A stretch of 64,000 nucleotides of DNA from Flavobacteriaceae bacterium (lineage in GTDB: Bacteria > Bacteroidota > Bacteroidia > Flavobacteriales > Flavobacteriaceae), in contig JAHEET010000001.1 in NCBI GenBank assembly GCA_024640565.1, forward strand, positions 308,882 to 372,881, in the 5' to 3' direction. Position numbers and translations under genes: made by a program. Of this stretch, positions 1 to 64,000 are shown in pieces. Within the stretch, counting starts at the first letter, position 1; each line of letters starts with the position of its first letter. The notes beneath the pieces were generated by a model. That model searched no databases, was not told the origin of the DNA, and worked only from the letters and a program-made list of their open reading frames with translations.

Positions 1-145
1 GACCTTGAATCCTGCTGGTAACTTTGAAACATTGTAGGGAGCAGCGAAGCCCTCTTTTCGAACATTTACTTTGCCTGTAGAAATTCTTTTAAAATTACAC
101 CGAAAATCACTTGTTCGCCTTTTTTTTTGTCCTTAATTTCGCAGG

Positions 146-451
146 ATGGAAAAACTTAAAAAACGTTGGGAAATTGAAAGCAACTGGTCGCTAATTGCAA
201 TTCTTGTAGTGTTTGCAATAAACGGTTCATTTGCGGCTTGGGTAGCCAAACCCATTACTGCTTTTTTAGGCTTATCTCCCGAGACAGTGAGTTCACTTAT
301 ATATTGGCCATTGCGAATTTTATTAATTTTTCCTATTTACCAACTCACCTTACCTTTGGTTGGATGGTTGTTTGGTCAATTTAAATTTTTTTGGGCTTTT
401 GAAAAAAAGTTTTTAAGTAGATTGGGACTCGGCTTCCTTTTTAAAGAATAA
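146..451 (+). CDS. Small conserved membrane protein (DUF6787-like)
   Basis: 101-aa ORF with two hydrophobic segments; N-terminus MEKLKKRWEIESNW is typical of a Flavobacteriaceae family (recall); TAATTTCG -7-like box at 134-141. Confidence 0.7.
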   Translation: MEKLKKRWEIESNWSLIAILVVFAINGSFAAWVAKPITAFLGLSPETVSSLIYWPLRILLIFPIYQLTLPLVGWLFGQFKFFWAFEKKFLSRLGLGFLFKE

Positions 452-577
452 ATCTTCCAGTTTTTTTCTGAATGATTGTCAATGCATTCGCTTTCAGAAA
501 AAAGTTGCTTTATTTTTATCATAAATAAGACTTCTTTTCATTGAAAAATTTTAAGTCTGGTTAAAGCTCTATTTTAA

Positions 578-1204
578 ATGAATTTTATTGATTTTAAAGC
601 ACAGATCCCTGATTTTAAAACCACGAAACTTGGAGGTTTGGATGCTCAATTTAAATTTGCTCCCCAGTTAAGGTTGCGTTATGATGAAGCGATGATCAAA
701 GCAAAGAACCCAAAAAAGGCCGCAGTTTTGGCATTATTTTTTCCAGACGACTCCAATAAAACACGTATTTTACTCACCAAAAGAGCGAGTTACAAAGGCA
801 CACATTCTGCACAAATTAGTTTTCCTGGCGGTAAAAAAACAGCCCATGATGAAAATTTAGCCCAAACTGCTAAAAGAGAGACTTTTGAAGAAGTGGGCAT
901 TCATTCGGATACCATACACATTGTAAGAGAACTAACCACCGTTTATATTCCACCCAGTAATTTTTTAGCAACCCCTTTCTTGGGCTATGTAGAACATCGT
1001 CCTCTTTTTAATATAAATTATGAAGTAGCCAATACGATTGAAGTACTGCTAGAAGATTTATTAAACGAAAAGAATATTGACTCAGTAGCGATGTCTACCT
1101 CTTATATGGACACGATGAAGGTACCCTGCTTTAAATTAGATAATTACATTGTATGGGGAGCTACAGCAATGATGTTATCGGAAATTAAAGCGCTGTTCAA
1201 TTAG
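578..1204 (+). CDS. Nudix hydrolase, CoA pyrophosphatase (NudL/YeaB-like)
   Basis: LLTKRASYKGTHSAQISFPGG motif followed by Nudix box ...AKRETFEEVGI; C-terminal VWGATAMML. Confidence 0.9.
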   Translation: MNFIDFKAQIPDFKTTKLGGLDAQFKFAPQLRLRYDEAMIKAKNPKKAAVLALFFPDDSNKTRILLTKRASYKGTHSAQISFPGGKKTAHDENLAQTAKRETFEEVGIHSDTIHIVRELTTVYIPPSNFLATPFLGYVEHRPLFNINYEVANTIEVLLEDLLNEKNIDSVAMSTSYMDTMKVPCFKLDNYIVWGATAMMLSEIKALFN

Positions 1205-1256
1205 AAAAATTCTAATTTCTTTTTGTAAATTGGCTGCGAATAAAAGAACTTTTATC

Positions 1257-2054
1257 ATGCCCCTATTTAAAAGGAATCCGTTTGGACATATACTTTTCAT
1301 AAAAAAATGGATTATTAGAATTGTTGGTGTATTTTTCCACAGTAGATTTAGTCGCTTTAACAATTTAAAAATAGAGGGATCTGAAATTATCAGAAATTTA
1401 CCCGAAAAAAACGTCCTGTTTATCTCAAATCATCAAACGTATTTTGCTGACGTAATCGCTATGTTTCATGTGTTTAATGCCGCTCTTAAAGGCAGAGACA
1501 ATACGCTTAAAAATGTTGGGTATTTATGGAATCCAAAACTAAATTTCTACTTTATCGCCGCAGGGGAAACCATGCGCTCAGGTATTGTTCCTAAAATATT
1601 TGGTTATGCGGGCTCTGTATCTGTAGAAAGAACTTGGAGAAGCAAAGGGGAAGACATTAATCGACAAGTAAGAATGTCTGATGTTTCTAAAATAGGAATG
1701 GCATTGGAGGATGGTTGGGTAGTTACCTTCCCTCAAGGAACAACTACAGCTTTCAAACCAATACGAAGAGGAACAGCACATCTTATAAAAAAATACAAAC
1801 CGGTTGTTGTCCCTGTGGTTATTGACGGATTTAGACGTTCTTTTGATAAAAAAGGACTCAAAATAAAAAAGCGAAGTGTCCTACAATCGATGGTGGTTAA
1901 GCCTCCTTTAACCATTGATTATGAACATGAAGAAGTGGCGGATATCATTACTAAAATTGAATATGCAATTGAACAACATCCTTCCTTTCTAAAAGTACTT
2001 TCGGTAAAAGAACTCGAAAAAGTAGCGGAGCAAGAAAAAGCCTCAGAAGAATAA
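1257..2054 (+). CDS. Lysophospholipid / 1-acyl-sn-glycerol-3-phosphate acyltransferase (PlsC family)
   Basis: NHQTYFAD (HX4D) and FPQGT motifs; ATG 1257 preferred over TTG 1230. Confidence 0.88.
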   Translation: MPLFKRNPFGHILFIKKWIIRIVGVFFHSRFSRFNNLKIEGSEIIRNLPEKNVLFISNHQTYFADVIAMFHVFNAALKGRDNTLKNVGYLWNPKLNFYFIAAGETMRSGIVPKIFGYAGSVSVERTWRSKGEDINRQVRMSDVSKIGMALEDGWVVTFPQGTTTAFKPIRRGTAHLIKKYKPVVVPVVIDGFRRSFDKKGLKIKKRSVLQSMVVKPPLTIDYEHEEVADIITKIEYAIEQHPSFLKVLSVKELEKVAEQEKASEE

Positions 2055-2075
2055 CAACAATTTTTAAATTTAAAC

Positions 2076-2103
2076 AGAGAAGCGGCAAGCTTCTCTTTTT
2101 TTT
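2076..2103 (+). terminator. Intrinsic terminator after the acyltransferase
   Basis: AGAGAAGC-GGCAA-GCTTCTCT followed by a T-run. Confidence 0.8.
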
Positions 2104-2241
2104 GAACTCTTCATTAAAACCTTTATTCCATTAGATTTTTATTTTATAGCAAAGGATAGCATCCACAGCAATAAAAAAATAATGGATCTACTATCATCAT
2201 TATTGATGGATTTATTATCTTTATCAAAAATTACTATAGTT

Positions 2242-3183
2242 ATGACAATTACACAATTAAGATATGTCTTGTCGGTTGCTGAATACAAAAATTTTACGGT
2301 TGCAGCTGCACATAGTTTTGTAACACAACCAACGCTAAGTATGCAAATTCAAAAGCTTGAAGACCAATTGGAGGTAAAAATATTTAACCGATCAAAAAAA
2401 CCAATTGAACTCACAGAAGTTGGAAAAAAAATTGTTGAACAAGCAAAAGTAGTTGTTGACGAAAGTAATCGGATTTTAGATATTGTACATCAACAAAAAG
2501 GATATATTGGCGGTGAATTTAAGTTGGGAATTATTCCCACGATTATGCCCACGCTTCTTCCCATGTTTCTCAACAATTTTACAAAAAAATACCCGAAAGT
2601 AAAATTGATCATTGAAGAGTTGACAACGGAAGATATCATACGAAAATTGTCTGACGGTCATATCGATGCGGCAATTGCGGCAACCCCTTTAGAAAACATT
2701 GCAATTAAAGAAGAACCTTTATATTATGAGCCATTTGTTGGATTGGTTCCTCAAAACCACCGGCTTTTCAATAAAAAACAAATTACTTCTGAAGCATTGG
2801 AAGTAGATGACATTTTACTTCTTGAGGACGGACATTGTTTCAAGGACAGTGTAATTAATCTTTGCAGCACACACAAACTTGAAAATAAAAAAAGATTCCG
2901 TTTAGAAAGCGGTAGTTTTGATACCCTAATCAAGTTATCTAAAGAAGGTTTGGGGATGACCTTACTCCCCTATTTGCATACGTTGGACCTCAATGATGAT
3001 GACAAGAGTCATCTTCGAGAATTTACCAATCCACCACCAGCCAGGGAAGTGAGTTTAATTTACCATAAATCACAACTAAAAATGCAAATGATTGCTGCCT
3101 TGAAAACAACAATTGATGGGGTCATAAGAGGTGCAATTTCCTTCTCAGACGTGAAAATAATTAGCCCTTTACAGAAGAAATAA
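2242..3183 (+). CDS. oxyR: Hydrogen peroxide-inducible LysR regulator OxyR
   Basis: LysR HTH (MTITQLRY...VTQPTLSMQIQKLE); redox Cys pair GHCFKDSVINLC; ATG 2242 is the likely start. Confidence 0.92.
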   Translation: MTITQLRYVLSVAEYKNFTVAAAHSFVTQPTLSMQIQKLEDQLEVKIFNRSKKPIELTEVGKKIVEQAKVVVDESNRILDIVHQQKGYIGGEFKLGIIPTIMPTLLPMFLNNFTKKYPKVKLIIEELTTEDIIRKLSDGHIDAAIAATPLENIAIKEEPLYYEPFVGLVPQNHRLFNKKQITSEALEVDDILLLEDGHCFKDSVINLCSTHKLENKKRFRLESGSFDTLIKLSKEGLGMTLLPYLHTLDLNDDDKSHLREFTNPPPAREVSLIYHKSQLKMQMIAALKTTIDGVIRGAISFSDVKIISPLQKK

Positions 3184-3203
3184 AGAAAAAAAATATTTCT
3201 TTT

Positions 3204-4907
<1,704 letters not shown>

Positions 4908-5054
4908 CTAAAAAATTAATTCCGAAACAAAAAGTACAAGCTCCTTTGTATCCTTTAATTTATAAAGTTACCTTTAAAATAGGCTTTTTAACAGCTAATT
5001 AACAATATATAGTGCTGCAGATGCGTAAATTTGCTTGACGAATACCCCTGAGTA

Positions 5055-6446
5055 ATGAAACCCTATATTGCCTTATTTTCAGCATGCATTTTTTTAACTG
5101 TTTTTGTTAGTTGTAACAAAGACGTAAAAAGCAACACTACTTATTTTGGAGGTAAAATAATGAATCCAAAAAGCAATCATGTCATTTTATATGCGATGGA
5201 CAAAGTAATTGATACTTTTCCAATCAATGCTGAAAATAAATTTGGTGGCATCTTAGATACGATTCAAGAGGGACTTTATTATTTTGTTCATGGAAACGAA
5301 AATCAATTTTTATACATCGAACCTAAAGACAGTATAATGCTAAGCTTAAATACTTGGGATTTTGATGAGTCGTTGGTTTTTTCAGGAATTGGTGCTGAAC
5401 GAAATAATGTTTTAATTGATTGTTTTTTACAATTTGAAAAAGATGAAAAAACTTTTTACAGATACAATTCATTAAAACCAATTCCATTTAAGGCAAAAGT
5501 AGACTCTATCATTTTACTTCGTGGAAAAACCCATGAGGCTTATGCGAAAAGACATCCAACAGAAACTCCAAAATTTAAGGAACTATTAAAAATAGCGCTT
5601 ACTTACCCGGTTTATGCTCGAATAGAAAGTTATCCCATCTCTCATGCAAAAAAATTAAAATTAACGCATTTTCCAACCCTACCTGTATCATTTTATGAAT
5701 ATCGAAAAGACGTTGATATAAATAGAGATGCTTTAATGTATTACAAACCCTACAGTAAATACATTACAAATTATTTATACAATGTAACTTATGCCAAGCG
5801 GCATGCTCCCATGCAAAATAATTTCTCTTCTAATTTTACGGTAGATCTTTTAAATACAATTGACGCAAAAGTAAGCTCCGAAACGTTTAAAAATGCATTT
5901 TTAAAACAAACAGTAATCAGTCATTTTTATAAAAAATCGACGTGTGAAATCAATCCGAAAGAATTTGATGTCTTTTTTGGTTTGAGTTCAAATGAAAAAG
6001 ACAAAAATTTAGTCCGGAGGCTATTGAAAGACAACCAAGCGATCCATAAGGATCATGAAATGGAAAACTTCTACATCCATGATTTTACCAATGCAAGCTA
6101 TCCCATTCAAGATGTTATTCAGGGTAAAAATACACTCTTGTTTTTTTGGAGTCCTAAATATGTATCAAAATCTTATGTGGGGGCACGCATCAATTATTTG
6201 TCAAACAAATATCCAAATATTCAATTTTTAACCTTTAAAATCGATGGAGACAGTTCTGATCAAATCAATGACTTGGATATAAAAAAACAATTCTTTATAC
6301 CCCCTACCAGCAGTGCAAATTCTTTTTTGACAAGTAAAATGACACGTTCTATGCTTGTCAATAAAAAAGGAATTTTGACCAACGGATTCGCCTCCATAAC
6401 TTCTAGAAACATCTACCGGCAATTGGACAGTTTGAATACTAATTAA
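5055..6446 (+). CDS. Lipoprotein with degenerate C-terminal thioredoxin-like (TlpA-like) domain
   Basis: Lipobox FVSC; C-terminal ...GKNTLLFFWS... resembles a TlpA fold lacking CxxC. Confidence 0.6.
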   Translation: MKPYIALFSACIFLTVFVSCNKDVKSNTTYFGGKIMNPKSNHVILYAMDKVIDTFPINAENKFGGILDTIQEGLYYFVHGNENQFLYIEPKDSIMLSLNTWDFDESLVFSGIGAERNNVLIDCFLQFEKDEKTFYRYNSLKPIPFKAKVDSIILLRGKTHEAYAKRHPTETPKFKELLKIALTYPVYARIESYPISHAKKLKLTHFPTLPVSFYEYRKDVDINRDALMYYKPYSKYITNYLYNVTYAKRHAPMQNNFSSNFTVDLLNTIDAKVSSETFKNAFLKQTVISHFYKKSTCEINPKEFDVFFGLSSNEKDKNLVRRLLKDNQAIHKDHEMENFYIHDFTNASYPIQDVIQGKNTLLFFWSPKYVSKSYVGARINYLSNKYPNIQFLTFKIDGDSSDQINDLDIKKQFFIPPTSSANSFLTSKMTRSMLVNKKGILTNGFASITSRNIYRQLDSLNTN

Positions 6447-6484
6447 TTTATAGCCTTTAACAAGCCTACCTTGATTATTTAACG

Positions 6485-6492
6485 TACCTTTG
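6485..6492 (+). promoter_or_regulatory. Bacteroidetes -7 promoter element upstream of deaD
   Basis: TACCTTTG matches TAnnTTTG; about 95 nt before the ATG. Confidence 0.5.
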
Positions 6493-6587
6493 CCCGATTT
6501 TAAATTTGGGAACAAACCCCTATAAAATCGAGTCGAAATATAAATACGGTTTGCAGGTGGGCGTCTGTGAATCAACAAAAACACAGT

Positions 6588-8411
6588 ATGTCAACATTTT
6601 TAGAGTTAGGTTTAAAAGCACCTATCAACAAAGCATTAACAGCTTTAGGCTATGAAAAGCCAACTGTTATTCAAGAAAAAGCAATCCCGCAAATCATTGC
6701 TTCTACAGACGATTTAAAAGCATTTGCACAAACAGGTACCGGTAAAACCGCTGCTTTTAGTTTACCAATACTAGAACTTTTAGATGAAAAGAACAGCAAT
6801 GTTCAAGCAATCATCCTTTCTCCAACTAGAGAACTTGCTGTACAAATTGGAAACAATATTAAAGATTTTTGCAAATACTTACCCGATGTTAAGGTAACTA
6901 CCGTTTATGGGGGTTCTAGCATGGAAGAACAAATTAGATCTTTAAAAAAAGGTTCGCAAATTGTCGTTGGTACGCCGGGTAGAACCGTCGATTTAATAAA
7001 AAGAAGAGCTTTAAAATTAGGTAACGTTCAATGGTTGGTCTTAGATGAAGCTGATGAAATGTTAAACATGGGGTTCAAAGAAGAGCTGGATAAAGTCTTA
7101 GAAGCAACTCCAGAAACAAAGCAAACCTTATTATTTTCTGCAACCTTTCCAAGAGAAGTGGAAGCAATTGCTAGAAACTACATGACCAAACCTGTAGAAA
7201 TTACCTCAGGTGAAAAAAATACAGGTTCAGAGAATGTAAGCCATGAATATTATTCTGTTACAGAAAGAACTCGCTACCCTGCTTTAAAAAGAATTGCAGA
7301 CTTAAATCCAGATATTTATGCAATTATCTTTTGTAGAACGCGAAGAGAAACCCAAGAAGTTGCAGACAATCTAATAAGAGATGGTTATAGTGCCGATTCT
7401 TTGCATGGAGATTTATCCCAAGGACAACGTGATTCTGTCATGGGGAAATTTAGAAAGAAAACCATTAAAATACTCGTAGCGACAGATGTTGCTGCTCGTG
7501 GATTGGATGTTACGGAATTGACACATGTATTGAACCACAAATTACCAGACCAGATTGAGAACTACACGCACAGAAGTGGTAGAACCGGTAGGGCTGGAAA
7601 CAAAGGAATTTCAATTGTTTTAGTCAATGGAAAAGAGAAAGGGAAATTACGTCAGATCGAACGAATCATTAAAAAGAAATTTATAGAAGGAAAAGTTCCT
7701 ACGGGTAAAGAAATCATTAAAAACCAGTTAATCAATTTAATTGACAAGGTTCAAAATACGGAAGTAAATGAATCTGAAATGGAAGCATTCTTACCGAGTA
7801 TTTTCGAAAAATTAGCAGATTTAGATCGTGAGGAATTGATTAAGAAATTTGTTTCTTTAGAATTCAATACCATGCTCAAGTATTATGAAAATTCGAAAGA
7901 TTTAAACAATTTATCTTCCAAAGACAATTCTAGAGCAAGAGCAAATGATGAGAACATGACGCGATTCTTTATCAACATTGGACGAAAAGACAACTTAAAC
8001 CCTGGAAAACTAATAGGCTTAATCAATGAGCAAAATATTGGCGACAAAGTAGAAATTGGTGCAATTGATATTTTAGATACTTTTTCTTTCTTTGAAATTG
8101 ATAAAAATTACGAAGACGCAACCTTAGCCGCATTTTTAGACAACCAACCCGACTTTGATGGTCGCTCGGTAAATGTAGAAATTACCAAAAAAGAACGTGG
8201 TGGCGGTCGAAGAAGTGGTGGAGACCGAAGGTCTTTTGGGAATAAAAGAGAAGGTGGTTTTGGCCGAAAAAGAAACTCAGATGGCGGTTCTTCAAGAAGA
8301 AGTAGTAATTCTGGTAGAGGATCAAACAGAACTTCGGACAGACCAGACAGAGCTAGCAGAAGTGCTAGCGATAGAGGTCCAGGCGGTTTCGGAAGAAGAC
8401 ATAGAAACTAA
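6588..8411 (+). CDS. deaD: DEAD-box RNA helicase DeaD/CsdA-like with DbpA RNA-binding domain and RG/S-rich tail
   Basis: AQTGTGKT, PTRELA, DEAD, SAT, HRSGRTGRAG motifs; RFFINIG DbpA domain. Confidence 0.9.
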   Translation: MSTFLELGLKAPINKALTALGYEKPTVIQEKAIPQIIASTDDLKAFAQTGTGKTAAFSLPILELLDEKNSNVQAIILSPTRELAVQIGNNIKDFCKYLPDVKVTTVYGGSSMEEQIRSLKKGSQIVVGTPGRTVDLIKRRALKLGNVQWLVLDEADEMLNMGFKEELDKVLEATPETKQTLLFSATFPREVEAIARNYMTKPVEITSGEKNTGSENVSHEYYSVTERTRYPALKRIADLNPDIYAIIFCRTRRETQEVADNLIRDGYSADSLHGDLSQGQRDSVMGKFRKKTIKILVATDVAARGLDVTELTHVLNHKLPDQIENYTHRSGRTGRAGNKGISIVLVNGKEKGKLRQIERIIKKKFIEGKVPTGKEIIKNQLINLIDKVQNTEVNESEMEAFLPSIFEKLADLDREELIKKFVSLEFNTMLKYYENSKDLNNLSSKDNSRARANDENMTRFFINIGRKDNLNPGKLIGLINEQNIGDKVEIGAIDILDTFSFFEIDKNYEDATLAAFLDNQPDFDGRSVNVEITKKERGGGRRSGGDRRSFGNKREGGFGRKRNSDGGSSRRSSNSGRGSNRTSDRPDRASRSASDRGPGGFGRRHRN

Positions 8412-8432
8412 TGCATATAAAATAAACTATCT

Positions 8433-8465
8433 AAAAACGCACTTGGTATCAAGTGCGTTTTTTTT
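8433..8465 (+). terminator. Intrinsic terminator after deaD
   Basis: AAAAACGCACTTG-GTAT-CAAGTGCGTTTTT plus T-run. Confidence 0.88.
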
Positions 8466-8533
8466 GTGTCTTTTAATTCAAAAAAATCTCTCAAAAAAAA
8501 GTACTTTCGTTTCGTTCAATAATAGCACTTTAA

Positions 8534-9418
8534 ATGCCTCAGCTTCTCAAAAACAATCAGCTAGTACTCCAGGTAGATTTGCCCTCTGAAAACTATTGCT
8601 TTTCAAGGTTTGACTGGACTGGAAAAATACCGACTCTAAAGTACAAAGGACTCTTTGTTACAGGAAGCGAAACTAACGAAGGAGACCCAACGCATGTGAT
8701 TGGCAAAGGGTTTTACAATGAATTTGGAATAGAATCTCCTTTGGGTTTTTCCGAAACTCCTATTGGAGGATGGTTTCACAAAATTGGTGTAGGGCTTTTA
8801 AAAAAAGAGGATTCACTTTACCAGCCAGGGAAAAAATACCAAATAAAACCAGCCACATTTAAGATATCTCAAGGCCTCAATCGGATTTTTATACGCTGTA
8901 CCTCGGAAGCTATCAATGGCTATTCCTATATATTGGAAAAGAATATTTTATTGCTTGAAAACGGTTTTAGAATTGATTATAAATTACAGAATACCGGGAC
9001 CAAAAAAATTGTAACGGATGAATATGTGCACAATTTCATGGCAATTGACAAAGATCCTATTGGTCGTAATTACAGCTTGGAATTTCCTTTTCAGTTGCAA
9101 CCCACACACTTTATAGAAACAGTGAACCCAGAACAGAAGGTGCAGTTTGGCGTTAGTAAAATAACTTTTACAGATACCATAGACAAAACCTTTTTTTTTA
9201 GCAACCTTTCCGGAGCTAACAGGGTACGCGCGCAATGGGAACTCAAAAACCGTAAAAGCAAGCTTACAATTCGTGAAACTGGCAATTTTAAAACCAACAA
9301 AGTAAACCTTTGGGGCACAAAGCATGTCATGAGTCCAGAACTCTTTTTCGGGATTGATTTGGCAGCAAACACTTCGGTTGCCTGGTCTCGAAAATTTGAG
9401 TTGTTGGAAACCAAATAG
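8534..9418 (+). CDS. Hypothetical protein, probable galactose-mutarotase/aldose-epimerase-like fold
   Basis: 294-aa ORF, beta-rich; YKLQNTG...YVHNF and terminal SPE motifs resemble epimerase-like proteins; no signal peptide. Confidence 0.5.
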   Translation: MPQLLKNNQLVLQVDLPSENYCFSRFDWTGKIPTLKYKGLFVTGSETNEGDPTHVIGKGFYNEFGIESPLGFSETPIGGWFHKIGVGLLKKEDSLYQPGKKYQIKPATFKISQGLNRIFIRCTSEAINGYSYILEKNILLLENGFRIDYKLQNTGTKKIVTDEYVHNFMAIDKDPIGRNYSLEFPFQLQPTHFIETVNPEQKVQFGVSKITFTDTIDKTFFFSNLSGANRVRAQWELKNRKSKLTIRETGNFKTNKVNLWGTKHVMSPELFFGIDLAANTSVAWSRKFELLETK

Positions 9419-9530
9419 TAAGCACCCCCCCTTCTTCCCTCCCGGATTATGCTTTAGTAGCACCTTTACAATCAACAACATACCTGTTAATAGTTGCCAA
9501 AATCAACGGGTTTTGGTGGTCCTAAAAAAA

Positions 9531-9580
9531 CCACTTATTCCCAAATAACCACCACTTATTCCAAAAATATACCCACTTAT
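9531..9580 (+). repeat. Three direct repeats CCACTTAT with 21-bp period (putative LytTR-type operator)
   Basis: CCACTTAT starts at 9531, 9552 and 9573. Confidence 0.75.
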
Positions 9581-9760
9581 TTATTTGCATACCAAAAAAA
9601 TATTTTTTTAACTTAAGTTTATAGGATCAATCTTTTGTACAACTGATAAAAAGTGGTGTTTTCATGAGCCCAAATTGGAATACGAAAGATTCTAGAATGG
9701 AAAAAAGCCAGATACAGTATTTTGAAAAGCATAGGCTAAAAACAACTATAAATAAAAACA

Positions 9761-10309
9761 GTGAATATCTATCAGAGTTGGTGTATTAAAAAAGCTAAAA
9801 TAAAAGCAAACAGACTTTTTAAGTTCTATCACACTAAAGATTATATTTTAGATATAGGATCGGGCAACTGTGCATTAAATTTATTGACTAAAAAAGCTGG
9901 ATTTGATATTCTAGGATTGGATATTGTTTATAAATCAGCCTTTCATGAAATTAAGCCAATAATATACAACGGTGGAAAACTCCCCTTTAAAGAGAATGAA
10001 TTTGACATCGTTCAATTAATTACGGTTTTACACCATATAAAAGCCTCAGAAGAAACTTTAAAAGAGGCGATAAGAGTAGGAAAAAAAATTCTTGTAATGG
10101 AAGATAATTATACCACTAGGCTTCAAAAGTATGTTACTTTCATAGCTGACAGTATCAACAATTGGGAATTTAAAGGGCATCCGCATACCAATAAAACTGA
10201 CGTAGGTTGGAAACAAGTTTTTAAGGAACATAAACTAAAAATTGAAGATGTAAATTACTATAAATTTTTGTTTTTTTTTAAACAAGTAACTTATCTATTA
10301 ACTAAATAA
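9761..10309 (+). CDS. Class I SAM-dependent methyltransferase
   Basis: ILDIGSG motif I, FDIV, VLHH; GTG start; very AT-rich. Confidence 0.85.
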   Translation: MNIYQSWCIKKAKIKANRLFKFYHTKDYILDIGSGNCALNLLTKKAGFDILGLDIVYKSAFHEIKPIIYNGGKLPFKENEFDIVQLITVLHHIKASEETLKEAIRVGKKILVMEDNYTTRLQKYVTFIADSINNWEFKGHPHTNKTDVGWKQVFKEHKLKIEDVNYYKFLFFFKQVTYLLTK

Positions 10310-10319
10310 TATAAAAATT

Positions 10320-10490
10320 ATGAAAAAAATTATTTACATCTATTTTACAATAGTCATTTCAATATCAATTTATTTAATATGGTTACTACCATTGGAAAAA
10401 AAATATTATAGTTTATTATTTGTATTAGTCTTTATATTGTCAATTTTACCAAAACTTATAATTGGGTTTAAAAAAAACCAAAAACTTTGA
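10320..10490 (+). CDS. 56-aa two-TM membrane protein (absent from ORF track)
   Basis: Hand translation MKKIIYIYFTIVISISIYLIWLLPLEKKYYSLLFVLVFILSILPKLIIGFKKNQKL; A-rich upstream; starts 10 nt after the methyltransferase stop. Confidence 0.6.
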   Translation: MKKIIYIYFTIVISISIYLIWLLPLEKKYYSLLFVLVFILSILPKLIIGFKKNQKL

Positions 10491-10505
10491 AAATAAAAAT
10501 TTAAA

Positions 10506-10640
10506 GACATTAACGGCTACACTTAATTGCTTAGATCTGTGCTACTATAGAAAAATCTCTGATTTTCCCAACTTGGTTTTGTACTTAAAAAGTTAAGTGC
10601 TTAATTGTTGCAACTATTCATAGACGAGACCGTTGTAGAT
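10506..10640 (+). repeat. ~135-bp imperfect palindromic repeat, attC-like
   Basis: AACGG(10512-16)/CCGTT(10630-34), CTA/TAG with ACGAGA bulge, TAATTGC/GCAACTA, inner AAAATC-TCT-GATTTT; resembles a repeat I recall downstream of accessory ORFs in Flavobacteriaceae. Confidence 0.6.
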
Positions 10641-10780
10641 AATTAAAAATTGGCTATAAATTAGAGATATTAATTAAAATAAATGGGAGCTGCAAGTGAT
10701 ATTATTAATTCAAACCCGCTCCGCAAAGTCTACCGACTTTACGGCACATAAAAACCTAAGACACACCAAAAAGCTAAAAA

Positions 10781-10808
10781 AAAAAGAGAAGCGGATGCTT
10801 CTCTTTTT
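10781..10808. terminator. Bidirectional intrinsic terminator downstream of guaB
   Basis: AAAAAGAGAAGC-GGAT-GCTTCTCTTTTT. Confidence 0.85.
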
Positions 10809-10829
10809 ACTATAAAAACTCGTTTATTT

Positions 10830-12305
10830 TTATCTTCTGCTATAGTTTGGTGCTTCTTTGGTAATGGCAACATCATGTGGATGGCTTTCATTAATACCGC
10901 TGGCAGTAATTCTTACAAACTTTCCACTTTCTTGCAAAGTAGCAATGTCTTTCGCACCACAGTAACCCATTCCAGCACGTAATCCACCTATGAACTGGTG
11001 AATGCTTTCGTCCAAATTTCCTTTGTAAGGAACCCTTCCTACGATGCCTTCTGGTACTAATTTTTTAATATCAGCTTCAACATCTTGGAAATAACGGTCC
11101 TTAGAACCTTGCTTCATGGCTTCAACAGAGCCCATTCCACGATAGGATTTAAATTTTCTTCCCTCATAAATGATTGTTTCTCCAGGAGACTCTTTGGTAC
11201 CTGCCAAAAGAGATCCCAACATTACAGAATCTGCACCGGCAGCAATGGCTTTGGGAATATCCCCTGTATAACGAATCCCTCCATCGGCAATAACTGGAAC
11301 GCCAGTTCCTTTAATGGCAGCAGCCACTTCTAAAACGGCAGAAAATTGTGGAAAACCAACTCCTGCTACTACTCTCGTAGTACAAATAGATCCCGGTCCA
11401 ATACCAACTTTAACAGCATCGGCGCCTGCTTCTACTAAATATTTGGCAGCTTCGGCAGTAGCAATATTTCCAACCACCACATCCAAATTCGGAAACTTCG
11501 CTTTCACCGCTTTTAAAACCATGACCACGCCTTTGGTATGTCCATGGGCTGTATCTATGATCACAGCATCTACACCGGATTTTACCAAAGCTTCAGCTCT
11601 ATCAACCGCATCTGCGGTAACCCCCAATGCCGCAGCCACTCGCAAACGCCCAAATGCATCTTTATTGGCAATTGGTTTTTGAGTCACTTTTGTAATGTCT
11701 CTAAAGGTAATAAGCCCTTTTAGAATGTACTGATCATCTACAATCAGTAATTTTTCAATCTTATTTTTTTGAAGAATTTTTTCAGCATCTTTTAAAGAAG
11801 TACCTTCAGATGCAGTAATCAAGTTTTCCGTTGTCATTACTTCAACAATCGGTCTTTGATCGTCGTGCTCGAAACGCAAATCTCTGTTGGTTACAATTCC
11901 TTGTAAAGTGCCATTTTCATCAACAATCGGGATTCCCCCAATTCGGTGTTCTTTCATGTATGCTTTTGCGTCAAAAACAGTGGCCGATAAAGGCAAGGTA
12001 ACAGGATCTAAAATCATGCCCGATTCGGCACGCTTTACACGTCTAACCTCTTCCGCTTGTTGTGCAATGGTCATGTTTTTGTGCAAAACTCCAATCCCCC
12101 CTTCTCTTGCAATCGCAATAGCCATCGCGGCTTCTGTAACCGTATCCATGGCTGCAGAAACTATAGGAACATTAATGGTAATGTTTCTCGTAAATTTTGT
12201 TTGAATAATTACCTCTCTAGGAAGTACATCTGAAAAGGCGGGTACTAATAAGACGTCGTCATATGTGAGTCCTTCGCCTACTATTTTATCGTTGTGTGCT
12301 GTCAT
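10830..12305 (-). CDS. guaB: IMP dehydrogenase
   Basis: [14 protein letters not shown] pair, catalytic [17 protein letters not shown]. Confidence 0.97.
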
Positions 12306-12503
12306 GTTGCAATTAAAGTATAATTGCAAGCAAATTTACAACTATTTATTGGGTTTTTACTAATAATTAGACCTAAGGTTTGCCCAAAGATTTTTTTAGA
12401 GCTGAACGCGCGTTGAAATTCCTTTTTTCTTGTAATTTTTACATATTTGAACAACTATTATTAATTTAATATACTGATTAGTAATGTTTTAAAAATATTA
12501 TTC

Positions 12504-12586
12504 TTATTTATTCTAAATAAGCTTTGAAAAACTAAATTGGTACCCTATCTTTGCACCCGAAAAAGCTATTTATAATTGATCTAAAT
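12504..12586 (+). promoter_or_regulatory. Promoter (TTTG 12523-26, 19-nt spacer, TATCTTTG 12546-53) with two AT-rich palindromic Fur-like boxes
   Basis: TTATTTA-TTC-TAAATAA at 12504-20 and ATTTATAAT-T-GATCTAAAT at 12568-86, upstream of an FecA-like receptor. Confidence 0.55.
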
Positions 12587-12589
12587 AAA

Positions 12590-14827
12590 ATGAGATTCAA
12601 AATTACCTTCTTTACCCTCTTAATTACCAGCATATTAACAGGGCAACAAAAAGAAGAGAATAAAGAAATTGGGCAATTAGACAGCATCCAAAAATTGGAC
12701 GAAATCATAATCTCTACCACGCAAATTTTTGGAAACAAATACGTAGCAAAACACAGAACTGGATCCGCATATTATCTATCTCCTAAAGAGTTACAAAAAT
12801 TTAGTTTTACCGATATCAACAAAGCATTAAGAACTGTGCCTGGGGTTTCTTTGTATGAAGAAGATGGTTTTGGATTGCGTCCAAACATTAGTTTACGAGG
12901 AACTTCTCCTGAAAGAAGTTCAAAAATCACAGTAATGGAAGACGGGGTTTTAATAGCTCCAGCTCCCTATAGTGCTTCTTCTGCCTATTACTTCCCTACC
13001 ATTGCAAGAATGGAAGCAGTAGAAGTTTTAAAAGGAAGTAGCCAAGTGCAATACGGACCTTTTACTACCGGAGGTGCCATTAATATGATTTCTTCGCAAA
13101 TTCCTACAGATTTTTCGGGTAGTGTACGAGCATCTTATGGAAGTTTTAATTCAAATCAGTTGCATGCAAAAGTGGGTGGGAATCATAAAAACATAGGGTA
13201 CTTTATTGAATATCTTAATTACGGATCGGAAGGTTTTAAAACCTTAGAAAGTGGTAAAAATACTGGATTCAACAAAAACGATGTGGTTGCCAAACTGCGT
13301 GTTCAACTATTTCCAAATCAAACAGTAAAGCAATCTTTGGCTTTTAAATTTCAATATGCCGATGAAAAAGGAAATGAAACTTATTTAGGACTCACAGAGG
13401 AAGATTTTAAGGCGAATCCTTTTTCGAGATATGCTGCTTCTAATAATGATGAAATGACTACAGATCATACCCAATACATGCTAACGCATCATTTGGGTTT
13501 TTCTAAAAACTTTACAGTAACCACTACCTTCTATCAAAATAATTTTGCAAGAAATTGGTACAAACTAAACGACATTACATTTGAAGGTAACCAGCAAAAA
13601 ATATCGAAAATATTAGATGATCCTACCAACTATTCAGATCATTTTAGCATTGTAAACGGAACGGTAAATTCATCAGCTGATGCCATTGCAGTGAAGGCAA
13701 ATAACCGATCATACTATGCCCAAGGAATGCAAACAAAACTCGATTACCACTGGTATACAGAAAATTTATTTCACGATTTAGAGCTGGGTTTCAGATATCA
13801 TTATGATGAAGAAGATCGTTTTCAATGGGTCGACAAATACAACATCTCCAACACTGGAGTTTTAACTGAAACTACGGCAGGTGTTCCTGGAACCGATGCT
13901 AACAGAATTAGCAGTGCAAAAGCTTTTGCGTCTTACATTACCTACAAATTAAAATACCAAAACTGGACTTTTACACCAGGGGTTCGGTATGAAGACATTT
14001 TATTGGAAAGAAAAGACTTTGGTAAGAATGACATTACACGCGCTGGCAGTGATTTAAATGAACGACAAAACAGTGTAGCAGTTTTTATTCCTGGAATGGG
14101 AGCCAATTATAAGTTTAACAATGATTTATCTCTTTTTGGAGGAATCCATAAAGGGTTTTCGCCCCCCGGAAACAAAGAAGATGAAAAGGCGGAAGAAAGT
14201 ATCAATTATGAATTGGGAACCCGTTTTAGCCTCGGGAAATTGAAAGGAGAATTTGTTGGTTTTTATAACGATTACTCCAATTTATTGGGAAGTGATATTG
14301 CAGCTACTGGTGGAACTGGTTCGCTAGATCAATTCAATGCAGGAGCTGTAAAAGTAAACGGAATAGAACTCTTATTAAACTACAACATAACCACGGAAGC
14401 TGCGCGATTTTCATTCCCAATGTCATTGGGCTATACGTACACCAATACTAAATTTTTAAACAGTTTTGGAAGTACTGATAGCTTGTGGGGAACAGTGACG
14501 CTTGGTGATGAATTGCCATACATTCCAAAACACCAACTAAACGCTGCATTGTCTCTAGAACATGCAAAATTTGAAATCAACGTAAATGCACGATACAATG
14601 GTGCGTTTAGAACTTTAGCGGGCTCGGGCACCATTCCTACAAATGAAAAAGTAGCCTCAAATTTCATCATAGACATGTCAAGTAAATACAGGATAACTCC
14701 CCAATTTCAATTGACAGCCAACTTAACAAATTTACTTAATAATACCTATGCTGTTTCTAGAGTACCTGCTGGTTTAAGGCCTGGACATCCTTTTGGAATT
14801 TACGCTGGATTCCAATACCAATTCTAG
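12590..14827 (+). CDS. TonB-dependent outer-membrane receptor, FecA-like (iron)
   Basis: Signal peptide, plug motif NISLRG...SKITVMEDG...EVLKGS, terminal aromatic YQF. Confidence 0.88.
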   Translation: MRFKITFFTLLITSILTGQQKEENKEIGQLDSIQKLDEIIISTTQIFGNKYVAKHRTGSAYYLSPKELQKFSFTDINKALRTVPGVSLYEEDGFGLRPNISLRGTSPERSSKITVMEDGVLIAPAPYSASSAYYFPTIARMEAVEVLKGSSQVQYGPFTTGGAINMISSQIPTDFSGSVRASYGSFNSNQLHAKVGGNHKNIGYFIEYLNYGSEGFKTLESGKNTGFNKNDVVAKLRVQLFPNQTVKQSLAFKFQYADEKGNETYLGLTEEDFKANPFSRYAASNNDEMTTDHTQYMLTHHLGFSKNFTVTTTFYQNNFARNWYKLNDITFEGNQQKISKILDDPTNYSDHFSIVNGTVNSSADAIAVKANNRSYYAQGMQTKLDYHWYTENLFHDLELGFRYHYDEEDRFQWVDKYNISNTGVLTETTAGVPGTDANRISSAKAFASYITYKLKYQNWTFTPGVRYEDILLERKDFGKNDITRAGSDLNERQNSVAVFIPGMGANYKFNNDLSLFGGIHKGFSPPGNKEDEKAEESINYELGTRFSLGKLKGEFVGFYNDYSNLLGSDIAATGGTGSLDQFNAGAVKVNGIELLLNYNITTEAARFSFPMSLGYTYTNTKFLNSFGSTDSLWGTVTLGDELPYIPKHQLNAALSLEHAKFEINVNARYNGAFRTLAGSGTIPTNEKVASNFIIDMSSKYRITPQFQLTANLTNLLNNTYAVSRVPAGLRPGHPFGIYAGFQYQF

Positions 14828-14872
14828 GACTTATAAAAATATACGGAAAATGAAAAAGTTGAAAAAAGTGTG

Positions 14873-16399
14873 CTAGTTGAGAACACTTTTTTCTGTTTCG
14901 GATATTAAATAGGAAACCACCGCTTTTCGAATATCTGAACCGAGTGCTGATGGTTTTGGGTGATATACCGAAAGAACATTGTTGTTTTTCTCTGATAAAA
15001 AAGGAATATCAAAACCTTTTAATAAGTATTCGGAGAAAGCAACATCATAGGTTTTAGTAAGGTCTAAGGGCTTATTTTTTATGTACCAATTTGACCCTAC
15101 TTTTTCAGCCTGAAAACGTTGCAAGTAAGCGCCAGTACCGGCTGCCAAAATCCCATAATCTAAAACGCGTTTCAATAGGTTTCCGCTTATTTTCACTTTC
15201 AAAATAGCCCCTCCATAAGGCAATACCCTAAAAATATCTACAGGAGTGATCGCCCCTTCCAATGCATCGTCAATTCGGATAGACCCACCATTAACAAGTG
15301 CACAATCTACCTGGTTTTCAAAGGCAAAAGACATAGACTGTGTAATAATTTTTCCCAAATTGGTTTGTACACTGCGAATGGGAGTATCTCTTCCATCTAA
15401 TGGTGTTTTGGCCGTATAAATAACCGTCGCTGGATTTGAAACAATTTCTTTGATTTTTGTTTTCAATACTTGCTGCCATTGCGCTACGATGGCGCCTACT
15501 TTTTCATCCGTTTTTATGTTTGAGTTTATGGCTTTTAATTCTGAACGAATACGCGCTTTTTTTGTTTTTTTATTAAAGGAAACACGGTGTATGTAGGCAG
15601 TTTTCGCGTTCGCATCTGCTTTTGCTATAAGGGTATTTTCCACCAAAACAGAGCGACTGGTATGCTCATGCCCACCCATAATTAATGGAATCTCTGGAAG
15701 CAACTTTGCAATTTTTTTGTCTTGTGCAATTTTAACATGTGTCAGACCAAAAACAACATCTGTAACATCTTTGAGTTCGTCATAGGCTGCCTTTGCTTGT
15801 GCATACATATCTTCATATACTACATAATCTTTTGGATTTGAAGGAATGCAAACACTGATAAAACCAATCTTTATTTTGGTACCATCAGCATCTGAAAATT
15901 CTTTGATAAAAGAGGGAGTTAATGGTATTTTTTTGCCGTTTATTTCTTTATGAAAAAAAGTTGAACCAGTTTTCGTTTTTTCTTTTACATTGGCAGTAAT
16001 CCATGGGAAATTACTTTCATTTAAACGTTTTTGCAAATCTTTTTGAGGCACATCAAACTCGTGATTCCCAAAGGCTACCAAATCAAAATTCATGGCATTC
16101 ATTACCGAAACCATCTGTTTTCCACGAAGGCGTTCGCCATCTACTTTTAAGGTTCCTAATAAGGAAGGGTTTAAAAAATCACCTGCCATAACGAGCAGGG
16201 TATTTTTATTTTCTTTCAATAATTCTTGGTGAACAGTTTCTACGCGTGCCATGCCTCCATAGGCACCCGCTTGAATTGGAGCAATTTCATAAACATCATT
16301 CAATTGTAAAAAGGTGAAATCTATTTTCTGATCGTCTGTTGAACAAGAACCAACAATGAACAGGGATAGAAAAAATACACTGATTTTAATAAATTTCAT
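14873..16399 (-). CDS. Bifunctional metallophosphatase / 5'-nucleotidase lipoprotein
   Basis: Lipobox VGSC; LQLNDVYE, AGDFL, FGNHEFD, GGHEH, NGGSIR motifs. Confidence 0.9.
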   Translation of the reverse strand: MKFIKISVFFLSLFIVGSCSTDDQKIDFTFLQLNDVYEIAPIQAGAYGGMARVETVHQELLKENKNTLLVMAGDFLNPSLLGTLKVDGERLRGKQMVSVMNAMNFDLVAFGNHEFDVPQKDLQKRLNESNFPWITANVKEKTKTGSTFFHKEINGKKIPLTPSFIKEFSDADGTKIKIGFISVCIPSNPKDYVVYEDMYAQAKAAYDELKDVTDVVFGLTHVKIAQDKKIAKLLPEIPLIMGGHEHTSRSVLVENTLIAKADANAKTAYIHRVSFNKKTKKARIRSELKAINSNIKTDEKVGAIVAQWQQVLKTKIKEIVSNPATVIYTAKTPLDGRDTPIRSVQTNLGKIITQSMSFAFENQVDCALVNGGSIRIDDALEGAITPVDIFRVLPYGGAILKVKISGNLLKRVLDYGILAAGTGAYLQRFQAEKVGSNWYIKNKPLDLTKTYDVAFSEYLLKGFDIPFLSEKNNNVLSVYHPKPSALGSDIRKAVVSYLISETEKSVLN

Positions 16400-16456
16400 A
16401 GTATGACTATTTTTTTAAAGTTTTTAAATCCTTTTACGTCCTTTAAAGTTTCTACA

Positions 16457-17320
16457 TTACAAGACCTCAAAAACTTCCAGCGCTTTGTTAAATGCGCTTT
16501 CAAAACTCATGGGCTTCAGATTGGTTGTCACTTTTTGAGCCGTAAAATAAGAGAACAATTTTTCTGTGGGCATGTTGCCAGTCAAATCATCTTTTGCCAT
16601 TGGGCAACCACCAAATCCTTTAATAGCACCATCAAAACGTTTGCAGCCTGCTTTGTATGCAGCATCTACTTTTTCGAACCATTTGTCTGGTGTGGTATGC
16701 AAGTGTGCCCCAAACTCAATGGTCGGATACGCAGGAATTAAATGTGTAAAAAGGTGACGAATCACCTCGGGCGTTGAACTCCCAACGGTATCAGATAAAG
16801 ATAGAATTTTCACCCCCATTTGAGACATTTTTTCTGTCCATTCCGCTACAATATCTACACTCCAAGGATCCCCATAAGGATTGCCAAAACCCATTGACAA
16901 ATAAACGACAACTTCTTTGTTTGTCTTGGAAGCAATGTTTAAAATTTTATCTAGCGCCAAAACAGATGCTGCAATTGTTTTGTGCGTATTCCGCATTTGA
17001 AAGTTTTCTGAAATGGAAAATGGGTAACCTAAATAATCAATTTCATCAAATTGTGAAGCATCGTTGGCGCCTCTTATATTGGCAATTATTGCCAAGAGCT
17101 TACTGGTTGTCTTAGACAAATCTAATTTTGATAATACTGCAGCCGTATCTCGCATTTGAGGAATTGCTTTTGGCGAGACAAAACTCCCAAAATCAAGGGT
17201 ATCAAATCCAACTTTCAAAAGCGAATTGAGATACAATGCCTTTTTATCGGTAGGGATAAAATGAGACTTTATGCCTTGCATGGCATCTCTTGGACATTCT
17301 ATGATTTTGACTTCATTCAT
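16457..17320 (-). CDS. Hydroxymethylglutaryl-CoA lyase
   Basis: IECPRDAMQG, SLSDTVG, HLHT, GGCPMA. Confidence 0.92.
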   Translation of the reverse strand: MNEVKIIECPRDAMQGIKSHFIPTDKKALYLNSLLKVGFDTLDFGSFVSPKAIPQMRDTAAVLSKLDLSKTTSKLLAIIANIRGANDASQFDEIDYLGYPFSISENFQMRNTHKTIAASVLALDKILNIASKTNKEVVVYLSMGFGNPYGDPWSVDIVAEWTEKMSQMGVKILSLSDTVGSSTPEVIRHLFTHLIPAYPTIEFGAHLHTTPDKWFEKVDAAYKAGCKRFDGAIKGFGGCPMAKDDLTGNMPTEKLFSYFTAQKVTTNLKPMSFESAFNKALEVFEVL

Positions 17321-17376
17321 CTGTATCAAAGATAGACAAACAATTGAATATCAAAAAGAATAATACCAATGGAAAG

Positions 17377-17991
17377 TTAAAGGATAATAAAGATGGAAAT
17401 GACCACAAAAACAACAATTTGCCCCCATTTCAAATACCATCCAATGTTTTTTCTTTTAGAAATAGCTGCTGAAATTTCACCTCCCAAGAGGGCAATCATT
17501 CCAAAAACAAAGAATGAGACAAGAACAAAAAGCAGGCCTAGAATATAAAATTGAACGAGATGGGAAAGTTGTTGTGAAAATAAAAATTGAGGGAAAAAAG
17601 CCAAGAAAAAAATTGTTACTTTCGGATTCAATACATTCATTAGAAATCCTTTTTTAAACAGTTTTATCGTTTTGTTGGGGAGAACCTGTTCGGTAGAAAA
17701 AATAATTTTTGCATCACTTTTATAGACCTGATAAGCTACGTATAAAAGATAGCTGGCTCCAAAGATTTTGATGGCCATAAAAAACAAGGGGTGCTGACTG
17801 AGAATGGCAGACACACCAAATGCAACAAATGTGGTATGCACTAAACAGCCAGTCATTAAACCAAATACAGTTGCAAGGCCATATTTTTTACCGTTTGCAA
17901 TACTCTGTGTCAGGACAAAAATATTATCGGGCCCCGGGGAAATTGCCAAAATTGCTGTTGCAAGAATAAAAGCACTAAGAGTTTCTAACAT
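17377..17991 (-). CDS. LysE/RhtB family amino-acid exporter
   Basis: ISPGPDN, NVLNPKV, hydrophobic profile. Confidence 0.9.
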   Translation of the reverse strand: MLETLSAFILATAILAISPGPDNIFVLTQSIANGKKYGLATVFGLMTGCLVHTTFVAFGVSAILSQHPLFFMAIKIFGASYLLYVAYQVYKSDAKIIFSTEQVLPNKTIKLFKKGFLMNVLNPKVTIFFLAFFPQFLFSQQLSHLVQFYILGLLFVLVSFFVFGMIALLGGEISAAISKRKNIGWYLKWGQIVVFVVISIFIIL

Positions 17992-18056
17992 TTTATTAAA
18001 AGTGAATATTGGCAGTTTCGGGATTCCATCATTTTCATTGTGAAAGAAATGATCTC

Positions 18057-19091
18057 TTACTCGTTTGCCAAGATTTTCTTATTGATTTTTTTAATCAATC
18101 CTGGACCTTCATAAATGAATCCTGTATAAATTTGAACCAAGTCGGCACCGGCATTTATTTTTTCGATGGCATCTGTTGCCGAGTGAATTCCCCCTACTCC
18201 AATAATTGGAAAGGATTTGTTTGATTTGTCGGACAAATACTGGATTACTTTGGTGCTTTGATCTTTAATCGGTTGTCCGCTCACGCCTCCATTGCCTATC
18301 ATTGCTAACTGTTCTTTTGGAGTCTTTAAATTGGCTCTTGTGGTAGATGTATTGGAAGCAATAACACCATCGATTTTTGTTTCTGCGACCAATTCGATGA
18401 TTTCATCCAATTGTTGGTTGTTTAAATCGGGTGCTATTTTTAATAAAATTGGCTTTTGAGTTGCCTGTGCATTGTTTAATTTCTGACATTCTGTAATTAG
18501 CGATACTAAATAGGTTTTATCGTTAAGCTTTGCATGACTACCAACGTTTGGGCAACTCACATTTAATACGAAATAATCTACATAAGGATGCAAACCTTCG
18601 AAACAAATTTTATAATCTTGGGTATAGTTTTCGGGAGCAGTTTGTGTGTTTTTTCCAATATTACCTCCGATTATTAATTTTCCCTGATTCTTTTTTAATT
18701 GTGCAATAGCGGTTGCAAGGCCTTCGTTGTTAAAGCCCATTCGATTAATAATTCCCTGATCAGTTTTTAGTCGAAATAAGCGTTTTTTGGGATTCCCCGC
18801 TTGTCCCTCTGGAGTGACCGTGCCAATTTCTATAAATCCAAAACCAAAGTTTGCCAATTCGTTATATAGTACCGCATTTTTATCAAAACCAGCTGCCAAA
18901 CCTACAGGGTTTTTAAACGTGATTCCAAATAAAGTACGTTCTAATTTTTTATCGTTTACTTGATACAGTCCTCTAAAAATTGCAGCAACGAAAGGGATTT
19001 TACAAAAGATTCTAATAAGTGAAAATGTGAAATAATGCACTTTTTCGGGATCGAATAAAAATAAAATGGGTCTTAGTAGTAGTTTGTACAT
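18057..19091 (-). CDS. pyrD: Quinone-dependent dihydroorotate dehydrogenase
   Basis: [32 protein letters not shown]. Confidence 0.96.
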
Positions 19092-19172
19092 AGATCTTTT
19101 TTGAGTCTGTGTTATAAATTCTGTTGATTTTGAAAATATAAAAAAAGCCCCATTACAAATGGAGCTTTTAAA

Positions 19173-21599
19173 TTATCTTAAAACAGCTTCTAAATTCTTT
19201 TCAAATGTTTGCTGTAATTTTTGCATTATTTTATCTATCTGCTTGTCTTCTAGTGTCTTTGTTTCGTCTTGCAATAAGAAACTAACAGCATAGGATTTTT
19301 TTCCTTCTGGTAATTTATCTCCTTCATAAACGTCAAACAGATCAACTTCTTTCAATAAGTTTTTCTCTGACTGAAAAGCCAAATTATAAATCTGTTTAAA
19401 TTCGATTTTGCTATCTAATAAGAGGGCTAAATCTCTTTTTACTGCTGGGAATTTTGTTAAATCGGAAACTTTTATATTTTTATTTCCAGATATTTTAAGA
19501 ATCGTATCCCAATTAAAATCAGCAAATAAGACTTCTTGTTTGATCCCGAATTCTTTTAATAGGGTCGATTTTACAACACCAAATTCCACGAGTTTCATTT
19601 TTCCTAAACTTAAGGTGATGCCTTCAGAGAATACATCTTGTTTGCTTGGCGTTGTTTTTAAAGTATCAATCCCTAGCCGATTTAAAACAGCGATAACCAC
19701 TCCTTTTGCATAGAAAAAATCAGCTGTTTTGGAGGGTAAATTCCAACTATCTTTCCCTCTTTTCCCAGTTATAAACAAGGTCAAATGCTTGTCTTCTTGA
19801 TAGGCATCACTGTATTTATGATAGGTTTTACCAAACTCATAGAACTTTAATGCGTTGTTTTTTCGATTGATATTGTAAGCGACAGATTCTAATCCACTAA
19901 ATAACAAAGATTGGCGCAGGACCTTCAAATCATTACTCAACGGATTGAGCATGGCAACACTAGCAGCTTCGTTGATATTCGCTGAGTAGGAAGCATACAA
20001 AGGTTTTGTTAGCGAATTTGCCATCGTTTCATTAAATCCTAGCGAAGATAATTGATTGGCAACCACATTTTCAATTTTCGTTTCTTTGTTTGAATCGAAA
20101 GAAATGGAAGTATTTAATTTGTATGAAAATTCTATATTATTATATCCATACACTCTTAATATTTCTTCAATAATATCGGCTTCCCTTTGCACATCGGTTC
20201 TATAAGAAGGGATGGTTAAACCCAAACCACCTTCAGTTTCACTATTGATTTTAATTTCTAAGGAAGCTAATATGTTTTTGATCGTTTCTTTGTGGATTTG
20301 TTGCCCAATCAAACGATAGGCATTTTCATAGGATAAGAATACTTGAAAGTCTTCGATTTTTTCTGGAAAAAAATCAGAAATATCGGATGCCATTTTACCG
20401 CCTGCATATTCTTCTATTAACAATGCGGCTCTTTTCAGGGCATATTTAGTCATGTTAATATCTATACCACGTTCAAAACGAAAAGAAGCATCGGTGTTTA
20501 ATGCGTGTCTTTTTGCTGTCTTTCGAACAGAAACTGGATTAAAATAAGCACTTTCTAAGAAAATAGAAGTGGTATATTCTGAAACTCCAGAGTTCAATCC
20601 TCCAAAAACTCCTGCAATACAGAGCGGGTTGGAATCTTCATCACAAATCATGATGTCTTCGGATGACAAGGTTCTTTCTTGACCATCAAGTGTGGTAAAT
20701 GGCGTGCCTTGTGCTAATGTTTTTACAAGAATTTTATTTCCTTTTATTTTTTGTGCATCAAAAGCATGCAAAGGTTGTCCGAGTTCGTGCAATACATAAT
20801 TTGTAATGTCTACAATATTATTTTTGGGCGTAATACCAATCGATTTTAATCTGTTTTGAATCCATTCTGGAGATGCTTTTACGGTAACATCTGTAATGCT
20901 AATTCCACAGTACCTGGGAGCTTCCTCTCGATCCGCTACCTCAACATCAATTCGTAAGGTTCTTTCATCTACATGAAAATCACTCACAGAAGGTGAAATT
21001 AATTCTAGATTGATGTCTTGATGCATAAGACCGGCTTTTAAATCTCTGGCAACTCCAAAATGACTCATTGCATCAGACCTGTTGGGAGTTAATCCAATTT
21101 CAAAAACCGAATCAACTTCAATATTAAAGACGCTTGCTGCAGGGGTTCCTGTTTTGATAGCTGCATCTAAAACAAGAATTCCATCATGTCCAGTACCCAG
21201 ACCCAACTCATCTTCAGCACAAATCATACCGTGACTTTCTTCACCTCTAATTTTGCCTTTTTTTATTTTAAAGCTTTCGCCTTTGTCATCATACAATAGG
21301 GTTCCAATGGTAGCTACGGGAACTTTTTGACCTGCTGCTACATTGGGAGCACCGCATACAATTTGTACTGGATCTCCATTTCCTAGATCTACGGTAGTAA
21401 CTTTTAATCGGTCTGCATTAGGGTGTTGAATGCAAGTTAAAACTTCACCAACAACAATTCCTTTCAAGCTTCCTTTGATAGATTCTTTCGTTTCAATCCC
21501 TTCCACTTCCAATCCTAAATCGGTTAACAATTCTCCAGTTTTGGTGGCATCCCAATCTGTTTGTAGAAATTGTTTGATCCAATTGTATGATATTTTCAT
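19173..21599 (-). CDS. pheT: Phenylalanine--tRNA ligase beta subunit
   Basis: MKISYNW, HPNADRL, IVCGAPN, LTPNRSD, RFERG, FPAVKRDL. Confidence 0.97.
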   Translation of the reverse strand: MKISYNWIKQFLQTDWDATKTGELLTDLGLEVEGIETKESIKGSLKGIVVGEVLTCIQHPNADRLKVTTVDLGNGDPVQIVCGAPNVAAGQKVPVATIGTLLYDDKGESFKIKKGKIRGEESHGMICAEDELGLGTGHDGILVLDAAIKTGTPAASVFNIEVDSVFEIGLTPNRSDAMSHFGVARDLKAGLMHQDINLELISPSVSDFHVDERTLRIDVEVADREEAPRYCGISITDVTVKASPEWIQNRLKSIGITPKNNIVDITNYVLHELGQPLHAFDAQKIKGNKILVKTLAQGTPFTTLDGQERTLSSEDIMICDEDSNPLCIAGVFGGLNSGVSEYTTSIFLESAYFNPVSVRKTAKRHALNTDASFRFERGIDINMTKYALKRAALLIEEYAGGKMASDISDFFPEKIEDFQVFLSYENAYRLIGQQIHKETIKNILASLEIKINSETEGGLGLTIPSYRTDVQREADIIEEILRVYGYNNIEFSYKLNTSISFDSNKETKIENVVANQLSSLGFNETMANSLTKPLYASYSANINEAASVAMLNPLSNDLKVLRQSLLFSGLESVAYNINRKNNALKFYEFGKTYHKYSDAYQEDKHLTLFITGKRGKDSWNLPSKTADFFYAKGVVIAVLNRLGIDTLKTTPSKQDVFSEGITLSLGKMKLVEFGVVKSTLLKEFGIKQEVLFADFNWDTILKISGNKNIKVSDLTKFPAVKRDLALLLDSKIEFKQIYNLAFQSEKNLLKEVDLFDVYEGDKLPEGKKSYAVSFLLQDETKTLEDKQIDKIMQKLQQTFEKNLEAVLR

Positions 21600-21812
21600 A
21601 ATTTTTCTGCTATTAACTCACGCAAATTTACTGATTTTCTCCTTTTCATAGCGGGTTTTTCTTTTTTTAAATACAGCTACTTATTCACAAGAAGTAAACA
21701 GTTTATTTTTATTTTTATGTATTAAAATCGTCTTCGAAAACACCTCAAAAAAAGCTTATAAACAGTTTTTTTGAAACGAATTCTTACCAGGTATTTTGAA
21801 GGTGTTTTTTTT

Positions 21813-23912
21813 TTAGGAATCTAATTTATTTTCCAAGGCCAAAATAAAGGTATATTCTTTGGCAGTATCTTTCAAAGCATCGAAACGACCTGAGGCGCCA
21901 CCATGACCGACTTCCATATTCGTATCTAAAAACAACACGTTTGTATCGGTTTTTAATTCACGAAGTTTGGCAACCCACTTTGCAGGCTCCCAATATTGCA
22001 CTTGAGAATCGAAGTATCCGGTAGTGACCAACATATTTGGATAGGCTTTGGCGGTAACTTGGTCATACGGTGAGTAAGATTTTATATACGCATAGTATTC
22101 TTTATCATTTGGATTTCCCCACTCGTCATACTCCCCAGTGGTTAATGGAATGCTTTCGTCCAACATGGTAGATACAACATCTACAAATGGGACAGCAGCA
22201 ATAATACCGTTGTACAGTTCTGGGTTCATATTTACAATTGCCCCCATTAACAGCCCCCCTGCTGAGCCTCCCATAGCATACAAATGCGCTGCAGAAGTAT
22301 ACTTGTTTTCAATTAGATATTTGGAACAGTCAATAAAATCTGTAAACGTATTTTTCTTCGTCAGCATTTTACCCTCTTCATACCATGTTCTTCCAAGGTA
22401 CTGACCTCCTCTAATATGTGCCAACGCAAAAACAAATCCTCGATCCAACAAACTCAATCTTGTTGAAGAAAAACCGTCAGAAATTGTATATCCATATGCG
22501 CCATAAGCATATTGCATAAGCGGGGTATTTTCATTGAGTTCGGTATCTTTGTGATGCACCAATGATATGGCAACCTTTTTTCCATCCCTAGCTGTTGCCC
22601 AAACACGTTTGCTGATATAATTTTCTTTCTGAAATTTCCCACCCAAAACAGCTTGTTCCTTTTTAATTTCTTTTGTTTTGTCTGTCATATTGAAATCAAT
22701 TACAGAGGCTGGTGTGGTCATCGAATTGTAAGAATAGCGAATCCTATCAGTATCAAATTCTGGGTTTGCATATACGCCTACTGAATAAGTTTCTTCAGAA
22801 AAAGGCAAATAATAATCTTCACGAAGGTCCCAACGTCGAATTCTAATTGTGTTCAAACCATTGTTTCGTTCCTCTAAAATGAGGTATTCTTTAAAGATGG
22901 AAAAATCTTCCAACAAAGTATCCGATCTGTGCGGAATGACATCTACCCAATGTTCCTTTTCTGTTTGATTTACGGAGGTTTTCATCAACTTAAAGTTGAT
23001 GGCGTTGTCTTTGTTGGTCAGCAAGTAAAAGTCATTTTCGAAATGAGAAACACTGTACTCTAGACCTTTTTCTCTGGCTTGCAACATTTGAAAGCTTCCC
23101 GTTGGATTGTCTGCCTCCAAAAACTGAGTTTCTGTAGAAAGGGTACTGTAGGATCCAATAATAATGTATTTGTTTGACTTCGTTTTGGAGACATAAGTTC
23201 CAAAAGTATCTTCTTTTTCATGATACACCTCAATATCTTCGGAGGAAGATGTGCCAAGAACATGTCTAAAAATCTTTTCACTTCGTAGTGTCACAGGGTC
23301 TTTTTTTGTGTAAAAAAGAGTTCGATTATCATTTGCCCAAACAGCACTTCCAGTAGTATTTTCTATAAGATCATCATAAATCTCACCTGTTTCTAAGTTC
23401 TTTATTCTTAGGGTATATTGTCTTCTACTAACAGTATCTGTTGCAAAAACGACCAGTTTGTTGTTTTCAGAAATAGTCAAACCGCCTAATTGATAATAGT
23501 CAAATCCAACAGCCATTTCATTGACATCAAACAAAATTTCTTCTTTGGCTTCTAAACTTTCTTTTTTTCTGCTGAAAATAGGATATTGCTTACCTGTTTC
23601 ATAGCGCGTAATGTAAAAATAACCATTGTCTTTGTAGGGAACAGAAGCATCATCTTCTTTTATTCGACCTTTCATTTCTTGAAACAAGGTTTCTTGAAAA
23701 TCTTTTGTAGGAGCAGTACTCTCCTTATAGTACTCATTTTCAGCGTGTAAATAATCAAGAACATTCGTTGTTTGATCGTCTTTTTCTGCTGCCAATTTTT
23801 GAGCATCCGACAAACGCATCCAAAAATAATTATCAATTCTTACGTCGCCGTGTTTTTCTAATCTTGTTGGTTTTTTGACTGCTTTTGGAGCTATTAATGA
23901 TTTCCTTTTCAT
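21813..23912 (-). CDS. ptrB: Oligopeptidase B (S9A)
   Basis: HGDVRIDNYFW, GGSAGG nucleophile, DSQVQYWEP, GHGG. Confidence 0.95.
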   Translation of the reverse strand: MKRKSLIAPKAVKKPTRLEKHGDVRIDNYFWMRLSDAQKLAAEKDDQTTNVLDYLHAENEYYKESTAPTKDFQETLFQEMKGRIKEDDASVPYKDNGYFYITRYETGKQYPIFSRKKESLEAKEEILFDVNEMAVGFDYYQLGGLTISENNKLVVFATDTVSRRQYTLRIKNLETGEIYDDLIENTTGSAVWANDNRTLFYTKKDPVTLRSEKIFRHVLGTSSSEDIEVYHEKEDTFGTYVSKTKSNKYIIIGSYSTLSTETQFLEADNPTGSFQMLQAREKGLEYSVSHFENDFYLLTNKDNAINFKLMKTSVNQTEKEHWVDVIPHRSDTLLEDFSIFKEYLILEERNNGLNTIRIRRWDLREDYYLPFSEETYSVGVYANPEFDTDRIRYSYNSMTTPASVIDFNMTDKTKEIKKEQAVLGGKFQKENYISKRVWATARDGKKVAISLVHHKDTELNENTPLMQYAYGAYGYTISDGFSSTRLSLLDRGFVFALAHIRGGQYLGRTWYEEGKMLTKKNTFTDFIDCSKYLIENKYTSAAHLYAMGGSAGGLLMGAIVNMNPELYNGIIAAVPFVDVVSTMLDESIPLTTGEYDEWGNPNDKEYYAYIKSYSPYDQVTAKAYPNMLVTTGYFDSQVQYWEPAKWVAKLRELKTDTNVLFLDTNMEVGHGGASGRFDALKDTAKEYTFILALENKLDS

Positions 23913-24119
23913 CGAATCTGTTTTAGAACGTTGGCAAAAATAAGACTTAATAGCATAGCGAAAAGAAATATCTTGCTCCTTTTTCTAAAAGATGATTCCA
24001 TAAATTTTATTAAGTTTGTTTGCATGCACCATAAAAAATTGGAAATTGCTTCCCAAAAAGAAACAAGCGGCAATCGCAACAATAAAAACAGCTACAGGAT
24101 TTAATTAGGAAAATAAATA

Positions 24120-24431
24120 ATGATACAATACCTATATTTTGTAAGTTTAGAAGACTTTATGATTCCTTGTTTAAACAAGAAATTATTTGGCTTTGATTGT
24201 CCAGGTTGTGGTATACAACGGGCTATAGCATTTCTTTTTCAGGGCGATTTTATAGCCGCCTTTAAAATGTATCCTGCCATATACACACTACTATTCTTTG
24301 GTGGTTTCATTTTATTGAACAGGAAAATGAACTTTAAACATGCTCAGCGAATTATTCTTATATTGGCAGTCTTAAATGTTTTTATAATACTAGGAAGCTA
24401 TATCATAAAAATGAATTTACAAATTAACTAA
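24120..24431 (+). CDS. DUF2752-like membrane protein
   Basis: PC...GFDCPGCGIQRA motif plus hydrophobic C-terminus. Confidence 0.85.
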   Translation: MIQYLYFVSLEDFMIPCLNKKLFGFDCPGCGIQRAIAFLFQGDFIAAFKMYPAIYTLLFFGGFILLNRKMNFKHAQRIILILAVLNVFIILGSYIIKMNLQIN

Positions 24432-24443
24432 CCCAAAAACGAA

Positions 24444-24761
24444 ATGGAAAAACACACATTACCAAATTCAACCGGAATACTTGTATTAGGAATTTTATCA
24501 ATCATCACTTGTTGTTGTTATGGTGTTGTCGGATTAGTGCTTGGGATTGTTGCGCTTGTTATGGCAAAAAAAGCAACGAACCTATACAAAGAAGCTCCAG
24601 AGAACTATACGGGTTATTCTAATGTAAAAGCAGGAAAAGTCCTTGCTATTATTGGTCTTGTACTCAATGTATTAATGCTTCTTTATATGATTTTTATTCT
24701 TATTTTCATTGGTATGGAAGGATTTCAAGACCCAGCAGTGTTTGAACAATTGTTTCGCTAA
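24444..24761 (+). CDS. CCC-motif membrane protein
   Basis: LPNSTGILVLGILSIITCCCYG; two TM segments. Confidence 0.85.
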   Translation: MEKHTLPNSTGILVLGILSIITCCCYGVVGLVLGIVALVMAKKATNLYKEAPENYTGYSNVKAGKVLAIIGLVLNVLMLLYMIFILIFIGMEGFQDPAVFEQLFR

Positions 24762-24778
24762 CTGTATTCAAATACATG

Positions 24779-24809
24779 AAAAAAGGAGCGCAAATATCGC
24801 TCCTTTTTT
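24779..24809. terminator. Bidirectional terminator between convergent genes
   Basis: AAAAAAGGAGCG-CAAATAT-CGCTCCTTTTTT. Confidence 0.88.
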
Positions 24810-24828
24810 TGTAAAAATACATGTATTC

Positions 24829-26109
24829 TTATTTCTTAAATTCAGTAATTGTTTTTTTAATAATCGAAATACAATCCCTTAGTTCTGCTTCTGTCATTAC
24901 CAAAGGCGGCGCAAAACGAATGATATTCCCATGCGTTGGCTTTGCTAACAATCCGTTGTCACGCAACTTCATACATATATCCCAAGCCGTGGTACTATCT
25001 TCGGTATCATTGATTAATATTGCATTCAACAGCCCTTTACCTCTGACCGATTTTACCAATTCGTTTTCAGATACAAATTGTGACAATTCTGCTCTAAAAA
25101 TTTTACCCAATCGATCTGCGTTTTCAGCTAAATCTTCCTCTTTCACAACTTCGAGTGCTGCAATAGCCACTGCTGCCGCAATTGGATTACCTCCATAAGT
25201 AGAACCGTGATTTCCTGGCTGAATGACATTCATAATTGCATCATTTGCCAAGACTGCAGAAACTGGATATGCGCCACCACTTAAAGCTTTTCCAAGGATT
25301 AGGATATCTGCTTTAGTTTCTGGAGTTCCTTCACAATTCTTCGTTGGACAGGTACAATTTCCACATGTAGCCAACAAACGTCCAGTTCTTGCAATTCCTG
25401 TTTGTACTTCATCGGCAATAAATAGCACTTTGTATTTTTCACACAATGCTTTTGCTGCCGCTAAATATCCATCAGAAGGTACATATACTCCTGCTTCACC
25501 TTGAATAGGTTCTACTAGAAAACCAGCAATATTTGCATTGGCTTTCAAAGCCGCTTCCAATGCTGTTAGGTTGTCATATTCAATTTTTATAAATCCGTTT
25601 GTAAACGGTCCAAAATTCTTTCGTGCAACCGGATCATTTGAAAAAGAGATGATGGTGGTTGTTCTCCCATGAAAATTATTTTCGCAAACAATAATTTGCG
25701 CTTCATTTTCAGGAATTCCTTTTACTTCATAAGCCCATTTTCTACAAATTTTCAAAGCAGTCTCTACCGCTTCTGCCCCTGTATTCATTGGAAGTAATTT
25801 GTCAAAACCAAAAAGTTCCGTTGCAAATTTCTCATAGGTTCCAAGCAGGTCATTATAAAATGCTCTTGAAGTTAAACTCAATGTTTTCGCCTGATGAACC
25901 ATTGCATCCACAATTTTCGGATGACAATGTCCTTGGTTTACTGCGGAGTAAGCGGAGAGAAAATCGTAATATTTCTTTCCTTCTACATCCCACACATACA
26001 CCCCATCACCTTTGCGCAATACTACGGGAAGTGGATGATAGTTGTGTGCACCGTACTTGCCTTCTAAATCGATCGCTTTTTGCGACGTAAGTTGTTCTAA
26101 AACAGCCAT
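24829..26109 (-). CDS. rocD: Ornithine--oxo-acid transaminase
   Basis: [38 protein letters not shown] (PLP Lys). Confidence 0.96.
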
Positions 26110-26225
26110 TTTTTAAACTTTTAAATGTTTATAATATTATAACCATTCCTGTTCTACCTTTATCCTTTCGAAGTTTCGAAAATTCAGCGTGGGAAAGAAA
26201 TCATCCCCGAAGTAGTACAAAAGTA
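26110..26225 (-). promoter_or_regulatory. rocD promoter (-7 TACTTTTG at 26225-26218) and ~100-nt structured 5' leader
   Basis: Minus-strand hairpins GGGGA-TGATTTCT-TTCCC and TTTCGA-AACT-TCGAAA; perfect palindrome TTATAATATTATAA at 26129-42. Confidence 0.5.
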
Positions 26226-26459
26226 GCTAAAATAAATGAACTGTGTAATACTGAATTTTACCAAAGATGTATTTGGCAGGGTTGGCCTTTTTGATCTGCC
26301 ATTTTTTCAATCTCAAAAGTGGAAACTACCACAATCACATGCATAAAAAAAGAAGTGCTTGCCAAAATAGTTGCTTTTAAAGGATTGATAGTTTTTCTAA
26401 ACAGGTAAAGGCATTATCAATAAGTTTGCTTAATATTGCAATCCAATAAATGATAGAGA

Positions 26460-27911
26460 ATGCCGCGTAGAGAACGAAATAAGTTTGTAAAAAAAAATCA
26501 AGTTTTAGAGTTAAAAATTGAAGCCTATGCTTTTGGAGGAAAGGGAATTGCAAAAATTCGCAGTGAAGCGGGAGATTTCGTAGTTTTTGTCCCCAATACC
26601 TTGCCCGGTCAATTGGTGAAAGTTCAGATAAGCAAATCAAGTAAAAATTATGCCGAAGCAAAACTAATTGATGTACTTACACCCTCAGAAGATGAAGTAG
26701 AAGTACCCTTTCAAGACATTCCTGGCGCTCCTTACATTCAGTTACCCATTGAATTGCAGCACCAATACAAAAAAGAAAGTACCCTTTCTTTATTCAAAAG
26801 GATTGGAAAAGTAACCAACATCGAAGATTTGTTTGATGAATTTGTAAGCTCACCAAATGTATTTCACTATCGAAATAAAATGGAATATGGTTTTTCTGCT
26901 ATCGGATACGATCGGGTTGCAAAAAGAGACAAAGACGAATTTACCTTAGGCTTCAAAAGACGTGGTGTTTGGTGGATGGGAGACAATTTAGACAAAGACT
27001 CTGGCTTGTTTGACAAGCAAATGGAAGACGAACTAAAGAACATCCGTGCCTATTGTATTGAAACGGGGTTGCCCCCTTGGCATGGCCCCAAGAAAGAAGG
27101 TTTCTTTCGCTACTTTGTGGTACGAAAATCTTTCAAAACCAATGAGTTACTGTGTAACTTAGTTACTACCTCTGAAGCTTTAGATCAATTTGATTTGCAA
27201 AAGTTTGCCACTTTCTTAAAAGGTATTTTTGGAGAACGTTTGGCCGGTTTGTTGCATACAATTAATGATGAAACTGGAGACCGAACAATCGCCACTTCTG
27301 GTCGTATTAATTTGGTATACGGAAAAGATAAAATTGTAGAAGAACTGCTTGGATTGAACTTTGAAATTAGCATGAAAAGTTTCTTTCAAACAAATCCAAA
27401 GTGTGCAGAAAAACTATATCATAAAGTAGTAGAATACGTTTTAGAAGATCAAACAAAAGTAGACAATACCATCGTCATGGACTTGTTTTGTGGGACGGGT
27501 ACCATTGGCCAAATTGTGGCTTCAAAAAGTAAAAATGCTAAAATAGTTGGAGTAGATATTGTCGCTTCAGCCATTGAAGATGCTAAAAAAAATGCCCAAA
27601 GAAACCACATAGAAGGCTTGCAGTTTTATGCTGCTGATGTTGGGAAATTTTTAGTTGCGCATCCCGAATACAAAAACAAAATAAAAACAATTATTTTAGA
27701 TCCTGCTAGAGCTGGAATTGCGCGCAAAACATTACAAAAGATCATTGCATTGAATGCAAATCGAATGGTCTATGTATCTTGCAACCCTGCGACACAAGCA
27801 AGAGATACCGAATTGCTAAGAGCAGCTGGATATCAAATTAAAAAAATGAGTTTGGTAGATCAATTTCCTCACACTGCGCACATCGAAACGGTAGTATTGT
27901 TTGAAAAATAA
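26460..27911 (+). CDS. rlmD: 23S rRNA m5U methyltransferase RlmD (TRAM + methyltransferase)
   Basis: TRAM N-terminus, YRNKMEY, SFFQTN, DLFCGTG, LDPARAG, YVSCNPAT, DQFPHTAHIE. Confidence 0.93.
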   Translation: MPRRERNKFVKKNQVLELKIEAYAFGGKGIAKIRSEAGDFVVFVPNTLPGQLVKVQISKSSKNYAEAKLIDVLTPSEDEVEVPFQDIPGAPYIQLPIELQHQYKKESTLSLFKRIGKVTNIEDLFDEFVSSPNVFHYRNKMEYGFSAIGYDRVAKRDKDEFTLGFKRRGVWWMGDNLDKDSGLFDKQMEDELKNIRAYCIETGLPPWHGPKKEGFFRYFVVRKSFKTNELLCNLVTTSEALDQFDLQKFATFLKGIFGERLAGLLHTINDETGDRTIATSGRINLVYGKDKIVEELLGLNFEISMKSFFQTNPKCAEKLYHKVVEYVLEDQTKVDNTIVMDLFCGTGTIGQIVASKSKNAKIVGVDIVASAIEDAKKNAQRNHIEGLQFYAADVGKFLVAHPEYKNKIKTIILDPARAGIARKTLQKIIALNANRMVYVSCNPATQARDTELLRAAGYQIKKMSLVDQFPHTAHIETVVLFEK

Positions 27912-28017
27912 GAAGAGAGATCATTATTTAGAAGGAATTAACACTTTTTCCTGAAAATGATGATATTTTAGCAAGACAAAAAAAACACTTAGATTGAAAA
28001 CTATAAAGTTTACCAAA

Positions 28018-28308
28018 ATGGAAAGATTAACCGAAAAGGAAATAGCCGAAAAATTAGCTTCATTAAACGATTGGGATTATTATGACAATGCACTGCATAC
28101 CGATTTTGAATTTGACAATTTCAAAGATTGTATGTCTGCCATGAATCGAATCGCGTTTGAATGTGAGGCATTGAATCATCATCCAGAATGGACCAATGTA
28201 TACAATACGTTGGACATTAAACTAACTACACATGATGCAGACGGAGTAACTGCCTTGGACTTTCAACTGGCAACCTTGATCAATCAAATTGTAGAAGTAG
28301 AAGAATAG
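28018..28308 (+). CDS. Pterin-4-alpha-carbinolamine dehydratase
   Basis: NHHPEWTNVYN and LTTHDADG motifs. Confidence 0.92.
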   Translation: MERLTEKEIAEKLASLNDWDYYDNALHTDFEFDNFKDCMSAMNRIAFECEALNHHPEWTNVYNTLDIKLTTHDADGVTALDFQLATLINQIVEVEE

Positions 28309-28352
28309 CATTCTTATTGAGTATTTTTGAACCGTATTATGAATTCATTTTA

Positions 28353-28838
28353 ATGAAAAGAAGCATCCTCCTTTTGATCCTTTGTATGGCTATTTTTAAT
28401 CGCTGTGAGAAAGATGATTTTTGTACCAAAGATCCAGTAACTCCAAAATTAGTACTGCGATTTTACGATGCAAACGAACCAGGTCAATTAAAAAGAACCG
28501 AACGTTTGTCTATATGGGCTGCTGGAAAAGATACCATCCCTGCCTATAGAAGTGTTTCATTAGATAGCATTGCGATTCCATTAAATACCACCACCCTAGA
28601 AACTGTATATCATTTAAAAATAAATGATTTTGACGGCAGTATAGCCAACAATCAAATCGCTACACTTACCATACAGTATACTCCAGAGGAAGAATTTGTT
28701 TCAAGATCCTGTGGTTTTAGAGTCTTGTTTAACGATGTTCGTTTTTCAACAGATACGAATTGGATTCAGGACTTCACACCTGCTACCCTCTCAACAATAG
28801 ACAATCAAAACACAGCGCATGTTCAGATATTCCATTAG
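28353..28838 (+). CDS. Conserved lipoprotein (DUF6452-like)
   Basis: Signal peptide then CEKDDFC...TPKL; FVSRSCGF. Confidence 0.75.
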   Translation: MKRSILLLILCMAIFNRCEKDDFCTKDPVTPKLVLRFYDANEPGQLKRTERLSIWAAGKDTIPAYRSVSLDSIAIPLNTTTLETVYHLKINDFDGSIANNQIATLTIQYTPEEEFVSRSCGFRVLFNDVRFSTDTNWIQDFTPATLSTIDNQNTAHVQIFH

Positions 28839-29523
28839 TTCTATTTTCTTGTTGATTTGTTCGCTTGGGTTCGCTCAAGAAAAAGCAATGGAGTTTCCCG
28901 AAGTAGAAACAGATTCTACCGTTTACAAAACTGCCTACGGACTTCGCGTTGGTGCAGATATTAGCAAACCCATATTGGCAATTTTTAATGGAAATTATAC
29001 GGGTGTTGAATTGGTGGCCAATTATCGCATTGGTAAAAAAATATACCTAGCCACAGAAATAGGCTTTGAAGAAAAAACTTCCATTGAAGATTATTCCAAT
29101 TCCACTTCCAAAGGAAGTTATATTCGAATAGGCTTCAACTACAATGCTTATGACAACTGGTTAGATATGAACAATGAAATCTTTACAGGAGTTCGCTACG
29201 GGCTGGCCCTATTCGATCAAACCTTAAACAGCTATACACCCAATGTAAATTCACTTTATTTTCCATCAGTGCCTATAAATGCATCAATTACAGCACCAGA
29301 CTTAACAGCGCATTGGACCGAGTTTTTAGTAGGAATAAAAGTAGAAACTTTGCGGAACTTGTTTGTAAGTACAAGTATTTCTTACAAAATAGCATTCGCT
29401 GTAGATGATCAAGAAAATTTTAAAACACTTTTTGCTCCTGGATTGGGTAGAGTTTATGAAAGCGGAACCGGTTTTGGCTTTAACTATACGATCTCTTACT
29501 TAATTCCGTTCACGAAAAAATAA
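28819..29523 (+). CDS. Outer-membrane beta-barrel-like protein (DUF6048-like)
   Basis: Signal peptide, YGLRVGADISK, alternating aromatic strands, terminal YLIPF. Confidence 0.72.
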   Translation: MFRYSISSIFLLICSLGFAQEKAMEFPEVETDSTVYKTAYGLRVGADISKPILAIFNGNYTGVELVANYRIGKKIYLATEIGFEEKTSIEDYSNSTSKGSYIRIGFNYNAYDNWLDMNNEIFTGVRYGLALFDQTLNSYTPNVNSLYFPSVPINASITAPDLTAHWTEFLVGIKVETLRNLFVSTSISYKIAFAVDDQENFKTLFAPGLGRVYESGTGFGFNYTISYLIPFTKK

Positions 29524-29579
29524 TTTCATTCCAGCTAATTTTTTGTAACTTTAAATTCTATTTTATTAAAACGAATACT

Positions 29580-30527
29580 ATGAATAAAATACCTAGCGTA
29601 AATTTAACCGACTTTCTATCTGATGATCCCGTAAAAAAAGAAAAATTCATCAATGAAATTGGTCATGCTTATGAAAACATTGGATTTGTAGCTTTAAAAG
29701 GACATTTTTTAGACGAAGCACTGGTTGAAAATCTATACCAAGAAGTTAAAAACTTTTTTGACTTGCCCGTCGCTGTAAAAGAAAAATATGAAATTCCCGG
29801 TATAGGAGGCCAAAGAGGATATGTTTCCTTTGGGAAAGAATCTGCCAAAGGGAGAAAAGAAGGAGATTTGAAAGAGTTTTGGCATTTTGGACAATATGTA
29901 GACAGCGCTTCCAAATATGCAGAAGAATACCCAGAGAACGTAATTGTAGAAGAGCTAGCACGTTTTAATGAAGTAGGCAAACAAGCTTACCAAATGTTAG
30001 AAAAAACAGCAAAATATGTACTGCGTTCCTTATCCCTGCACTTGGGCTTAGAAGAAACCTATTTTGACAACTTCATCAAAAATGGAAATAGCATCCTACG
30101 CCCCATACATTATCCACCAATAAAAACAGAGCCCAAAGGAGCCGAAAGAGCTGCCGCGCATGGAGACATTAACCTCATTACTTTATTAATGGGAGCACAA
30201 GGAAAAGGCTTGCAGGTTCAAAATCACAAAGGTGAATGGATTGATGCCGTTGCAGCGCCCGATGAGTTAATGATAAATGTTGGAGATATGTTGGCACGCC
30301 ATAGCAACAACAAATTAAAATCAACCATCCATAGAGTTACGAACCCACCAAAGGAAATGTGGGGAACATCCCGTTATTCGATTCCGTTTTTTATGCACCC
30401 CATATCTGCAATGAAATTGGATGTTCTAGAAAATTGTATTGACGAGGCAAATCCAAAGAAATACGAAGACATTACTGCTGGTGAATTTTTAAATGAGCGC
30501 TTAAAAGAATTAGGTTTAAAAAAATAA
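29580..30527 (+). CDS. Isopenicillin-N-synthase family 2OG-Fe(II) oxygenase
   Basis: LRPIHYPP, HGDIN, STIHRV, RYSIPFF (HxD...H...RxS). Confidence 0.92.
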   Translation: MNKIPSVNLTDFLSDDPVKKEKFINEIGHAYENIGFVALKGHFLDEALVENLYQEVKNFFDLPVAVKEKYEIPGIGGQRGYVSFGKESAKGRKEGDLKEFWHFGQYVDSASKYAEEYPENVIVEELARFNEVGKQAYQMLEKTAKYVLRSLSLHLGLEETYFDNFIKNGNSILRPIHYPPIKTEPKGAERAAAHGDINLITLLMGAQGKGLQVQNHKGEWIDAVAAPDELMINVGDMLARHSNNKLKSTIHRVTNPPKEMWGTSRYSIPFFMHPISAMKLDVLENCIDEANPKKYEDITAGEFLNERLKELGLKK

Positions 30528-30613
30528 CCCCTAGACTTTTTAGGAGTGGCCCAACTAAGCAATGCTTTGTAAACTCCTATTAAATTCTGAAACCAAATAC
30601 TACAAATTATAGA

Positions 30614-30937
30614 ATGGATCTCAAAGAACAACTTAAAAACTTATTTCCCGAGCATGAGGAATCCCCAGAACCTATAAAAGAAACCTCTACAATCTGGATG
30701 CAAGAAGCCCCTATTATTTGTAAATACGAAAAAAGAAAAGGAAAACCCATTACGATATTAGAAGGCTATACTGGGGCAACTGCTGATTTTAAAACCTTAG
30801 CAAAAGAGATTAAAACAAAACTGAGTGTTGGTGGAAGTTTTAAAGAGGATAAAATTATCATACAAGGAGACTACAGAGATAAAATAATGACCCTCCTAAT
30901 CAAAAAAGGGTTTAAAGTAAAACGCGTTGGCGGTTAA
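30614..30937 (+). CDS. SUI1/YciH family translation factor
   Basis: RKGKPITILEG, KLSVGGS, IIIQGDYRD. Confidence 0.92.
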   Translation: MDLKEQLKNLFPEHEESPEPIKETSTIWMQEAPIICKYEKRKGKPITILEGYTGATADFKTLAKEIKTKLSVGGSFKEDKIIIQGDYRDKIMTLLIKKGFKVKRVGG

Positions 30938-30946
30938 AGAAACAAT

Positions 30947-31816
30947 ATGGCTATACAGCAATCCGAATTAATTTTAAATGAAGATGGAAGTATCTATCAT
31001 CTGAACCTGAAACCAGGAGATATTGCAAAGGACATTCTCTTTGTAGGTGATCAAGAGCGTGTTGATAAAATTACCAAATGGTTTGATTCAATAGAATTTA
31101 CCACACAAAAAAGAGAATTTAAAACCACAACCGGAATTTACAAAGGAAAAAGAATTTCTGTGATATCAACAGGAATTGGACCCGACAATATTGACATTGT
31201 TATGAATGAATTGGATGCGATTGTAAACATCAATCTCGCAACAAGAGCATTGAAAGAAACCCATACCGCGTTAAATATTATTCGAATAGGAACTTCGGGA
31301 TCTTTGCAAAAAGACATTCCAGTAGATTCATTTTTAATGAGTACCCATGCCTTGGATTTAAACGGAATGCTTCACGCCTACCAAACAACTGCAATTTCAG
31401 ATACTGAACTCGCAACTGCCTTTGCAAAGCAGACCAATTGGAGTCCACATAAATCAGCTCCTTTGGTAATCAAAAACAGTCAAATACTTGAAAATATATT
31501 ATCCTCAGAAATTATTTATAAAGGGATGACCGCCACTGCCGGAGGCTTTTATGGTCCACAAGGTAGGGTGTTGCGATTAGCGCTTCAAGATCCTGATTTA
31601 AATGCTAAAATAGATTGCTTTCAACACAATGGGGTACGTGTAGCCAATCTAGAAATGGAAACTTCTGCCATCTATGGATTGTGCAAATTACTGGGTCACA
31701 ATGCTTGTTCAATGAATGCAATAATTGCCAACAGAGCCCTTGGCACTTTTAGTAAAGACTCCAACAAAGTAGTTGAAAATTTAATCGTATATACCTTAAA
31801 TAAATTGGTAGAATAA
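30947..31816 (+). CDS. Nucleoside (uridine-type) phosphorylase, PNP/UDP family 1
   Basis: SIYHLNL, VGDQERV, STGIGPDN, RIGTSG, FYGPQGR, NLEMET. Confidence 0.9.
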   Translation: MAIQQSELILNEDGSIYHLNLKPGDIAKDILFVGDQERVDKITKWFDSIEFTTQKREFKTTTGIYKGKRISVISTGIGPDNIDIVMNELDAIVNINLATRALKETHTALNIIRIGTSGSLQKDIPVDSFLMSTHALDLNGMLHAYQTTAISDTELATAFAKQTNWSPHKSAPLVIKNSQILENILSSEIIYKGMTATAGGFYGPQGRVLRLALQDPDLNAKIDCFQHNGVRVANLEMETSAIYGLCKLLGHNACSMNAIIANRALGTFSKDSNKVVENLIVYTLNKLVE

Positions 31817-32086
31817 AGAGTTTCTTTAACTCAAGCAAGCGTTTCAGAGCATACAAATGATGCTTGGAACCTCCGTTAAAAAAATGTTTTAAGCTTGATC
31901 ACATTCTGGATGATAGACATCAAAACAGCAAACCTACATTCAAAAATGATAGAGAATAACAGGATGGAAAGCGGAGCAACCCATCACCAAAACTTAAATA
32001 CAGACCTACAAAATAAAATGATTGTCTTTAACGTTATCAAAAAAAGGAAAAATTCTGTAGATTTTATAAAAAATATGTACATTTAG
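31817..32086 (+). pseudogene. Collapsed pseudogene of an ABC-type substrate-binding protein
   Basis: 5' remnant ASVSEHTNDAWNLR*KN resembles recalled GGVPEHFNYPWYLTLKN; 3' remnant QNKMIVFNVIKKRKNSVDFIKNMYI resembles that family's C-terminus; most of the middle is deleted. Confidence 0.55.
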
Positions 32087-32104
32087 CCTGTAAAACAAGT
32101 CCCC

Positions 32105-32242
32105 ATGAAAAAAACAATCTGTATTGTAATTTGTATTTTAGGAATTTTTTGCATGTCTTCATGCAGAAGCACTGCAAGTTCTTGCGGATTGGCAGACAAT
32201 ACGCCCAGTGAAACTCACACACAAGAAGTCAGTTTTAGTTAA
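32105..32242 (+). CDS. 45-aa small lipoprotein (absent from ORF track)
   Basis: MKKTICIVICILGIFCMSSC|RSTASSCGLADNTPSETHTQEVSFS; basic N-terminus, hydrophobic core, SSC lipobox; TACATTTA -7-like box upstream. Confidence 0.72.
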   Translation: MKKTICIVICILGIFCMSSCRSTASSCGLADNTPSETHTQEVSFS

Positions 32243-32326
32243 TTGAACATCCTGCTAGGCTTCTTCGAATGAACCCGATGTTCGCATCCCATTATTCGGG
32301 GTGTAACAAAGCACAATCCCTAAAAA

Positions 32327-32992
32327 TCATACCCAACTAATTTCCTTAGTATCCTGCGCATTTAAAACGGCATTTGTTTTGGAAAAATGCTGGCTCCCAA
32401 ACCAGCCTCTCCAAGCCCCTAAAGGAGAAGGATGTGGCGCTGTAAAAACGGTATGTTTTGAAAGATCAATTTGTTTAGATTTACTTGCTGCAAACTTTCC
32501 CCAGAGTAAAAAAACTACATGTTCTTTTTGTTCAGATATTTTCGCAATGGCAGCATCTGTAAAAGTTTCCCAGCCTTGATTTTGATGACTCCCCGGTGCG
32601 TGTGCCCGTACGGTTAGTGTTGCATTTAACAATAAAACCCCTTGTTTTGCCCAATTCTCTAGATTGCCTGTTTTGGGCATCGGAACTTTTAAATCCATAG
32701 TCAATTCTTTAAAGATATTCTGCAAAGAAGGCGGATATTTAATGCCCTCTTTAACAGAAAAACACAATCCATTTGCCTGTCCTTCTCCGTGGTAGGGATC
32801 TTGACCAATTATAACCACTTTTAAAGCCTCGAAAGAGCAAAGGTCAAAAGCTGCAAATATGGCCTCCTCATTCGGAAAACAAGCGTTCTTTTTATATTCT
32901 GAAGCTACAAAATCTGTCAATTTTTTGAAATACGCTTTTTCAAATTCATTTTGAAGTATATTTTTCCAACTATCGGCAATATTTACCTGCAT
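32327..32992 (-). CDS. ung: Uracil-DNA glycosylase family 1
   Basis: GQDPYHG, GVLLLN, HPSPL. Confidence 0.97.
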   Translation of the reverse strand: MQVNIADSWKNILQNEFEKAYFKKLTDFVASEYKKNACFPNEEAIFAAFDLCSFEALKVVIIGQDPYHGEGQANGLCFSVKEGIKYPPSLQNIFKELTMDLKVPMPKTGNLENWAKQGVLLLNATLTVRAHAPGSHQNQGWETFTDAAIAKISEQKEHVVFLLWGKFAASKSKQIDLSKHTVFTAPHPSPLGAWRGWFGSQHFSKTNAVLNAQDTKEISWV

Positions 32993-33120
32993 TGTTTCTT
33001 ATTTTTGTCAATGAGTTTAAAAGTAATTCGAAGAATTCAAAGCGGCGGATCAATTCTGTTAAATATCCTAGGGCAATAAAATACTTTGATTCAGCAATTT
33101 AATACCTCAAAATTACAAAA

Positions 33121-35328
33121 TTGATACCAAACATTTCAAATAAAACATTACAAGATTTAGAGTTTGCAACGGTTTTGCAGCATGTAGCGGCGCATTGTAT
33201 TTCTGGACTAGGAAAAGAACGCATCTTCGAAACAACTCCAATTACCTACAAAAAAGGACTTTTCAAAGAACTGAATTTGGTCAACGAATACCTTTCCTCT
33301 TTCCAAAGCGAAAATCGTGTTCCTAATCATGGGTTTGACAATGTTACCGAGAGTGTAAAACGCTTAAAAATTGAAAATAGTTTCATAGAAACAGAAGCCT
33401 TTCTAAAAATAGCTGCCACTTCACTAACGGTCAATGAACACCTTACATTTTTTAAGAAATTTAAAATCCAATTTCCAACCTTTTTTGATCTGACCCAAAA
33501 AATTGAACACACTCCCTACATCGACAATGAGATTAAAAAAATTATCGAACTCAGTGGTGAAGTAAAAAACAATGCCTCAAGTAGCTTGAAGCAGATCCGA
33601 AAAGACATCAATTATGTACGCGGGAAGATTGGCGCAAGTTTCAACAGTGCATTATCAAAAGCCATTGGAGCAGGATTTTTAGATGACATTAAAGAAACCA
33701 TTATAGACAATCAACGCGTGCTGGCAGTAAAAGCCATGTATCGAAGAAAAGTTGCGGGGAGTTTGTTAGGGGCTTCTAAGTCGGGAGGTATTGTCTACAT
33801 TGCTCCACAAGCAACACTTTCGTATAGTAGAGAATATCAAAATTTAGTGTACGAAGAAAAACAAGAAGTGGTAAAAATATTACGAGAATTGGCAACAACG
33901 ATTCGTCCAATGATATCACTATTGGAAGAATATCTTGAGTATTTAACACATGTAGATGCTGTGGGAGCGAAAGCAAAATACGCCCATGAAAGCAATGCTG
34001 TTTTACCAAAAATATCCAACGAAAAAAAGATCTATTTTAAGAATGCATTCCATCCCGTTTTGTGGCGAAAAAACAACGAACAGCAAATCGAAACGGTTCC
34101 ACAAACAATTCAACTGCACCAGAAACAGCAAATTATTGTAATTTCTGGTCCCAATGCTGGTGGAAAAAGCATTACATTAAAAACCATTGGCTTATTGCAA
34201 ATTATGCTACAAAGCGGGCTTTTAATACCTGTAGATGAACGAAGTGAAACGTATATTTTCGAAAATATTCTTACCGATATTGGCGACAATCAATCCATCG
34301 AAAACCAATTAAGCACCTATAGTTATCGACTTAAAAATATGCGTGCCTTTTTAAAAAAGTGCAATGCAGAAACTTTATTTTTAATTGATGAATTTGGCAC
34401 AGGTTCTGATCCAGAGTTAGGTGGTGCTTTGGCAGAGATTTTCTTAGAAGAATTTTACAATTATGGGGCTTTTGGGATCATTACTACCCACTACTCCAAT
34501 TTGAAGGTACTGGCCAATGAATTGGACAATGTGACCAACGCCAACATGCAATTTGATGAGCGTTCTTTAGAGCCCTTGTACAAATTGTTTATCGGACAAG
34601 CGGGGAGTTCATTCACTTTTGAAGTTGCTCAGAAAAACGGAATTCCATACAGCATTATCAACAAAGCTAAAAAGCGAGTAGAAACAGAAAAGATTAGATT
34701 GGACAAAACCATTTCCAAACTACAAAAAGAAAGAAATCGCCTGCAAAAAAACTCAGACAACCTTGAGAAGCAAAAGAAACAGGGACTAGAACATTTAGAA
34801 AGCTTACAAGAAAAAGATGATAAGATCCAAGCAAAATTAGCCGGATTTCAAGAATTGTATGACAACAATCAGAAAATGTTGTCTTTGGGAAGAAAAACAA
34901 ATGAGTTGTTCAATAAATATTTTCAGACCAACAATAAGAAAGAACTTACAACCAATTTCAACAAATGGGTAGCAGATGAAAAAGTAAAACGCGCCAAGAA
35001 AAATCCTAAAAAACAACACACTAAAACTCAAAAGAAAAAGGCGAAAGCGGATGAAAAACAAATGCAACAAGTCATTCAGAAAGTAGAAAAAGAGGTGTTA
35101 AAAAAAGTGGTGGAAGTTCGAAAAGAGAAAAAAGTAGTAGCCGCAAAAGAAGCGAAAGAAAAAGCAGCATACACCTACAAGATAAATGATCGCGTAAGGG
35201 TTGTTGGCTCGAATACAATAGGAACCATTGAAAAAATTGAAAAGAAAAAAGTGGAAATTAACTATGGTTTCTTTACCACCAAAACAACGATTGATAAATT
35301 GGAGTTTGTAGAAAAATTAAAAAAATAA
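33121..35328 (+). CDS. mutS2: MutS2 family protein (no evident C-terminal Smr domain)
   Basis: GPNAGGKS Walker A, DIGDNQS, LSTYSY, DEFGTGSDP, TTHY; coiled coil; ends after a KOW-like domain. Confidence 0.9.
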   Translation: MIPNISNKTLQDLEFATVLQHVAAHCISGLGKERIFETTPITYKKGLFKELNLVNEYLSSFQSENRVPNHGFDNVTESVKRLKIENSFIETEAFLKIAATSLTVNEHLTFFKKFKIQFPTFFDLTQKIEHTPYIDNEIKKIIELSGEVKNNASSSLKQIRKDINYVRGKIGASFNSALSKAIGAGFLDDIKETIIDNQRVLAVKAMYRRKVAGSLLGASKSGGIVYIAPQATLSYSREYQNLVYEEKQEVVKILRELATTIRPMISLLEEYLEYLTHVDAVGAKAKYAHESNAVLPKISNEKKIYFKNAFHPVLWRKNNEQQIETVPQTIQLHQKQQIIVISGPNAGGKSITLKTIGLLQIMLQSGLLIPVDERSETYIFENILTDIGDNQSIENQLSTYSYRLKNMRAFLKKCNAETLFLIDEFGTGSDPELGGALAEIFLEEFYNYGAFGIITTHYSNLKVLANELDNVTNANMQFDERSLEPLYKLFIGQAGSSFTFEVAQKNGIPYSIINKAKKRVETEKIRLDKTISKLQKERNRLQKNSDNLEKQKKQGLEHLESLQEKDDKIQAKLAGFQELYDNNQKMLSLGRKTNELFNKYFQTNNKKELTTNFNKWVADEKVKRAKKNPKKQHTKTQKKKAKADEKQMQQVIQKVEKEVLKKVVEVRKEKKVVAAKEAKEKAAYTYKINDRVRVVGSNTIGTIEKIEKKKVEINYGFFTTKTTIDKLEFVEKLKK

Positions 35329-35357
35329 TGGCTTTAAAAATAGAGCCATTAGAAATT

Positions 35358-36707
35358 TTACAATTTCTTTTTTACAGCTTTCTGTACAATAAAATGGCCT
35401 AAGTTTTTACCCTGTTCTAGACCGTTATCTACTGCAGCTCTGTAATGAATTCCGCCATACATTCTACTAATTGCCGCTTCACTAGAAGCATCATAAAACG
35501 AACTAAAACTTCTAACGGGCAAACCAAATTGTAATTCTGTGGTATCGTCAAAAGCAAAATTATCTCCGAACAATGTCGTTAGAACAACAGATGCGGCACC
35601 TGAAACCACCGAATGTCCGCTTGAATATTCAGGAAAAGGAGGGGTTTGTAGGATCGGGAGCCAATTGGGATCCAAATTTTGATGAATTAAGGTTTCTGGG
35701 CGTATTAAATTTGAACTGTATTTTTCATCCCAACAACTAATAAAAGCATCGGCAATGGCTAAGGATGTTTTGGTATACGCATTTACCGTTTCCATGAAAT
35801 TTGCATTGGTTTTTTTGCTAGCAATTTTTACGATTCCAATCCAGTGAGCTCCTGGCGTAATCTTTTTTGTAGAAAACATAAAATGTCCTCGGGTAACAGA
35901 AACATAGGGATTGCAATCCCAAAATTGTGCAATGGCTACTTCTTCAGATTGATCTCCTTTGGCAGTGATACGATTGCTAATTGTGTACACCTCCAACAAT
36001 TCTTTATAAAAATCGGAATCTTTATCCAAAGAAAACGTAGGGTGCGGTTGCGGTTTAAACTGGTTGGCAGATTGTAATAAAAAAGGTCTAATTTTATTCC
36101 AGTGAGGCTCAATTGCGTCCATATAAGCAGGTGGAGTGGGTTGCCATCTGGAGACCTCAGATACATCTACCGTATACTTTGGCATGGTTCGGGTTTGCGA
36201 ATATTGATCTGCATCCATCCATTGTTTCACTTTTGAAACTACTTGTAAAGCATAAGATTGAGACGCTAAAAATTCTTTTTCATTGATCTGTTGCCACTTT
36301 TGGTACAAACTATCTTTCAAAACATCCAATTTCTCTTTCGAAAAAAGCAACATTTTACTTACCTCCATATGTGCTATTAAAGCAGCTACATTTGGATTTA
36401 TATATGGATCCTCCCCCATTTTAGGAATGAAATTCAAACCATTTGCTGTGTGCACCAGGGAAGCATGTACGGTATCTTTTTGCACCAATATCTCATAAGC
36501 AGCAACATTTGGATACGCAAAAATTCGGCTCGCAACAGGAGGTGAAAAAATATCATGAATCATGATATCTGTCACCTTATCTACAGCTGCATGATAAACA
36601 TCAGGGCTTACTACTATGGGTGCTGATGATTTCTGACAACCAATTAACATTCCAATTAAAAACACAAAAAAGCATCGCTTTATAGGACTAGATGGTAAAT
36701 TACTCAT
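35358..36707 (-). CDS. Vanadium-dependent haloperoxidase-family (PAP2-like) lipoprotein
   Basis: Lipobox LIGC; WDEKY...IRPE, PPFPEYSSGHS, SRMYGGIHY vanadate-binding motifs. Confidence 0.88.
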   Translation of the reverse strand: MSNLPSSPIKRCFFVFLIGMLIGCQKSSAPIVVSPDVYHAAVDKVTDIMIHDIFSPPVASRIFAYPNVAAYEILVQKDTVHASLVHTANGLNFIPKMGEDPYINPNVAALIAHMEVSKMLLFSKEKLDVLKDSLYQKWQQINEKEFLASQSYALQVVSKVKQWMDADQYSQTRTMPKYTVDVSEVSRWQPTPPAYMDAIEPHWNKIRPFLLQSANQFKPQPHPTFSLDKDSDFYKELLEVYTISNRITAKGDQSEEVAIAQFWDCNPYVSVTRGHFMFSTKKITPGAHWIGIVKIASKKTNANFMETVNAYTKTSLAIADAFISCWDEKYSSNLIRPETLIHQNLDPNWLPILQTPPFPEYSSGHSVVSGAASVVLTTLFGDNFAFDDTTELQFGLPVRSFSSFYDASSEAAISRMYGGIHYRAAVDNGLEQGKNLGHFIVQKAVKKKL

Positions 36708-36905
36708 GGTTGATTATATTTTATGTATTCGCCTTAGAATGTCTGACTTTTCTAAAATTAAAGCACCAAAATACTTCATCAGAATTAAACGGTATTGTTG
36801 AAGGTGCAGTATTGTATTTTAAAAAGGTAAAGATAATGCTATTGATTTATTAATTGAAAGGATTTTAAATTCAGTTTTTAAATCAAAATTAAAACAAATA
36901 ACAAT

Positions 36906-36949
36906 CCTTTTGAATACCTTTTGGATACCTTTTGTATACCTTTTGAAAG
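36906..36949 (+). repeat. 4 x 11-bp tandem repeat CCTTTTGnATA
   Basis: ccttttgaata, ccttttggata, ccttttgtata, ccttttgaaag. Confidence 0.85.
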
Positions 36950-37035
36950 AAATGTACGAGTAAAATAAAACTTCAGTTACGCAGATAATGCCTATATTTG
37001 GTTAAAATAAGAACAAACTATTTCAAAACGCATCC

Positions 37036-37503
37036 ATGAAAAAAAAAATATTTAGCTCGTTTTTACTTTTATTTTTCTTGTTGACCAGTAGTGCGCAAGA
37101 ACGTACTTCTGTCTTGTCAGAAAATTCTTTTATTGAATGGAATGTTGGAATTGCATTCATCGCTGATGAGAGTTTTCCATTTCCAGGGACCTCGGTGCTT
37201 TGGGGAAAAACCCATGTAAATGAAAATGACATCATTTTTGAATATCAGGCTGGATTTGCATTCCCATCGCTTATCACTGGTAAGATTGGTGTTGGTAAAA
37301 TGTTTGGTACTACTAAAGTAATCGCAGGCATAAGACCCTTTCCTTTTAATGTTTTTTTACAATCGAGTTTTGCTACCCAAAAAAATGGATATTGGATTGC
37401 TGCTGCTGAATTGAACCCTCTTAATGCAAATACAGCGATATCATTTGGATCAAAGGTAATTGTAAACGTTGGCTATAGATGGAGTCTAAATGTAAAAAAA
37501 TAA
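37036..37503 (+). CDS. Secreted / outer-membrane beta-strand hypothetical protein
   Basis: Signal peptide (MKKK...SSAQ), terminal VNVGYRW; TATATTTG -7 box at 36993-37000. Confidence 0.7.
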   Translation: MKKKIFSSFLLLFFLLTSSAQERTSVLSENSFIEWNVGIAFIADESFPFPGTSVLWGKTHVNENDIIFEYQAGFAFPSLITGKIGVGKMFGTTKVIAGIRPFPFNVFLQSSFATQKNGYWIAAAELNPLNANTAISFGSKVIVNVGYRWSLNVKK

Positions 37504-37524
37504 TGAGGAAGAGGAATTCGAAAT

Positions 37525-39645
37525 CTAACTAATATTTGCCCAAATTCCGGTAGATTTATAGATGGCAGTAAAAGTTGTTAAAATACCTTTATTCTTGGGT
37601 TTCGATAAATTAGAATCTTCTTGCAACAAACCTATTGCAGCATTTCTTGCTTTCACCAAAGTAGCTCCATCTTTAACAACATCTGCAATTTTCAAATTCA
37701 ACACACCACTTTGTTGAGTGCCCATAATATTCCCTGGGCCCCTTAATTTTAAATCGACTTCAGCAATTTTAAATCCGTCCGTAGTTTCCACCATGGTTTT
37801 TAATCGGGTTTTTGCTTCTGCCGAGAGCTTAAAACTCGTTATAAAAATACAATAACTTTGATCTGCTCCTCGCCCAACTCTACCTCGAAGCTGATGCAAT
37901 TGCGAAAGCCCAAAACGTTCGGCACTTTCAATAACCATAACGCTTGCATTGGGAACATTTACACCGACCTCAATCACTGTAGTAGCCACCATAATTTGAG
38001 TTTCCCCTTTCACAAAACGTTGCATTTCAAATTCTTTGTCTGCAGGCTTCATTTGTCCATGTACAATACTAATTTGATATTTCGGTGCTGGAAATTCTCT
38101 TGAAACTCCTTCATAACCATCCATTAAATCTTTATAATCCATGGCAGCCGATTCTTGAATAAGCGGATAAACCAAATAAATTTGTCTTCCTTTTTCAATT
38201 TCATCTCGCATAAACTTAAAGACTGCGAGACGATTGCTATCATATCGATGTAATGTTTTTACTTCTTTTCTTCCTGGAGGCAATTCATCGATGATTGAAA
38301 TATCTAGATCACCATACACCGACATGGCCAATGTTCTTGGAATGGGGGTGGCTGTCATTACAAGAATATGTGGAGGAACAACAGCTCCCCCATCGATATT
38401 TTGAGGGCCTTTTGCCCAAAGTTTAGCGCGTTGAGCAACTCCAAAACGATGTTGCTCATCAATCACAGCAATTCCCAAATTATGAAACTTCACTTTATCT
38501 TCGAGTAATGCATGTGTACCGACTAGAATGTGAAGCTGTCCGTTTTCTAAATTTTCGTGAATTTCTCTTCGTTTTTTTGTTTTTATAGAACCTGTAAGAA
38601 TGTCTAAATTGATATTCATTCCTTCCAAGAGTTGGGAAACAGCAAGATAATGTTGTTTGGCTAAAATCTCTGTAGGTGCCATAATCGTGGCTTGATATCC
38701 GTTGTCAATAGCCAACAACATCGTTAGTAGGGCAACAATTGTTTTACCAGAACCTACATCCCCTTGAAGCAATCGGTTCATGTGCGCACTTGAAGCTACG
38801 TCTTTTCGAATTTCTTTTAAAACCCTTTTTTGGGCATTCGTTAAATCGAAGGGTAACTGCTCTTTGTAAAATTGATTAAAAACCTCCCCAACATTTTCAA
38901 ATACTGGCCCTTGAATTTTTGTTTTATGAATCATTTTTTTTCTAGCCAATTGCAATTGAATGAAAAATAATTCTTCAAATTTTAATCGAAATTCTGCTTT
39001 GGCCAATTGTTCTTGACTTTTGGGAAAATGAACATTCAACAAAGCATCTCTTTTGGAAATCAATTGAAAATCATTAATAATTTCTTGAGAAAGATTTTCT
39101 TGAATTCCGTCAAAAACTTGTTGCAATAAGTTTTGAATATAGCCACGAAGCATCTTATTGGAAACGCCCGAATTTGTTAGTTTCTCAGTAGCGGGATATA
39201 CCGGTTGCATTTTGGATTGCAATTTTTTTTTGTAGTCTGCAGCCAACTCCAATTCTGGATGCGGAATACTAAAATTTCCATGGTAATGGTTCAACTTCCC
39301 GTAGACGACATAGGGTTCGTTTATTTTCAAAGAATCTTTAATCCATTTCTGACCTTTAAACCAAACCAACTCCATAGTACCCGATGCATCTTGAAACGTT
39401 GCTACGAGTCTACTCCCTCGCTTTTGAGCAATTGATTTTATGCGTGTAATTTTACCCACAACCTGAACTTCGGAAGAATTGGGTTGCAATTCTTTGATTG
39501 CATAAAACTGTGTTTTATCTATGTAACGAAACGGAAAAAAATGCAATAAATCATTGCAAGATTTGATTCCCAATTCGGCATACAAAAGTGATGCGCGTTG
39601 CACACTAATGCCTTTGATGTATGTAATTGGGTAATTTAAATTCAC
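37525..39645 (-). CDS. recG: ATP-dependent DNA helicase RecG
   Basis: OB wedge domain, QGDVGSGKT, DEQHRFG, TATPIPRT, QLRGRVGRG. Confidence 0.97.
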   Translation of the reverse strand: MNLNYPITYIKGISVQRASLLYAELGIKSCNDLLHFFPFRYIDKTQFYAIKELQPNSSEVQVVGKITRIKSIAQKRGSRLVATFQDASGTMELVWFKGQKWIKDSLKINEPYVVYGKLNHYHGNFSIPHPELELAADYKKKLQSKMQPVYPATEKLTNSGVSNKMLRGYIQNLLQQVFDGIQENLSQEIINDFQLISKRDALLNVHFPKSQEQLAKAEFRLKFEELFFIQLQLARKKMIHKTKIQGPVFENVGEVFNQFYKEQLPFDLTNAQKRVLKEIRKDVASSAHMNRLLQGDVGSGKTIVALLTMLLAIDNGYQATIMAPTEILAKQHYLAVSQLLEGMNINLDILTGSIKTKKRREIHENLENGQLHILVGTHALLEDKVKFHNLGIAVIDEQHRFGVAQRAKLWAKGPQNIDGGAVVPPHILVMTATPIPRTLAMSVYGDLDISIIDELPPGRKEVKTLHRYDSNRLAVFKFMRDEIEKGRQIYLVYPLIQESAAMDYKDLMDGYEGVSREFPAPKYQISIVHGQMKPADKEFEMQRFVKGETQIMVATTVIEVGVNVPNASVMVIESAERFGLSQLHQLRGRVGRGADQSYCIFITSFKLSAEAKTRLKTMVETTDGFKIAEVDLKLRGPGNIMGTQQSGVLNLKIADVVKDGATLVKARNAAIGLLQEDSNLSKPKNKGILTTFTAIYKSTGIWANIS

Positions 39646-39789
39646 TTGATCTCTTTTGCAACAACGAAAATAAAGAATTCAAAATTCACAAAAAACAATT
39701 ATTGCTTCTTTTCAGGTTGGAATTCAAAAAAAAGCAGGAAAAAATTCCTTTTATTTAACCTATCTTTGCAGCCCGAAAGAAACGACACC

Positions 39790-41001
39790 ATGAGATTACA
39801 TAGAAACTTGACTTTTGCAGTTATAGATAGTATTAGAGATATTTTCAATGAAGGCGTTTACGCAGACAAAGCTGTAGAAAAAGCCTTAAAACGTGATAAG
39901 CGTTGGGGAGCTAGAGACCGTAAATTCGTAGCAGAAACCATCTATGAAATAGTACGTTGGAATCGACTGTATGCCGAGATTGCAGAAGTAAAGGTTCCGT
40001 ACGATAGAGATAATATTTGGAGAATCTTTTCTGTCTGGTGTGTATTAAGAGGAATTGCTTTACCCGATTGGAATCAAATTGGAGAGGTACCCGAAAGAAA
40101 AATAAAAGGACGCTTTGCAGAATTATCACGCACAAGAAAATTCAGAGAGTCTGTCCCAGATTGGATGGATGCACTTTGTGTTGAAGAATTAGGAGAAGAA
40201 ATTTGGACCAAAGAAATCGCCGCCTTAAACATTCAAGCAAGTGTCATTCTTCGAACAAATACTTTGAATATTTCACGGGAAGTTTTACAAAAAAAATTAA
40301 AAGCCGAAAACATCAATACGAACATTGTTCCCGAGCATCCAGATGCATTAATTTTACCGGAAAGGGCCAATGTTTTTAAAACAGAAGCATTTCACAATGG
40401 GTATTTTGAAGTGCAAGATGCTTCTTCTCAATTGGTAGCAGCCTATCTGGATGTGAAACCCGGAATGAAAGTTGTAGATACCTGTGCAGGTGCAGGCGGA
40501 AAAACACTGCACTTAGCCGCTTTAATGCAAAACAAAGGGCAAATTATCGCCATGGATATTTACGAAAGTAAACTTCGTAAGTTAAAAGTAAGAGCCAAAA
40601 GAAACAAAGCGCACAACATCGATATGCGTGTGATCGATTCTACAAAACCCATCAAGAAATTACATGGCAAAGCAGATCGGGTCTTAATTGATGCTCCCTG
40701 TTCTGGATTGGGTGTGATTCGTAGAAATCCAGATTCTAAATGGAAATTGCAGCCCGAATTTATTGACAACATCAAAAAAATTCAACAAGAAATATTACAA
40801 AGTTATTCCAAAATGGTAAAACAAGGTGGTAAAATGGTCTATGCTACTTGTTCAATTTTACCCTCCGAAAATCAAAATCAAGTAAAAACCTTCTTGGCCT
40901 CTGAAGCTGGAAAAGATTTTACCTTTGTCTCCGATAAAAAAGTAATGGCTCACATTGCTGGCTTTGATGGTTTTTACATGGCGTTGTTGGAAAAAAAATA
41001 A
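39790..41001 (+). CDS. RsmB/NOP family m5C RNA methyltransferase
   Basis: EVQDASSQ, DTCAGAGGKT, DAPCSGLG, YATCS; TATCTTTG box at 39761-68. Confidence 0.92.
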   Translation: MRLHRNLTFAVIDSIRDIFNEGVYADKAVEKALKRDKRWGARDRKFVAETIYEIVRWNRLYAEIAEVKVPYDRDNIWRIFSVWCVLRGIALPDWNQIGEVPERKIKGRFAELSRTRKFRESVPDWMDALCVEELGEEIWTKEIAALNIQASVILRTNTLNISREVLQKKLKAENINTNIVPEHPDALILPERANVFKTEAFHNGYFEVQDASSQLVAAYLDVKPGMKVVDTCAGAGGKTLHLAALMQNKGQIIAMDIYESKLRKLKVRAKRNKAHNIDMRVIDSTKPIKKLHGKADRVLIDAPCSGLGVIRRNPDSKWKLQPEFIDNIKKIQQEILQSYSKMVKQGGKMVYATCSILPSENQNQVKTFLASEAGKDFTFVSDKKVMAHIAGFDGFYMALLEKK

Positions 41002-41059
41002 AAAAATACCTCAATTTAAATTATTTAAATTTTATAAATTCGTACAAAATATCTTAGAA

Positions 41060-43204
41060 ATGAAAAATATCTTTTTATTTATTGCCATTCTTAGTGCTAC
41101 CTTTAGTAGCTTCTCACAAGAATCTTATTACAACGATGTGGATTTAACCTTGACGGGTTTGACTTTAAAAAATGCTCTAAAAGAAAAAATTGTTAATACA
41201 CATACAAATTTTTTACAATACACGCCCGATGTCTGGATCGCTTCGAAAATTACAGATGCAAATCCAGAAAACCCTGACGAAGTAATCCTTATTTATGGCT
41301 GGGAAGATGGATCTGATAGTGACAGTACAAATGATAGAACAAGAGATAATACACTGCAAGATAATGGTAGTAATGGAAATTTTGTTTGGAATCGAGAACA
41401 TGTATACCCGCAATCACTTGGAACTCCTGCAATTACTACAACAACCATCCCTGGTCAAGATGCACACGCGCTTAGACCCGTAGACAAACCAACAAATAGT
41501 GCAAGAGGAAACAAACGCTTTGCAGATGGCGCTGGAAATGCTGGAGATTCTAACGGAGGTTGGTACCCTGGTGATGAGTGGAAAGGGGATGTAGCAAGAA
41601 TGATGATGTATATGTACATCCGATATGAAGATATTTGCCTTCCTACCAATGTGGGTATTGGAGATAGTAGTTTAACAGAGGACGACATGATTGATTTGTT
41701 TTTAAAATGGAATGTAGAAGATCCCGTATCTGATTTTGAGCGAAATAGAAATACCTATCATGAAAATACTACAGACAATTCCTCTGCACAAGGGAACAGA
41801 AACCCACTCATTGACAATCCTTATTTAGCAACCCGAATTTGGGGAGGAGATTCTGCAGAAGATACCTGGGGAATCTATACCAGTAGCGATACAGAAGCAC
41901 CTACACAACCAACCGATGTAGTAGCTAGCAATGAAACCACTACGACCATTGATATTAACTGGACAGCGTCCACCGATAATGTTGAAGTGACAGAATATAA
42001 TATATACGTAGATGATGTATTGACCGGTCAAACTGCAGCAGTAAATTACCAGATTACAGGATTAAGTCCGAGCACTACTTATGCAATTCAAGTTGAAGCA
42101 AGAGATTTGATTAATAATAAATCAGATAAAAGTGCGGTTGTAAACGCTTCAACAACTTCAGACACAACAGCACCTTCAGTGCCTACAAACATCACAGCTA
42201 CAAATATTTCAGGTACCGCATTCAAAGCAAACTGGGAGGCAGCTACCGATGATACTGCTGTAACTGAATACCGTGTTTTTGTAGACGGTGCCTTTGAAGC
42301 AGCTACTTCGGAGTTAAACTATACCATCACTGGGTTAACGGTTTCTACAACCTATCAAATATCGATCTCTGCAAAAGATGCCGCCAATAACGAATCTGCG
42401 CAAAGCCCTGCAATTGCTGTAACCACTACAGACGGAGGCTCTAATGGCGTTGAAGAGCTTTTTATCTCGGAATATGTAGAACCAAACGGTGGAAATAATA
42501 AAGCAATCGAAATTGTAAATTTAACAAGTGCTGCAGTAAGTTTAACAGGATATTCAATCAAAAAGCAATCCAACGGTAGTGGCGACTGGGTCAATGAACT
42601 GGACTTGAGTACAGGATCCGTACAGAATATTGTTTCTGGTGATGTTTTTGTGGTTATTCATGGCGATGCAGATGCCCAAGAATTAATTGACAATGCAGAT
42701 TTAATACATCAGAGTGTTTCTGGCATCTGGGGAGCTCCCATAAACTTTAACGGGAATGATCCTGTTGGATTATTTAAAGATGGAGTACTTATTGATATCG
42801 TAGGAACCTTTGGCGATAGTGGTAATTTTGGACAGAATATTACCCTCCGCAGAAAAGCATCCATTTTATCACCAAACACAACTTATGATGTAAATGAATG
42901 GGATTCCTTTGCCGCAAACACTTTTGATGGTATTGGCTCACACAGTTCTACTCTTGGTGGCACTGAAAACAACCTTAAAAACTTTCAAGTATATCCAAAT
43001 CCTATCAAAGGAAATACTTTGTATTTCAACACAACCAAGGAAGTACAAGTTGCGATCTATAGCATTTTAGGAAAATTAATCAAAAATGAAACGGTGACAA
43101 TGGCAAAGAAAAACATGGATATCTCTTCGCTTTCGAATGGTATTTATTTGTTAAAAATTACATCCGAAAACAAATCAATCACGAAGAAATTGATTCGAAG
43201 ATAA
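41060..43204 (+). CDS. T9SS-secreted endonuclease I-family nuclease + 2 x fibronectin III + lamin-tail domain + C-terminal sorting domain
   Basis: WNREHVYPQS, DAH.LRP, NSARGN; two DT.AP...P FnIII repeats; LFISEYVE LTD; VYPNP...GIYLLKI...KKLI CTD. Confidence 0.88.
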   Translation: MKNIFLFIAILSATFSSFSQESYYNDVDLTLTGLTLKNALKEKIVNTHTNFLQYTPDVWIASKITDANPENPDEVILIYGWEDGSDSDSTNDRTRDNTLQDNGSNGNFVWNREHVYPQSLGTPAITTTTIPGQDAHALRPVDKPTNSARGNKRFADGAGNAGDSNGGWYPGDEWKGDVARMMMYMYIRYEDICLPTNVGIGDSSLTEDDMIDLFLKWNVEDPVSDFERNRNTYHENTTDNSSAQGNRNPLIDNPYLATRIWGGDSAEDTWGIYTSSDTEAPTQPTDVVASNETTTTIDINWTASTDNVEVTEYNIYVDDVLTGQTAAVNYQITGLSPSTTYAIQVEARDLINNKSDKSAVVNASTTSDTTAPSVPTNITATNISGTAFKANWEAATDDTAVTEYRVFVDGAFEAATSELNYTITGLTVSTTYQISISAKDAANNESAQSPAIAVTTTDGGSNGVEELFISEYVEPNGGNNKAIEIVNLTSAAVSLTGYSIKKQSNGSGDWVNELDLSTGSVQNIVSGDVFVVIHGDADAQELIDNADLIHQSVSGIWGAPINFNGNDPVGLFKDGVLIDIVGTFGDSGNFGQNITLRRKASILSPNTTYDVNEWDSFAANTFDGIGSHSSTLGGTENNLKNFQVYPNPIKGNTLYFNTTKEVQVAIYSILGKLIKNETVTMAKKNMDISSLSNGIYLLKITSENKSITKKLIRR

Positions 43205-43229
43205 AACGCAATTTTCATACAAAATATCC

Positions 43230-43262
43230 AAAAGAGGCATTCCAATAAAATGCCTCTTTTTG
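43230..43262 (+). terminator. Intrinsic terminator
   Basis: AAAAGAGGCATT-CCAATAA-AATGCCTCTTTT. Confidence 0.85.
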
Positions 43263-43369
43263 GTTTATAACTCCGTGAATAACTCTAAATATTCTCTCAA
43301 ATAAATTGAGTGCTTCTGAACTAAAAAAAGTAAATTTGCGAGATAGAACAACACACCAAAAAAAATAGA

Positions 43370-46300
43370 ATGATTCACTTTTTCGGAAACACAGACAGTA
43401 CACTCTTTGCTGTTCAAACAACAAAAGAATTAACCAAAACAAGCATCTCAAAACTAACTTGGTTGTTTGGAGATCAACCCAAAGTAGCAGGGTCTTCAAT
43501 TGACGCTTTTTTTATTGGACCCAGGGCTGCAATGATTACTCCATGGAGTACAAATGCAGTAGAAATTACCCAAAATATGGGAATTTCTGACATTCTTAGG
43601 ATCGAAAAATTCACAGCTGTTTCGGAAGGTTTTTCTGATTTTGATCCAATGATTTCAGAAAAATACAAGGGCTTACATCAAAAATCATTTGCGATTGAAA
43701 TCCAACCAGAAGCCATTTTAAACATCGAAGATATTGCTGCTTACAACCTACAAGAAGGCCTCTCTTTGAGTGATGAAGAGGTGAACTATTTGGAAGGTGT
43801 TGCTACAAAAATAGGTAGAAAATTAACCGACTCTGAAGTTTTTGGTTTCAGCCAAGTAAACTCAGAACACTGTAGACACAAAATATTTAATGGCACCTTT
43901 ATTATTGATGGAGAAGAACAACCTACTTCCCTATTCAAAATGATTAAAGAAACGTCAAAACAATTTCCAAACGATATCGTTTCAGCATATAAAGACAATG
44001 TAGCTTTTGTAAAAGGCCCCAGAGTCGCACAGTTTGCGCCCAAAACTGCGGACAAACCTGATTTTTATGAAACCCAAGATTTTGACTCGGTAATTGCGCT
44101 CAAAGCAGAAACACATAATTTTCCTACTACTGTAGAGCCATTCAATGGAGCTGCTACCGGTTCGGGAGGAGAAATAAGAGATCGTTTGGCAGGAGGAAAA
44201 GGTTCTTTACCCTTGGCAGGAACGGCAGTGTATATGACTTCCTACTCTCGTATAAACGAAGACAGGTATTGGGAACATAAATTTAAAGCAAGAGATTGGT
44301 TGTACCAAACTCCAATGGATATTTTGATCAAAGCTTCCAATGGTGCCTCTGACTTTGGAAACAAATTTGGGCAACCCTTAATTACAGGTTCTGTATTGAC
44401 ATTTGAACACGAAGAAAATGCCGCTTCTAGTGATGCCAAGCCAAGAAAACTAGGCTATGATAAAGTAATCATGCAAGCCGGTGGTATTGGGTATGGAAAA
44501 GCAGATCAAGCGATAAAAGACACACCAAAAGACGGCGATAAAATTGTAATCCTCGGTGGTGAAAATTACCGAATTGGTATGGGTGGAGCGGCAGTTTCCT
44601 CTGCAGATACTGGAGAATTTGCTTCAGGAATTGAACTAAATGCAGTACAACGTTCCAATCCAGAAATGCAAAAACGTGCTGCCAATGCAGTGCGTGGTAT
44701 GGTAGAAAGTGATGAAAACTTTATCGTATCAATCCATGATCATGGTGCAGGGGGACATTTAAACTGTTTGTCTGAACTGGTGGAAGATACTGGAGGAAAA
44801 ATTGACTTGGACAAATTGCCTGTTGGAGACCCTACCTTATCAGCAAAAGAAATTATTGGAAATGAATCTCAAGAAAGAATGGGATTGGTCATTGCTGAAA
44901 AACATATCGAGACCTTACAAAGAATTGCAGAACGTGAGCGTTCGCCAATGTACACAGTTGGTGAAGTAACCGGAAATGACCGTTTTACTTTTGAATCAAA
45001 ATCCAAAGGAGACAAGCCAATGGATTTGGCTTTAGAGGACATGTTTGGCAGCTCCCCAAAAACCATACTTACCGACAATACAATTGTACGTAAATACAAG
45101 AACCCAAGGTATAAAAAGAAAAATATAAATACCTATTTGAATCAAGTTTTGCAATTAGAAGCTGTAGCATGTAAAGATTGGTTGACCAACAAAGTCGATC
45201 GCTGTGTGGGTGGAAAAGTTGCCAAACAACAATGTGTAGGTCCTTTACAAATTCCATTAAACAACGTCGGTGTAATGGCACTTGACTATAATGGAAAAGA
45301 AGGGGTTGCAACTTCAATTGGGCACGCCCCTATTTCAGGATTAATTCATCCAGGAGCAGGAAGTAGAAATTCCATTACGGAAGCATTGACCAATATAATT
45401 TGGGCGCCCTTAAAAGACAACTTAAAAAGTGTTTCTTTATCTGCAAATTGGATGTGGCCTTGTAAGAATGAAGGTGAAGATGCGCGTTTGTATAAGGCCG
45501 TAAAAGCCATTTCCGAATTTTCAATCGACTTAGGAATCAATGTTCCAACAGGAAAGGATTCCCTATCCATGAAACAAAAGTATCCAGACATTGAAGTCAT
45601 CTCTCCAGGAACTGTTATTATCTCTGCTGCAGGAAATTGCAACGAAATTTCACAAGTGGTAGAACCACTTTTACAGGTTGATGCTGGAAATATATACTAC
45701 ATCAATATCTCTCAGGATGCCTTTAAATTGGGTGGAAGCTCATTCAACCAAGTATTAAATACGATTGGAAACGAAGTGCCTGATGTAAAAAATGCGGGAT
45801 ATGTAAAAACGGTTTTTAATTCGATGCAAGAACTCATCAAAGCTGGTCACATTGTTGCCGGACACGATGTGGCTTCAGGAGGATTGATTACCACTTTGTT
45901 AGAAATGTGTTTTGCAGACCTTAACTTAGGAGCAGATTTGGACCTTACAGCACTGAACGAGGAAGATTCTATCAAAGTGTTGTTTGCTGAAAATGCCGGG
46001 ATTGTTTTTCAAGCTGACCCAGCTATAGAAGGGGTTTTAAAAGAAAAAGGTATTGAAGTATTTACACTTGGAACCGCCAACAATCGTGGAAAAGTAACCC
46101 TCAAAAATGGAGAAGACAACTTCTCTTTTGATGTTTCAGAAACACGAGATACTTGGTATCAAACCTCCTTTCTTTTGGATCAAAAACAAACCGCTAACGG
46201 ATTGGCCAAAGCACGTTTTGAAAATTATAAAAAACAACCTTTACAGTATACCTTCCCAAAGAATTTTACAGGCAAATTGCCCAAAACAACAGCAAAAGCA

Positions 46301-47053
46301 AAACGTCCAAAAGCGGCCATCCTCAGAGAAAAAGGAAGTAACTCCGAAAGAGAGATGGCAAATGCGATGTATCTCGCTGGATTTGATGTGAAAGACGTGC
46401 ACATGACCGATTTAATTTCAGGACGTGAAACACTAGAAGACATTCAATTTATAGGGGCTGTAGGTGGATTTTCCAATTCTGATGTTTTAGGCTCTGCAAA
46501 AGGATGGGCTGGTGCTTTCTTATACAATGCAAAAGCAAAAAAAGCATTGAAGAATTTCTTTAAAAGAGAAGACACTTTATCGGTTGGTATATGTAACGGT
46601 GCGCAATTGTGGATGGAATTGGACTTGATCAATCCAGAACATAAAGTTCACGGAAAACTGGTACACAACGATTCTAAGAAGCACGAATCTTCTTTTACAT
46701 CTGTAAAAATTCAGAAAAACAATTCAGTCATGTTATCTTCATTAGCAGGAACGGAATTGGGGGTTTGGATTTCTCACGGAGAAGGAAAGTTTCGCTTACC
46801 AGAACCAGAAGAACACTATCACATTGTTGCAAAATATGGTTATGAAGGATATCCAAACAACCCAAATGGTTCGGACTTTAACACTGCCATGATGTGTGAT
46901 GCCTCTGGTCGTCATTTGGTAACCATGCCTCATATAGAACGCTCTACTTTTCAATGGAATTGGGCAAACTACCCAATGGGGAGAAAAGACGAGGTATCTC
47001 CTTGGTTGGCCGCTTTTGTAAATGCCAAAGATTGGATCAATGCTAACAAATAA
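43370..47053 (+). CDS. purL: Phosphoribosylformylglycinamidine synthase (large single-chain)
   Basis: NSEHCRH, ETHNFPT, DHGAGG, glutaminase GICNG and MPHIER; TAAATTTG box at 43331-38. Confidence 0.97.
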   Translation: MIHFFGNTDSTLFAVQTTKELTKTSISKLTWLFGDQPKVAGSSIDAFFIGPRAAMITPWSTNAVEITQNMGISDILRIEKFTAVSEGFSDFDPMISEKYKGLHQKSFAIEIQPEAILNIEDIAAYNLQEGLSLSDEEVNYLEGVATKIGRKLTDSEVFGFSQVNSEHCRHKIFNGTFIIDGEEQPTSLFKMIKETSKQFPNDIVSAYKDNVAFVKGPRVAQFAPKTADKPDFYETQDFDSVIALKAETHNFPTTVEPFNGAATGSGGEIRDRLAGGKGSLPLAGTAVYMTSYSRINEDRYWEHKFKARDWLYQTPMDILIKASNGASDFGNKFGQPLITGSVLTFEHEENAASSDAKPRKLGYDKVIMQAGGIGYGKADQAIKDTPKDGDKIVILGGENYRIGMGGAAVSSADTGEFASGIELNAVQRSNPEMQKRAANAVRGMVESDENFIVSIHDHGAGGHLNCLSELVEDTGGKIDLDKLPVGDPTLSAKEIIGNESQERMGLVIAEKHIETLQRIAERERSPMYTVGEVTGNDRFTFESKSKGDKPMDLALEDMFGSSPKTILTDNTIVRKYKNPRYKKKNINTYLNQVLQLEAVACKDWLTNKVDRCVGGKVAKQQCVGPLQIPLNNVGVMALDYNGKEGVATSIGHAPISGLIHPGAGSRNSITEALTNIIWAPLKDNLKSVSLSANWMWPCKNEGEDARLYKAVKAISEFSIDLGINVPTGKDSLSMKQKYPDIEVISPGTVIISAAGNCNEISQVVEPLLQVDAGNIYYINISQDAFKLGGSSFNQVLNTIGNEVPDVKNAGYVKTVFNSMQELIKAGHIVAGHDVASGGLITTLLEMCFADLNLGADLDLTALNEEDSIKVLFAENAGIVFQADPAIEGVLKEKGIEVFTLGTANNRGKVTLKNGEDNFSFDVSETRDTWYQTSFLLDQKQTANGLAKARFENYKKQPLQYTFPKNFTGKLPKTTAKAKRPKAAILREKGSNSEREMANAMYLAGFDVKDVHMTDLISGRETLEDIQFIGAVGGFSNSDVLGSAKGWAGAFLYNAKAKKALKNFFKREDTLSVGICNGAQLWMELDLINPEHKVHGKLVHNDSKKHESSFTSVKIQKNNSVMLSSLAGTELGVWISHGEGKFRLPEPEEHYHIVAKYGYEGYPNNPNGSDFNTAMMCDASGRHLVTMPHIERSTFQWNWANYPMGRKDEVSPWLAAFVNAKDWINANK

Positions 47054-47073
47054 AAACAAATAACTCCATTTTT

Positions 47074-47109
47074 AAAAAACAAACTTTTCATGAAAGTTTG
47101 TTTTTTTTT
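47074..47109 (+). terminator. Intrinsic terminator after purL
   Basis: AAAAAACAAACTTT-TCATG-AAAGTTTGTTTTTT. Confidence 0.8.
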
Positions 47110-47252
47110 GTGCCCTATAAAAGCTGTGAACAAATGTGGGTTTTAAAAGAAGGGATTCCTTGAGGGATACCAATGAAAGCCTCGCCGATCTGAACACTTC
47201 AACATCATGCGGTCTAAAAATATTTTTCTTATCTTGCTATAAATACTACCCC

Positions 47253-49010
47253 ATGAAACCTACACGCCTTTTTGACTTTGCCGACTACCAACTTGAAAAC
47301 TATCCACAGAAAGCCTGTTTTCGTTGCAAAGAAAACAATCAATGGATAAAAATAAGCACACAAGAATATATCAATAAAGCCAACAAAGTGAGTGCATCCC
47401 TGTTGGCACTGGGCATTAAAAAAAACGATAAGATTGCAGTTATCACAACCAACAACCATCCTAATTGGCATATTTTAGACACAGGTTTACTTCAAATTGG
47501 CGCACAAAACGTTCCGTTGTATGCGACCTTGTGTGAAAAAGATTATGCCTATGTTTTGAATCATTCAGATGCTCAATACTGCTTTGTTTCAAACCAAGAA
47601 TTGTATGAGAAAGTTAAGAAAGTACAAAGCAGCACCTCTATTAAAAAGGTATTCTCCTTAAATGAATTTGAAGCGGATGCTAGTTGGCATGCATTTTTAG
47701 AAATGGGAACTGAAACAGACCGATCGGAAACGATTTTACAACGAAAAGAGAACGTGCTCCCCGAAGATTTGGCAACCATTATTTATACATCTGGAACTAC
47801 GGGGACTCCAAAAGGGGTAATGCTTTCACATCAAAATATCGTTGGAAATGTTTTTAAAACAGCTCGGGCATTGGATGTCGCTGGGGATCACAAACGAATT
47901 TTAAGCTATTTGCCCATCTGTCATATTTTTGAACGTGCTGCCTCCTACTATTATCAGTATTTGGGATATCAAATTTACTTTGCAGAAAGCATCGAACTAT
48001 TGGGTGATAATATTCGGGAGGTACAACCTCATTTCTTGGCGGTTGTTCCCCGATTGTTAGAAAAAATATTTGATAAAATTGTTGACAAAGGAAGTCAGCT
48101 AACAGGCATTAAAAAAGCATTGTTCTTTTGGGCAATCGCACTGGGAGAAAAATACAAACCTTATGGAGAAAATGGGGCTTTTTATGCTTTTAAATTACAG
48201 CTAGCTCGAAAACTTATTTTCTCAAAATGGCAAGCGGCATTGGGCGGGAATTTAGAATTTATGCTCAGTGGAAGTGCCCCAATGCAAGATCGTTTGATTC
48301 GTATTTTTTTAGCAGCAGGAATCCCTATATTTGAAGGATATGGAATGACAGAATCCTCCCCTGCAATTACATTAAACGACCTTAGAAATAAGGGATTAAA
48401 GATTGGAACTGTAGGAAAACCACTCGCCGGACTTACTGTAAAAATTGCTGAGGACGGTGAAATACTTATGAAGGGATCCTCTGTAATGATGGGCTATTAT
48501 AAAAACGAAGAAATGACCCAAAAGACCATTGTTGATGGGTACTTACATACGGGAGATATTGGTGAAATTGATGCCGATGGGTTTCTAAAAATTACCGACC
48601 GGAAAAAAGAAATGTTTAAGACTTCTGGTGGGAAATACATTGCACCTGCGGTATTGGAAAGCGAATTGAAACAATCTCGTTTTATCGAACAAATAATGAT
48701 TGTAGGCGAATCTGAAAAAATGCCTGCTGCTTTGATTCAAGTAAATTTTGAATTTGCCAAAGATTGGGCGTTGCGCAAACAACTTGATCCAGCAACCATC
48801 CTCACCCAGGAACGTTTTATCAATCGAATACAAAAGGAAATCGATTTTCACAACCAAAAATTTGGAAAGTGGGAACAAATTAAACGGTTTGAACTTACCC
48901 CCGATGAATGGTCTGTAGCTGCAGGGCACCTAACCCCTACTCTAAAAATGAAACGGAAAATAATTAAAGAAAAATACAAAAATCTGCATCAAAAAATATA
49001 CAATTCGTAA
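47253..49010 (+). CDS. Long-chain fatty acid--CoA ligase, copy 1
   Basis: YTSGTTGTPKG, EGYGMTE, TGDIG, DRKKEMFKTSGGKY. Confidence 0.93.
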   Translation: MKPTRLFDFADYQLENYPQKACFRCKENNQWIKISTQEYINKANKVSASLLALGIKKNDKIAVITTNNHPNWHILDTGLLQIGAQNVPLYATLCEKDYAYVLNHSDAQYCFVSNQELYEKVKKVQSSTSIKKVFSLNEFEADASWHAFLEMGTETDRSETILQRKENVLPEDLATIIYTSGTTGTPKGVMLSHQNIVGNVFKTARALDVAGDHKRILSYLPICHIFERAASYYYQYLGYQIYFAESIELLGDNIREVQPHFLAVVPRLLEKIFDKIVDKGSQLTGIKKALFFWAIALGEKYKPYGENGAFYAFKLQLARKLIFSKWQAALGGNLEFMLSGSAPMQDRLIRIFLAAGIPIFEGYGMTESSPAITLNDLRNKGLKIGTVGKPLAGLTVKIAEDGEILMKGSSVMMGYYKNEEMTQKTIVDGYLHTGDIGEIDADGFLKITDRKKEMFKTSGGKYIAPAVLESELKQSRFIEQIMIVGESEKMPAALIQVNFEFAKDWALRKQLDPATILTQERFINRIQKEIDFHNQKFGKWEQIKRFELTPDEWSVAAGHLTPTLKMKRKIIKEKYKNLHQKIYNS

Positions 49011-49085
49011 TATTTTAACACTTTACTATTCATTTGCAAAATCAAGAGAAATTACCTAATTTGTCGAACCCAAACTAAAAAAAGT

Positions 49086-50861
49086 ATGTCAACTAAAATT
49101 ACTCGAATATTTGATTTTCCTTACCACCAATTAGAAAAATACAATTTACCCAAAGCCTTTACCACAAGATACGATGGAAAATGGGAGTCAATCTCTACTC
49201 AAGAATATATAAATCAAGCCAATACAATTAGTAGAGGTTTGTTAAAATTGGGGGTGCAAGCCAACGATAAAATCGCGATTATTTCTTCCAACAACCGTAC
49301 CGAATGGAACGTCTGTGATATTGGAATTTTGCAAGTGGGCGCGCAAAGTGTTCCAATTTACCCAACCATTTCCGAGCAAGACTATGAGTATGTATTAAAT
49401 CATTCAGAAGCTACCTATGTTTTTGTTTCCGATCAAATGGTCTTGGATAAAATCAATAAAATAAAAAACAATACAAAATTAAAAGACGTTTTTACCTTTG
49501 ATGCTATCGCAGGTGAAAAGAGCTGGAAAGAAGTACTCACCTTAGGAGCAGATACTGAAAATCAAGATACTTTAGAAGCGCGAAAAAACAACGTAAAGCC
49601 TGAAGATTTGGCAACTTTAATTTACACTTCGGGAACCACAGGAAGACCCAAAGGTGTAATGCTTAGTCACAACAATATTGTAACCAATGTATTGGCAAGT
49701 GAAAAAAGAGTTCCTTTAAGTTATGGAGAAGACAAGGCATTGAGTTTTTTGCCTGTCTGTCATATTTTTGAACGAATGATTCTCTATTTATATCAATATT
49801 GTGGTGTGCATATTCATTTTGCGGAGTCCATTGAAAAACTGAGTGAAAATGCGCAAGAAATTAAGCCACATGTAATGACGGCAGTTCCACGTTTGTATGA
49901 AAAAATATACGACAAGATTATCGCAAAAGGGGCAGATTTAACGGGCATTAAAAAACGTTTGTTCTTTTGGGCGGTAGAATTAGGTTTAAAATACGAGCCA
50001 TACGGAGAAAACGGTTGGTGGTATGAGAAACAATTGGCTTTGGCCAAAAAATTAATCTTCTCCAAATGGCAAGCTGCTTTGGGAGGAGAGTTGAAATTAA
50101 TGGTTTCTGGGGCTTCTGCTTTACAGCATCGATTGACCAGAGTTTTTACGGCGGCAGGAATGCCAATTATGGAAGGCTATGGGTTAACGGAAACGTCTCC
50201 TGTAATTACCGTAAGTTCCATGGATGACGGTGGTTTTAGAATTGGAACTGTTGGTAAAATTATCGATGATGTAAGCTTAAAAATTGCAGATACTGGAGAG
50301 ATTTTGGTGAAAGGGCCCAATGTGATGATGGGGTATTACAAAGATCCAGAAAAAACCGCTGAAGTCATTAAAGAAGGGTATTTTCATACGGGAGATAAAG
50401 GAGAATTGGATGCCGATGGGTTCTTAAGAATTACCGGAAGAACCAAGGAAATGTTTAAAACTTCCGGTGGAAAATATGTGGTGCCACCATTGTTAGAGGG
50501 CGATTTAAAACAATCTCGTTTTATAGAACAAGTGATGGTTATTGGTGAGGGGCAAAAAATGCCTGCAGCAATCATACAACCAAACTTCGAATTTATCAAA
50601 GATTGGATACAGCGCAAGCAATTGAATATTGGTACTTCCCATGATGAAATTATTGCTTCCAAAGAAGTTATAGCGCGGATACAAGAAGAAGTAGACAGTT
50701 GTAATAAAAACTTTGGAAACTGGGAACAAATCAAAGTATTTAGACTTACAAATGACGAATGGACCATAAACGGAGGGCATTTAACCCCAACCATGAAAAT
50801 GAAACGTACCGAGATCTTAAAAATATACAAAGCTTTGTACGATGCTATTTACAATGCATAA
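49086..50861 (+). CDS. Long-chain fatty acid--CoA ligase, copy 2
   Basis: YTSGTTGRPKG, EGYGLTE, TGDKG, GRTKEMFKTSGGKY. Confidence 0.93.
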   Translation: MSTKITRIFDFPYHQLEKYNLPKAFTTRYDGKWESISTQEYINQANTISRGLLKLGVQANDKIAIISSNNRTEWNVCDIGILQVGAQSVPIYPTISEQDYEYVLNHSEATYVFVSDQMVLDKINKIKNNTKLKDVFTFDAIAGEKSWKEVLTLGADTENQDTLEARKNNVKPEDLATLIYTSGTTGRPKGVMLSHNNIVTNVLASEKRVPLSYGEDKALSFLPVCHIFERMILYLYQYCGVHIHFAESIEKLSENAQEIKPHVMTAVPRLYEKIYDKIIAKGADLTGIKKRLFFWAVELGLKYEPYGENGWWYEKQLALAKKLIFSKWQAALGGELKLMVSGASALQHRLTRVFTAAGMPIMEGYGLTETSPVITVSSMDDGGFRIGTVGKIIDDVSLKIADTGEILVKGPNVMMGYYKDPEKTAEVIKEGYFHTGDKGELDADGFLRITGRTKEMFKTSGGKYVVPPLLEGDLKQSRFIEQVMVIGEGQKMPAAIIQPNFEFIKDWIQRKQLNIGTSHDEIIASKEVIARIQEEVDSCNKNFGNWEQIKVFRLTNDEWTINGGHLTPTMKMKRTEILKIYKALYDAIYNA

Positions 50862-50863
50862 CT

Positions 50864-50895
50864 AAAAAAAGCGCTCTTACGGAGCGCTTTTTTTT
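50864..50895. terminator. Bidirectional terminator
   Basis: AAAAAAAGCGCTC-TTACG-GAGCGCTTTTTTT between convergent genes. Confidence 0.88.
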
Positions 50896-51559
50896 ATTCA
50901 ACAATCAGCTGTTTTTTTTTCTTTAACAGCGCAGGAAATTTTCTTTTGAAACGATTCAACCTTGGGATGGAAACGGCTTTTACATAGGCCTGATTTGGAT
51001 TCCTTCTTTCAAAGTCTTGATGATATGCTTCTGCTTTGTAAAACTTGGTAAACAAGGTAACCTCTGTGGCAATTTTCTTGGTATACTGTTTTTGCAATGC
51101 TGCAATTGCACGATCAATAATTTTTTTTTCTGTATCGGTTTTATAAAAAGCAATAGAGCGATATTGCGTTCCATAGTCTGGTTTTTGACCGTTTACCGTC
51201 GTAGGGTTGTGCGAACCAAAGAAAACGGTAACCAGCGTTTCAAACGTCACTTCTGCAGGATTGTAATACACGGCTACTGCTTCGGCATGGCCAGTTTTTC
51301 CGGTACCAATAGACGTATAGGTTGGGTTGTCTGTAAATCCACCTGCATAACCTGAAACGGCTTCCTCTACCCCTCTTACACTCTCAAAAACAGCTTCTAC
51401 ACACCAAAAACAACCGCTTGCAAAATAAGCAACTTCCGAAGTTTTATTGGGTTGATAAGGTTTCTCGGTAGCCTCGTTGGTGTCTGCAAGACGATAACAG
51501 GCCATCAAGAGGATTGATAAGGCGACAATACTACTTGTTTGTAAAAATTTCATGATCAC
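50894..51559 (-). CDS. msrA: Peptide-methionine (S)-S-oxide reductase, lipoprotein
   Basis: GCFWC, GYAGG, GHAE, QYRS, AEAYHQ; lipobox LMAC. Confidence 0.94.
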   Translation of the reverse strand: MIMKFLQTSSIVALSILLMACYRLADTNEATEKPYQPNKTSEVAYFASGCFWCVEAVFESVRGVEEAVSGYAGGFTDNPTYTSIGTGKTGHAEAVAVYYNPAEVTFETLVTVFFGSHNPTTVNGQKPDYGTQYRSIAFYKTDTEKKIIDRAIAALQKQYTKKIATEVTLFTKFYKAEAYHQDFERRNPNQAYVKAVSIPRLNRFKRKFPALLKKKKQLIVE

Positions 51560-51741
51560 TGAATTAAAAATTATTGTAAATACTACACACTACATTGGGT
51601 GTTTTTAACATCCTTATGGATAAAACAAATTTGTGAATCTCTTTCTTGTAATTGTTTACAACTTTAGCATTTTGTTTCAAATGATTCTTGTAAAAAAAGA
51701 AGGAGATACCTACATTTGTTTCACAAAGATAATCAATATAC

Positions 51742-53430
51742 ATGGAGAATTTTATAGTTTCTGCGCGTAAATACCGTCCTCAAATTTTTGAGGATGTTGT
51801 TGGGCAACAAGCCATTACCAACACGTTAGAAAACGCTATAAAAAATGACCATTTGGCTCAGGCGTTATTATTTACAGGTCCTAGAGGTGTTGGAAAAACA
51901 TCTTGTGCAAGAATCTTGGCCAAGAAAATCAATGAACAAGGCTTAGACACGGCAACAACGGAAGACTTCGCTTTCAATATTTTCGAATTGGATGCCGCTT
52001 CAAACAACTCTGTAGACGATATTCGAAGTTTAACAGACCAGGTTCGGATACCCCCCCAAACGGGAAAGTTCAAAGTCTATATTATTGACGAGGTACACAT
52101 GCTTTCACAAGCAGCTTTCAATGCTTTTTTAAAGACACTGGAGGAACCTCCTGCACATGCTATTTTCATTTTAGCCACCACTGAGAAACACAAAATAATC
52201 CCTACCATTTTATCGCGATGTCAAATTTTCGATTTCAAAAGAATTGGGGTTTTAGATGCAAAAAATTACCTAAAAGTAATCTGTGAAAAGGAAGGCATTA
52301 CTGCAGAAGATGATGCCTTACACATCATTGCCCAGAAGGCCGATGGTGCTATGCGAGATGCCTTGTCTATTTTTGATAGAGTGATTAGTTTTTCTGGAAA
52401 AAACCTAACTCGAGAAGCCGTAACCGAAAACTTAAATGTCTTGGATTACGATACCTACTTTTCGATGACAGATTTGTTGTTGGACAATAAAATTCCCGAT
52501 GTTTTAAATGCATTCAACTGCATTTTAGGAAAGGGCTTTGAAGGCCATCATTTTATCAACGGATTGGCAAGTCATTTTAGAGATTTATTGGTTGCCAAAG
52601 ACAAAGCAACAATTGCATTGTTGGAAGTTGGCGACAATGCCAAAAAGAAATATTTACAACAAGCAGTCAAAGCCTCCATTCCCTTTTTAATGCAAGCCAT
52701 TGACAAAGCCAATGACTGTGATTTAAAATACCGTACCAGCAAGAATCAGCGATTGCTTACAGAATTGACTTTAATGCAGATTGCCTCTATCACTTTTGAT
52801 GGAGAAAAAAAAAAAGCAGCTAACTACATAATTCCAGCCACTTTCTTTCAAGCAGTGATGCCCGCAAAGAAAAAGATGCAACCACCGATTATGGCTCCAA
52901 AGCCTGTGGCAGCAAAAGATCAAAAGGTTGTTGAAAAACCAAAAGCACCAAAGCCCGTTTTACAAAATATTCAAAGACGTACTTCTTCGCTCTCTTTGAA
53001 AAGCGTTCACGAGAAAAAAATAGTGCAAAAATCGGAGGTTGAAGAAAATTTCGACAACCATCCAAAAACGGCTTTTAATGAGGCCAAATTGCAAAAGCTA
53101 TGGAAGGAATATGTGGCTATTTTAAACAAGAAAGGCGAACGTAGTATGGCGTCTATACTTGCGACAGACACTCCAAAATTGGACGAAAATTTCACAATTA
53201 GCTTTAGCCTTCCCAACAAATTAATGCAAGATCAGTTTCAAAAAGGCAAACCCAAATTACTTCATTTTTTACGCGAGAAACTGAACCATTATGGAATTCA
53301 AATTGAGGCCATTTTAAACGAAACCATCGAGAAAAAGTTTGCTTATACTCCGGAGGAAAAATACAATAAGTTGAAAGAAAAAAATCCGCTATTGGCAAAA
53401 TTACGTCAGACCTTTGAGTTGGATTTGTAA
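51742..53430 (+). CDS. dnaX: DNA polymerase III subunit gamma/tau
   Basis: ARKYRPQ, GPRGVGKT, DEVHML, SRC, GAMRDAL; TACATTTG box at 51711-18. Confidence 0.96.
   Translation: MENFIVSARKYRPQIFEDVVGQQAITNTLENAIKNDHLAQALLFTGPRGVGKTSCARILAKKINEQGLDTATTEDFAFNIFELDAASNNSVDDIRSLTDQVRIPPQTGKFKVYIIDEVHMLSQAAFNAFLKTLEEPPAHAIFILATTEKHKIIPTILSRCQIFDFKRIGVLDAKNYLKVICEKEGITAEDDALHIIAQKADGAMRDALSIFDRVISFSGKNLTREAVTENLNVLDYDTYFSMTDLLLDNKIPDVLNAFNCILGKGFEGHHFINGLASHFRDLLVAKDKATIALLEVGDNAKKKYLQQAVKASIPFLMQAIDKANDCDLKYRTSKNQRLLTELTLMQIASITFDGEKKKAANYIIPATFFQAVMPAKKKMQPPIMAPKPVAAKDQKVVEKPKAPKPVLQNIQRRTSSLSLKSVHEKKIVQKSEVEENFDNHPKTAFNEAKLQKLWKEYVAILNKKGERSMASILATDTPKLDENFTISFSLPNKLMQDQFQKGKPKLLHFLREKLNHYGIQIEAILNETIEKKFAYTPEEKYNKLKEKNPLLAKLRQTFELDL
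52805..52815 (+). other. A11 run in dnaX, candidate slippage/frameshift site
   Basis: GGA GAA AAA AAA AAA GCA; A10 gives GEKKKQLTT*, A12 gives GEKKKSS*. Confidence 0.7.
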
Positions 53431-53441
53431 GGGAATTACTG

Positions 53442-55256
53442 CTACAGGTTTTTCCCCAAATAAATCAACGTACAATTTTCTTTGGATTGTTTCGATTTTT
53501 CAAACTCAGGAATCAAATAAATAGTATCGCTTTTCTTTACAAACAGTAGTACTGAACGCGATTCATTTGAAAGTTTAGACAGCATAGTGTTGTATGCTTC
53601 TTCTGAATTAATGGTGACTTCGTGAATTTTAGGATTGTCTCTAAAAGCTTCGCTTAAATTCAAATAGTCATCTTCTGAAGAGAAAAACTGTTCTTTATTT
53701 TCAGCACCTACTGTTCTAATTTCTTTTGAGGTGGCCAACCTGTAAGCACCATGCTCCCCAAAAACATTGGAGAAACTAGCGATTGCAAAATCATTCACCG
53801 CATCACTCCCGGTCATCGCAATTAGATACCCTACATCGTTTAACTCGATGTTATCGGTTAAGTTATCGTCATAAATATTTACTGTAAAGGCTTCCAAACC
53901 TTCTTTTTTAGCCTCTTCAATGAAGTTTTTATTGGAATCGATTAAAACCACTCTTTTTCCATTCTTGGTTAAGAATTTGGCTATTAATCGCGCTGGGCTT
54001 GAAGCACCTACAAATAAAATTGCATTTGACCTTTTTAAGAAAACACCCACCATTTTTGCAAAGAGTCTGGCGGTAGTGGCGTTTAAAAGTACGGTTCCTA
54101 AAACAATCATAAACACCAACGGTGTAATGTATTCTGCACCTGCTACCCCTTGTTTTATAAGTTTACTTCCAAACAATGACGCAATTCCTGCGGCCACAAT
54201 TCCGCGAGGACCTACCCAACTGATAAATAACTTTTCATTGAGCTTAAGATTGGAATTGTGCGTGCTTAAAAATACGGCTGCTGGTCGAATGACAAAGACA
54301 ATGATGGAAAACAAGATCAATGTTTCCCAATTGTACAACAATAATAAATCTTCGATATTGATGTTTGCTGCCAATAAAATGAAAAGAATAGAGATTAATA
54401 AAATGCTCAAGGATTCTTTAAAATAAAGCAATTCTTTCAGGTTTTTTAATTTCCCGTTTCCTAAAACCATTCCCATAACTACCACGGCCAAAAGTCCCGA
54501 TTCATGTGCAAACATGTCTGAGGCTACAAAAACCAACAATACGGCAGATAGAGAAACTACGTTTAGTAGATAATGTGGAATCAGTTTTTTGTTTACCGCA
54601 TACATTAAGGCATGGGCAAATGTAAAACCAAAAGAAGTTCCGAATAATAGAATTTTACCAAACTCCATTAAAGCCGTTTTGGTAAAACCGCCATCTCCTC
54701 CAACACTTATAAATTCAAAAACCAATACGGCAACTAATGCGCCTATGGGATCTATTAAAATCCCTTCCCATTTGAGTACTGTAGAAACATCTTTTTTGAG
54801 GGGGATATTTCTTAAAATGGGCGTTATTACGGTGGGACCTGTAACAATGATTAATCCTGAAAAAAGAAAGGAAAGCTCCCAGGTAAGCCCAAAGATAAAA
54901 TGAGTGACGATTCCTGCACCAAAAAAAGTGACTGCGGCGCCCAAGGTAATGATCTTGGTAATTACGGGCCCTACGTTTTCAATTTCATCTCTTTTTAAGG
55001 TAAGTCCTCCTTCAAATAAAATGATACTAATGGCCAGCGAAACAAAATAATAAAGGGAATCTCCTGGAAAAAGCCCTTTGGTACCGTTCCAAATTGGTGC
55101 AATCCATTTGCTACCATCATCACTTATAAATTCTGCAGCAATGGGTCCAACAAGCAATCCAATTAGAATCAACGGAAGGATGGCCGGAATTTTAAATTTC
55201 CAAGCAACCCATTGTGCTAATATCCCTAAAATAATAATCCCTGCTAATTCTATCAT
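53442..55256 (-). CDS. CPA1/NhaP-type cation:proton antiporter with C-terminal TrkA-N-like domain
   Basis: ILFEGGL, TGPTV, EGILIDP, GPRGIVAA; cytoplasmic Rossmann-like C-terminus. Confidence 0.9.
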   Translation of the reverse strand: MIELAGIIILGILAQWVAWKFKIPAILPLILIGLLVGPIAAEFISDDGSKWIAPIWNGTKGLFPGDSLYYFVSLAISIILFEGGLTLKRDEIENVGPVITKIITLGAAVTFFGAGIVTHFIFGLTWELSFLFSGLIIVTGPTVITPILRNIPLKKDVSTVLKWEGILIDPIGALVAVLVFEFISVGGDGGFTKTALMEFGKILLFGTSFGFTFAHALMYAVNKKLIPHYLLNVVSLSAVLLVFVASDMFAHESGLLAVVVMGMVLGNGKLKNLKELLYFKESLSILLISILFILLAANINIEDLLLLYNWETLILFSIIVFVIRPAAVFLSTHNSNLKLNEKLFISWVGPRGIVAAGIASLFGSKLIKQGVAGAEYITPLVFMIVLGTVLLNATTARLFAKMVGVFLKRSNAILFVGASSPARLIAKFLTKNGKRVVLIDSNKNFIEEAKKEGLEAFTVNIYDDNLTDNIELNDVGYLIAMTGSDAVNDFAIASFSNVFGEHGAYRLATSKEIRTVGAENKEQFFSSEDDYLNLSEAFRDNPKIHEVTINSEEAYNTMLSKLSNESRSVLLFVKKSDTIYLIPEFEKSKQSKENCTLIYLGKNL

Positions 55257-55378
55257 TCTTCATTGCTTAATTTATGTAAAATTAAGAATGTTTATCAATT
55301 CGAAAAAATAATTTGATAGTTTTCTCGTTTCCTGCAAAGATTCTTCCTTTCAGAGGGGGGGGTCAAAAAAAAAATTGC

Positions 55379-55485
55379 AACACCACCAAAGTCCTTATGG
55401 CGTTGCTTTTGCGTAGCACTTACAAAATCAAATGTAGCGGAAGCCGCTCACCCAACCAATAGGTCTTCTGCCCCCTGGTGGTGTT
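55379..55485. ncRNA. Candidate structured intergenic element
   Basis: Closing 10-bp inverted repeat AACACCACCA/TGGTGGTGTT; inner AGCGG-AAG-CCGCT hairpin; GC-richer than flanks. Confidence 0.3.
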
Positions 55486-55757
55486 TTTCCTAGAAATATG
55501 CCGGTATACCGAAGCCTAATAGATTTTTTACAAGGCTTTTGGTGTTGGCAAACATTTGGATTCATTTGGAAAAATGTAGTAAAAATTAGTGCATTTTTTA
55601 CAGATGAATTAATTTTGTTTTTTTAGTCACAAGGTTGCAAGGTTACCACAAAGCATTTTAGATCGCTTGGGAATCTTCTACTTAAATTTTGGCTGGCAAG
55701 AAAGCAACGAAAAGCACGGGCCTGTATTGGAGCGAGTGTGCGTAAAATGATAGAAAA

Positions 55758-56339
55758 ATGTTAGGATTACAATTTGAAACGGAAACTTCTTGGGCCGCGA
55801 TTGCCCAAGCAGATTTAGCGCAAATATTAACAGATCACGCTTTTTTAGAACAAAAGGCGGCATCTAATGCGGTGTCTATTATTATTAATTATTCGGAAGA
55901 AACAGCCTTGGTAAAAGAGATGAGCAATATTGCCATCGAAGAAATGCAGCACTTTAAAATGGTGCATTTGTTAATGGTAAAAAGGGGCATGGTTTTAGGG
56001 AGAGAGCAAAAGAATGATTATGCGATTCGCCTTCAAAAATTCTTTCCAAAAACCCAAGATAGAACGGTTGCTTTGGTACAACGTTTGTTAGTAGCGGCGC
56101 TTATAGAAGCGAGAAGCTGTGAGCGTTTTAAGGTTTTTTCTGAAAATATGGAGGATCCAGAATTGTCGAAATTCTACAAAAACCTTATGATTTCGGAAGC
56201 CAACCACTACACGACTTTCTTAACCTTGGCGAGGTCTTACCAAGACCGTGCTATTGTAGATGAAAAATGGAAGGCATTGCTGGCTTTTGAGGCTACTCTG
56301 ATGAAAGCACGTGGAAATGTGGCGAAAATTCATGGATAA
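55758..56339 (+). CDS. miaE: tRNA-(ms2io6A)-hydroxylase MiaE family (ferritin-like diiron)
   Basis: DHAFLEQKAAS, EEMQHF, IEARSCERF, SEANHY. Confidence 0.88.
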   Translation: MLGLQFETETSWAAIAQADLAQILTDHAFLEQKAASNAVSIIINYSEETALVKEMSNIAIEEMQHFKMVHLLMVKRGMVLGREQKNDYAIRLQKFFPKTQDRTVALVQRLLVAALIEARSCERFKVFSENMEDPELSKFYKNLMISEANHYTTFLTLARSYQDRAIVDEKWKALLAFEATLMKARGNVAKIHG

Positions 56340-56432
56340 AAATTAGTTTTTTATAAATCTCAAATACTTACTGCTGCCATTCTAGAGGCTTGGAGCACCC
56401 TGTAAAAACTACTTTTGAAACCTTAAAAAAAC

Positions 56433-56867
56433 ATGTTTAGTAAAGACGAATCTGAAAAATTACGCAAAGAATTTTGGACCTCCTTTGGAAAATCTTTTCC
56501 CCGCAAATGGTTGTTGTACAACACCAAAATAAAAGGGGTTGCTTTTAAATTCCAGGCAGATCGAAAGAAAGCCTGTGTGTGTTTGGATTTTGAAAACCCC
56601 GATGAAGTGGCCAATCTCTTGTATTATGATCAACTGTTGTCTTTAAAGACCCTTCTTGTTGAAAATCATTTGCCTGAAGTTATTTTTGATGCTGCCTATG
56701 TGCTAGACAATGGAAAAGTAATTCAGCGTATTTATGTTCCGTTTGCAGAGAAATTTAGCATTTACAACAAAGCTACCTGGCAGCAATGTTTCACGTTTTT
56801 TGTTGCTTCGATGCATGAATTTGAGCTGTTTTACGATGCGTATGAAACCGTTATTAAAAATATTTAA
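56433..56867 (+). CDS. DUF4268-like protein
   Basis: MFSKDES..LRKEFWTSFG...KWLLYNTKIK signature (recall). Confidence 0.75.
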   Translation: MFSKDESEKLRKEFWTSFGKSFPRKWLLYNTKIKGVAFKFQADRKKACVCLDFENPDEVANLLYYDQLLSLKTLLVENHLPEVIFDAAYVLDNGKVIQRIYVPFAEKFSIYNKATWQQCFTFFVASMHEFELFYDAYETVIKNI

Positions 56868-56888
56868 TACTCCTAATTTATAGCTGGT

Positions 56889-56962
56889 GCCCGCGCTAAG
56901 GATGGACGTGGAAATCCTTTTTTGGGAGCGGTCCAAAAAAGATTGCAGCCACAGCCTGACCA
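56889..56962 (+). ncRNA. Probable Flavo-1 RNA motif / repeat
   Basis: GGAT...GTGGAAATCCTTTTTT-(hairpin)-AAAAAAGATTGCAGC..CAGCCTGACC matches my recollection of Flavo-1. Confidence 0.55.
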
Positions 56963-56993
56963 AGCATTTGGGCTTGGGAGCGCCCAAAAAAAA

Positions 56994-57332
56994 TTACTTT
57001 AGAAAAGGAATGCTAAAGGGATATTTTGGGGCTTGTCCGCTGTTTGCTTTGATGGCATTTACAATGGGAAACACAAATGCTATGATGGCAATGGCAATGA
57101 TTCCTAGCAAGCCCAACCCAAGGAGCAGTACCAAGGGAACACAAAGAATAATATAGATAAAAATAGAGATTCTAAAGTTTAAAATGGCTTTTCCGTGCTG
57201 GTCCATGCCTTGGACCTCATCTTTTTTGGTGAGCCATAAAATTAACGGCACAATAAAGCCACCAATACCGGTGACATAATCTAATAACTGACTTAAATGC
57301 GTTAAAACGAGTAACTGGTTGTCTTTTTTCAT
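56994..57332 (-). CDS. DUF4870-like small membrane protein
   Basis: LTHLSQL...PLILWL...HGKAILNF...YPFSIPF. Confidence 0.85.
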   Translation of the reverse strand: MKKDNQLLVLTHLSQLLDYVTGIGGFIVPLILWLTKKDEVQGMDQHGKAILNFRISIFIYIILCVPLVLLLGLGLLGIIAIAIIAFVFPIVNAIKANSGQAPKYPFSIPFLK

Positions 57333-57437
57333 GAATATCCTGCTGACGGTAATACTATTTGGAAGTAAGACGCTAGATTTTGATTATTGTTACACGCTTT
57401 TTTTTATTGAACAAAATTACCTGCGTATCTTTGCCCT

Positions 57438-58832
57438 ATGATTCATAAGGATACCATTATTGCACTTGCAACGCCATCTGGGGTGGGCGCCATTGCTGTC
57501 ATTAGACTTTCTGGTGAAAACGCCCTTGAGATTGTGAATGCAAACTTTAGGTCTGTAAAAAAGAATAAGGTTTTAAAAAATGCAAAAACACACACCATTC
57601 ACTTAGGGCATCTCTTGAAAAACGGAGTGGTGCTGGACGAAGTATTGGTGGCTGTTTTTAAAAATCCGCGTTCCTATACGGGCGAAAATGTGGTGGAGAT
57701 CTCCTGCCATGGTTCTCGATTTATTCAACAAGAAATTATTCAATTGTTTTTGGAAAAGGGCTGTAGAATGGCCGACAATGGCGAGTTTACCATGCGCGCT
57801 TTCCTAAACGGAAAAATGGATCTAAGCCAGGCAGAAGCCGTTGCCGATGTGATTGCTTCCAATTCTGCGGCGAGTCATCAAATGGCGATCCAGCAAATGC
57901 GGGGTGGCATAAGCAATGAACTAAAGGTATTGCGGACCCAATTGCTAGACTTTGCGGCGTTGATTGAATTGGAACTGGATTTTTCTGGGGAAGATGTTGA
58001 ATTTGCCGACCGTAGTAAATTTAAAGAATTGGTTGCAAAAATCTCCTTTGTTTTAAAACGATTGATTGATTCTTTTGCCTATGGGAATGCCATGAAAAAT
58101 GGGATTCCGGTTGCCATTATTGGAGAACCCAATGTGGGAAAATCGACCTTGTTAAATACCCTTTTCAACGAGGAAAAAGCCATTGTTTCTGAAATTGCAG
58201 GAACTACCAGAGATGCCATAGAAGATGAACTGATTATTGAAGGGGTGGCCTTCCGCTTTATAGACACTGCAGGAATTCGAAATACGGATGATGTGGTAGA
58301 AAATATTGGAATTAAAAAAACCTACGAAAAGGCTGCCAATGCGCAACTGATTGTTTTTTTACTGGATGCAAATACTTTTGCCCATGCCAGCGATGTTTTT
58401 TTAGAGGAAATTGAAACCATCAAAGCACGTTTTCCAAACAAGCGTTTGCTGGTAATTGCCAATAAAACAGATACCTTATCTTGCCATGATCGCGCCCTAT
58501 TGGCCTCGGAAATTGAGGAGGTCATTTTGCTTTCTGCCAAAGAAAAAACCGGAATTACAGAACTGAAGGCGGCTTTAACTGCCTTGGTAAATAACGGGGC
58601 GTTGAGCAATAATGAAACCATTGTAACCAACTCGCGTCATTTTGAAGCGTTGCACAATGCACTGACGGCCATTACTGCTGTACAGCAGGGTATTGATTTG
58701 GAAATTTCTACAGATTTGTTTTCAATTGATATTCGAGAATGCCTGCGTCACCTGGGCAATATCACTGGTGAATATGATGTGGACAAGGATATTTTGGGCC
58801 ATATTTTCTCCAATTTCTGTATTGGAAAGTAA
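57438..58832 (+). CDS. mnmE: tRNA modification GTPase MnmE
   Basis: DTIIALAT, SYTGENVVE, GEPNVGKS, GTTRD, DTAG, NKTD, terminal FCIGK; TATCTTTG at 57426-33. Confidence 0.97.
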   Translation: MIHKDTIIALATPSGVGAIAVIRLSGENALEIVNANFRSVKKNKVLKNAKTHTIHLGHLLKNGVVLDEVLVAVFKNPRSYTGENVVEISCHGSRFIQQEIIQLFLEKGCRMADNGEFTMRAFLNGKMDLSQAEAVADVIASNSAASHQMAIQQMRGGISNELKVLRTQLLDFAALIELELDFSGEDVEFADRSKFKELVAKISFVLKRLIDSFAYGNAMKNGIPVAIIGEPNVGKSTLLNTLFNEEKAIVSEIAGTTRDAIEDELIIEGVAFRFIDTAGIRNTDDVVENIGIKKTYEKAANAQLIVFLLDANTFAHASDVFLEEIETIKARFPNKRLLVIANKTDTLSCHDRALLASEIEEVILLSAKEKTGITELKAALTALVNNGALSNNETIVTNSRHFEALHNALTAITAVQQGIDLEISTDLFSIDIRECLRHLGNITGEYDVDKDILGHIFSNFCIGK

Positions 58833-59259
58833 CTTTGCTATTGCGCCCTTTGGCTTGCAAAGCATTTTTGTGAAGTTGCTTCTCTTTGAAGCAATTTGAA
58901 AAGCTTTTCTAAGCGATAAAAAAAATACGCCCTATATTTTTACCGAAAATTAGCTTACGTAAGGGTTGGCCTTTTTTTGCAGACTTTCGCTACCTGTATT
59001 TTTTTTTACTGAACGCAAGGTGCTTACCAACAACTAATTGACTCTAAATACTGTTTTTTTTAATAAAAAATCAAATTAACACGTGTTTATTAAAAATATT
59101 TTTTTACTTTTAAACTTCAGAAGAAAAAAACATTGCGTACCGCCTATTCCTAGGTTTTATTTTAGAATAAAAACAACCCCGTTTTATGATAAAAAACGGG
59201 GTTTTGTGCGTTTGTTTTTTTTGAAAAAAGAAAGAATAGTGAATTTTAAAAAGAAAATT

Positions 59260-59517
59260 ATGAAAAAAGTATCGTTTTTAGTAGTCATTGCTTTGCTAGC
59301 TGTTATGTCTTCCAATGCCCAAGAGGGAGTTCATCAAGGGCAATTGACTAATCCAATTCCTGAAAACTTTTTTACCCTAAATTGGCGCTTGAAAAAAGTA
59401 GAAATAAGACAAAGACCATTTGGGCAATGTACGGCTCTCCTATGCAAACAGCAACAAGGATGGGGAAATTACGTGTATGAAGACCGCACAACCATGGTGT
59501 CTGGGACCTTATTCTAA
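59260..59517 (+). pseudogene. Truncated secreted-protein remnant
   Basis: Good signal peptide MKKVSFLVVIALLAVMSSNA|QEGVH, then atypical sequence running into the convergent transporter stop. Confidence 0.45.
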
Positions 59518-61068
59518 AGACTTTGCGTTGGGAATCAGATCCATTTCCAAGGCTTCCAAAGATTTTCCTTTGGTTTCCGGCAAGATTTTCAATAAAACAA
59601 AAAAGCCCACAAGAGCTATAATGCCAAAAATAAAGAAAGTGCCTGCATTGCCAATGTTTGACAGTTCCCAGGGAAAAACCAACTGCACCAAAGAACTAAT
59701 GAGTGAATTTACGAATGCAATAATACCAATGGCCAAGCCCCTGTATTTAATGGGATAGAGTTCGGACAGCAACACCCACATTACGGGTCCAAGAGAAAAT
59801 GCAAAACAGGCAATAAAGCCCAAAATTCCTAGTAAAACAAGATGGGCATCAATGCGCGTTGCAGCAGCCAAAAGCGCTCCATCATTTTTACGATAAGTTT
59901 GATTGCCCAAAGCAGTCTTTAGTGCCTTTTTGAAAGCGACATCATTGGTAAATTCTTTGTCGGCCAGTGGCAATAATTTCTCGGAATTCGAAAAGTTGAA
60001 CTGACTTATTTTCTCGGATGAGAGCTTGTAGCTAGCCTCATGAAAACCATAAGCACACAGTAAAAGACTCATTGCAATTCCTGCAGTACCCACCAATAGC
60101 AGTGGCCTCCGCCCCATTCGATCTATAAGATAAATTGCAACAAAAGTGAAAATTACAGAAATTGTACTCAACAGCACCCCTGAAGAAAAAGCCGCATCGG
60201 TTCCAATACCTGTTTGTTTAAAAATAGAAGTCGCATAGAAATAAACAGCATTGATGCCTGTAATCTGCTGCAAGACTCCTACAAAAAGCCCAACGACCAA
60301 AATAAATCGCAACGAGGGTTTTAAGATTTCCTTGATTTTTAAGGGGCTGCTGTTTTTGTTATCCGCAAGGTGGGCTTCCATCAAATTCATTTCTTTCAAG
60401 CCATTTTCTGGACCATGAATTTTTACTAAAATATTTTTTGCAGCCGCTACTCGTCCTTTTACATAGAGCCATCGAGGGCTTTTAGGTATAAAAAACAAAA
60501 GTATAAAATAGCATAAAGCAGGAACTAACTCCACGCCTAGCATCCACCTCCATACATTCGCATCGTTAAGAAATGTATTTTCCGAGGTATTGTATTTGTT
60601 AAAAAAATAATTGCTTAAAAAGGCGGCAAAAAAACCAAAAACAATGTTCAACTGTTGTATGGAAACTAATTTTCCTCTGTTTTCGGGGGTGGAAATTTCT
60701 GCAATATAAATGGGCGCCAACACCAATGCAGCACCAAAAGCAATTCCACCAATAATTCGAGCAATATAAAGAAGCTCATAAGAACTGGCCACGGCAGACA
60801 ATACTGCAGAAATTGCATACAAAAGGGCTACAAAAAGTAATAGTTTTTTTCTTCCAAAATAATCGCTTAATCTGCCTGAAAACAACATGGAAAACATGGC
60901 GGCAAACGAAGGGGCACTTACGACCCATCCAGCTTGAATTTCGGTTAAATTAAATGCGGGTCCCGCATAGGACATGACCCCTGAGATAATTCCGGCGTCA
61001 AAACCAAATAGGAAACCTCCCAATGCAACAATAAAACTGATGAAAATGAGGTATGCCTTCTGGTTCAT
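59509..61068 (-). CDS. Sugar porter family MFS transporter (XylE-like)
   Basis: GGFLFGFDAG, DYFGRKK, YIAEIS, PKSPRWL, QQITGIN, DRMGRR, PETKGKSLE. Confidence 0.93.
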   Translation of the reverse strand: MNQKAYLIFISFIVALGGFLFGFDAGIISGVMSYAGPAFNLTEIQAGWVVSAPSFAAMFSMLFSGRLSDYFGRKKLLLFVALLYAISAVLSAVASSYELLYIARIIGGIAFGAALVLAPIYIAEISTPENRGKLVSIQQLNIVFGFFAAFLSNYFFNKYNTSENTFLNDANVWRWMLGVELVPALCYFILLFFIPKSPRWLYVKGRVAAAKNILVKIHGPENGLKEMNLMEAHLADNKNSSPLKIKEILKPSLRFILVVGLFVGVLQQITGINAVYFYATSIFKQTGIGTDAAFSSGVLLSTISVIFTFVAIYLIDRMGRRPLLLVGTAGIAMSLLLCAYGFHEASYKLSSEKISQFNFSNSEKLLPLADKEFTNDVAFKKALKTALGNQTYRKNDGALLAAATRIDAHLVLLGILGFIACFAFSLGPVMWVLLSELYPIKYRGLAIGIIAFVNSLISSLVQLVFPWELSNIGNAGTFFIFGIIALVGFFVLLKILPETKGKSLEALEMDLIPNAKSLE

Positions 61069-61182
61069 AAGTAATGCTAAATTTATAAATGTAAATTTAA
61101 CTTAATTTTTGAGAATAGCAGGCTACTTCCTCCCATAGAATTCTCCAACAAAACCCCAGAAGAAAACTAAAAGGACGAACGC

Positions 61183-61452
61183 TTATATCTGATTGAAGGA
61201 TTCACAGATTTTTTTGCATCCATTCCCTACAATGGTAAAAGCATTTTTGTTTAAAAGGGTCGTTCTTGCCAAATCTTTAATTTCTGATAAGGCATTGTTA
61301 TCAAATTCGACCACATTGTCAATGTTCAAAACAACTGCTTCTGATGAAGCTGAATTTGAATTAAAATAGTTTGTAAAATATTTTACGGTGGAAGCATTCA
61401 AGATTCCGTCTAGATAAAATACTTTTTCATTTTTAGAAATCACTAATGACAT
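61183..61452 (-). CDS. Small STAS-like (anti-anti-sigma-like) protein
   Basis: 89 aa; YLDGILNAST, VVLNIDNV, IVGNGCK pattern. Confidence 0.65.
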   Translation of the reverse strand: MSLVISKNEKVFYLDGILNASTVKYFTNYFNSNSASSEAVVLNIDNVVEFDNNALSEIKDLARTTLLNKNAFTIVGNGCKKICESFNQI

Positions 61453-61634
61453 AATATATTTTTTATACTAAGGTCATACATTGTTTGTCTTTTTCTAGCC
61501 CCTTTTTTTAAATAGCGAAGCGCTGCCTCCCCATCGGTTTTTGACACTATGGTATGTTTTAATTTTAAAAATGAAATTGCTCTTTTCATTTTCATAATTT
61601 CAATACGATTGTCTTCGATCAATAAAATGTGCAT
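61443..61634 (-). pseudogene. Truncated single-domain response regulator
   Basis: MHILLIEDN..EIMKM...DGEAAL..L receiver N-terminus; similarity stops before the phosphoacceptor Asp. Confidence 0.75.
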
Positions 61635-61642
61635 TTTTTTAT

Positions 61643-61780
61643 TCAAACTACTTGTAAATCTGTTACGGTATTAAAATCGTATGTATCGCTTTGTAAGTGC
61701 TTTGATAAGCAGTCGAACAACGTATTCAAATAGTGTTGACTTGGAATGATGTCTAATTTTTCAACTTTTAAATGCCTCAT
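61643..61780 (-). CDS. 45-aa small ORF (absent from ORF track)
   Basis: MRHLKVEKLDIIPSQHYLNTLFDCLSKHLQSDTYDFNTVTDLQVV; A-rich upstream; stop abuts the regulator start. Confidence 0.4.
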   Translation of the reverse strand: MRHLKVEKLDIIPSQHYLNTLFDCLSKHLQSDTYDFNTVTDLQVV

Positions 61781-61839
61781 TTTTTTTCTGCTCGTTGGTA
61801 AAGAACAACATCTTTTTTGAAAAAACCTAACGAGAATGG

Positions 61840-61887
61840 ATAAGTGGGAAAATTGAGGAATAAGTGGGAGTATACGGGAATAAGTGT
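61840..61887 (-). repeat. Three direct repeats (C)CACTTAT with 20-bp period
   Basis: ATAAGTGG at 61840 and 61860, ATAAGTGT at 61880; weaker copies near 61935 and 61965. Confidence 0.75.
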
Positions 61888-62015
61888 TTTTTTTAGAAAC
61901 CCTAATTTGTGCTTTTTGAAGAAGATTAATTGGAAAAAGTGGGATTTTTTATTATTTGTTGGAGAATAAGTTGTGAGCGGGTAAAAAAATGGTGCGCAGA
62001 TACTGCACCCACTCT

Positions 62016-62858
62016 TTATGCTTTCTTTTTAAGGTACAGATTGTACACCAAGCCAAATAAGATTAAGAAAACCCCAAGTAGGGTCCAAAGGTTGTAGCGT
62101 TCTCCAAACCAAGAAATCCCGATGATAATGGTAAAAATAACTTCTAAGTATTTTAAGGGAGCAATAACGCTCGTTTGATCAGATTGAAAGGCTTTGGTCA
62201 TATATAATTGTCCTACATACCCAAAAACGCCCAAACTTAAAAGAAGCATCCAGGCTGTTAAATTGGGTTGTGTCCAGTTATTGATTGACATAAGTCCCCC
62301 AAAAACAAAAGCCATGACCATAAAATAATTGATAATTACTAAGGGATGTTCTTTGGTGCTTAATTTTCGAATGACAACAAAAATAAGGCCTAAAAAGAGT
62401 GCCGATGTAATGACCAATAGCAAGCCTATTGTATTTACATCAATTCCAAAACCTTTGATTATTGAAACGCCCAAGAATGCCAACAAAAAGAGCCCCCATT
62501 GTATGGGTTTTATTTTTTCTTTTAAAAAAATTAGTGCAAAAAAAGCAGCAAATATTGGGGAGGTATACCTCAAGGAAACGGCAGTCCCAACGGCTAAATA
62601 ATTTAGAGATTCGAAGAAACAGGTTAAAGAAATAACTCCAATAAATCCTCTTGTAAAGAGTAGTTTTTTATTGTTTCCAAGTATTGGAATCCTTTTTTTT
62701 ATGATCAGTGGTAGGGTAAAAGCTAGGGTACCAATAGCTCTAAAAAAAACAATTTGATATACATTGAAGGCGGTCAAGTATTTAACGATCGCATTCATCA
62801 CTGCAAAAGCAATAACGCTTACAATCATATAAAAAATTGCTTTGTTGTTTTTAATCAT
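62016..62858 (-). CDS. DMT/EamA family transporter
   Basis: Two EamA repeats; QIVFFR, YTSP, APLKYLE. Confidence 0.9.
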   Translation of the reverse strand: MIKNNKAIFYMIVSVIAFAVMNAIVKYLTAFNVYQIVFFRAIGTLAFTLPLIIKKRIPILGNNKKLLFTRGFIGVISLTCFFESLNYLAVGTAVSLRYTSPIFAAFFALIFLKEKIKPIQWGLFLLAFLGVSIIKGFGIDVNTIGLLLVITSALFLGLIFVVIRKLSTKEHPLVIINYFMVMAFVFGGLMSINNWTQPNLTAWMLLLSLGVFGYVGQLYMTKAFQSDQTSVIAPLKYLEVIFTIIIGISWFGERYNLWTLLGVFLILFGLVYNLYLKKKA

Positions 62859-62864
62859 ACAATG

Positions 62865-62894
62865 AAACCCTTTAATTTAAAAATTAAAGGGTTT
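62865..62894. terminator. Perfect 14-bp inverted repeat, probable terminator for eda
   Basis: AAACCCTTTAATTT-AA-AAATTAAAGGGTTT. Confidence 0.7.
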
Positions 62895-62918
62895 TTAAAT
62901 TTTGGTTAAAATTAGGAA

Positions 62919-63584
62919 TTATCTAAGCGATTTTATAATTTCTAAAGCGTTTTTAGTAAGACTTTCTATCTTCGCATAATCAAAGTTCCCTTGAGCATCT
63001 TTTGCCATTAATTTAGAGCCCATTCCAACACAGGTAACACCTGCATTGAACCAACCTTCTAAATTTTCTCTGCTAGGAGATACCCCCCCTGTAGGCATGA
63101 TACTTGTCCAAGGTTGGGGTCCTTTTATGCCTTTTACAAATTTAGGGCCGTAAATATCACCAGGAAACAATTTCACGATTTCACATCCAAGCTCTTCGGC
63201 TCTTGCAATCTCGGTTAAGGTACCACATCCAGGAGACCATAACACTTTTTTACGGTTACAAACAATTGCAATGTCTTCTCGTAATACCGGTGTTACTATA
63301 AAGTTGGCTCCTAAGGCCATGTACAAGGATGCTGCAGCTGCATCGGTTACAGAACCAACGCCCATCACCATTCCAGGCAATTCTGCAATCGCATACTTGG
63401 TTAACGCTCCAAATACTTGATGTGCAAAATCACCTCTTGCAGTAAACTCCATCAAACGAGCACCACCATCATAACAGGCTTTTAAAACTTTTTTACTAAC
63501 TTCGATATCGTTGTGGAAAAATAAAGGAACCATTCCAGTATCTTTCATTACTTGTGCTACTTCTATTCTTGAAAATTGCGCCAT
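62919..63584 (-). CDS. eda: KDPG / 4-hydroxy-2-oxoglutarate aldolase
   Basis: EFTARG, GVGSV, PGCGT..E, VKLFPG, MPTGGV. Confidence 0.93.
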   Translation of the reverse strand: MAQFSRIEVAQVMKDTGMVPLFFHNDIEVSKKVLKACYDGGARLMEFTARGDFAHQVFGALTKYAIAELPGMVMGVGSVTDAAAASLYMALGANFIVTPVLREDIAIVCNRKKVLWSPGCGTLTEIARAEELGCEIVKLFPGDIYGPKFVKGIKGPQPWTSIMPTGGVSPSRENLEGWFNAGVTCVGMGSKLMAKDAQGNFDYAKIESLTKNALEIIKSLR

Positions 63585-63615
63585 TTTTAAATTATTTAAT
63601 ATTGAAATGTGTTAA

Positions 63616-64000
63616 TTATCTTGCGACTCTTCCAGAAGCATCTCCGCCCATTAATTTTTCAACTTCAGCAATCGTTGCTAAATTCGCATCTCCTTTTATG
63701 GTATGCTTTAAACAAGAAGCTGCAACGGCAAAATCCAATGCGTTTTGATCATCTTCTGGGTATTGAAGCAATCCGTATATCAATCCTCCCATAAAGGAAT
63801 CTCCTCCTCCAACACGATCTACTATATCTGTAATTTGGTATTGACGTGTTTGAAATAATTTTTTTCCATCATATAAAACTCCAGCCCATGTATTGTGTGA
63901 CGCAGAAATAGACCCTCTTAAAGTGGTAATCACTTTTTTAGCTCTTGGGAATTTGGCCATCATTTGCTCACAAACAGACAAAAATGCCTCTGCTTTTACG
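63616..64000 (-). CDS. kdgK: 2-keto-3-deoxygluconate kinase (PfkB), 3' part only; continues beyond the window
   Basis: DRVGGGDSF, AASCLKHTIKGD. Confidence 0.9.
   Translation of the reverse strand, partial: VKAEAFLSVCEQMMAKFPRAKKVITTLRGSISASHNTWAGVLYDGKKLFQTRQYQITDIVDRVGGGDSFMGGLIYGLLQYPEDDQNALDFAVAASCLKHTIKGDANLATIAEVEKLMGGDASGRVAR

Follow-up and report, generated by a model that had tools for sequence, protein, structure and literature searches.

A probable relic of a cassette-associated recombination site beside guaB, and a candidate integron-like gene-capture system in marine Bacteroidota

Features of the locus

We analyzed a 64,000-nucleotide stretch of a Flavobacteriaceae genome (hereafter, the window), in which an element at 10505-10641 on the plus strand lies in a 339-bp gap between a small block of accessory genes and the convergent gene guaB. 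The features of the locus are as follows.

9761..10309, plus strand: accessory gene for a SAM-dependent methyltransferase (Pfam PF08241, 3.2e-9)
10320..10490, plus strand: small ORF of 56 aa, hydrophobic, directly 5' of the site (from the ORF list)
10505..10641, plus strand: probable orphan, decayed attC-like site (family R1, 133 positions; cmsearch; homologous copies at the same locus in G053 and G141)
10505..10514, plus strand: degenerate R'' region, in which the R'' triplet position (10509-10511) reads ATT and the AAC at 10512-10514 is the 3-nt spacer
10515..10530, plus strand: 5' arm of the main stem (L''-like), GGCTACACTTAATTGC, partner of 10610-10625
10550..10567, plus strand: terminal hairpin 1, GAAAAATC-TCT-GATTTTC, read from the sequence
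10581..10600, plus strand: terminal hairpin 2, GTACTTAA-AAAG-TTAAGTGC, with a G.T pair on the plus strand, read from the sequence
10610..10625, plus strand: 3' arm of the main stem (L'-like), GCAACTATTCATAGAC, partner of 10515-10530
10631..10634, plus strand: invariant CGTT, R' triplet and putative crossover point (CGTT in 145-146 of 146 distinct family rows)
10781..10808, no strand assigned: bidirectional terminator hairpin with a 12-bp stem, serving guaB and the plus-strand genes, outside the element
10830..12329, minus strand: guaB (IMP dehydrogenase; Pfam PF00478, 1.1e-160), a conserved core gene and the boundary of the variable locus

The family covariance model, R1, spanned the element fully (cmsearch, 109.3 bits, E 2.8e-21, model positions 1-133). 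The coordinates 10505..10641 include 7 nt past GTT, which in arrays belong to the next cassette. The extent given in the preliminary description was accurate, as the model matched 10505-10640 end to end, and the two terminal hairpins that it named are present at 10550-10567 and 10581-10600. Its bounds, AAC and GTT, are both there (10512-10514 and 10632-10634), and AACGG/CCGTT pairing between them is possible, but this AAC occupies the spacer position and the true R'' triplet reads ATT. The long imperfect hairpin that it read from the single sequence did not hold up: RNA folding of the element gave z values of -0.12 (plus strand) and +0.19 (minus strand) against 200 dinucleotide shuffles, which is not above chance, and the minimum free energy with DNA parameters was -8.4 / -8.5 kcal/mol, compared with -20 to -25 kcal/mol for intact family members. 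In the cmsearch alignment, 10 of the 14 Watson-Crick pairs of the main stem were kept and 4 were broken, with both family-invariant A.C oppositions and the GTT present.

Repeat family and its folded structure

BLAST of the gap against the window's own 2.28-Mb, 99.7%-complete genome gave no second copy, and the family was therefore recognized only through relatives and the covariance model. BLAST against 40 relatives returned matches of 70-74% identity, with several matches in a genome, frequently located on short contigs or at the ends of contigs. The aligned copies defined a sharply bounded unit of ~133 nt, whose RNAalifold consensus is a long stem closing two hairpins. Searches with the covariance model placed the R1 unit in 114 of 121 genomes of the window's genus, Polaribacter, with up to at least 27 copies per genome, and, in a phylum-wide sample of 301 genomes, in 42 from 22 genera; phylum-level matches outside the class Bacteroidia came mostly from Balneolaceae. 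An exact 26-nt core was found in at least 120 contigs, which belonged to many Flavobacteriaceae genera, Cytophagales, Saprospiraceae, Crocinitomicaceae, Weeksellaceae and Bacteroidales MAGs.

The fold is supported by covariation. Among 146 distinct copies, 24 of 32 pairs changed on both sides, a score that none of 500 shuffles reached and that lay above all slid controls, and 89% of cells were paired, compared with 79% in the shuffles. For terminal hairpin 1, all 8 pairs of family helices 2-3 changed on both sides, with 93-94% of cells paired.

The main stem carries three invariant A.C oppositions (columns 8/271, 17/259 and 22/251), whose neighbouring pairs covary freely. On the bottom strand, these oppositions would be G.T wobbles. 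No conserved bulged extrahelical bases were found in the family alignment. With DNA parameters, the bottom strand was the more stable one in 238 of 245 reconstituted sites (-25.0 versus -20.4 kcal/mol), whereas hybrid sites, as they stand in arrays, reached -20.8 kcal/mol on that strand. By analogy, the A.C / G.T strand asymmetry might do the work of the extrahelical bases in attC sites. At four pairs of hairpin 2, on the other hand, the family had 238 G.T against 1 A.C on the top strand, indicating that this helix folds on the top strand only; since this asymmetry is opposite to that of the main stem, the two strands fold differently. Retention of hairpin 2 on the top strand only fits a pure bottom-strand model poorly and could reflect an RNA role.

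Cassette arrays in relatives

In 10 regions from relatives, 278 copies of the repeat lay on one strand and 1 on the other. The largest array, at G017:C1:2956000-3060000, extends over more than 100 kb and holds 121 repeats. Repeat-to-repeat distances had a median of 742 bp (interquartile range 494-1211), and array spacing was about 0.45-1.5 kb. In a cassette unit, the ORF comes first and the repeat after it: among units of 520 bp or more in which the longest ORF took up at least 60% of the insert, 102 ORFs pointed toward the repeat and 2 away. Units below 520 bp were mostly without a convincing ORF. The preliminary description had stated that close relatives of the element follow many small accessory ORFs in Flavobacteriaceae, and the R1 searches together with ORF orientation confirmed this.

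The cargo was diverse, with 133 cassette ORFs matching 89 different Pfam families. These included HigB, ParD, a HaeIII restriction endonuclease and C5 methylase, erythromycin esterase, a beta-lactamase fold, GNAT and LRR proteins, and transposases. As a separate observation, the G017 array contains many units of ~430-500 bp without a convincing ORF, several of them in 3-11 identical copies.

Position of the crossover

The AAC triplet was present at 270 of the 278 array sites and the GTT triplet at 275. We compared the 8 nt 5' of AAC at each site (i) with the 8 nt 3' of GTT at other sites. Mean contiguous pairing was 6.17 nt when the partner was the upstream site (i-1), reaching at least 5 nt in 90% of cases, compared with 1.38 nt for the same site, 1.19 nt for the downstream site (i+1) and 1.06 nt for random pairs. 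The 7-nt stretch 5' of AAC at a given site is complementary to the 7 nt that follow GTT at the site upstream of it, and the R' consensus is GTT-R-B-V-N-N-N-N-A. This cross-boundary pairing is the integron rule, by which the bases 3' of G/TT (the slash marking the exchange point) belong to the next cassette.

The second line of evidence comes from 29 pairs of identical cassettes that stand in different neighbourhoods. Their identity breakpoints fell inside CGTT, with identity running from the C or G of the upstream CGTT to the second T, or 1-2 bases further, of the cassette's own CGTT, which places the crossover within the invariant CGTT. Two independent computations, of pairing and of breakpoints, thus show the repeat units to be apparent units of site-specific cassette exchange.

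Array-head recombinase and attI-like junction

Array-bearing genomes encoded a tyrosine recombinase of 360-400 aa with a two-piece match to the integron-integrase model. The gene heads the arrays, in the same orientation, in six genomes (G070, G072, G017, G041, G059 and G097). None of 12 genomes had a TIGR02249 match above the 265-bit cut-off; the array-head recombinase scored 213.6 bits on that model, 226 bits on NF040815 (XerA / 'integron integrase', cut-off 220), 195 bits on XerD and 193 bits on XerC. Aligned with VchIntIA (2A3V), it matched in two blocks separated by 20 aa, compared with 62 aa at this place in IntI, which means that the IntI-specific additional domain is absent. The catalytic residues (R, K, H, R, H, Y) were all conserved, and the nearest solved structures were archaeal XerA proteins. 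The Flavobacteriaceae recombinase has an extra N-terminal beta-alpha domain of ~90 aa. When the predicted fold (mean pLDDT 79) was compared with the PDB, only the Xer/IntI core was matched, and the N-terminal domain gave no informative match.

Integron integrases have been defined by their IntI-specific insertion (Messier & Roy 2001, cited in PMC4889954), the additional domain near patch III is regarded as necessary for and diagnostic of these enzymes (PMC4889954), and according to Cury et al. a recombinase close to attC sites is not an IntI when it is without intI_Cterm (PMC4889954). Because the array-head recombinase lacks the insertion, it is not an integron integrase by the definition of the field.

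In G072, G017, G059 and G041, an exact 10-nt partner of the R'' of the first detected cassette lay 28-235 nt 3' of the stop codon of the recombinase gene, and in G097 the partner near the recombinase matched with one mismatch. The context common to these attI-like junctions was TATCC...TATAAA...TATATAA(A)C-N-A/GTT.

In the phylum sample, a homologue of the recombinase (E <= 1e-60) was found in 32 of the 42 genomes with the repeat and in 80 of the 259 without it, and in 18 genomes of this sample, besides the six named above, the recombinase lay within 15 kb of repeats. The Balneolaceae homologue has 295 aa and no N-terminal domain, and its gene points away from the first cassette, as in the layout of classical integrons. 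One example is G271 (a Balneola MAG; 5931-7902), where the 295-aa homologue is divergent to a cassette ending in a 143-bit R1 copy. Homologues with 45-55% identity also occurred elsewhere in the FCB group, in MAGs of Ignavibacteria, Calditrichota and Marinimicrobia.

The window copy and its surroundings

Co-oriented cassette arrays, an integron feature, were found in relatives but not in the window's own genome (G000), where the covariance model detected only three lone copies. Two of these had mutated core triplets. In copy 2, at G000:C13:209887-210020 on the minus strand, the R'' triplet position is AAA and the R' triplet is TTT, a complementary double change, and copy 3 has GAT in place of GTT. 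No array-type recombinase was found in this genome at E <= 1e-60, and a search with the integron-integrase model was likewise empty, so the lack of an integrase observed in the preliminary description holds for the whole genome.

In G053, the closest relative (about 92% identical), 13 extra nucleotides give a canonical R'', CCAAC-AAC-GGCTAC. Comparison of the two sequences makes it likely that the window lost its R'' by a deletion between AACGGCTAC repeats. The window copy is most likely a degraded, inactive fossil site and not an intact one, and its own effect would then be the ordinary one of a dead site. Between G000 and G053, however, the small ORF is 97.1% identical and the element 98.5% identical outside the 13-nt indel, compared with 90.6% for guaB and 91-93% for the upstream genes. 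This higher likeness of the small ORF and the site than of their flanks suggests later exchange or selection; it is not expected of a neutral fossil and counts against simple neutral decay. Contigs from four riverine and marine metagenome runs had no substitutions within the element and held the window's arrangement only, with no excision, empty-site form or joints, although contigs hide rare variants.

The segment between a 294-aa ORF and guaB varied among relatives as follows.

G043: 197 bp only (empty)
G053: without the methyltransferase; small ORF and site present, with a different upstream segment
G141: a segment of 4.1 kb of other DNA, with a different repeat copy at its end
G046: 2.1 kb, including a YefM-YoeB pair

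The window and G053 have the small ORF plus the site in common as one unit. The right flank, GTTGTAGATAATTAAAAA, is shaped like the beginning of a cassette (A at +8) and is common to the window, G053 and G141, although the repeat copy of G141 differs. The methyltransferase gene was absent at this locus in G053, G141 and G043, and was found in G108 at an unrelated locus without repeats. The idea that the methyltransferase and the small ORF form a single cassette is weakened by the presence of the ORF and site without the methyltransferase in G053 and by the repeat-free copy in G108; the methyltransferase looks like a later replacement. For a left cassette end pairing with the window R'' (GTTAATGTCT, GTTGGTAGCC and variants), searches upstream in the window and G053 gave chance-level matches only, such as GTTAATAG at 9486.

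Interpretation and alternative explanations

The element at 10505-10641 is, with good probability, a stranded and decaying copy of a cassette-associated recombination site that belongs to an integron-analogous system of marine Bacteroidota. The preliminary description had regarded it as a possible solitary site of a poorly described cassette-recombination system, to be checked by arrays in related genomes, a covariance model and a tyrosine recombinase next to arrays. The co-oriented arrays, the covariation and the array-head recombinase were all found in relatives and support this interpretation, with two corrections: the copy itself has turned out to be a relic and the enzyme not to be an integron integrase.

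In relatives, a mobile cassette consists of one co-oriented ORF, or sometimes none, followed by a site of ~133 nt with a 10-bp R box (7 variable nt and AAC, pairing with GTT and 7 nt), a covarying 14-bp stem with invariant A.C oppositions, and two terminal hairpins. Given exchange within CGTT, a cassette starts with TT and 7 nt whose pairing with its own R'' requires the circular form. Arrays begin at an attI-like junction 3' of the Xer/IntI-related tyrosine recombinase that lacks the IntI insertion. We infer that this recombinase would cut and join a folded single strand, the bottom strand being the likelier substrate because it was computed to be more stable, and would excise cassettes as circles and insert them at the attI-like site. 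The window site would most likely represent an old insertion into the variable gap beside guaB, inherited together with the 56-aa ORF.

An ordinary integron attC, left as a lone site or a CALIN remnant and served by a canonical integron integrase, would account for the AAC...GTT R boxes, the GTT crossover, the cassette arrays and the attI-like junction, all of which obey integron rules, and the score of the recombinase on TIGR02249 is in keeping with it. This explanation is improbable in view of the enzyme: no TIGR02249 match in the 12 array-bearing genomes exceeds the cut-off, and the array-head recombinase lacks the IntI-specific domain and is best matched by archaeal XerA. The sites also disagree with it: R1 sites are conserved in sequence across orders, which canonical attC sites are not, and have invariant A.C oppositions in place of bulged extrahelical bases. 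IntegronFinder 2.0 mentions complete integrons in Bacteroidetes proper only for Salinibacter ruber (PMC9024848).

A structured RNA or 3'-UTR element (a stabilizer, terminator or sRNA), repeated after accessory genes and without a function in recombination, seems to us just as improbable. The position of the repeat at the 3' end of co-oriented ORFs, the G.U pairs of hairpin 2 kept on the sense strand only and the slightly better conservation of the window copy than of its flanks would all suit such an element. Yet it leaves unexplained the cross-boundary complementarity, the CGTT breakpoints and the arrays anchored at a recombinase with a matching junction, and the more stable strand is the bottom strand of the DNA. 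Moreover, a search of Rfam 15 over 9500-11500 (E <= 1) gave no match overlapping the element, and the window has a separate canonical terminator downstream. A miniature transposable element or insertion-sequence end is the least credible of the three. The frequent position of copies on short contigs or contig ends in draft assemblies resembles that of repeated mobile DNA; no transposase is associated with them, however, the units are regular ORF-repeat units, the halves of the supposed inverted repeat belong to different neighbouring units, and the window's genome has only three degenerate copies. Identity with a MITE or IS end, named in the preliminary description as what would refute its reading, is ruled out in practice by the strict one-strand arrays (278 versus 1), the cross-boundary pairing and the CGTT breakpoints, and no transposon signature was seen.

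Comparison with known systems and implications

The superintegron of Vibrio cholerae is a sedentary chromosomal integron with VCR attC sites of ~125 nt. Like such integrons, the Bacteroidota arrays are large and one-stranded, with short, putatively mostly promoterless cassettes that each end in an imperfect palindrome of ~130 nt. Shared features also include R''/R' boxes with AAC/GTT and crossover within GTT, a cassette R box reconstituted in the circular form only, repeats that are homogeneous in any one lineage, a varied cargo of accessory, toxin-antitoxin and defence genes, and a tyrosine recombinase with an attI-type junction at the array head. In contrast to sedentary chromosomal integrons, the Bacteroidota recombinase is without the IntI-specific insertion, is nearest to archaeal XerA and has a novel N-terminal domain of ~90 aa in Flavobacteriaceae; the site sequence is conserved across orders, and strand asymmetry would lie in invariant A.C / G.T oppositions and not in bulged bases. 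The Flavobacteriaceae recombinase gene also departs from classical integrons in being co-oriented with the array, with the attI-like site 3' of the gene, whereas the 295-aa Balneolaceae homologue is divergent from the array, as in classical integrons.

The window copy resembles the CALIN and lone attC categories of IntegronFinder in being a cassette-type site in a recombinase-free genome. These categories are defined by the canonical attC covariance model, whereas the window site, now without its R'' triplet, was assigned here by R1 to another sequence family. A likeness to Xer/dif and pdif modules lies in the recombinase, which is Xer-like in size and sequence (XerA NF040815, above its cut-off). 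Those modules have dif-like duplex sites of ~28 bp, often in alternating orientation, whereas each Bacteroidota site is a folded palindrome of 133 nt, in direct orientation only, with its crossover at GTT.

In the literature on integrons and attC in Flavobacteriaceae, Polaribacter and Bacteroidota, on integron-like tyrosine recombinases and on cassette arrays, we found no description of the R1 family, and the Bacteroidota cassette system is apparently undescribed. Integron surveys that rest on the IntI-domain definition have reported almost none in Bacteroidetes. To judge from its sequences, the system would work like a sedentary chromosomal integron while failing the defining integrase test. 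We lean slightly toward a broader reading, in which marine Bacteroidota share a widespread gene-capture system with arrays of more than 100 cassettes, sites of ~133 nt, an XerA-like recombinase without the IntI domain, strand choice through A.C/G.T oppositions and, in Flavobacteriaceae, a downstream attI-like site; tools keyed to IntI would not call complete integrons in it.

If this is true, integron-type single-strand cassette recombination has evolved, or persists, outside the IntI clade. If the arrays work as implied, a major marine phylum owns large banks of cassettes that carry genes for toxin-antitoxin and restriction-modification systems, esterases and beta-lactamase-fold proteins, folded-DNA cassette sites are processed by tyrosine recombinases of another branch, and a whole class of gene-capture platforms has been missed by integron search tools. 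The window copy would illustrate the fixation of such cassettes beside core genes.

Other features of the window and related loci

The only Rfam match of the window at gathering thresholds was a Flavo-1 RNA at 56878-56965 on the plus strand (52.3 bits, gathering score 42). Just ahead of the guaB terminator, at ~10720-10750, lies a short hairpin, CCGCAAAGTC-TACC-GACTTTACGG. The equivalent locus of G046 has three copies of this ~40-nt hairpin motif, and a gene unit precedes each of them, in one case the YefM-YoeB pair. The motif may represent a second small repeat or recombination-site family.

In the gap 3' of the 294-aa ORF, at ~9528-9590, the window contains three direct repeats, CCACTTATT(C/T). 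These repeats, possible protein-binding sites, are kept at the equivalent locus of G043 and G046, and a similar stretch occurs at G000:C2:44024-44128. Positions 9609-9616, where the variable segment has its edge, read AACTTAAG. A few array sites in G070 and G072 start with AAC-TTAAG-CCGTAT and not with the usual R''-spacer, and they have the string AACTTAAG in common with this part of the window.

Follow-up and report, generated by a model that had tools for sequence, protein, structure and literature searches.

The run of eleven adenines (A11) in the dnaX gene of the window, by which we mean the whole 64,000-nucleotide stretch of Flavobacteriaceae DNA analysed here, most likely gives a long tau and a short gamma protein from one gene, judging from sequence comparison. 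We propose, with a probability of roughly 0.7, that A11 is a programmed recoding site at which slippage by RNA polymerase yields tau and a gamma-like protein, and that a hairpin abutting the run probably assists. In this scheme RNA polymerase would slip on the all-A:T hybrid over the 11 template T's and generate a ladder of mRNAs that differ in A-run length. Those with 11 or 14 A would encode tau (562 or 563 aa), comprising clamp-loader domains I–III, the linker and the C-terminal domains, while those with 12, 10 or 13 A would reach a stop 2–4 codons further on and encode gamma-like proteins of 360–363 aa made up of just domains I–III. The 8-bp hairpin formed by the nascent RNA behind the run would probably destabilise the upstream end of the hybrid, in the fashion of a terminator hairpin. 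The transcriptional nature of the slip, the production of gamma in this organism and the action of the hairpin on the polymerase are what we infer from the observations below. The slip mechanism is one known from Thermus and predicted for Bacteroidetes in 2013, and the site is ordinary apart from its conserved abutting hairpin; the combination of hairpin and homopolymer is the one aspect worth experiment, the site being otherwise of modest interest.

The dnaX gene and its A11 run

The features referred to throughout are as follows.

51742..53430, + strand: dnaX, tau subunit of DNA polymerase III, 562 aa, zero frame (ORF with NCBIfam, Pfam and structure matches)
52642..52650, + strand: internal control KKK motif, codons 301–303, AAA AAG AAA (ortholog codon comparison)
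52785..52804, + strand: 8-bp hairpin CUCUAUCA-CUUU-UGAUGGAG, candidate nascent-RNA stimulator of slippage (folding, synonymous constraint, enrichment)
52805..52815, + strand: A11 slippery run, codons E355–K358, GAA AAA AAA AAA (direct reading and conservation)
52821..52823, + strand: TAA stop in the −1 frame, predicted to close a 360-aa gamma-like product (mRNA with one A added, or −1 ribosomal shift; sequence and predicted translation)
52829..52831, + strand: TAA stop in the +1 frame, from ATA-A of Ile-Ile, predicted to close a 362- or 363-aa product (mRNA with one A fewer or two A more; sequence and predicted translation)

The 562-aa ORF is dnaX. It scores 692.6 bits against PRK14971 (NCBIfam; cut-off 685) and 380 bits against TIGR02397 (NCBIfam, DnaX N-terminal region), it contains the Pfam domains PF13177 (DNA_pol3_delta2, a delta-prime-like AAA+ module) and PF22608 (DnaX ATPase lid), and a structure search matches it to E. 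coli gamma/tau with E=2e-58. There are exactly 11 A's at 52805–52815, preceded by GGAG and followed by GCAGCTAACTACATAATT, and the zero-frame reading across them is GAA AAA AAA AAA GCA; no other A run in the window is as long. Aligned with E. coli gamma, the run falls where domain III ends, close to the C-terminus of the 1–373 construct that was crystallised, and is followed by a linker rich in Pro, Lys and Ala.

Both shifted frames close within a few codons of the run. Addition of one A leads into the −1 frame, with KKK-S-S-stop, and removal of one A into the +1 frame, with KKK-Q-L-T-T-stop. The predicted products are 562 aa (63.5 kDa) for A11, 360 aa for A12, 362 aa for A10 and 363 aa for A13, and A14 is predicted to restore tau with one extra Lys (563 aa). 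A preliminary description of this DNA had placed the run at the boundary between the clamp-loader domains and the linker, had read an in-frame tau of 562 aa and had predicted products of about 360 aa from the gain or loss of one A; the alignment with E. coli domain III, the single ORF at 51742–53430 identified as dnaX by NCBIfam and Pfam, and the products of 360 and 362 aa with stops 2–4 codons on agree with all three statements. Its reading of the run as a source of both tau and gamma is, on the comparative data that follow, supported.

Conservation of the run across the phylum

As A/T runs of at least 9 are abundant in this genome (2.28 Mb, 35% GC), a count of such runs within the window would say little about chance, and chance was ruled out instead through conservation. 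An unbroken A10–A13 is present in all 24 orthologs fetched from the window's genus; in each of them K356 and K357 are both AAA, and none has a run below A10. An internal control is provided by the KKK motif at codons 301–303, which sits 55 codons upstream of the run: of the 21 genus orthologs with this motif, 20 have it broken by AAG. Elsewhere in the dnaX orthologs of the genus 83% of Lys codons are AAA. The preliminary description had suggested comparing the A run with AAG codons in orthologs, and the outcome of that comparison is strongly positive. The stops appear to be constrained as well, in that the first Ile codon, which creates the TAA of the +1 frame, is ATA in 24/24 genus orthologs, while only 21% of the Ile codons in these genes are ATA.

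Sampling of the order comprised 30 orthologs (the 24 of the same genus and six from other families) and then nine further families. A run of A9–A13 was found in 30/30 of the former and in 8/9 of the latter, that is in 38 of 39 orthologs, at the homologous place and with stops near in both shifted frames. The sole exception is a reduced genome of 0.34 Mb whose dnaX ends near residue 346. Across the phylum, 64 of the 91 genera sampled have A9–A11 at residues 354–411, 46 of them in a one-ORF form and 18 in a two-ORF form. Of the 46 one-ORF genera, 42 have a stop no further than 12 codons away in each shifted frame, and in all 46 the −1 frame stops within nine codons. Among named Bacteroidota loci the run is present in 69 of 79; the majority of the ten that lack it are Bacteroidales, including Bacteroides and Bacteroidaceae. 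Where the site is present its length is always at least 9, and mostly 9–11. The residue preceding the run (E, A, V, L, S, Q and others), the base that follows it and its codon phase all vary, and the run itself is constant.

These comparisons bear directly on the reading in which the run has no function and merely reflects an AT-rich genome, the start of a Lys-rich linker written in the preferred AAA, and stops that arose by chance. The 35% GC content, the 83% share of AAA among Lys codons and the presence of 83 length-9 A/T runs inside long ORFs would all suit such a reading, but we regard it as very improbable indeed. The run persists phylum-wide while flanking residues and codon phase change, AAG interrupts the KKK motif nearby, and the split genes of relatives described below require a slip. 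Moreover, runs of this length are depleted from coding sequence: only 13 of the 49 runs of at least 10 in the genome lie inside long ORFs, although such ORFs make up about 88% of it, and there are only three runs of at least 11 inside long ORFs genome-wide. A chance origin of the run is rejected on the comparative data, which indicate that the run is maintained by selection at the nucleotide level.

If so, the making of a short DnaX would have been kept across the whole phylum, which is relevant to the long-standing question of why gamma is made. A recoding note would be due for dnaX in the annotation of Flavobacteriaceae and of most Bacteroidota.

Relatives with tau in a shifted frame, and the nature of the slip

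The window has a single 562-aa ORF, and the two-ORF layout, in which the zero frame stops right after the run, is absent from it. Many relatives do have this layout (L023–L026, L029, L031, L034 and L036 among the loci sampled, and Flavobacterium species). In what we term the −1 type, the zero frame stops 0–6 codons past the run and the C-terminus of tau continues in the −1 frame, as in L023 and L024 of the window's own genus and in Flavobacterium, Chryseobacterium and Myroides; within the window's genus the −1 type occurs in both A13 and A11 forms. A minority are of the +1 type, as explicit translation confirmed in each case: L029, Flavobacterium sp. YO12, a Paludibacter MAG and L191. Two-ORF dnaX is also found in complete one-contig genomes (G028, G161, G173 and G055), although some of the +1-type or odd-length cases were taken from drafts or MAGs and may reflect misassembly of the homopolymer. 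Flavobacterium provides a series with identical flanks in which A9 puts tau in the +1 frame, A10 puts it in the −1 frame and A11 leaves it in frame. Similarly, of 80 environmental contigs that carry an identical upstream hairpin, 50 are in frame (A10 or A11), 18 are of the −1 type and five of the +1 type, the other seven being too short for frame typing.

Tau is essential, yet in these relatives it is encoded in a shifted frame, and so slipping at the run must occur in living cells of this lineage, with a substantial frequency. An essential protein can, it would seem, depend on slipping, and the dnaX genes so often called 'frameshifted' or split in this phylum are not pseudogenes.

Close relatives, and environmental contigs whose flanks are identical, differ in run length by single A's, which raises the further possibility of a heritable switch in the DNA, in which replication slippage alters the run length between lineages and so tunes or flips the in-frame product; long homopolymers are indeed mutable at replication. 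We think it improbable that this is what the run is for. Such a switch alone cannot explain species, complete genomes included, in which the two-ORF form is fixed, because tau is essential and an out-of-frame allele would die without slipping at the level of expression. It may nevertheless operate alongside slippage as a slow means of tuning.

A more serious alternative, though still an unlikely one, is a −1 ribosomal frameshift of the E. coli kind, in which the ribosome would slip back on A_AAA_AAA/G and meet a stop two codons on to give gamma, from an mRNA of uniform sequence. The E. coli dnaX cassette consists of the heptamer A_AAA_AAG, an upstream SD-like element and a downstream stem-loop. 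The window shares with it the gene, the predicted outcome of tau plus gamma, and an A-rich slippery sequence. An X_XXY_YYZ heptamer lies in the right register, as A_AAA_AAA followed by G in the window and as exactly A_AAA_AAG in relatives with A10-G. As in E. coli, the only tRNA-Lys of the genome has the UUU anticodon, the condition that makes the heptamer shifty there, and the sequence would therefore be expected to be slippery for ribosomes too. A −1 shift is also what most of the two-ORF relatives require.

The remainder of the cassette is not evident. Folding of the 80 nt that follow the run is no more stable than that of shuffled sequences (z=+0.65), there is no hairpin starting 3–9 nt after the run in the window nor any enrichment of such hairpins over 69 taxa (p=0.26), and a scan of 52600–53000 against Rfam 15, with E up to 10, returned only chance miRNA and snoRNA matches far below their cut-offs. 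An SD-like element about 10 nt upstream is likewise absent, the only candidate being the GGAG at 52801–52804, which is 4 nt before the last heptamer and lies in the 3' arm of the hairpin. The gamma of the window would also differ from that of E. coli in losing the part of domain IV that the latter keeps, as the site is some 60–70 residues earlier.

Several further observations point to polymerase slippage rather than to the ribosome. The RNA:DNA hybrid in a transcribing polymerase is 9–10 bp long, and a ribosomal slip site needs only 7 nt; wherever the site occurs the run has at least 9 A's, which matches the length of the hybrid and exceeds what a ribosome needs. Genes of the +1 type favour a ladder of transcript lengths, because a −1 ribosomal shift cannot rescue them. 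We also count for polymerase slippage the retention of stops in both shifted frames, that of the +1 frame through the rare ATA codon. Finally, a hairpin that touches the slip site would have been unfolded by a ribosome sitting on the run, and its presence there suggests that it acts on the polymerase. Some −1 ribosomal shifting on the run is plausible all the same, and may add to polymerase slippage, or replace it, in the in-frame and −1-type genes.

Among two-ORF forms the −1 type is far commoner than the +1 type. This excess fits an insertion-biased polymerase slippage and a −1 ribosomal shift alike.

The abutting hairpin and comparison with known systems

The segment 52785–52804 folds into an 8-bp hairpin at −7.8 kcal/mol, with a gap of 0 nt to the first A of the run. 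It is identical or near-identical in the window's genus, in Flavobacterium and in several other genera of Flavobacteriaceae. The preliminary description had noted the absence of a stimulatory hairpin downstream, which is borne out by the folding and the survey of 69 taxa described above, but it had overlooked this conserved hairpin immediately upstream.

Three kinds of evidence suggest a role for the hairpin. Synonymous constraint was assessed over the 292 columns of conserved amino acid among the first 358 codons of the 24 genus orthologs, and the fraction of sequences using the top codon reaches 0.98 in an eight-column window at codons 348–356, the highest of the region, against a mean of 0.71. 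Covariation gives modest support. Among 32 distinct Flavobacteriaceae sequences the stem pairs at 84%, against 81% in shuffles (1 of 500) and 33–64% in slid registers, and there are five double-change cells in the stem, for example A-U to C-G and C-G to G-C in Aequorivita-like sequences.

The third is enrichment beyond the family. Here we asked how often a hairpin ending 0–2 nt before the run falls in the lowest decile of the sequence's own in-gene controls, the upstream sequences being non-homologous. This was so for 15 of the 36 Bacteroidia taxa in the first sample (p=7e-7), and the enrichment was repeated in 58 further named loci (21/58, p=8e-8). The corresponding figure for the other classes of the phylum in the first sample is 6 of 34, which is not significant. 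The mean energy of hairpins dips sharply at offset −1/0 relative to the run. A terminator scan found nothing.

Taking these observations together we tentatively suggest, with rather less confidence than we attach to slippage itself, that the slip site of Bacteroidia dnaX is a two-part module. In this model a nascent-RNA hairpin 0–2 nt before an A9–A13 run would act in a terminator-like manner to set the frequency, and perhaps the direction, of RNA-polymerase slips; the tau:gamma ratio would be determined in this way, and genomes could move freely among the in-frame, −1 and +1 layouts. Were the hairpin to work in this way, it would offer a simple and testable rule by which cells determine how efficiently the polymerase slips.

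A precedent for such an arrangement is the Roseiflexus IS630 element, where a stem-loop directly 5' of the slippage motif has been proposed to open the hybrid at its upstream end (Penno et al. 2015 PNAS, as presented in PMC5009743). Both sites would place a nascent-RNA stem-loop immediately 5' of the motif in a terminator-like geometry. The Roseiflexus motif is a heteropolymeric T5C5 that slips only with its stem-loop and loses one base, whereas most two-ORF dnaX genes need the gain of a base. Because a long homopolymer should slip on its own, the dnaX hairpin could only modulate the process. If the proposal is true, dnaX would be the first cellular housekeeping gene with stem-loop-assisted transcriptional slippage, which is so far known from one IS element.

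As regards the run itself, the nearest parallel is dnaX of T. thermophilus, in which the polymerase slips on A9 to give gamma and each shifted frame contains a stop (Larsen et al. 2000 PNAS, as summarised in PMC1088944 and PMC5009743). The two genes are alike in having tau in one ORF, an A run of at least 9 inside dnaX and near stops in both shifted frames; they are also alike in that the short product comes from transcripts whose run length differs from the template by other than a multiple of 3, which for the window is our proposal from sequence. They differ in phylum and in the length of the run (A11 here, A9 in Thermus), and the run of the window lies at the very end of domain III. The conserved 5' abutting hairpin is a feature of the window's site. 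The preliminary description had likened the site to that of Thermus, and the site type does match; what it missed was that the same mechanism had already been predicted for Flavobacterium.

That prediction was made by Antonov, Coakley, Atkins, Baranov and Borodovsky in 2013 (PMC3711429), who reported 17 two-ORF dnaX genes, nine of them with A10, and proposed transcriptional realignment. Their GeneTack cluster for Bacteroidetes/Chlorobi (Fig. S3) includes Flavobacterium johnsoniae, F. psychrophilum, Cytophaga, Capnocytophaga and Chlorobium, and both Flavobacterium species have A10. The site is homologous to that of the window and the mechanism proposed there is the same, but in their genes the zero frame encodes gamma and tau needs the slip, whereas in the window tau is in frame, for which reason the window's dnaX would escape programs that search for frameshifts. 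In-frame forms, +1-type forms and the upstream hairpin are not part of their account, nor did the literature searched yield a report of any of these in the phylum, or a paper on the DnaX products of Bacteroidota.

A shortened DnaX can also be reached by another route, as in Caulobacter crescentus, where ClpXP shortens the protein (bioRxiv 10.1101/2022.11.10.516041). The outcome there, a short form without the C-terminal domains, resembles that predicted here, but the route is post-translational, and the window sequence argues neither for nor against proteolysis as an extra route.

The F. johnsoniae site of the 2013 cluster reads TTTGATAGA-A10-GTTGAGCAAT, which is the module found in sister genera. 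DnaX of the window's genus is about 77% identical to that of Flavobacterium.

Loci lacking the A run

Ten of the 79 named Bacteroidota dnaX loci compared have no A run of at least 8 nt at the dnaX site (L172, L179, L181, L187, L200, L207-L209, L214 and L216), and seven of these ten are from Bacteroidales, including Bacteroides and Bacteroidaceae. Judging from this sequence comparison, the site seems to have been lost in the Bacteroidales branch, where gamma may be made by another route or may not be made at all.

The run is also absent from the dnaX of a reduced genome of 0.34 Mb from the same order as the window (L037, G040:C1:272548-274400), in which the open frame is only about 346 aa. A search of this genome for the tau C-terminus found none, and from its sequence the gene seems to code for a gamma-sized protein only.

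Interrupted dnaX loci

In another relative (L032, G038:C42) dnaX reaches an A10 run and the contig ends 10 nt later, with the tau C-terminal match situated on a separate contig (C3:3060-3581); the assembly is probably broken at or near the dnaX homopolymer.

The dnaX of Chryseobacterium ginsenosidimutans THG 15 (L197, NZ_JANUCO010000001.1) is broken at an A10 run and is of the -1 type, the tau C-terminus lying in the -1 frame. A second frame break lies 5' of the run and limits the open N-terminal frame there to just 61 codons. Because this second break is absent from strain JCM 16719 (L188), it may represent a sequencing error or a pseudogene.

Genomic setting of the window dnaX

Only two tRNA-Lys genes were found in the whole genome holding the window (G000). 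Each carries the anticodon UUU and no CUU species was seen; E. coli likewise has the UUU species and lacks CUU.

Besides dnaX, just two A runs of at least 11 nt are found within long ORFs of this genome, both outside the window:

Long A runs within other ORFs of G000
C13:40757-40767, A11 run, 35% along a 772-aa ORF
C11:294971-294982, A12 run, within a 115-aa ORF

The two runs may mark further sites of slippage or phase variation; alternatively, the ORFs that hold them may be spurious.

Within dnaX, 75 nt 5' of the run, there is a near-consensus (11/12) sigma-70-like sequence:

52700-52729 (+), TTGACA-18-TAAAAT

As shuffles give an expected 0.8 such matches per region, and the consensus scored differs from that of Bacteroidota promoters, this is probably a chance match.
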